NCBI GenBank assembly: GCA_048941015.1
Contig: JBHLNZ010000048.1
Coordinates: forward strand, 1-18,653
Length of the DNA stretch: 18,653 nucleotides
From: Promethearchaeota archaeon
Lineage (GTDB): Archaea > Asgardarchaeota > Lokiarchaeia > Sigyniarchaeales > SOKP01
Reading direction: 5' to 3'
Part shown: piece after piece, positions 1-18,653 of the stretch
Position numbering within the stretch: position 1 is the first letter of the stretch
Layout of the letters: every line of letters begins with the position of its first letter
Notes under the pieces: model-generated
The model's database searches: none
Told to the model about the DNA's origin: nothing
What the model saw: only the letters and a program-made list of their open reading frames with translations
Translations under genes and position numbers: made by a program

Positions 1-1127
1 ATGCCAGAACGTCTTACTCCATATGTGATTTCATCTTCATCAATGATTTCCGCTATACATTGGTCGTAGAAATAAAGGCCACCCCCCAATCCCACTCCAA
101 AGAAAATCATAAAGATTAGAGCCATCTCAAAATTAACTGAATACGCAAAAAGCACTACTGATACTAACCATACAATTATCCCTATTATTCCACACAATCG
201 AGCACCTTTTTTAACTCTTATAAGCTCCCATAAAGGCGTTGAGGCAGCTGCAACAAGAAAAGTAATTAAAAGTAGTATTCCAATTAATTCTGTATCCGTA
301 ATCCCCACTGCATATACGAAAAAAAGAGGAGATAGGGTAGGCAAAATATTGATTACAAGCCAAGTACCGAGAGCAGGGAATAGAAACCATAAAAAGGATT
401 TGTGTTTGAATGTAAATTTAATGGTTTTTGTAAGGGACATCGCACTTTCTGCATCCTTAGAAAGGTGTTTAGGATCTTTAACACCCCATTTTAGTATGAT
501 AAAATAGAAAACAAAAATAATAATTGCAGCCGCGATTCCAGTAATTAAGTATTGAGTCATTGTAGTATTAACGTTTGCAGGATTACTATTTGTTATATCA
601 TCAATGATAAAGGTGGGAAAGGTTAAAGCAAACATAGTTGCTAGTAAAACGAAAATTATACGTATCCTACCAGTTGAACTGCGCGCTTTCATTTCAACAA
701 ACATTTCAGAAAACAGTGCATTATAATTTAAATTAAAAGAAGTATATGCAAAGTCAAAAAGAATTAATATTAATAGGAAGTAGATGAAAATTGAGTGGGA
801 TTGATCATATGTAGAATAGGGTGTAAATAATAGGATCATTAGAACTCCAAGAGGTATGGTGGCAGCAACCATCCAAGGGATTCTACGTCCCCACCTGCTC
901 TTGGTTCTGTCAGAAAGATATCCTATTAAAGGATCATTAACTGCATTCCATAAAGCCCAGAGAATAAAGCCCATAGTCATTATAGGAGTAGGAATTCCAA
1001 CAACAGTAAAGTAAAAAGTAAAAACTAAAAACGAGAAAGTATTAAGAGCAACATTATCTCCAACTTCTCCGCACGCAAAAGCTAGTCTCATACCTAAAGA
1101 CATTTTTCGAGATTCTTCGTCATTCAT
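1..1127 (-). CDS. MFS transporter, glycoside-pentoside-hexuronide (GPH/MelB-like) family; 3' end runs off the window
   Basis: Not in the ORF track. Manual translation from ATG 1127 gives MNDEESRKMSLGMRLAFACGEVGDN...WALWNAVNDPLIGYLSDRTKSRWGRRIPW... and ...IAEIIDEDEITYGVRRSG at the window edge. Both are GPH-family signatures, with many hydrophobic helices between. Confidence 0.9.
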   Translation of the reverse strand, partial: MNDEESRKMSLGMRLAFACGEVGDNVALNTFSFLVFTFYFTVVGIPTPIMTMGFILWALWNAVNDPLIGYLSDRTKSRWGRRIPWMVAATIPLGVLMILLFTPYSTYDQSHSIFIYFLLILILFDFAYTSFNLNYNALFSEMFVEMKARSSTGRIRIIFVLLATMFALTFPTFIIDDITNSNPANVNTTMTQYLITGIAAAIIIFVFYFIILKWGVKDPKHLSKDAESAMSLTKTIKFTFKHKSFLWFLFPALGTWLVINILPTLSPLFFVYAVGITDTELIGILLLITFLVAAASTPLWELIRVKKGARLCGIIGIIVWLVSVVLFAYSVNFEMALIFMIFFGVGLGGGLYFYDQCIAEIIDEDEITYGVRRSG

Positions 1128-1294
1128 ATAATCATCTTTTTTTGAAAAACAGTTTATTTTTTTGTTTTTAAAAATTAAAAATAAATGTGATTTACTATTT
1201 GTTATTCCAATTTAAAAAATTTTCCAAAATTGAAAAAAAATACGATTCTGTATAATAATAACAGTAAATTAATTTAATCAAGGAGGTTAATTAG

Positions 1295-2344
1295 ATGGAT
1301 AAGATGTTGGCAGCTGTTTTTCATAAAGATAAAAATGGTGGAGGACAAGTGATATTAGAAGAAGTAGAAGTGCCTCAAATCACTGAAAATGATCAAATTC
1401 TTATTGAAGTAAAAGCATGTGGTATCTGTGGCACTGATTTAAAAATTCTTGAGGGGGCTCACCCTGCAAATGATAATACTATTTTAGGACATGAATTCGC
1501 GGGAATTATTATAGATAAAGGTAAAGATATAAAAGATTTAGATATTGGTGATAAGGTGGTTGTTGATCCAAATGAAAAATGTGGTTACTGCATTAATTGT
1601 AGGAGAGGATTGTCAAATTTATGTGAATACATGGCTTTAGGTACTACTTTTGGAATATTTCAAAATGGTGGTTTTGCAAAATATTGTGTTATACCAAGAA
1701 GCGCGATTTTTAAGTTACCGAAGGAGATAAACCTAACAGCAGCAGCTTTAATTGAACCTTTATCTTGTGCGGTTCATTGCCATAATATCGCAGATGTTAA
1801 AGAATCTGATAATATTGTTATTATTGGTACTGGACCTATGGGTTTAATAATAGAAGCAGTAATAAGGAAGCACCCTATAAAAAGGCTTATAAGTATTGAA
1901 ATAGATGATTGGCGCAGAACTAAATCAATTGATTTAGGAGCAAATTATTCCATAAATCCTACTACTCAAGATGTTCAAGCTGAAGTAGAAAAAATTACAA
2001 ATGGGGAGCGTGCTGATGTTATTATTGATGCGGTTGGAATAGCTGAAACATTTGAAATGGCACAGAAAATATGGGCTCCTGGAGCTAAATTAATCTGTTT
2101 TGGTCAAGATTTTCGTGCTGAGGCTAAAATCAAACCAAATGACATAGTAAGATATCAAAGGAAAATAATGGGGTCATATATTGGCTATGCTGAAGATTTT
2201 TTAGATGCTATTGAATTAATTAATAATAAGGTTATTGATGTTGACAAGTTGATAACAGAAGTTATCCCTTTAGATGAACTAATTTCAAAAGGTTTTAGTT
2301 TGATGAAAGAACGGAAATGTGTTAAGATAATCACTATTCCTTAG
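1295..2344 (+). CDS. Zn-dependent alcohol dehydrogenase (MDR family; sorbitol/threonine dehydrogenase-like)
   Basis: GICGTD and GHE catalytic-Zn motifs, CGYCINC...C structural-Zn motif, GTGPMG Rossmann motif; AGGAGG SD upstream; divergent from the sugar transporter. Confidence 0.92.
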   Translation: MDKMLAAVFHKDKNGGGQVILEEVEVPQITENDQILIEVKACGICGTDLKILEGAHPANDNTILGHEFAGIIIDKGKDIKDLDIGDKVVVDPNEKCGYCINCRRGLSNLCEYMALGTTFGIFQNGGFAKYCVIPRSAIFKLPKEINLTAAALIEPLSCAVHCHNIADVKESDNIVIIGTGPMGLIIEAVIRKHPIKRLISIEIDDWRRTKSIDLGANYSINPTTQDVQAEVEKITNGERADVIIDAVGIAETFEMAQKIWAPGAKLICFGQDFRAEAKIKPNDIVRYQRKIMGSYIGYAEDFLDAIELINNKVIDVDKLITEVIPLDELISKGFSLMKERKCVKIITIP

Positions 2345-2427
2345 TTTCATAATCTAAACTTTTTAATTGATTAACGATTATTAAATCAAAGGATAGGAAT
2401 ACTAAATAATTTGTCAAATGAAATTAT

Positions 2428-2970
2428 ATGTCTTACGATATATCAGCTCTTAAGGTATTAATTAAAAAGATCTTCCCACCTAAAAAGTGTGTATTTACCG
2501 TTGATACAAATGGCGATGGAGAAGCAGATGCTGTCTTAATTAAAGCATTAAATGTTATTATGCCTGTTGAAATTCCTGAAAAAATAGAATTAGGGGGATT
2601 TAATTCAGATGATTTTGATCTAAAAAGATTTGATTTATCAGATTACGGTAAATTTTACTTAGATGATGAACCAATTACTGTTTCAAGCAATGAATTTGAA
2701 ATAGATAAATTAAAAGAACATTTTTTTATGTATCATGACGGAGATTGTTTTAAAATTGATGATCTTATAAATGGTAAATTAGCAGGGAGATTAATTGCTT
2801 TAGGTGATAGTATTAATGTTTTAATTAGGTTAGAAAAAGATGCTTTAGAAAAATTTACGATAGGGAAGCATAAATTCACAATTGAATCCGAACTTATTCC
2901 AAAATTTGAATTTAATTTTGAATTAACTAAGGATAATATTAATCGAGAATTTGATCTAAATAAGCTATAA
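2428..2970 (+). CDS. Hypothetical protein with a DxNGDG (DTNGDGEAD) Ca-binding-like loop
   Basis: 180-aa ORF with normal composition; no family recognised. Confidence 0.75.
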   Translation: MSYDISALKVLIKKIFPPKKCVFTVDTNGDGEADAVLIKALNVIMPVEIPEKIELGGFNSDDFDLKRFDLSDYGKFYLDDEPITVSSNEFEIDKLKEHFFMYHDGDCFKIDDLINGKLAGRLIALGDSINVLIRLEKDALEKFTIGKHKFTIESELIPKFEFNFELTKDNINREFDLNKL

Positions 2971-3041
2971 TTTAGCTTTTTATATAACAGATCTTTTTTA
3001 ATAAAAAAGGACTTTAAATTCCTATTTTTAAACTAATAAGA

Positions 3042-3623
3042 GTGGCAATAATAAATCAAAATATTCAATCTCAAATTTGCGAATTAAACGAATATTCTAA
3101 AGTGAATATAATTTGTCCTATATGTAAATCGAAAAAAGAATTAAAATTTCCTAAATCGGTTATCAATAAGTCAAGACAATTAACAACGATATCCATTCCT
3201 AAAAATTTCATCTGTGAACATCACTTTCAAGCTTTTATAGATAAAAATTTTACAGTAAGGGGGTATCAAAAAGTAGATTTTGATTTTGCTTATGATTTAA
3301 TAAAAAAGAAAAAGACTAAGAAAGTATTCGATGATAATAAATTGTTTGATAACCTTATATTAGAAGGAAATTACGTAGAATATAAAACAAATAATACTAA
3401 CAGTTCAAATAAAAAGAAGAATACTTTGTTTATTACGGAAGAGGTAATTAATTCACAGAAAAAAGGAAAAAATATTGAGAATTCTGTTTTATTAAATAAT
3501 TCTAATAGAAAGAAAATAAAGACTCTCAAGGAGATTTATGAAGAATTCTGGGAATTTATCGATGATGATAATAATGACTTCAAGGAATTCATTCAAAAAG
3601 ACCCTCGAAGAGAAAAGCTTTAG
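3042..3623 (+). CDS. Hypothetical Zn-ribbon protein (CPIC...CEHHF)
   Basis: 193-aa ORF with CxxC and CxHxF motifs followed by FIDKNFTVRGYQ, resembling a family seen in Lokiarchaeia. GTG start is uncertain. Confidence 0.75.
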   Translation: MAIINQNIQSQICELNEYSKVNIICPICKSKKELKFPKSVINKSRQLTTISIPKNFICEHHFQAFIDKNFTVRGYQKVDFDFAYDLIKKKKTKKVFDDNKLFDNLILEGNYVEYKTNNTNSSNKKKNTLFITEEVINSQKKGKNIENSVLLNNSNRKKIKTLKEIYEEFWEFIDDDNNDFKEFIQKDPRREKL

Positions 3624-3730
3624 TAAATCTTCTGAAAGATTAGTATTAAAAAAATTTATATGACATTCTTGATTTTTTTAGTTAATATTTTTAGTTTTTA
3701 AGGAGGCTAAATTACCTACCAACTATCCAT

Positions 3731-3857
3731 GGCAAGATGGCGTAGCCCGGGAACGCACCAGAGTTATCGATTTAACGGTGAAACTGAAGATCTGGGTATC
3801 GGGGGTTCAAAAAGCTAATTATAGTGCATTTAGCTTGAATATATCCCCCTCTTGCCA
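3731..3857 (+). tRNA. tRNA-Phe(GAA) with two introns (about 3762-3782 at position 30/31; about 3812-3843 in the T-loop)
   Basis: Removing both inserts gives a 74-nt cloverleaf: acceptor GGCAAGA/TCTTGCC+A, D-stem GCGT/ACGC, anticodon stem CCAGA/TCTGG with loop CT-GAA-GA (anticodon 3786-3788), T-arm GGGGG-TTCAAAT-CCCCC. CCA is not encoded. Confidence 0.9.
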
Positions 3858-3865
3858 TTTATCTC

Positions 3866-4609
3866 CTATTTTTTTAAAACTTGTATTCTTTTATCTTTGG
3901 GGAGCTTTTCACTAGCGTATCTTAGAATTAAGCGAGATAGAACATTCTTATTAAGCATTAAGTAATCAAAAATTATCTCTGGCTTATAATTACTACAGGT
4001 TTTGAGAAGCCAACCAATTCCTTTTTCAATATAATTTTGATCAATAAAATTTAGCATTTTATTTATGTGATTAAATACGTAATCTTCATCAAAGGTCTTT
4101 TTTAGCATAATAATCTTCAAAAGAATAACCATTGAAGCCCTTCTAATCCATATATTATCTACGGAAGCCCAATCATCTATAGTTCTTTTAGCAAGAGCTT
4201 CATTACCCTTCTTTGCTAAAAAGGGCCCTAATACTCTGATACAGGTGCTATCACAATAGCTCCACGTATGACAGTGCTTTAGAAGTTCAATTTTGAACAA
4301 ATTTATGGTTTTTATATCAAAAAAATTTTTATAACGGTTTATATAAAATAATCCGGCGAATTTTTGTTCTTCTATATTTGATCTGGATAGATCTTTAAAA
4401 ATTTCAACTGCTAGCGAATATGAACTTTTATATTTATTATCTACATCCTTTACGATTTTTTCAATATTAGCAATTTTGATTCCATAAATAATGTAATTGG
4501 ATTTATCTGGATTTATGATTTTATACATCCTTGCCTTTTGTTCATCCATAAGATTTGGAGAATGTTTTTTCAAAAGTTCCTTGATTTCGAGTAATATTTT
4601 TTCTTTCAT
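3866..4609 (-). CDS. DNA alkylation repair protein (AlkD-like HEAT-repeat family)
   Basis: TWSYCD, W-x4-NIWIRRAS and YIEKGIGWLLK motifs typical of the DNA_alkylation family; ATGA overlap with the upstream radical SAM gene. Confidence 0.85.
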   Translation of the reverse strand: MKEKILLEIKELLKKHSPNLMDEQKARMYKIINPDKSNYIIYGIKIANIEKIVKDVDNKYKSSYSLAVEIFKDLSRSNIEEQKFAGLFYINRYKNFFDIKTINLFKIELLKHCHTWSYCDSTCIRVLGPFLAKKGNEALAKRTIDDWASVDNIWIRRASMVILLKIIMLKKTFDEDYVFNHINKMLNFIDQNYIEKGIGWLLKTCSNYKPEIIFDYLMLNKNVLSRLILRYASEKLPKDKRIQVLKK

Positions 4610-5742
4610 AAAAATTTATCTAGTCCGTTTTTTCTAATTAATTCTATGCTTTCCTTTAGAAAAGGCTCAACAAAATCTATCACTTGTGAATTAAAGTTTT
4701 TTAGTTTGGATAATTCTTTTCTTCTATAATAATTGAGTATAGATTCTTCAAGATTATTTAGATTTAATCCTGCCCATTTTAAGTTATTATTTGATTTTCC
4801 ATACTTTATTGCATCAATATATTCTTTATTTAAGAGCATTTCTGAGATTAGATAGTTGTATTTCCTAAAATCATTAGGAATCCATCTTTTAATCCTAATT
4901 GATATATCATATTTTTCACATAGGTTAAATAATTTTGTGTGAAATTCTCTAACATATGCTTTGGGAGGATAAATTTGTCCTTTATATAATTCTAATAAAG
5001 GTTTTATAACCTTTTTATATTTACTATTGTTTAATTTTTTTATGAAATATTCTGCTTGAGAATCACGTAAGGTTAATCCAGGAGAAAACAATAAAAAATC
5101 AGCACCAGCTCTTTTAGATTGTTTTATAACATCTTCCAAATTCTCATCATTATCTTCCAAAAATGGAATAATTGGAATAAAATAGGTCCCAACTTGAATT
5201 TTTGGCGCACTTTTTTTAATAGTTTTTAATGCTTCTAACCTCTCAGAAGGTGATGATGAGTATGGTTCTAAAAATTTAGCAAGTTCCTCATTAGTTGAAG
5301 AGATTGAAAATCCTACAGTGCACCAAGTATCATTAGCAATTTTATTCAAAATATCTATATCTCTAATTATCAGTTTGGATTTAGTAGCAATATTAATAGG
5401 GAATTTATGTTTTGCAATAACCTGAATCATTTTTCTTGTATGCTCAATTTCTTGTTCAATTGGCTGATAAGCATCATTTACCCCTCCTGGAGCGATAACA
5501 TCGGGTAATAATGTTCGAGCTCTTTTAAGTCTCTGATCTAATTTCTTATCAAAATCTGTTTTAATAATTACTTCATTTTCAAAATCATTTAAATAATATC
5601 TCTGACTTCTCGCATCACAGTAGATACAAGCATGAGCACAACCAGAATATGGATTTAAAGTGTAACGTGACCAAAACCATGAATCAGGATATTTTAATTT
5701 ATTTAAAACTGTTTTGAACTCCTTATAGATATACTTAACCAT
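4606..5742 (-). CDS. Radical SAM protein, SplB/Rv2578c-like DNA repair family
   Basis: LNPYSGCAHACIYCDAR (CxxxCxxC), DAYQPIE, IATKS and EPYSSSPSERL motifs. Confidence 0.88.
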   Translation of the reverse strand: MVKYIYKEFKTVLNKLKYPDSWFWSRYTLNPYSGCAHACIYCDARSQRYYLNDFENEVIIKTDFDKKLDQRLKRARTLLPDVIAPGGVNDAYQPIEQEIEHTRKMIQVIAKHKFPINIATKSKLIIRDIDILNKIANDTWCTVGFSISSTNEELAKFLEPYSSSPSERLEALKTIKKSAPKIQVGTYFIPIIPFLEDNDENLEDVIKQSKRAGADFLLFSPGLTLRDSQAEYFIKKLNNSKYKKVIKPLLELYKGQIYPPKAYVREFHTKLFNLCEKYDISIRIKRWIPNDFRKYNYLISEMLLNKEYIDAIKYGKSNNNLKWAGLNLNNLEESILNYYRRKELSKLKNFNSQVIDFVEPFLKESIELIRKNGLDKFL

Positions 5743-5834
5743 TATAATATTGTTAAATTTTATTAGTAAGCTGATTAATTAAATAAAAAATTTATTTTTA
5801 GCCAATTAAAATTTAACATTAATTAAAAGCTAGA

Positions 5835-5913
5835 GAAAAAACGCCTTGGCAACATCATTAAAAAGTGATTAAAATATGGAAAGGAAAGACACTACCTATA
5901 AAGGCGTTTTTTC
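5835..5913 (-). ncRNA. Candidate small RNA 1 (13-bp terminal inverted repeat, 53-nt variable interior)
   Basis: GAAAAAACGCCTT (5835-5847) pairs with AAGGCGTTTTTTC (5901-5913). On the minus strand a TATA-like TTTACAAA lies 16 nt upstream and a T6 run ends the unit. The repeat is certain; the RNA call and strand are inferred. Confidence 0.5.
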
Positions 5914-5929
5914 AATATAAATATACTAA

Positions 5930-5937
5930 TTTGTAAA
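5930..5937 (-). promoter_or_regulatory. Putative TATA box for element 1
   Basis: TTTACAAA on the minus strand, with the same 16-nt spacing and TTA continuation as the box before element 2. Confidence 0.4.
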
Positions 5938-6055
5938 TATATTTTTTAAGGTTTTGAAACATAATCGACATTTTATATTGAATTTTCGAAATCATATGTA
6001 AGATTTCTTAAGATTTAATTTAGATAGTCTTTAATAACGAATATCAAAAAGAAAA

Positions 6056-6132
6056 GAAAAAACGCCTTTTAAAAGAAGGGTTGAAAATTAATTGGCTGAT
6101 TCAAAGAATAATTTATTTAGAGGCGTTTTTTC
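6056..6132 (-). ncRNA. Candidate small RNA 2 (12-bp terminal inverted repeat, 53-nt variable interior)
   Basis: GAAAAAACGCCT (6056-6067) pairs with AGGCGTTTTTTC (6121-6132). Minus-strand TTTATAAA lies 16 nt upstream and a long pyrimidine tract follows downstream. Confidence 0.5.
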
Positions 6133-6148
6133 ATTAATATTATCTTAA

Positions 6149-6156
6149 TTTATAAA
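6149..6156 (-). promoter_or_regulatory. Putative TATA box for element 2
   Basis: TTTATAAA matches the archaeal TATA consensus, 16 nt from the element. Confidence 0.45.
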
Positions 6157-6245
6157 TTTATATTTGACTATTTAATTTCAAAGTTAAAAGATAATTTCAA
6201 TTATTTTTTTCGGGATATAAGGATAAATATTAATGATAAAGAATT

Positions 6246-6273
6246 TCGTGAAATGCTGATTTCACGATCAAAT
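6246..6273. repeat. Palindrome TCGTGAAAT-GCTG-ATTTCACGA (complete copy; recombination or protein-binding site)
   Basis: Perfect 9-bp arms at 6246-6254 and 6259-6267; 6257-6273 is repeated exactly at 7266-7282. Confidence 0.75.
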
Positions 6274-6342
6274 TAACTAGTATTTGATTTAATAGTTAAA
6301 ATGTAATAATACTTTTTTAAGATATAAATATAATAAATAACC

Positions 6343-6360
6343 TCGTGAAATGTTGATATC
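6343..6360. repeat. Left half plus spacer of the same palindrome (TCGTGAAATGTTGAT)
   Basis: 14/15 match to 6246-6260; right arm degenerate. Confidence 0.65.
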
Positions 6361-6411
6361 GCTTAAATCGCATTGTGGGTTTAACAATGAAATTAAAAAA
6401 AATGAAGAAAA

Positions 6412-7149
6412 TCATTCAAATTTCTTTGTATACTCCTTTATATTATCAGGAGGCCATGCTTTTGGGGTACTACCAAATCGAGTAAAACGATGATCACACC
6501 CTGAAGCACCATTTGCGATAGTTTTAGTACGTGAGAATCCATATCCCAGAACATGTGCGTGAGCAAAATCAAGAAGGCAAGCAAATGGCACATATTTCTC
6601 CGCTCCTAATTTTTTATACGCCTTAAGAATTCCACATTCAGAAATATTATAACCGAAATCAAAATCTTCATTAGTACCATCCACAAATTGCATAACCCAA
6701 TCATCAGGATATTTCCTTTTCTGTGAAATCTCACAATACTTCTTTAGAGGTTTAATATAAGCATCATTAAAAATGATATCTAAAAGATTTCCTCCACTTT
6801 CTTCTACTTTTTCTATTTCTTTTCTTGTTTCTATCTCTTTATATGTATTACTGAATTCACCAATTTCTCGATAAGTGTATCCTTCCTTTTCAAGGATGCG
6901 AAACATTGCTAATAAGGATACTTTAGCTGTAAGGGTTGAAATGAATGGATGCTTGCCCCCTCCGATATCAGTCATTTTGGTAAGAATATCTTCATACTCC
7001 CTTCTCATTTGATTGATTAGAGCTTCAGATTTTGACTCACTGAATCTCTCTACTAAAATATCTTTTGCAATTTGTAAAGATAATTCAAATTGTTTCATTA
7101 ACCTTGGTTTATTCTTAATATAATAGTCTTTAACATTTCCAGTTGGCAT
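6412..7149 (-). CDS. L-2-amino-thiazoline-4-carboxylate hydrolase-like (ATC_hydrolase family) protein
   Basis: C-terminal pattern ECG...ACLLD...GFSRTKTIANGASGCDHRF is typical of this family; real substrate unknown. Confidence 0.75.
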   Translation of the reverse strand: MPTGNVKDYYIKNKPRLMKQFELSLQIAKDILVERFSESKSEALINQMRREYEDILTKMTDIGGGKHPFISTLTAKVSLLAMFRILEKEGYTYREIGEFSNTYKEIETRKEIEKVEESGGNLLDIIFNDAYIKPLKKYCEISQKRKYPDDWVMQFVDGTNEDFDFGYNISECGILKAYKKLGAEKYVPFACLLDFAHAHVLGYGFSRTKTIANGASGCDHRFTRFGSTPKAWPPDNIKEYTKKFE

Positions 7150-7265
7150 TATATGACAACTTAAATTTAGAGGATCTAATTATTGGATTAATTAAAACCA
7201 AGTAAAAGTAGTAATTAAATTTAATTCTATTTCATAACTTCTCTTAAAAGAAATATTATGAACGA

Positions 7266-7282
7266 TGATTTCACGATCAAAT
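7266..7282. repeat. Right half of the same palindrome (TGATTTCACGATCAAAT)
   Basis: 17/17 direct repeat of 6257-6273, 25 nt from the 3' end of tRNA-Gly. Confidence 0.75.
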
Positions 7283-7307
7283 CATATTTTTTAAAAATTT
7301 ATTAAAA

Positions 7308-7379
7308 TGCGTCGCCCGGGAATCGAACCCGGGTCACCGGCTTGGAAGGCCGGAATCATAACCCCTAGACTAGCGACGC
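7308..7379 (-). tRNA. tRNA-Gly(TCC), intronless
   Basis: Acceptor GCGTCGC/GCGACGC+A, anticodon arm CCGGC-CT-TCC-AA-GCCGG, T-arm CCGGG-TTCGATT-CCCGG; CCA not encoded. Confidence 0.97.
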
Positions 7380-7454
7380 TTTATAAACCGCATGATCTAT
7401 AAAAGTATCATATCTTTTAACTTTACTGCTTTTAGTGATTATCCTCGAAGTATT

Positions 7455-8129
7455 TCATGATATATTATGAGTTATCTCATAAAATGTAATAATCTTATTC
7501 ACTACATTCCATGCATCTAGAGAATAAGGAGAAATTGATATAACATTTTTGGATAAACTGTAAATTTCATTTGAGAACGTCCCTTTTTGAAAGCCTCCGA
7601 TAATAGCAATACAATTCTTAGAGATATCTTCATGGAATAAATCGAGGTGGTATGAAATCAATCTTCCTTTTGAAGAAAAAATCATGATCTGTTTATTTTT
7701 ATATAATTTGATTAAATCTTTTAAATCTCCTTCAAATTGCACTATTAAATTCAAATTATTTACTTTTATCTCGGCATCGATAAGAAGTTTTGCCATTAAA
7801 CCCTTAAATCTATTATAATTACGAGTTATCTTTATATCAGGAGTGATTTTAAAGATTTTGTTATTTATTGTATGAATGTAAATGATTAATTGTTTATTTT
7901 TATTCAATGGAGATCCTAACGCATTAAGAAGACAATTATGAGTTATATCAGGACGGCCTCGTTTATTAAAATCTTTTAATTTTACCATTGCAGAATGATG
8001 TAGAGCGTTATCGAGTAATTGAGAAGCAAAATTTCTTTTATCCAGGTGTTTTTTAATGGAAGGATGATTTTTAATTTCTTTTGGAATTAATTCAATACCA
8101 CATTCAGCTAAAATTATTATTAATGGCAT
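7455..8129 (-). CDS. nep1: rRNA small-subunit pseudouridine N1-methyltransferase Nep1/EMG1
   Basis: RGRPDITH, RNYNRFKGLM and IIGGFQKG SPOUT motifs. Confidence 0.95.
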   Translation of the reverse strand: MPLIIILAECGIELIPKEIKNHPSIKKHLDKRNFASQLLDNALHHSAMVKLKDFNKRGRPDITHNCLLNALGSPLNKNKQLIIYIHTINNKIFKITPDIKITRNYNRFKGLMAKLLIDAEIKVNNLNLIVQFEGDLKDLIKLYKNKQIMIFSSKGRLISYHLDLFHEDISKNCIAIIGGFQKGTFSNEIYSLSKNVISISPYSLDAWNVVNKIITFYEITHNIS

Positions 8130-8476
8130 TAGATTAGTCCCTTATTGGTATTAATTTTAATAAAATATCGTGTAGTTTGATTACATTCAAGACAAGTCAT
8201 TGAGATATGAGATCCTTTACCGTTAGAATGTAATCTTGTTCTAGAATTTAAACCGGGATATAAAAAACTCTTGCATTTATGACAGATTCTTCTTTTCCAG
8301 AAACTTGGAATTTTAATTTTTGCTCTTTGTGAGTATTTTCTTGCTAAATAAACATATCTATTAGCTAGTATTTTATTTTCTGGGAAAATTTCATTCGCTC
8401 TATTGAACAAGTAGAGCATTCTTGTTCTTGCTATTCTTTTTATGATGGTTATATTCTTTTTTTTCGATTTCGGCAT
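8129..8476 (-). CDS. rnp4: RNase P protein component 4 (Rpp21)
   Basis: IARTRMLYLF, ANRYV, KRRICHKCKSFLYPG and TCLEC Zn-ribbon; 1-nt TAATG overlap with nep1. Confidence 0.93.
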   Translation of the reverse strand: MPKSKKKNITIIKRIARTRMLYLFNRANEIFPENKILANRYVYLARKYSQRAKIKIPSFWKRRICHKCKSFLYPGLNSRTRLHSNGKGSHISMTCLECNQTTRYFIKINTNKGLI

Positions 8477-8492
8477 TATAGTAGCTAATTTT

Positions 8493-8759
8493 TTAATTTC
8501 TAATTTTAAATGTTGAAATAATTATCATTCTACCTCTTATATCTAGAATATTAGAATTTGTTAAAGTCGAAATATGATCTGCTATTTCTTTTATGTTTGA
8601 TCGATTTGCTACTGATTTTAATGCTTTAATTTTTATGATCTTATCTTTCTTCAATAATTTAGCTACATTATTTACAAATTCTTCTGTAATACCTTTTTTT
8701 CCTAAAATGCAATGCGGTTGCGATAGTAAGGTTTTTTTAAGTTTTTCTTGATAATCCAT
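8493..8759 (-). CDS. YhbY/CRM-domain RNA-binding protein
   Basis: LGKKGIT, IIKIK and DIRGRMIII motifs; usual neighbour of rnp4 and rps19e. Confidence 0.88.
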   Translation of the reverse strand: MDYQEKLKKTLLSQPHCILGKKGITEEFVNNVAKLLKKDKIIKIKALKSVANRSNIKEIADHISTLTNSNILDIRGRMIIISTFKIRN

Positions 8760-8856
8760 TGTCCTATAATATTAGAAATACCAAAAAATTTTTAATTTAT
8801 TCAATCTTTTTAAATGTATTATTATATATTAAAGAACAATTGAAATAAAGATTACT

Positions 8857-9276
8857 ATGTCAATCTATGTCGTTGAACCCGGAAGACTAATTCAATTATT
8901 AGCAGAAAAGTTGAAAGAGTTCCCAGAAATAAAACCACCAGAAGGAAGTCAATTTTGGAAAACTGCTTTTTTTAAGCAACTAGCACCAATCGATTCTGAG
9001 AATTTTTGGTATATTCGATGTGCTTCTATATTAAGAAAAATAAAAAAGTATGGTCCAATCGGAGTAAATAAGTTAAGAAGACTTTACGGAGGAAGAAATA
9101 GAAGAGGTCCCGGCTTAAATCATAGTGCAAAAGGAAGTGGTAAAATAATTAGAGTAGCATTACAGCAATTAGAAAATGCAAATTTAATCGAAAAACAAGA
9201 GAAAAAAGGGAGAATTCTTTCTCCTGAAGGAACAAGTCTTTTAGAACGGATGGCATATAATATAATAAGGAAATAA
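8857..9276 (+). CDS. rps19e: Ribosomal protein eS19
   Basis: WYIRCASILRK, GPIGV...YGG and GSGKIIRVALQQLE motifs. Confidence 0.97.
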   Translation: MSIYVVEPGRLIQLLAEKLKEFPEIKPPEGSQFWKTAFFKQLAPIDSENFWYIRCASILRKIKKYGPIGVNKLRRLYGGRNRRGPGLNHSAKGSGKIIRVALQQLENANLIEKQEKKGRILSPEGTSLLERMAYNIIRK

Positions 9277-9303
9277 AAATTAACTCAATTATAGGTTAGA
9301 AAA

Positions 9304-9645
9304 TTGAGTGATGAAGAAGAATTAAATGATATAAGAAGAAGAAAATTAGAACAATTAAAGAACCAAGCAATTCAACAAAAAATAGCAGAGGAACAACAAA
9401 GACAATACGAAACTCAGAAATATCAAATAATGCGAAAAATTTTGAGTCCTGAAGGAAGACAAAGATTAGAAAACATCCGCATTATAAAGCCTCAATTTGC
9501 TGAACAAATTGAATTGCAATTAATACAATTATATCAATCAGGAAGATTAAAAGGGTCTGCTCCATTACCAGATAAGGCATTTAAAAAATTATTAGAACAA
9601 ATAACAAAAAGTTCAAAGAAAAGAGATTTTAATATAAAAAAATAA
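9304..9645 (+). CDS. PDCD5-like DNA-binding protein
   Basis: ELNDIRRRKLEQL, ILSPEGRQRLENIRIIKP and IELQLIQL motifs; TTG start; conserved position after rps19e. Confidence 0.93.
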   Translation: MSDEEELNDIRRRKLEQLKNQAIQQKIAEEQQRQYETQKYQIMRKILSPEGRQRLENIRIIKPQFAEQIELQLIQLYQSGRLKGSAPLPDKAFKKLLEQITKSSKKRDFNIKK

Positions 9646-9662
9646 AAAAGGAGTAAAGAGAA

Positions 9663-9824
9663 ATGGCACGTAATAAAGATTTACCTTCAAAATTAAGACG
9701 GGCAAAGAAAGCAAAGCAAAGTAAGTCAATACCATCTTGGGTTATAAGAAGAACTGGAAATAAGGTAAGATCAAGTCCTTATTCAAGAAGGAATTGGCGT
9801 AATTCAAGGTTAAAAAGAGATTAA
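9663..9824 (+). CDS. rpl39e: Ribosomal protein eL39
   Basis: Not in the ORF track. Manual translation: MARNKDLPSKLRRAKKAKQSKSIPSWVIRRTGNKVRSSPYSRRNWRNSRLKRD (53 aa), with PxWV and RRxWR motifs and an AGGAG SD. Confidence 0.95.
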   Translation: MARNKDLPSKLRRAKKAKQSKSIPSWVIRRTGNKVRSSPYSRRNWRNSRLKRD

Positions 9825-9856
9825 ATTATATAAATTAATATAAAGGTTGAAGAAAA

Positions 9857-10318
9857 ATGGCAAAAAAGAAAACAAAATCGAAAGAAATTAGTTTAGATGA
9901 TTTAGAAGAAGAAATCGAGGAATTGGAGGAAACAACAGAAGATGAGATTCAAGAGATTGAGGAGTTCAGCTTAGATGAAGTCTCGGAAGAAGAAGAAGTT
10001 AGTGAAATATTCGAAGAGACTCTTGAAGAAATTGAAGAATTAGAAGAAGAAGCTCCAAAAGCAGAAATTATCGATGAGCGGATCTATATTATCCCTTTAG
10101 CAAAAGCGAGGCGTGGACCTCGAAATAAATGGGCTAAAAAGTCAGTAAGATATCTAAGAGAGTTTATGGAACGCCATTTCAAACCAGAATCTTTAGTAAT
10201 TTCACAAGAAGTAAATCAAGCTATATGGGCTCGTGGCATTCAAAAACCTCCCAGAAAGCTCAAAGTTAGAGCAACGAAAAATATCGACGGGCTAGTTGTT
10301 GTATACCTTTCTAATTAG
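9857..10318 (+). CDS. rpl31e: Ribosomal protein eL31 with a long acidic N-terminal extension
   Basis: ERIYIIPL...VNQAIWARGIQKPPRKLKVR core; about 60 Glu-rich residues precede it. Confidence 0.95.
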   Translation: MAKKKTKSKEISLDDLEEEIEELEETTEDEIQEIEEFSLDEVSEEEEVSEIFEETLEEIEELEEEAPKAEIIDERIYIIPLAKARRGPRNKWAKKSVRYLREFMERHFKPESLVISQEVNQAIWARGIQKPPRKLKVRATKNIDGLVVVYLSN

Positions 10319-10351
10319 AGACGCAATTTTTTAAAATCAATATTATATAAT

Positions 10352-10417
10352 ACTTTAAACCAGATAGAATAATGCTCCTTTTTGAAAATTATTAAAAAAA
10401 TATTTATGGTTTAAAGT
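10352..10417. repeat. 11-bp perfect inverted repeat with a 44-nt loop between rpl31e and eIF6
   Basis: ACTTTAAACCA (10352-10362) and TGGTTTAAAGT (10407-10417). Confidence 0.55.
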
Positions 10418-10458
10418 TTTACACTACTAATAGAAATTGGTTCCTATTAACTAAATAA

Positions 10459-11139
10459 ATGTCGATTTTAAAATTCCAAATTTACGGTAAAAGTTCAATC
10501 GGAGTATTTTTAACTGTTAATAATTCTTTTGGTCTTTATCCTCCAACTTTATTAAAAAATTCAATTAAAAAGATAAAGTCTGTATTCAAAGAATCTTTTT
10601 TTCCCCTTTCAATAAATAATTCAAACCTATTGGGTGTCTATACTGTTAGTAATAAATATGGTATAATAATACCTCATCTTATTAGGGATGATGAATTAAG
10701 TCTTTTAGATACTTATGTAAAAAAGATTAACGAAGAATACCATATTGGAATATTAAAGTCAATTGATAATGCATTTGGAAACTTAATTTTATGTAATGAC
10801 AAAGGAGCTATAATAAGTTCATTTCTGAAGGATTATAAAGAAGAAATTGAAAATATATTAAATGTTGAAACTGTTGTATATGAATTTGCTGATAATTATC
10901 TTCCAGGTTCAATAGGTATTACTAATAATAGGGGTTGTCTAGTGCATCCTCTAACAAATGATGAAGAGATTGATTATATTTCATCAATATTGAAAGTACA
11001 CGAGATTGATGTATCAACCGTAAATCGTGGAATTCCTTATTTAGCTTCTGGTGCAGTTGTGAACGATAGTAGTGGAATATTTGGTCAAAGTTGTACAGGT
11101 CCAGAAATGATGCGTTTAACTAATATTTTAGGTTTATAA
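10459..11139 (+). CDS. eif6: Translation initiation factor 6 (aIF6)
   Basis: IGVF, AFGNLILCNDKGA, GCLVHP, TVNRG and TGPE motifs. Confidence 0.96.
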   Translation: MSILKFQIYGKSSIGVFLTVNNSFGLYPPTLLKNSIKKIKSVFKESFFPLSINNSNLLGVYTVSNKYGIIIPHLIRDDELSLLDTYVKKINEEYHIGILKSIDNAFGNLILCNDKGAIISSFLKDYKEEIENILNVETVVYEFADNYLPGSIGITNNRGCLVHPLTNDEEIDYISSILKVHEIDVSTVNRGIPYLASGAVVNDSSGIFGQSCTGPEMMRLTNILGL

Positions 11140-11245
11140 AACTTCTCTTTTCTTAATTTTAAAAAAGGAATAGATTTAAAAAAGCAAAATTTAATATTTT
11201 TGAATTAATTAATAATTTTAATTTCGTTGATACAATTGAATTAGT

Positions 11246-11482
11246 ATGTCAGAAATTAAAATTTATCAAATCATTGGTACTTATACTAAAAATCATAGAA
11301 ATTATTTATTTCGCAAAGAAGTTCGCGCACTCAAGGAAGAAGATGCTTTAGAAAAAGCATTAAGTCAAATTACGTCAATAGGAATTTACAGAAGACAAAT
11401 TAAAATTGAAGAAGTTAAAGAAATTAGCATTGAAGAAAGTCAAGATTATTTAATTCGAGATGTTTCTCGTTTAAATGAATAG
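11246..11482 (+). CDS. rpl18a: Ribosomal protein eL20 (L18a/LX)
   Basis: FRKEVRALKEEDALEK...RRQIKIEEV; conserved position between aIF6 and pfdA. Confidence 0.9.
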   Translation: MSEIKIYQIIGTYTKNHRNYLFRKEVRALKEEDALEKALSQITSIGIYRRQIKIEEVKEISIEESQDYLIRDVSRLNE

Positions 11483-11505
11483 TCATCATTATAAGGTTAA
11501 CTTTT

Positions 11506-11922
11506 ATGGAAGATAGAGAAAATATAGAAAAACAACTATATCAGTTTCGATATCTTAAAGAACAGAGAGATATGTATCAAGGTCAATTTGAGATAGTTAA
11601 TGCTTCTTTTTTAAATTTAGTAAATACAAAAAATACTTTAGAAAATTTAAAAAGTGGAATCGAAAAAGATACAGAGATATTGGTTCCGATTGGCGGTTTA
11701 GTTAGCATTAAAGCAGCAATCAAAGATACTGAAAAGGTTTTATTATATATAAGCCAAGATACTGTAATAGAAAAAACAATTCCAGATTCTATTGAATTTA
11801 TTAATAAATTAATAGATCAGCATAATGAACAATTAAAATTCCTTACAGAACGTTTACAAACTTTAGATTTAACTTTGCAAAGTATGAGTCAATCGCTTCA
11901 GAGAGGCGCGGGTCAAACATAA
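11506..11922 (+). CDS. pfdA: Prefoldin alpha subunit
   Basis: Coiled coils flanking the EILVPIGG...VIEK beta-hairpins; synteny. Confidence 0.93.
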   Translation: MEDRENIEKQLYQFRYLKEQRDMYQGQFEIVNASFLNLVNTKNTLENLKSGIEKDTEILVPIGGLVSIKAAIKDTEKVLLYISQDTVIEKTIPDSIEFINKLIDQHNEQLKFLTERLQTLDLTLQSMSQSLQRGAGQT

Positions 11923-11964
11923 GTTTTTGAATTCCTTGTTTTAAAAGAATATAAAATTCGATAT

Positions 11965-12879
11965 GTGAAAAATTTAATGCTAGATAGATTAAAGAATGTT
12001 TTCACAGCTTTTGTCAAGCAAACATTAACGGAAGATAGATTAAGTGATTCTTTGAATTCTTTAAATTTACTATTAATAAGTAATGATGTCGCAACTGAGA
12101 CTGCTGATGTTATTTGCGATAAAATAAAAGACTCACTTAAAGGAGAACAGATAGGACGATTTTCTTCAAAAAAGAAGATGTTATTTGAAATTTTAAAAGA
12201 AGTTATAACAGATATATTAACACCTAATAAAGAAATTGATTTATTAGATGAAATTAGGGAAAAAAAAACTTCAGGGTTACCTTATGTTATTGTTTTTTTG
12301 GGAGTAAATGGAACGGGAAAAACAACTACAATTGCTAAGGTAGCACATTTTTTAAAAGAAAATGAAATTTCTTCAGTTGCTGCTGCTTCAGATACTTTTA
12401 GGGCGGGAGCTATCGAACAATTAACAAAGCACATGAATAATGTTGGAATAAGAGTTATTAAGCATGAATATAAATCCGATCCTGCATCTGTGGGATATGA
12501 TGCTATTGAACATGCAAAAGCGAAAGGAATAAACACTGTATTGATAGATACAGCAGGAAGACAAGTTACTGATAAAAATTTAATGAAGGAAATGCAAAAG
12601 ATAGTTAGAATTGCTCAACCAGATTTAATAATTTTTGTAGGAGATTCATTAGCTGGGAATGATGCATTAAATCAAGCGAAAGAATTTAAAAAACATGTTG
12701 GAATCGATGCTAATATCTTAACGAAAATCGACGCAGATGCAAAAGGAGGATCTGCTCTTTCAATATCATATGAAACGAAAAAACCTATCCTATTTATTGG
12801 AGTAGGGCAAGGTTATGATGATTTGAAACAATTTAATAGAGATTTCTTTATTTCTAATATCTTAGATATAAATGAATAA
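11965..12879 (+). CDS. ftsY: SRP receptor GTPase FtsY (NG domain only); alternative ATG start at 11977
   Basis: GVNGTGKTTTIAK, DTFRAGA, DTAGR, TKIDADAKGG and GVGQGYDDL motifs. Confidence 0.97.
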   Translation: MKNLMLDRLKNVFTAFVKQTLTEDRLSDSLNSLNLLLISNDVATETADVICDKIKDSLKGEQIGRFSSKKKMLFEILKEVITDILTPNKEIDLLDEIREKKTSGLPYVIVFLGVNGTGKTTTIAKVAHFLKENEISSVAAASDTFRAGAIEQLTKHMNNVGIRVIKHEYKSDPASVGYDAIEHAKAKGINTVLIDTAGRQVTDKNLMKEMQKIVRIAQPDLIIFVGDSLAGNDALNQAKEFKKHVGIDANILTKIDADAKGGSALSISYETKKPILFIGVGQGYDDLKQFNRDFFISNILDINE

Positions 12880-12938
12880 GATGGATTTCCATCCTATCCA
12901 ACAGATAACTTTTTTAAATATATATTTTTAAATTAATT

Positions 12939-13190
12939 GTGTCAAATAATTATCCTAAATATGATAAATATTCAAAATTTGAACAGAAAAAAAAACCAAG
13001 CCTATATGAAAGGATTGGGAATTTCTTCCAGAATACAAAAAGAATAATAAAAGTAGCAAATAAACCAGGAAGAAAAGATTATTTTTTAGTGTTTAAAATA
13101 TGTGCAATAGGGATTGTACTTCTAGGAGTTGTTTCCTATGTTATCCAACTAATTTTTACGATTGTTTTTGAAGCCCTAAATATTGGATAG
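12939..13190 (+). CDS. secE: Protein translocase subunit SecE/Sec61-gamma
   Basis: RIIKVANKP...KICAIGIVLLGVVSYVI; single C-terminal TM helix; follows ftsY. Confidence 0.92.
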   Translation: MSNNYPKYDKYSKFEQKKKPSLYERIGNFFQNTKRIIKVANKPGRKDYFLVFKICAIGIVLLGVVSYVIQLIFTIVFEALNIG

Positions 13191-13241
13191 TTCACTATTA
13201 TTCTTTATAATCTTTCTATACTTTATATATTTGATATATAA

Positions 13242-13664
13242 ATGAAAGTAACATTAAATTATAGAGAAAATCTTCATTTTAAAGCTTCAGCAAGAAAATT
13301 CAAAAATATTGATGTGGATGAACCTAAATCATTTCATGGTAATGATTTAGGAGCCAGTCCCATTGAGTATTTTTTAATAGGGATTGGTGCTTGTATAGGA
13401 AATACATTTATTTATTGCCTTAAGAAGAAAAATATAGATCTAAAAGACTTAGAAATAATTGTAGATGGGCAATTGAAACATATGCAACCCCATATGAATC
13501 TAAGATTAACTAATATTAATATTGAATTTAAATTCAAAGAAGATTTAGATATTTCTGATGAGATTTTTAGATATTGTAGATCAAATCTTGAAAAATTTTG
13601 TCCAATATTTCAACCCATTTTAAAAGGAATTCCAATTGAAGTTAAATTTGTAAATTTTAAATAA
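13242..13664 (+). CDS. OsmC/Ohr-like family protein
   Basis: DEPKSFHGNDLGASPIEY...GAC and C-terminal FCPI (the two conserved Cys). Confidence 0.88.
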   Translation: MKVTLNYRENLHFKASARKFKNIDVDEPKSFHGNDLGASPIEYFLIGIGACIGNTFIYCLKKKNIDLKDLEIIVDGQLKHMQPHMNLRLTNINIEFKFKEDLDISDEIFRYCRSNLEKFCPIFQPILKGIPIEVKFVNFK

Positions 13665-13702
13665 TCTTTGAATTAATATAAAATTAAAAAAAGAGATTAG
13701 TT

Positions 13703-14928
13703 TTAGAAATAAAAAAGATTTAGCTGCATTGGAATCGATAAGTCTTCTTCTTTATTTTTACAAGCAACAAATTTTATTTTCATTTTTAGGAGAAGCGTAA
13801 GAAGTCTTTTTGTTAAAATTCCATCAATTATTAAAAATTGAGTTTCTTTATGTTCTCGAATTTTGTCATAAAGTTCACCAACTTGAAATTCAAATAGTTG
13901 TTTAAGATTCTTATCAAATCCAATACTATACCCAGGTTCGATATTTTTAATTGCATCGATAATAATCGTTTGATTTTTTAACTTTAATTTTTTAAAAATC
14001 CTCTGGAGATTTGGATCTAAAGATTGTTTACTTTCTTTTGCAAAAGTTTCGATATCTAATTCCTTCATTAAATGTGCTGGTTTCTTATTCTGGAGTGATT
14101 TGATTAATTGTTTTCTTGTTAGTTCCTCAACTTCATACCCTTCAGGAGCACGTGCTACATAATCTAATTTTAATAACTGAATTAATTCATTTAAAATTAT
14201 TGTTCCTCCTCTGTCTCCGTCTAAGAAAGCAGTAACACTATTTTTAGTTTTACTTAAATCAATTATTGATTTGGGTACTTGAGTTCCCTGTACTGCGATT
14301 GCATTTTTTACACCTATTCTAAGAAGATTTAAAACATCCGCTCTTCCTTCAACGATAATTAAATCAGGATCAGATTCAACTTCTGGTCCTGCTGGAAGTT
14401 CTTCTGGCCCCCACGATGTAATTTCACTAAGTTTAATATCAGTTTCAATTTGTTCTTCTATTTCACTTGGTTCTAAAGACTTTTGGTCCCATTCCTTTAA
14501 TAATTCAGTTGCTCTTTCAATTATTTTTTGTCTTTTTGTTTCTCGAACATCACGAATTTCAATTAATTTGACTTCTGCTTCACATGGACCTACTCGAGAA
14601 ACTGTTTCTACAGTTGCCGCCAATAATGCAGTTTCTTTACGGGTAAGGCTAGAGGGTATTTTAATTATACCTTCAGAAATTCCTTCTTTTGACTCATTTT
14701 CAACCTCTATTCGCCCTATCCGCCCTGATTTTTGAAGATCTCGTAGATCGAGATCTAATAAGAGACCTTCAGTTTAGCCGATTAAGCCGATATGGCCTTT
14801 TCATATTATCTTTGGCCGAATATGGCGCCAACTATATCCGATTTTTCAACAACACCTTTTATTTTAAATTTTGTTTCAATAATATATTTAGTTGTAAAAT
14901 CAGTTTGATTATTTGTAATCTTGATCAC
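13703..14928 (-). CDS. dnaG: Archaeal DnaG (exosome-associated TOPRIM protein), split gene: exon 1 14928-14812, exon 2 14773-13703; about 395 aa after joining
   Basis: Exon 1 (GTG 14928) reads MIKITNNQTDFTTKYIIETKFKIKGVVEKSDIVGAIFGQ. Exon 2 reads TEGLLLDLDLRDLQKSGRIGRIEV... and continues in frame into the tracked ORF 13703-14623 with IVEGRADV and DGDRGG TOPRIM motifs. The two parts are in different frames, separated by 38 nt. Confidence 0.93.
14774..14811 (-). other. Candidate 38-nt BHB/BHL-type pre-mRNA intron in dnaG
   Basis: Insert AGATAATATGAAAAGGCCATATCGGCTTAATCGGCTAA. Central helix GGCC/GGCU with AAA after each strand and inner helix GAU/AUC. AA|A cuts join CAA to ACT in frame. Confidence 0.8.
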
Positions 14929-15206
14929 TTCCTTATTACTTTTTTGAGTTATAAACTATATAATTTTTTTATTAATGTAAAATTTGAATTATCTTAACTT
15001 TAATTCATTTTTCAGCTTAATTTTAATATTTCTTATAATTAAAAATTCAAGAAAATTGAAGATCATTAAGAATCGATGATCAAGTAAAGAATATGTATCT
15101 TTGAATTTATTTTTTGTCAATTTAATTAATTTATTGCGATACTAGTAATATTTATATTATCTCCATGAGATGTAATTTTTTTTACGAATAAACTATTTAA
15201 TTTTCA

Positions 15207-15386
15207 ATGAGTTTATATTGGAATAATGTTTTATTGAAAAGATTTTCAAATATCTCTAAAAATAGATTCAAATATAAGATTAATACAAATCTTGGACGAA
15301 TTTATTTTTATTTGGAAAAAGAGAAGGATAGTGAAGAAGTCAAATTTTCAGGAAAAATTGTCTTTTTTCCTAAAAGAAAGATTTAA
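15207..15386 (+). CDS. Possible small hypothetical protein (59 aa)
   Basis: Manual translation MSLYWNNVLLKRFSNISKNRFKYKINTNLGRIYFYLEKEKDSEEVKFSGKIVFFPKRKI; long for such AT-rich DNA, but no homology recognised. Confidence 0.35.
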   Translation: MSLYWNNVLLKRFSNISKNRFKYKINTNLGRIYFYLEKEKDSEEVKFSGKIVFFPKRKI

Positions 15387-15482
15387 TCTTATTATTTTAA
15401 ATTTTTAGAAAGAAATGTTCGTATTTTATAAACTAGATTTTAGAAAATATAATAATTTCATAATTTTAATAAAATGATTTAA

Positions 15483-16310
15483 ATGATAGAAAAAAAGAGA
15501 AAATACAAAAATCTTATTCTAGCGATTACAATTGCATTATTAATTGTATTTTTTTTCGTGTATTATCTTTATTGGTCCACTATAAGTAATGCATTAATTA
15601 CTATCGAAGGTGCTGAGTTAGCTACACTATCTGCTGCCACAAGAATTGTGATTTTAAGCATCATGAGCTACATTCTCTTTAGGAAATGGTTTAAGCAAGA
15701 AGTTATTTATACTTCCGATGCGTATTTCTTATTTGCCTTATTTTTTATGATACTTACTGTCGGAAAACTTTACGATTTACTCTATAACTTGATTCTTATA
15801 AGTGATACCTATGGAGATTTATTTATCCTTATGCTTTCTAAAATAAGATATTATATCATTATCATCAATATCCTTCCAATTCTCTATATCGGGCTTGAAG
15901 CCACTATGACATTTGTCAGTGTATATGTTAAAGATTTAAGTAAAAAGCAGTTCAGTAAAATACGTTTATGGATTATCTTCGTTGTTCTCCTAGGTCTGAC
16001 TATTGTCATTACGTTAGCTACGAACATTACATTTCTAATCAACGTTCTTCCTTTTTTCACCCTTGCAATATTTGTTATGATTGCGATTATGTTTTTGTTT
16101 ATGTACAAAAATAAGCGTCTTTCACAAGCAAATGGCTTAATTATCGGAATTGCCTTTCTTTATTTCATCATTACCAACCTCTTACGATCTCTAATCTCAG
16201 TCATCGCGTTAACTCACCCCTCCTTTATCGTTGTTGCTGATCTGCTCGATATCAGTGCTAATGTTTTGATGTTCATCGGCTTTATATCAAAACCGAGCTA
16301 TGCAAAATAA
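15483..16310 (+). CDS. Hypothetical polytopic membrane protein (about 8 TM)
   Basis: 275-aa ORF with repeated hydrophobic segments. Confidence 0.8.
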   Translation: MIEKKRKYKNLILAITIALLIVFFFVYYLYWSTISNALITIEGAELATLSAATRIVILSIMSYILFRKWFKQEVIYTSDAYFLFALFFMILTVGKLYDLLYNLILISDTYGDLFILMLSKIRYYIIIINILPILYIGLEATMTFVSVYVKDLSKKQFSKIRLWIIFVVLLGLTIVITLATNITFLINVLPFFTLAIFVMIAIMFLFMYKNKRLSQANGLIIGIAFLYFIITNLLRSLISVIALTHPSFIVVADLLDISANVLMFIGFISKPSYAK

Positions 16311-16333
16311 AGGATATATAAAAGAGAGCAAGA

Positions 16334-17026
16334 GTGATAGATATGGTGGATGTAAAGGAGTGGAGGAAAATTGCGTTTCTATTTATAATAATTGGTCCTT
16401 TCCAATATATTATCTTTACAGCTATAGCGATGGGCTTTTATACAGGGGGAACCTTTATTAATCCATATACCATTGGATATGCTTTCTGGCAAAATTTTTT
16501 TAGCGATCTTGGTCGAACTATCGCGCTTTCAGGAAAAGAAAATGTAATATCGTTTTTGATATTCACCATATCGGCGTTTATATTAACGTGTTCTCTGGTA
16601 TTCTTTATTATCGCAATGCCCATCTTTTTCAAGTCGGATAATCTAGAATTCAACCTCGCACGGATTAATATCATAATTGGAAGTACTGCAGGGTTTTTCA
16701 TGTTCTGTGTTATTTTTACACCGTGGAATCTCTTTCCTACAGTTCATTTGACCTTTTCAAAATTATTTTCTTTTACCAGCTTATTTGTCCTAATCTTATT
16801 TTCGGTTTTGATAATAAAAAATGAGAATTATCCGAATATTTATGGATATATATATTTACTTATCATTTCATTAGCTTTAATTTATTCATTGATTGCGACA
16901 TTTGGTCCCAGTATAACAACTTCAAATGGATTAATCTTACAAGCAAGCGCACAAAAAGTATCTCAATATTCATGGCTCATTTGCTTTATAATTCAAGGTT
17001 ATGGATCTTTTAAACTTGTTCATTAA
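16334..17026 (+). CDS. DUF998-like membrane protein; likely true start ATG 16343
   Basis: AMGFYTGG...GYAFWQNFFSDLGR motif and about 6 TM helices. Confidence 0.75.
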   Translation: MIDMVDVKEWRKIAFLFIIIGPFQYIIFTAIAMGFYTGGTFINPYTIGYAFWQNFFSDLGRTIALSGKENVISFLIFTISAFILTCSLVFFIIAMPIFFKSDNLEFNLARINIIIGSTAGFFMFCVIFTPWNLFPTVHLTFSKLFSFTSLFVLILFSVLIIKNENYPNIYGYIYLLIISLALIYSLIATFGPSITTSNGLILQASAQKVSQYSWLICFIIQGYGSFKLVH

Positions 17027-17145
17027 TCATTTTAAATTCAATATTCATTTTCATTTTATTTATTTCGTTTTAATATGAAATCACTTGATCAGCTTTTTAT
17101 TGATTATCAAATTATGAAAAGTAGATTTTAAAAAAAAATCTAAAA

Positions 17146-18189
17146 ATGATTGAAAAAATTCTTGTTTTTGGAGGAAAAGGAGGAGTTGGTAAGAGCTCAA
17201 TTAGTGCTGCAACAGCTTTAAAACTTTCAGAGCTACTTCCTGATAAAAAAATACTATTAATTTCATTTGATATAGCACACAATATTTCAGATCTGTTTTC
17301 ATATGAGATAGGGAGCAATATTTCAAAATTAACTAATAATTTATGGGCGATAGAGCCAGATCCTAATATATATGCTGAACAATATACTAATGACTTAATT
17401 ACGAAAATGAAGGCTCTAATGAAACAAATGCCTATAGTGGGAATGCTTCCTCAAGTTGAAAAGTATATTGATACAACATTTACCGCAGATGCAATACCCT
17501 TAGCTCTAAAAAATGCCATGTTTTTCCAGAAATTACTAGATGCTGAAGATATTAATTCTCAAGAGATTCAATTTGATATAATAGTTGCTGATTTTCCTCC
17601 TACAGGTAATATGGTAGCACTTTTCGAGATACCCGAGGATCAAGTAAAAGTTATGCTTAAATATTCATTAAATTTCTACAATTCAATTAAAGGAGCTATT
17701 AGAAATTTTTCGAAGGTTTTTAGGCAAATTATAAAACCTTTTGATGATCATAGTTATGAAGCAAGAAGAGAGTTAGGGAAAGAAATTTTTAATATGATTC
17801 TTGAGTTAGAAAAGCGCGGTGAAAGAATAACTGAATTGATTCATAATGTTGGTTCTCTAAGATTAGTAACCATTGCTGAAAAGCCTAGTTTCGAAGAAAT
17901 TAAAAGAGCCCGAGAATTAACTCAAAAATATATTCAACTTGATGGTATACATATAAATATGCTAATTCCCAAAAAGCATGCTAAAAAATGTAAATTTTGT
18001 GGTCAGATCTCTACTATTCAAAAAAGATACTTGGTAAATATAAAAAAAGAGTTTAAAAATTTTAAAATCTGGGAGTCTGATAGGCTAAAGGAAGAACCTA
18101 TTGGATTACAAGGATTAAAAAAATTAGCTAAGGAAATATACAAGGATGCAGATCTTAATGAAATATTATCACCAAATCATCGGCGTTAA
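17146..18189 (+). CDS. ArsA/GET3-family ATPase (single domain)
   Basis: GGKGGVGKSS deviant Walker A, SFDIAHNISDLF switch I, DFPPTG switch II, and C-terminal CKFC. Confidence 0.88.
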   Translation: MIEKILVFGGKGGVGKSSISAATALKLSELLPDKKILLISFDIAHNISDLFSYEIGSNISKLTNNLWAIEPDPNIYAEQYTNDLITKMKALMKQMPIVGMLPQVEKYIDTTFTADAIPLALKNAMFFQKLLDAEDINSQEIQFDIIVADFPPTGNMVALFEIPEDQVKVMLKYSLNFYNSIKGAIRNFSKVFRQIIKPFDDHSYEARRELGKEIFNMILELEKRGERITELIHNVGSLRLVTIAEKPSFEEIKRARELTQKYIQLDGIHINMLIPKKHAKKCKFCGQISTIQKRYLVNIKKEFKNFKIWESDRLKEEPIGLQGLKKLAKEIYKDADLNEILSPNHRR

Positions 18190-18380
18190 GCCAATGGTTT
18201 ATTAATTATTCTTATAGTTCTTTTAATTCCTCTTCTTTTAATTTAGAAAGTCAGTTTTGTTCGATCGTAAGATTTAATAGCAAATAAAATCAACTTTTAT
18301 GTTATAACTGAAATTTGAAATCTTTCAATATTGAATTTTTAATAATTAATCTTAACAAAATTAATAATCTAGGGTTTGAA

Positions 18381-18545
18381 ATGGGTGATGAGAAAGCGAA
18401 ACCTGCGAAGGAGCTTTCTAAGGAACTTAAGTTTCGAATAAGTAAAAAGCCACTAATAGTTGGAGGAATTATAGCTACTATCGCAATAGCAGGAATCGTT
18501 ACTGGTATTTATTTCTGGAGCAAACTACTGCCAACCAGACACTAA
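18381..18545 (+). CDS. Small single-TM (tail-anchored-like) protein, 54 aa
   Basis: ATG 18381 follows AGGGTTTGA. A basic N-terminus precedes the TM LIVGGIIATIAIAGIVTGIYFW and an 8-residue tail. The tracked TTG start at 18315 is less likely. Confidence 0.6.
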   Translation: MGDEKAKPAKELSKELKFRISKKPLIVGGIIATIAIAGIVTGIYFWSKLLPTRH

Positions 18546-18577
18546 AAGGGTAAGAAGAATAGGAAAAAATAGATAAA

Positions 18578-18653
18578 TTATATAGCAGAAATTTCAATCT
18601 CACAGTAAGGATCTCCCAAAGGAATTTTCTTCTTAAATTTTAAAATAAACTCT
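18578..18653 (-). CDS. C-terminal fragment of a gene entering from the right edge
   Basis: ...EFILKFKKKIPLGDPYCEIEISAI*; the GDxxCE ending resembles V4R/ATC-hydrolase-like folds. Confidence 0.45.
   Translation of the reverse strand, partial: EFILKFKKKIPLGDPYCEIEISAI

Follow-up and report, generated by a model that had tools for sequence, protein, structure and literature searches.

Several sRNAs that act on trans-encoded or transporter mRNAs have been described, and the archaeal ones among them include those of Methanosarcina mazei: sRNA41 is reported to be an RNA that masks ribosome binding sites, which resembles the mechanism proposed below for the element U1, and sRNA162 a trans-acting RNA that targets a trans-encoded mRNA, as is also proposed for U1. 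Two intergenic sRNAs of Haloferax volcanii have the transcripts of ABC-transporter operons as targets, a phosphate operon for sRNA132 (PMC6560208) and a zinc operon for s479 (PMC8155600). On the bacterial side, the GcvB regulon (PMC9299463) involves repression of mRNAs encoding ABC-transporter substrate-binding proteins for peptide and amino-acid uptake, and AbcR1 pairs through single-stranded motifs of the anti-Shine-Dalgarno (anti-SD) type at the translation initiation regions (TIRs) of binding-protein mRNAs (PMC4152367). No regulatory RNA of the U1 kind is described for Asgard archaea in the literature searched.

The window analysed here, a stretch of 18,653 nucleotides, is contig C115 of a 3.59 Mb archaeal MAG with 29% GC (G000, its own genome). 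Within it, a 669-nt spacer (5743-6411) separates two minus-strand genes, a radical-SAM gene of the PA0069/Rv2578c-like type (4606-5742) and, on the other side, an ATC_hydrolase-like gene (6412-7149), and contains two hairpin units, both read on the minus strand. U1 (5835..5913, 79 nt) is a candidate sRNA gene designated type A for its loop directed against a substrate-binding protein (SBP), and U2 (6056..6132, 77 nt) is a candidate sRNA gene of type B, a diverged paralogue. As the original prediction had it, the two have a closing stem of 12-13 bp in common (GAAAAAACGCC...GGCGTTTTTTC) and lie 221 nt apart from start to start, and both the sequence itself and a repeat finder give GAAAAAACGCCT as the start and AGGCGTTTTTTC as the end of each unit. 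The 12-bp closing helix of U1, P1, is made up of the 5' arm GAAAAAACGCCU (5902..5913) and the 3' arm AGGCGUUUUUUC (5835..5846), which includes a U6 run (5836-5841) and of which the part GGCGUUUUUUC is almost invariant family-wide. Folding of the minus strand compared with shuffled sequences yielded z values of -4.8 and -4.1 for the two hairpins.

A genome-wide search for the paired arms, which had been proposed together with the prediction, was carried out with the pattern AAAAACGCC-N30-60-GGCGTTTTT and returned only the U1 and U2 sites in the 3.59 Mb genome (none for the reversed control), while a single stem arm occurs 13 and 14 times on the two strands. The interiors of the units had been called unrelated; they indeed cannot be aligned with each other, but they follow a common design, since on the plus strand each reads as an SD motif, a spacer, a start codon and first codons (GAAGTGATTAAAATATGG versus GAAGGGTTGAAAATTAATTGG). 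Comparison of the window with Rfam 15 at the gathering threshold gave a single passing match, the tRNA-Gly(UCC) at 7308-7379 on the minus strand, located between Nep1 and the ATC_hydrolase-like gene, which is also the sole ARAGORN match in the window; ARAGORN finds nothing at the hairpins, in agreement with the predicted lack of tRNA features. A permissive Rfam search of 5700-6450 produced best matches with E-values of 0.29-2.6, far under the gathering score, and none of the Rfam 15 families for GcvB, C/D-box sRNAs or CRISPR repeats was found at the hairpin locus.

A BLAST comparison of the spacer with related genomes gave matches to U1 that included the interior, and a covariance model (R1) was then built from 12 distinct copies. 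This model, which like the Rfam comparison had been suggested as a check, scores U1 at 83.5 bits (E 4.9e-13) and U2, through the scaffold only, at 36.8 bits (E 0.002), and the R1 family has no Rfam match. R1 matches were obtained in 37 of the 41 other genomes of the same genus (g1) and in 47 of 53 genomes of the sister genus g12, with one to two copies per genome; matches in two further genera are marginal, and there are none in 19 genomes from three other families of the order. The U1 family is thus kept in at least 84 species-level genomes, and in 70 of 135 genomes of the taxonomic family the scaffold pattern by itself is present at one or two sites each, compared with 0-1 for the control.

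The genomic position of the element is equally constant: the more than 40 loci examined all have it co-oriented with the orthologous radical-SAM gene, at a distance of about 90 nt on the upstream side, with Nep1 on its other side, with or without the ATC_hydrolase-like gene. The latter has the appearance of an insertion, being present between Nep1/tRNA-Gly and the sRNA locus in only some relatives (the window, G047 and G045/L031); in G045 a type-A sRNA copy lies on either side of it (L044:1501-1571 and 423-506). Just downstream of this gene the window also contains a repeated CGTGAAATG(C/T)TGAT motif (6233-6263 and 6330-6360) and a perfect hairpin at 6246-6267. The U2 orthologue in the sister species G054 lies 242 nt from the U1 of that genome, and type-B units are found just downstream of Nep1 in G080 and G099, in short loci that end before the radical-SAM side, at what looks like the same syntenic site as the U1/U2 locus.

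Further variation in the interior was also noted. In four g12 genomes (G058 at L107:1405-1483, G077, G105 and G145) the scaffold is present a second time, at a distance of about 200 nt, and bears a third type of loop; the reverse complement of this loop, AAAGAGAG(C/T)TGAAAA(A)TATT..., is similar to the SCP2 TIR discussed below in the part that comprises SD and spacer. Some loops are expanded by (UUUCCA)n of up to about six units, the antisense of (UGGAAA)n, or by duplication of the anti-SD block AAUCACUUAAUCACUU (L064 in G044, L061 in G021, and L060/L062/L063 in G005, G050 and G051).

The closing stem is more consistent with function on the minus strand, where 98.2% of P1 cells are paired in an alignment of 47 sequences, against 92.9% on the plus strand. 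The alignment includes 34 G·U/U·G cells, most of which reflect A->G substitution in the 5' arm where it faces the nearly constant U-run, as well as three pairs that are changed on both sides; none of 500 shuffles reaches the observed score, slid controls are at most 68% paired, and the same picture is repeated in 22 independent metagenome sequences. An inner helix of variable sequence, P2, is present in many members (GGUAGUGUC/GAUGUUGCC in U1), and the loop core is mostly unpaired, with P(unpaired) of 0.5-0.98 and a mean of 0.96 over the 15-nt CCAUAUUUUAAUCAC part in U1.

Transcription signals point to the same strand. The minus-strand boxes of the original prediction, TTTACAAA at 5937-5930 and TTTATAAA at 6156-6149, do end 16 nt before the stem and both units do end in T6, and the fixed distance of the box holds, but in the family-wide alignment the likely TATA box is shifted upstream by about 5 nt, to -29..-22 (ATATATTT and ATAAATTT), so that transcription would start at the first G of the stem. 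In the promoter-like region of U1 (5930..5948, minus strand), ATATATTT (5942-5935) is the best-placed box and is preceded by a BRE-like A-rich run (5948-5943), with TTTACAAA occupying -24..-17; that of U2 (6149..6161, minus strand) combines ATAAATTT (6161-6154) and TTTATAAA in the geometry of U1, which is kept in G054. Throughout the family a TATA-like box, belonging to one of three types (TTATATTT, ATTTATAA and ATATATATAA), is located 21-25 nt before the first G of P1 in all members despite diverged flanks, and the 3' end consists of U5-6 in every member. As oligo-U is established as a terminator of archaeal transcription (for example PMC8716108), the U6 of the U1 3' arm probably doubles as a terminator.

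A palindrome, TACA-N4-TGTA, is found at exactly -22..-11 in 22 of 49 copies from both genera (L038-L044, L093-L109) and is a candidate transcription-factor operator; the copy in U1, TACAAATTAGTA (window 5924-5935), situated between the TATA box and the sRNA start, is degenerate. Another conserved AT-rich promoter-like block, AAATTTTTT.. (the reverse complement of AAAAATTTAAGATT), separates the hairpin from the start of the radical-SAM gene. At the level of sequence, the family has a promoter and a terminator of its own, distinct from those of the neighbouring genes, and the fixed TATA-like box, the U6 end and the strand-specific covariation of the stem together support the predicted independent minus-strand RNAs of about 70-80 nt, the synthesis, strand and ends of which we infer from these features. 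The further suggestion that the constant closing stem serves as a protein-binding handle is pure conjecture.

The type-A loop is conserved as UUCCAUUUCCAU(A/U)UUUUAAUCACUU with the core UUUCCUUUCCAUAUUUUAAUCACUU, and the reverse complement of the conserved loop consists of an SD motif (GUGAU), a 7-nt spacer, ATG and four more codons. Apart from itself, the U1 interior has its best match within G000 at C119:67093-67119, where 26 of 27 positions agree and one nucleotide is bulged. This stretch comprises the SD and ATG of a 681-aa SBP_bac_5 gene (MERKAQIAVGV...) unlinked to U1, and the U1 anti-TIR core CUUUCCUUUCCAUAUUUUAAUCACUU (5863..5888, minus strand) is complementary to SD, AUG and codons 2-5 of that gene. 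It encodes a family-5 (Opp/Dpp/Nik-type) ABC substrate-binding protein and is the first gene of an Opp/Dpp-type operon, being followed by two unnamed ORFs and then by OppB-, OppC-, OppD- and OppF-type genes; NCBIfam places its product among nickel, dipeptide and oligopeptide binders, under all cut-offs.

To rank possible targets, 9,925 candidate TIRs were sorted by duplex energy against the 34-nt loop core of U1. The SBP site took first place at -35.8 kcal/mol, with the next site at -28.0 kcal/mol and a mean of -8.9 (sd 3.8), and reversed and shuffled cores reached only -24.4 to -24.7 kcal/mol at best. This ranking was used in place of a sliding-window duplexfold of the full 55-nt loop (as far as contig C20) because the background of the latter, with long interrupted duplexes of -30 to -36 kcal/mol, was too high; an ungapped G·U-tolerant scan under-scores the true SBP target because of the 1-nt bulge. 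The lower-ranked predicted targets (DUF169, SDR, RIO, thiolase and an Fe-S protein) have no common theme and therefore no regulon is claimed. Between the U1 loop and the start region of a LivJ-like Peripla_BP_6 gene (G000:C32:439-1920, L076), 22 of 23 positions agree (TAAAAAGTGATTAAAAAATGGAA); this site ranks 8th of 9,925 at -24.2 kcal/mol, within the range of the control loops, and may be a secondary U1 target or a chance match.

The pairing of sRNA and SBP gene recurs in other genomes. With up to three mismatches allowed, the consensus 27-mer was found in 31 of 42 genomes of the genus (reversed control 0), and in at least 13 of these 31 there is a second locus away from the sRNA gene. Fifteen of the 16 second loci that were fetched, counting those with a long or contig-cut ORF, are the starts of orthologous SBP genes, which begin with MEMEKKNVAIIILAIAL... 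or, in G002, G005 and G024, with MEKK...; the sixteenth, in G009, has a 9-codon ORF, coincides with a weak R1 match (E 0.004) and is sRNA-like. The same pair, with an accessible loop complementary to a conserved TIR, is hence present in 15 or more genomes. Each orthologous SBP ATG is preceded at about 85 nt by the palindromic, promoter-like AAAACTTATAAGTTT (L075 at approximately 9190-9205, and L077-L090), which leaves a 5' UTR of about 55-60 nt between the motif and the SBP start and may be a shared TATA box or operator of the SBP transporter. The loop motif was also looked for in 241 million metagenome records, which yielded 62 contigs, with White Oak River, Guaymas and Aarhus Bay-type sediments among their sources; these contigs divide into 24 sRNA scaffolds, 19 SBP-like gene starts and 19 others, several of which look like sRNA variants. 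In the g12 genomes, 26-mer searches found sRNA loci only, no SBP start with the exact ATGGAAATGGAA was confirmed in four of the five genomes checked (the candidate G098:C35:302814 was left out), and with gaps allowed an SBP start was confirmed for G131 alone.

Two cases of joint change in sRNA and target were identified. In the window's genome and its sister G054, GGAAAGGAAAG stands in place of GGAAATGGAAA, a 1-nt deletion that is present both in the sRNA and in the SBP target, and duplexes with their own or each other's targets have energies of -38 to -39 kcal/mol, compared with -22 to -37 kcal/mol for the other 13 targets. In G043, where the target reads GGAUUUGG and the sRNA CCACAUCC, an A->U change in the target is matched by a U->A change in the sRNA, the net result being a single compensatory pair, a mismatch and two additional G·U pairs. 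Most cognate and non-cognate pairs in the duplex matrix score alike because the TIR is conserved, giving no general specificity signal outside the G000/G054 clade, and the co-variation therefore rests on these two events.

For U2 the proposed target is more tentative. Its loop core (6071..6100, minus strand) is antisense to AAAAGAAGG(G)TTGAAAATTAA..TGGYTGAT, the TIR of SCP2-domain genes on contig C32, which reads AAGAAGGTTGAAAATTAAAATGGTTGATG, and two tandem 142-aa SCP2-domain genes on this contig rank first and second among the 9,925 TIRs (-31.6 and -30.0 kcal/mol). As the control loops of U2 reach similar energies (-26 to -33 kcal/mol), the SCP2 link is tentative and not significant by energy alone. 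A BLAST search with the U2 loop in its own genome gave no match above 14 nt, and 28-mer searches of G080 and G099 for type-B targets, with up to three mismatches, picked up no site other than the sRNA genes. Independent support comes from scaffold loops in other genera (g15, g16 and g18), which contain CAUCAACCA(U); SCP2 orthologues start with a conserved ATGGTTGATG, to which this sequence is antisense. In the region L139:2627-5370 (G000:C32), two tandem pairs of SCP2-domain paralogues, oriented divergently, make up a cluster of four beside an M48 peptidase gene; at least three genera conserve the TIR of the first of these pairs, GAAGGTTGAAAATTAAAATGGTTGA. The guide-like, exchangeable loop of the original prediction is borne out in so far as two loop classes occur on one scaffold, at a site that looks syntenically the same, and are antisense to unlinked start regions.

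Conservation, strand-specific covariation of the stem, promoter and terminator geometry, complementarity to the target and one co-variation event thus make it probable that U1 is a trans-acting RNA of about 79 nt that blocks the initiation of SBP translation, and that U2 is a paralogue with a different anti-start loop. According to this proposal, transcription would start at or near G5913, 21-25 nt after the TATA-like box, and stop in the U6 run, and the RNA would fold into the 12-bp closing stem P1, often with a short P2, and a large, mostly unpaired loop. In vivo, the 26-nt antisense part of the loop would pair with the SD (GUGAU), the AUG and codons 2-5 of the SBP mRNA. The 3' end of 16S rRNA reads GGAUCACCUCCU and the AAUCAC of the loop consists of the same letters, so the loop may be expected to compete with the ribosome for the SD while also covering the start codon, and initiation should be blocked. 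Repression is the outcome that we infer: as the loop is antisense to the ribosome binding site and first codons of the SBP gene, U1 most likely switches the SBP transporter off at the level of translation. U2 would act from the same scaffold through a different anti-start-site loop, probably aimed at SCP2-domain genes.

The position of the hairpins suggests another explanation, in which they form a cis-acting 5' leader or attenuator of the radical-SAM gene, where transcription stops at the U6 or reads through, and in which the likeness to the SBP start is secondary. Strict synteny and co-orientation about 90 nt upstream of the radical-SAM gene in over 40 loci would be expected of such a leader, as would a hairpin followed by a U-run; however, the separate promoter-like block AAATTTTTT.. 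intervenes between hairpin and gene start, the most conserved part is the loop, with 24-27 nt that correspond to, and co-vary with, an unlinked gene, a tandem pair of units that differ in their loops (as in the window and in G054) does not suit a single leader, and the short loci of G080 and G099 have a type-B unit beside Nep1 at apparently the same syntenic site. We therefore regard a leader as unlikely. Still less probable is that the functional strand is the plus strand, acting as a short mRNA or decoy with an SD and AUG copied from the SBP gene, which would encode a micropeptide (MEME.../MERK...) or titrate a factor: although a perfect SD-spacer-ATG arrangement followed by T6 can be read there, the ORFs have 0-29 aa in shifting frames with no conservation past codons 1-4, the 34 G·U stem cells of the minus strand would become A·C mismatches, and the positionally fixed TATA-like box is on the minus-strand side.

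That the units are non-functional, either as a mobile element of the MITE kind or as a stray fragment of an SBP 5' end caught between terminator-like inverted repeats, could be argued from the 12-13 bp terminal inverted repeats and from an interior identical with part of another gene, but is the least credible of these readings. The original prediction had named genome-wide MITE copies as the finding that would speak against an sRNA; with a copy number of only 1-2 in the set of 135 genomes, a constant syntenic site and no multi-copy family, a MITE is ruled out, and a relic would hardly account for a loop core more conserved than its flanks across two genera or for compensatory and wobble changes that maintain the stem. 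Two other identities were considered and rejected, namely a bidirectional intrinsic terminator (the loops are 47-75 nt long with conserved sequence, there is one locus per genome, and a terminator scan calls neither unit) and a small-protein gene or type I toxin-antitoxin-like pair (the opposite ORFs have 0-29 aa, with frame and sequence not conserved after MEME). The sigma-70 promoter and intrinsic-terminator scan, which is uninformative for archaea, called only the hairpin at 6246-6267.

Starting from the trans-acting RNA that we favour, a more far-reaching model can be formulated, which at present seems possible but rather doubtful: that of a modular, retargetable Asgard riboregulator scaffold with interchangeable loops captured from target starts. 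The cassette would consist of the TATA box, a G-A6-CGCC 5' arm and a GGCG-U6 3' arm, with a stem that is also the terminator, and its loops of 25-30 nt would be inverted copies of target 5' ends, from the SBP gene in type A and from SCP2-domain genes in type B. New specificities would arise when the start region of a target is captured in antisense and the two then co-evolve, in an archaeal counterpart of the inverted duplications from which plant miRNA genes originate, and the operator-like palindrome TACA-N4-TGTA would tie the riboregulator system to a dedicated transcription factor.

Asgard archaea are the closest prokaryotic relatives of eukaryotes, and their post-transcriptional control appears almost unexplored. 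In U1 there is now a concrete candidate of wide conservation, whose strand, ends and fold are defined, for which a specific target is predicted and to which a simple mechanism can be ascribed, that of an anti-SD mimic which also covers the start codon. By a crude count, GTGAT occurs upstream of about 4% of long ORFs, SD-led initiation being rare in this genome, and if the proposed reading of U1 is true, SD-dependent initiation would be a regulatory handle in a genome with rare SD motifs. For mining sediment metatranscriptomes, the covariance model is ready for use, as are the target pairs.

Compared with the systems described so far, the U1 family looks like a new sRNA family, as had been predicted, with neither an Rfam match nor a description in the literature searched, whereas a trans-acting mechanism that occludes ribosome binding sites is already known elsewhere. 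No homology of sequence or structure to sRNA41 or sRNA162 of M. mazei is indicated (no Rfam match), and the phylum differs; U1 further departs from both in its unusually long (24-27 nt) and near-perfect complementarity over the SD, AUG and first codons and in being a single long hairpin, the 3' arm of which is also a terminator. The sRNAs of H. volcanii, sRNA132 and s479, likewise not homologous to U1, belong to haloarchaeal transcriptomes that are mostly leaderless and for this reason do not occlude an SD. With GcvB and AbcR1 the functional logic of pairing at the TIR of a binding-protein mRNA is alike, but both are bacterial RNAs that depend on Hfq and act on many targets through short, imperfect seeds, and neither is homologous to U1, for which a single dominant target with near-perfect pairing is predicted. 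Judged from the sequences compared here, what sets the U1 family apart is near-perfect predicted pairing over 24-27 nt, a stem that would double as terminator and loops that appear to be swappable.

Follow-up and report, generated by a model that had tools for sequence, protein, structure and literature searches.

Occlusion of the Shine-Dalgarno (SD) sequence and start codon is the classical mechanism of bacterial small RNAs (sRNAs). The bacterial GcvB RNA uses a short G/U-rich seed on C/A-rich sites and acts together with Hfq, and AbcR1 and AbcR2 are likewise Hfq-dependent. Archaeal riboregulation is known from a handful of cases in methanogens, haloarchaea and Sulfolobus. GcvB, a trans-encoded sRNA of enterobacteria, acts on mRNAs for the periplasmic substrate-binding components of ABC transporters for peptides and amino acids; its regulon lists oppA, dppA, livJ and livK, all of which it represses (PMC9299463). 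AbcR1 and AbcR2, tandem sibling sRNAs of the Rhizobiales, act on the mRNAs of many ABC-transporter binding proteins and silence them in or close to the start region (PMC4152367). Among the archaea, sRNA41, sRNA162 and loop 2 of sRNA154 from Methanosarcina mazei are intergenic and have been proposed as translational repressors that mask ribosome-binding sites (RBS) (PMC5867862; PMC3510493). In Haloferax volcanii, sRNA132 and s479 are linked to ABC-transporter operons for phosphate and zinc, respectively (PMC6560208, PMC8155600); haloarchaeal transcripts are mostly leaderless (PMC5867862). For Asgard archaea, a non-exhaustive literature search turned up no sRNA whose target had been defined.

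The DNA analyzed here is an 18,653-nucleotide stretch from a Promethearchaeota archaeon, referred to below as the window. The region 5743-6411 lies between two minus-strand genes, encoding a SplB-like radical-SAM protein (4606-5742) and an ATC-hydrolase-like protein (6412-7149), and contains two hairpins with nearly identical closing stems (GAAAAAACGCC / GGCGTTTTTTC). Each of the two elements, designated e1 and e2 (Table 1), has a TATA-type promoter, a GC-clamped closing stem of 11-13 bp and a T-run, and from these features both are predicted to be transcribed as independent minus-strand sRNA genes. We consider it probable that e1 and e2 are hairpin sRNAs of this strand, that the loop of e1 occludes the start of the mRNA for an Opp-type solute-binding protein (SBP), and that e2 is built on the same scaffold.

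Table 1. Predicted features of the two hairpin elements; positions are those of the window.
Feature	Position	Strand	Description
Putative sRNA gene e1	5836..5913	minus	about 77 nt; predicted start near G5913/A5912
e1 3' end	5836-5841	minus	T-run, seen as an A-run on the plus strand
e1 closing stem P1, 3' arm	5835..5847	minus	pairs with 5901-5913
e1 closing stem P1, 5' arm	5901..5913	minus	
e1 loop core	5863..5888	minus	anti-SD, anti-spacer, anti-AUG (CAU) and anti-codons 2-5
e1 inner helix P2, 3' arm	5848..5856	minus	pairs with 5888-5896; lineage-specific
e1 putative promoter	5930..5950	minus	TATA-like box about 21-29 nt upstream of the stem, then TACA-N4-(A/T)GTA palindrome
Putative sRNA gene e2	6056..6132	minus	tandem paralogue of e1, diverged; stem, promoter geometry and T-run as in e1, loop different
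e2 loop core	6071..6100	minus	opposite strand resembles an RBS; core conserved in G000 and G054
e2 putative promoter	6150..6168	minus	TATAAATT box; direct repeat D1, 79% identical to the e1 promoter flank

A sequence-only reading of the window had picked out an SD-like motif, a start codon and a short open reading frame on the plus strand of each hairpin, and its coordinates, strings and translations all match the window sequence. Within e1, AAGTGA and seven further nucleotides precede an ATG (5876-5878) whose frame reads MERKDTTYKGVFSI and then a stop, to 5920; within e2, AGGGTTGA and seven nucleotides precede a TTG (6092-6094) whose frame reads MADSKNNLFRGVFSLILS and a stop, to 6148. Both starts do share a frame relative to the stem: the GGC of its 3' arm is in frame with each of them, at distances of 27 and 30 nt. 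The string AAAAACGCC occurs four times in the window against 0.1 expected, and the 3' end of the 16S rRNA in the genus is GGAUCACCUCCU, a sequence taken from relatives because the assembly itself lacks a 16S gene. Both leaders had been likened to real ones in the window, and for AAGTGA of e1 the likeness holds: no pentamer is more enriched than AGTGA (5.6-fold) ahead of long ORFs in this genome, which makes AAGTGA a genuine SD variant here.

Given a genuine SD-like motif at the correct spacing from a plus-strand start codon, the plus strand might itself be expressed, as micro-peptide genes MERKDTTYKGVFSI and MADSKNNLFRGVFSLILS, possibly with a paired antisense RNA. We find this scarcely credible. 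Among 46 family members the plus-strand ORFs range from 1 to 27 aa, several of them stopping after 5-7 codons, and their frame changes with respect to the stem; only the first 4-5 codons are common to them (MEME/MERK, mirroring the target described below). Conservation at the nucleotide level spans the untranslated SD and spacer, which no peptide needs. The (K/R)GVFS motif that the two translations had been noted to share is present, but it carries no weight as a peptide signal, being the conserved stem GGCGTTTTTTC read in that frame. A small-protein gene or type I toxin was rejected for the same 46 members, neither reading frame nor peptide being conserved. The promoter evidence likewise goes against the peptide reading, with conservation confined to the minus strand. 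When eight genomes of the genus were aligned in minus orientation, a conserved block, (G)CAAAAAGTTATATTTAC, lay about 25 nt upstream of the stem and was followed by the stem and the T-run. A block at this distance has the geometry of an archaeal BRE/TATA element. The flank opposite the promoter was not conserved at these eight loci or at 20 further loci, the second genus included. Thus at the sequence level each element has the marks of a putative transcription unit of its own, with a TATA/BRE block conserved on the minus strand only and a T-run directly after the stem. The stem also has a preferred strand: in 52 members it contains 41 G·U pairs versus 5 A·C, which favours the minus strand as the RNA, since a plus-strand RNA would have 41 A·C mismatches instead.

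The closing stem of 12 pairs was 94.5% paired in 32 aligned members, compared with at most 75% in slid controls, and is compensatory in that its innermost pair alternates between CG, UA and AU. Predicted folds were more stable than shuffled sequences for both elements (e1, -22.3 kcal/mol, z -5.0; e2, -16.2 kcal/mol, z -4.5). In minimum free energy (MFE) folds the conserved core falls within a loop of about 31 nt, at the base of which is the lineage-specific second helix P2; this helix is kept as 7-9 bp of differing sequence in e1, in the copies of G054 and G020 and in a copy from the second genus; the mean unpaired probability of the loop core across the family is 0.76. Each RNA would accordingly form one long hairpin whose GC-clamped closing stem presents a mostly single-stranded loop of about 50 nt. 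No Rfam covariance model, including that of GcvB (RF00022), matched the window at its gathering score, and within 5700-6450 only chance-level matches (E of at least 0.29) were returned. Judged by the Rfam models, e1 and e2 belong to a new family. An archaeal C/D box sRNA was rejected on the grounds that no C/D family matched up to E 10, that e1 contains no CUGA on either strand, and that its conserved core is an anti-start-region string; H/ACA, terminator and CsrB-like sponge readings were also considered and dropped.

A covariance model built from the minus-strand alignment (R1) scored e1 at 71.5 bits (E 5.8e-9), with homologues in two genera, and e2 at 48.8 bits (E 8.6e-5). Run on 151 genomes of the order, representing 24 genera, R1 found the family in 34 of 41 genomes of the window's genus and 45 of 53 of the sister genus; under stricter filters it was not found in the 22 other genera searched. 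A single copy per genome is the rule, with two in the window genome (G000), its closest relative (G054) and G045. The order tRNA-Gly(UCC), sRNA, SplB-like radical-SAM gene is kept in both genera, and at all 34 loci checked the distance from the element to the radical-SAM gene, which follows it on the same strand, is 92-112 nt. This position, together with an ending in a hairpin and a T-run, is what would be expected of a cis-acting 5' leader or attenuator of the radical-SAM gene, in which the hairpin and U-run terminate or pass transcription and the likeness to an RBS complement is secondary. Such a leader is nevertheless very improbable. The adjacency is not specific, insofar as the whole neighbourhood from the tRNA gene onward is syntenic, and a separate conserved block (AATCTTAAATTTT) between the T-run and the gene is as expected of the gene's own promoter. 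Nothing in the radical-SAM start region is complementary to the loop, and extra copies (e2, and one in G045, G045a, about 1.1 kb before the gene) each carry a promoter of their own. A leader would also leave unexplained the co-variation of the loop with an unlinked transporter gene, described below.

The target of e1 was sought through its loop core, UUUCCAUUUCCAUAUUUUAAUCACUU. The complement of this core, the 25-mer AAGTGATTAAAATATGGAAATGGAA, was searched with up to three mismatches in 42 genomes of the genus and matched in 35 of them, while the reversed control pattern matched in none; the string of SD, start codon and codons in e1 is far beyond chance. Several of the 35 genomes matched twice, and the extra matches were start regions of a conserved gene (MEMEKKNVAIIILAIALIASGVGN...). 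Start regions of 16 orthologous genes in genus g1 match the consensus 25-mer. The orthologue in the window genome lies on the minus strand of another contig, C119, with its AUG at 67105, where ...UUUUAAGUGAUUAAAAAUAUGGAAAGGAAAGCACA... encodes MERKAQIAVGVIAIIAV... The sequence-only reading had proposed antisense guides for genes elsewhere in the genome and had named a start in MERK as the sign of a target for e1; this gene, which begins MERKAQIAV, is of that kind. The protein is a membrane-anchored, 681-aa family-5 (Opp/Dpp-type) substrate-binding protein (SBP_bac_5, PF00496, E 5.8e-53), and downstream of its gene come those for two OppB/C-type permeases and two ATPases that carry the oligopeptide C-terminal domain (oligo_HPY), such that the SBP gene heads an Opp-type oligopeptide ABC-transporter operon on C119.

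The C119 start region, AAGTGATTAAAAATATGGAAAGGAAAG, compares with AAGTGATTAAAA-TATGGAAAGGAAAG on the sense strand of the e1 loop. The two RNAs can form 26 pairs in two helices around one bulged A, so that the accessible region of e1 is complementary to the SD, spacer, AUG and codons 2-5 of an mRNA from another contig. By blastn-short the match is 26/27 (E 5.6e-5), and nowhere else in the 3.6-Mb assembly, the e1 locus itself apart, does the loop match as well. Among the 6520 candidate start regions, that of the SBP gene ranked first by duplex energy (RNA.duplexfold values, inflated by long interior loops, served for ranking only) and first by gapped pairing score, at 57, a score that none of 40 shuffled loops reached (53 at most). 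It was also first by cofold gain, computed for the top 250 of the 6520 start regions per sRNA, at -22.8 kcal/mol against -14.7 kcal/mol for the next independent gene; the cross-control of e2 with the SBP target gave a gain of 0.0. A substitution-only search for the e1 target found nothing, because the real target contains the 1-nt bulge, and it was blastn-short that recovered it. An ungapped, G·U-tolerant scan of the whole genome did not separate real from shuffled loops, the target included. The e1 target is significant only when the 1-nt bulge is permitted or when start regions alone are searched.

Because AGTGA is the commonest SD variant in this genome and dozens of loci have 13-20 nt in common with the loop, e1 could instead be a broad regulator that binds many mRNAs with a AAGUGAUUAAAAUAUG-type start, of which the transporter is merely the best. 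A LivJ-like gene in the window genome (C32:439, Peripla_BP_6) is the second-best BLAST match of e1 (22/23), and in G098 and G062, both of the second genus, a LivJ-like binding-protein start region is the top match outside the sRNA locus itself. In G107, also of the second genus, the best match is a gene inside another ABC operon. We judge broad regulation improbable, given that the part of the loop facing codons 2-5 tracks one gene family specifically and that every start region other than that of the SBP gene scores within the range of shuffled loops, the LivJ-like one included. The LivJ-like mRNA may be a weaker second target of e1. The G107 match spans 30 nt at 90% identity (L133:1500-1530, G107:C1:601790-601819, E 6.9e-5) and falls on the start region of an uncharacterized gene of more than 500 aa located directly after an ABC ATPase gene, a possible additional target.

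Returning to the SBP mRNA as the probable target of e1, loop and start region were compared across the 17 genomes that have both the sRNA and an orthologous start region. In most of genus g1 the target reads ATGGAAATGGAA and the sRNA loop UUCCAUUUCCAU. In G000 and G054 a T has been lost from the target (ATGGAAAGGAAAG) and the matching A from the loop (CUUUCCUUUCCAU), and in G002 the two read GGAAAAGAAA and UUUCUUUUCC, respectively. The second genus has GUGA(A/U)UUUAAUAUGG in the target and CCAUAUUAGAUCAC in the loop, a matched spacer change. Lineage variants of the start, MEME versus MERK versus MEKK, are found in loop and target alike. The mean pairing score was 55.2 for own-genome pairs and 48.8 for mismatched pairs, with a label-permutation p of about 5e-5 that ignores kinship; the co-variation rests on perhaps three to four independent evolutionary events. 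For G005 and G049, own-genome pairing was no better than pairing with foreign partners. In the second genus, the sRNA can form 16 contiguous pairs plus the SD with the Opp-type start region in G107, and 18 plus the SD in G137. Taken together, these comparisons indicate that the pairing has been maintained in evolution, with sRNA and target varying together.

The elements have terminal inverted repeats with A/T runs at either side, which would also suit non-functional or structural DNA. They could be a bidirectional terminator hairpin, as would suit their position downstream of a minus-strand gene in the window genome, or a MITE, or a decaying, inverted fragment of a transporter 5' end, to which the loop is indeed homologous in inverted orientation. 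The compensatory changes of loop and target are difficult to reconcile with any of these, as is the conservation of a 25-nt loop core and promoter between diverging flanks. A MITE would hardly be limited to two mutually adjacent copies in 3.6 Mb, at a position that is fixed and syntenic in two genera, and G054 carries the elements with no upstream gene to terminate. Structural or inert DNA is in our estimate very unlikely.

The preferred mechanism is therefore that of an sRNA acting on a start region in trans. The loop of e1 is the antisense of the SBP initiation region, from the GUGAU of the SD through the A/U spacer and the AUG to codons 2-5. Once made, e1 would pair over about 26 bp with the SBP mRNA, a duplex that should outcompete the 5-6 bp pairing between SD and 16S rRNA. 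Binding of the small ribosomal subunit would be blocked and synthesis of the binding protein shut down, and the mRNA may also be marked for decay. Repression is the assumed direction of regulation, and a signal that drives the sRNA promoter is likewise presumed.

Relative to the described systems, e1 appears to be functionally analogous to GcvB and not homologous to it. The target class is the same (SBP_bac_5 and possibly Peripla_BP_6), whereas the enterobacterial RNA (RF00022) and e1, from an archaeal host, have no homology in sequence or structure. Unlike GcvB, e1 would use a single large hairpin loop to present a near-perfect complement of about 26 nt, extending over the SD, the AUG and the first codons. 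AbcR1 and AbcR2 resemble e1 and e2 in their tandem arrangement and in having start regions of ABC binding-protein mRNAs as targets; they differ in being bacterial and in pairing through short anti-SD motifs arranged in two modules, and they share no homology with e1 and e2. The M. mazei RNAs are, like e1, intergenic archaeal sRNAs associated with RBS masking, which is experimentally supported for them and predicted from sequence for e1. Their sequences are unrelated to e1 and their targets are different (ACDS operons, a transcription factor and glnA2), as are the hosts, a methanogen and an Asgard-type archaeon. The H. volcanii sRNA132 and s479 are also unrelated in sequence, and start-region masking is not their described mechanism. 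The e1/SBP pair offers a concrete sRNA-mRNA pair with a precise pairing register. It would represent functional convergence with bacterial GcvB and AbcR1, and it suggests that SD-led initiation matters enough in these organisms to serve as a point of regulation. Peptide uptake, plausibly at the heart of a metabolism based on peptides and amino acids, would be under post-transcriptional control.

For e2, the same approach gave no comparable partner. This element is confined to G000 and G054, in each of which it precedes e1, and a pattern search of the 42 genomes returned only e2 itself in these two. No long complement of e2 was found in either genome, and BLAST of the G054 copy against its own genome gave no outlier. 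The gene starting with MADSK that had been predicted for e2 was not found; the best candidates, two tandem SCP2-domain genes on the minus strand of contig C32, start with MVDES... and MVDEG... Their start regions can form 9 + 11 + 8 bp with e2, with a cofold gain of -17.5 to -18.0 kcal/mol, as compared with -4.1 kcal/mol for the cross-control of e1 with SCP2. Three of 40 shuffled loops scored as well, and an unrelated MVDE gene equaled the SCP2 genes in score, so that the SCP2-family genes are candidate targets at chance level, plausible but not significant. The antisense-guide half of the sequence-only reading thus stands for e1, with its near-complete match to, and co-variation with, the SBP start region, and falls short for e2, for which no target stands out.

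A wider and more doubtful proposal is that the family constitutes a modular, re-targetable riboregulator scaffold in Asgard archaea, with e1 as the main switch of peptide uptake. A fixed promoter, GC-clamp stem and terminator would then form a cassette that duplicates in tandem, and the loop would be recast to mimic the start of a different gene, as between e1 and e2. The anti-start unit (UUUCCAU, up to six copies) and the anti-SD unit (AAUCACUU, two copies) would expand by slippage and thereby tune strength. Were this true, mimicry of start regions by loops would be a general route to translational silencers in these archaea, and e1 would control peptide uptake in peptide-fermenting, Lokiarchaeia-like cells.

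Several further features of these loci were observed. A TACA-N4-TGTA palindrome (for example TACAAATTTGTA; TACAAATTAGTA in e1) lies between the TATA box and the predicted sRNA start, at 5914-5935 of the minus strand in the window and at equivalent positions in L004-L012 and L108-L122, and is a candidate operator for a factor controlling the sRNA. In both genera the SBP genes are preceded, some 85 nt before the AUG, by a perfect palindrome, AAACTTATAAGTTT (G000:C119 at about 67180-67195, L076; also L058-L063, L136 and L138), which implies a strong or regulated SBP promoter and a putative leader of about 58 nt. A second sRNA variant with another promoter occurs in the genus (L033 in G044, L037 in G005, L038 in G017, L041 in G021, L044 in G050 and L067 in G051) and contains the anti-start unit UUUCCAU in tandem, up to six copies, as well as a duplicated anti-SD, AAUCACUUAAUCACUU. 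In the vicinity of the window elements, the SplB-like radical-SAM gene shares 4 nt with an AlkD-like DNA-alkylation-repair gene (3866-4609), both being minus-strand genes. In G054 (L052) the tRNA-Gly gene is followed directly by a hairpin, CGTGAAAGCCTGATTTCACG, and then by e2, whereas in G000 (6243-7380) the ATC-hydrolase-like gene is located between the tRNA-Gly gene and this hairpin (6247-6266), a difference that would be consistent with insertion of a gene cassette next to the tRNA. The Asgard archaea are the group closest to eukaryotes, and the window genome (3.6 Mb, 29% G+C) contains four actin-family genes (best 442 bits) and about 70 matches to Ras-family small GTPases, on contigs C3, C24, C46, C35 and many others, which marks it as Asgard-type, probably of the Lokiarchaeia type.

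Follow-up and report, generated by a model that had tools for sequence, protein, structure and literature searches.

The window analysed here, the whole 18,653-nucleotide stretch from a Promethearchaeota (Lokiarchaeia) genome, with a G+C content of about 28%, carries on its minus strand a dnaG gene that is split by a short insert with the characteristics of a bulge-helix-bulge (BHB)-type intron. The gene consists of exon 1 (14928–14812), a 38-nt intron (14811–14774), and exon 2 (14773–13703). As the sequence stands, a 40-codon ORF begins at the GTG at 14928 and ends in ...VVEKSDIVGAIFGQR and a stop codon; its first 39 codons are exon 1, which closes with GCC ATA TTC GGC CAA (GAIFGQ). The intron begins with AGA TAA, an in-frame stop, and ends in ATCGGCTAA. 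The frame of exon 2, 38 bases past the end of exon 1, opens with TEGLLLDLDLRDLQKSGRIGRIEV..., encodes TEGLL... over 356 codons plus a stop, and contains the Toprim domain. When compared with the NCBIfam DnaG profile NF003108, positions 1–26 were matched by exon 1 and positions 27–278 by exon 2 (3.1e-109), with zero profile columns missing between them.

Translation of the possible messages was used to examine which excision restores the protein. Removal of 38 nt (14774–14811) gives a 395-residue ORF that reads ...GAIFGQ|TEGLL across the junction, and thereby restores an uninterrupted, conserved DnaG, the exact product expected from excision of a BHB-type intron. Removal of 29 nt (14783–14811) gives ...GQIG-stop after 41 residues, and the unspliced message gives ...GQR-stop after 40. 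Intronless relatives read CAR|ACN at the point of the junction. The dnaG gene is single copy in the genome, which also encodes the host enzymes that such an intron would need, namely one EndA (C37), with both its N-terminal and catalytic domains present, and one RtcB ligase (C58). No spliced full-length DnaG of the window lineage or of the L017 lineage was found, the nearest full-length matches being too distant to be assigned to either.

The 3′ end of the intron is made up of two 9-mers in tandem, a proximal copy, ATCGGCTTA (14791–14783), and a distal copy, ATCGGCTAA (14782–14774), which differ at one of their nine positions and repeat with a period of 9. The end of exon 1, TTCGGCCAA (14820–14812), is related to both, and a repeat search grouped the three as a single family. 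A longer exon segment, GCCATATTCGGC (14826–14815), is echoed by GCCATAT-CGGC within the intron (14796–14786). The pattern ATCGGCTWA has two matches in the 18.6-kb window, both in the intron, where 0.25 would be expected by chance. The complete intron motif occurs once in the 3.59-Mb genome and no Rfam family was found at the locus, so a dispersed or mobile element was rejected. Everything that the first-pass annotation had said of the sequence of this duplicated 3′ motif is correct on the minus strand. In the window genome either copy could indeed supply AUC-GGCU together with an unpaired triplet, and the inner helix of the proximal copy is at least as good as that of the distal one (4 bp, GAUA/UAUC, versus 3 bp, GAU/AUC). 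Likewise, the 29-nt excision does bring a stop into frame, and the distal copy alone is productive, the 395-residue ORF being obtained only with the 38-nt excision.

To place the intron among its relatives, dnaG loci were gathered from 40 related genomes and from a species-level genome collection, and the exon 1/exon 2 junction could be parsed in 105 of them. These comprised 55 distinct sequences without an intron and 32 distinct sequences with an insert at exactly the same codon boundary. The window's type of intron accounts for 24 of the 32 inserts, with lengths of 34–43 nt; together with two further variants from metagenome contigs (L112 and L236), 26 distinct introns of this type, all from related Promethearchaeota (Lokiarchaeia), were available for comparison. 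All share one layout: a start of the form (A/U)GNUNN, an A-rich linker variable in length and sequence, (N)GCC, a 5-nt loop ending in UC, GGC(N), a spacer of 1–3 nt, and WTCGGCTAA. Both TCGGC copies are retained in all 26, always 8 or 9 nt apart; a lack of the second copy in relatives, which the first-pass annotation had held against its own reading, is thus not what is seen. The distal 9-mer is ATCGGCTAA in 24 of these 26 type-A variants and TTCGGCTAA in the other two (L042 and L043), in which the proximal and distal 9-mers are identical; TCGGCTAA is invariant. The intron was also recovered base for base from an independent Logan assembly (SRR30758843, locus L111), where the exon 2 protein is 98% identical. 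Retention in all 26 variants, together with this independent copy, shows that the tandem repeat is real, old, and under constraint.

For the distal copy, pairing in the alignment of 24 sequences agrees with a BHB-type fold. The 5′ strand of the central helix is GGCC in exon 1 (14817–14814; the Gly codon GGC and the C of CAA), which pairs with GGCU of the distal copy (14779–14776). This GGYC/GGCU helix is paired in 24 of 24 sequences, and other intron types at the site carry compensated versions of it (GGRC/GUCU, GGGC/GCCU, and GGAC/GUUY). It is followed by a 5′ bulge, AAA (14813–14811), and by the 5′ strand of the inner helix, GAU (14810–14808), which pairs with AUC of the distal copy (14782–14780) in 97.2% of cells. 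The closing AA of the distal copy starts the 3′ bulge. Based on BHB geometry and the exact profile junction, the 5′ cut would fall between 14812 and 14811, and the productive 3′ cut between 14774 and 14773; cuts placed two bases into each AAA give the junction exactly as the protein requires it. Taken together, the distal fold and a hairpin formed by the proximal copy (see below) keep 97.9% of pair cells, a share that drops to 53% or less once the pairing partners are shifted against each other.

The outer part of this structure is less regular. The GAA of exon 2 (14770–14768) can pair with the UUC of exon 1 (14820–14818) as a short outer helix, which is 100% paired in the alignment but lies under codon constraint on both sides; an extension of it, AUWUUY/GARGGU, is 89.6% paired. 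If UUC/GAA forms, the 3′ bulge is 5 nt long (AAACU), and the structure is relaxed, HBh′/BHL-like, and non-canonical. In terms of strict BHB geometry, the 5′ side has its AAA bulge between the central helix and the 3-bp inner helix, and the 3′ side has AAA plus two non-pairing bases.

The likeness between the end of exon 1 and the end of the intron follows from this fold. It is the two-fold symmetry of the BHB around a self-complementary GGCC (UUC-GGCC-AAA versus AUC-GGCU-AAA): because the helix is self-complementary, its two strands read alike, and intron types with a non-palindromic helix show no echo between exon and intron. Codon usage around the junction was also compared, within the genus, between rows carrying the window's intron type and intronless rows. 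The wobble base of the exon Gly codon is C or T in 27/27 intron rows versus 15/53 intronless rows, the exon 2 Gly codon is GGT in 25/27 versus 17/53, and the Ala codon is GCC in 16/27 versus 5/53, counts that are suggestive of a tie to the presence of the intron but amount to only three independent contrasts on well-supported branches, which leaves the comparison no power.

The proximal copy behaves differently from the distal one. Its AUC (14791–14789) forms the last three bases of a 5-nt loop, AUAUC (14793–14789); its GGCU (14788–14785) is the 3′ arm of a hairpin whose 5′ arm is the intron-internal GGCC (14797–14794); and its remaining UA (14784–14783) is a spacer. Across the variants, 0–2 nt separate the 3′ arm from the inner-helix AUC. 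The GCC/GGC core of this hairpin, across the 5-nt loop, is kept in 24 of 24 sequences, and a C-to-U change within it in L021 and L112 preserves a wobble pair. The outermost pair covaries. Between the base before GCC and the base after GGC, the 26 variants have A-U in 12 cases, U-A in 4, G-U in 3, C-G in 1, and a mismatch in 6, with all four U's before GCC accompanied by an A after GGC; the single C-G closing pair (L236) is joined by a fifth pair. In 10 of the 26, the proximal GGC is followed by A or G, which breaks the fourth central-helix pair that this base would make with the exon G. Since the base covaries with its partner in the intron and its complementarity to the exon is not maintained, we read the proximal copy as the 3′ arm of a conserved hairpin.

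The same copy nevertheless retains some of what a decoy 3′ motif would need. Eight of 24 sequences have the third inner-helix pair of a proximal fold and 16 lack it. A full mimic of the distal site (4-bp central helix, three or more inner pairs) is limited to L001, L031, and L112, which form the small clade of the window itself; a loop change from AUUUC to AUAUC created it there. In contrast to the first three loop bases, which vary, the UC before the proximal GGC is invariant (26/26 and 25/26 for the two bases). UC-GGC stays complementary to the 5′ strand GYC-AAA-GA, and a competing fold of 5 bp is possible in nearly all variants. A hairpin alone leaves the invariance of UC unexplained. The proximal copy is most likely a hairpin arm and a masked decoy at once.

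Folding energies were calculated for both conformers, a comparison that had been proposed along with the original observation. When folding was constrained, the distal fold was favoured by a mean of 1.9 kcal/mol across the 24 sequences and by 1.1 kcal/mol in the window; the sign is reversed in 8 of the 24 sequences, where the proximal fold is better. When a 91-nt region was folded without constraints, a BHB did not appear and stability was unremarkable (z = −0.28). The free energy minimum corresponds to neither of the BHB folds (ensemble −16.2 versus −10.8 kcal/mol), and RNAalifold returned three local hairpins in place of the BHB. Differences of this size are small, and thermodynamics alone cannot choose between the distal and proximal folds.

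On balance, we think it probable, with a good deal of room for doubt, that the dnaG insert is a 38-nt BHB-type intron spliced via the distal copy, and that the proximal copy serves as an internal hairpin and not as a second acceptor. In this model, EndA would excise the 38 nt from the dnaG mRNA and RtcB would rejoin the exons. The productive fold would pair exon GGCC with the distal GGCU as a 4-bp central helix and intron GAU with the distal AUC as an inner helix, leaving an AAA bulge after each strand, with cuts after CAA and after UAA. The proximal GGC(N) would pair with the upstream (N)GCC to give a hairpin of 3–5 bp with a 5-nt loop, by which the look-alike motif would be locked away. This hairpin may form locally during transcription, before the distal copy emerges, and may then stack on the 3-bp inner helix, so replacing an arm that is a continuous stem of 7–10 bp in older forms of the intron.

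A different role for the proximal copy was put forward in the first-pass annotation, in which the two folds compete as a switch: the distal fold would lead to the 38-nt excision, the proximal fold to a 29-nt excision and the GQIG-stop product, and the balance between them would tune DnaG output. What stands of this proposal is the competing 5-bp core. The conservation of UC-GGC in 25 of 26 variants, while the adjacent loop bases vary, is the best argument for a switch, and in the window itself pairing with the proximal copy would give an identical 4-bp central helix and a 4-bp inner helix at a cost of just 1.1 kcal/mol. The exon Ala codon is GCY, able to pair with a freed distal GGC, in 24/27 intron rows, and the enrichment of GCC at this codon described above points the same way. 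Pairing of the Ala GCC with the proximal copy was also considered, and was rejected because the strands would run parallel to the central helix. A regulatory role would have a precedent in the cbf5 mRNA intron, for which a function in negative regulation has been proposed (PMC2738675).

Comparison speaks against a conserved second acceptor, since the full motif that a functional alternative 3′ splice site would need is not conserved: 10 of 26 variants have lost the fourth central-helix pair, just 8 of 24 sequences have the third inner pair, and the complete mimic is confined to the three members of the window's clade. The base after the proximal GGC tracks its hairpin partner and not the exon G, and the proximal site has neither an outer helix nor a defined 3-nt bulge. 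The products were also looked for. None of 25 exon 1 peptides in the protein collection ends in GQIG, which counts weakly against the switch because minor isoforms would seldom be assembled; most of the 25 are unspliced forms that read into the intron (GQR-stop, with the variants GQRL and GQRESHIG). One peptide, P0142, continues as GQTEG..., but on an intronless, apparently chimeric contig, and one other match is a truncated fragment. A scan of metagenomes with a degenerate junction pattern that allowed a remnant of 0–12 nt gave no ATCGGCTAA remnant among the matches listed, which were intronless dnaG genes from all archaea and chance matches and are uninformative on remnants. A switch that sets DnaG output appears unlikely, and we would give a similarly small chance to the related idea that the proximal UC-GGC is a built-in decoy whose hairpin gates productive against dead-end dnaG messages.

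The history of the intron was examined with a single tree of the exon 2 protein (94 rows, 261 columns, rooted on other families; moderate SH-aLRT support of 83–92 at key nodes). The lowest branches carry plain introns of 29–32 nt. Next comes a sister lineage whose 31-nt intron has its AGATAA start and AATCG..TAA end in common with the window's type, but with a plain hairpin. In the clade above it, genes with the repeat-bearing type are interspersed with genes that have no intron. A member of another family (L025) carries a plain intron of 29 nt, again at this boundary. All plain introns fold as a BHB with one continuous stem-loop of 7–10 bp. The simplest history compatible with this distribution would be an old intron, the 3′ half of which was remodelled to GCC-loop-GGC and a spacer, followed by many precise losses. 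The proximal module resembles the exon over 11–12 nt but also resembles the distal 9-mer, and a later local duplication is a plausible source for it; the tandem copy probably arose in this way inside a pre-existing intron and would have been retained since.

This order of events bears on a second proposal of the first-pass annotation, that the intron was born de novo by tandem duplication of a self-complementary exon segment (GCCATATTCGGCCAA). The resemblance behind it is genuine, in that the intron GCCAT(A/T)TCGGC is similar to the exon GCCATWTTYGGC both in the window and at the level of the consensus. Comparison across relatives, which had been suggested as one of the checks, upheld the presence of both copies in all 26 introns of the type but also turned up deeper lineages whose introns lack the repeat, and it is these that contradict the proposal. 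Introns of 29–32 nt without a repeat sit at the identical boundary in the earliest-branching relatives and in another family, and the sister lineage shares both ends of the intron yet has a plain hairpin. The exon-like module is confined to the derived intron type. Furthermore, the exon Ile and Phe codons and the intron loop show no consistent co-variation across species, and the likeness between exon and distal copy is already given by BHB symmetry. Birth of the intron from exon sequence is, on this evidence, quite improbable.

We consider it equally doubtful that a small duplication left the proximal copy behind as a neutral relic with no present role. Tandem duplications of short segments are common, and here the unit is just 8–9 nt. 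Against this, GCC, the loop UC, and GGC stay fixed across the 26 variants, although divergence between the host proteins reaches about 30% and the adjacent linker is free in sequence and length, and the closing pair changes by compensatory substitutions.

Removal of the intron in two steps, with 29 nt excised first and the leftover 9 nt (GGCC-AAAUC-GGCU plus AAA, a minimal bulge-helix-loop (BHL)) removed in a second round, is very unlikely. To our knowledge, a 9-nt intron with a 5-nt loop would be shorter than any documented archaeal intron, and the detour gains nothing over direct excision. By sequence logic, both cut sites would flank the same 4-bp helix after the first excision, and BHL substrates are cleaved by broad-specificity endonucleases (PMC12397907). 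Finally, an assembly stutter or sequencing artefact, the other explanation that the first-pass annotation had raised against itself, is refuted by the identical intron in the independent assembly and by both copies in 25 other variants from separate genomes.

Introns of the endonuclease type within archaeal coding sequences are, in the searchable literature, described for cbf5 only (PMC2738675). The BHB intron of the cbf5 pre-mRNA of Crenarchaeota (Desulfurococcales, Sulfolobales), reported by Yokobori et al. in 2009, has been proposed to reduce expression (PMC2738675). Like the dnaG intron, it is short, interrupts the coding sequence of a gene that is conserved and single copy, is ancestral to its clade, and has been lost repeatedly. 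The two differ in gene and in phylum, the present one being from Asgard archaea, and the dnaG form has a conserved second copy of the 3′ motif in an internal hairpin, for which no counterpart is described for cbf5 in the literature searched. Close structural parallels are archaeal tRNA introns with a relaxed BHB or BHL, which likewise combine a 4-bp central helix with unpaired triplets on either side, cut positions two bases inside the bulges, and a non-canonical geometry on one side, in hosts that encode EndA and RtcB. Relaxed substrates of this kind are cut by broad-specificity EndA (PMC12397907, PMC5829648), and EndA paralogues are reported from most Asgard genomes in a 2026 preprint with a census of Asgard tRNA introns (bioRxiv 10.64898/2026.10.13.758758). 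Unlike the tRNA introns, the dnaG intron has an mRNA as host, the exon side of its helix is made of codons (Gly GGY and the C of Gln CAA), and its inner arm is split into a 3-bp helix and a separate hairpin.

Closer at hand are the plain-hairpin dnaG introns of neighbouring Lokiarchaeia (29–32 nt; L096, L098, L100, L101, L103, L104, L107, and L025). These share with the window the GQ|TE boundary, a central helix with a covarying exon wobble base, and the ...TAA end, but have a single continuous stem-loop of 7–10 bp and no tandem copy; in the window's type, the 3′ half of the plain stem is replaced by GCC-loop-GGC and the spacer. By analogy only, the arrangement also recalls the tandem (NAGNAG-type) acceptors and decoys of spliceosomal introns, where two look-alike 3′ sites are adjacent, one is non-productive, and structure can mask a site. 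For dnaG, in contrast, the machinery would be a protein endonuclease and a ligase with structure-based recognition, and use of the second site is only hypothetical.

The dnaG intron of Asgard archaea is of interest in itself, because cbf5 is the only documented host in the searchable literature, and comparison across relatives shows that it has been lost many times. It also appears to constrain the coding sequence in which it lies, in that the wobble positions of the two Gly codons and the Ala codon differ between intron-bearing and intronless genes. An added anatomical detail is that one long-lived form of the intron has, in place of the usual single stem, a very short inner helix and a separate hairpin, for which a second copy of the 3′ splice motif provides the material. 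Its three short elements and two potential cut sites could serve as a mutable model for how a broad-specificity EndA picks its site in an mRNA. If the decoy were used, alternative splicing by the EndA/RtcB machinery would be seen for the first time, and an archaeon near the ancestor of eukaryotes would have alternative mRNA splicing gated by RNA structure.

Repeat-bearing dnaG genes, whose introns carry two TCGGC copies, were found interspersed with intronless ones on the tree of exon 2 proteins. On the best tree, intron presence and absence required at least nine changes, three of which were forced by well-supported branches. All intronless dnaG genes (loci L002-L110) read CAR followed by ACN at the exon 1/exon 2 codon boundary, without any intron remnant. 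As read from these sequences, the dnaG intron underwent precise, repeated loss across loci L002-L110. One further intronless dnaG, L235, lies on a 905-nt contig (ENA ERZ3603970) and breaks off after 64 codons, to be followed by an unrelated ORF; this contig is probably chimeric or rearranged.

The genes adjoining dnaG in the window, an OsmC-family gene (13242-13664, plus strand) and a small SecE-like gene (12939-13190, plus strand), were also present beside it in the closest metagenome contigs. Elsewhere in the window, a putative tRNA-Phe with two non-canonical introns had been proposed from sequence alone at 3731-3857. When the window was scanned with ARAGORN and with Rfam at the gathering score, only a tRNA-Gly (7308-7379) was reported and no tRNA-Phe at 3731-3857; a tRNA-Phe gene at that position, if real, therefore escapes standard scans.

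An in-frame stop was found inside the first two to three intron codons in 25 of the 26 introns of the window's type, so that unspliced dnaG mRNA would end ~40 aa in. The window's own intron starts AGA-TAA (14806-14811, minus strand); AGG-TAA, TGA, AGA-TGA, AGA-TAG, and AGA-TTA-TAA were the other stop-bearing starts. The sole exception is L236 from a metagenome contig, whose intron opens with AGACAA; readthrough there yields a product of 59 aa.

The LDLDLRDL codons of exon 2 contain a perfect 8-bp inverted repeat, AGATCTCG-ATCTA-CGAGATCT (14736-14756, minus strand), located 17 nt past the 3' splice site.

Synonymous positions flanking the intron differed between intron-bearing and intronless dnaG rows: a Gly codon was GGY in 27/27 versus 15/53, the exon 2 Gly codon was GGT in 25/27 versus 17/53, and an Ala codon was GCC in 16/27 versus 5/53. 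These differences suggest that codon choice in intron-bearing dnaG is constrained by RNA structure.
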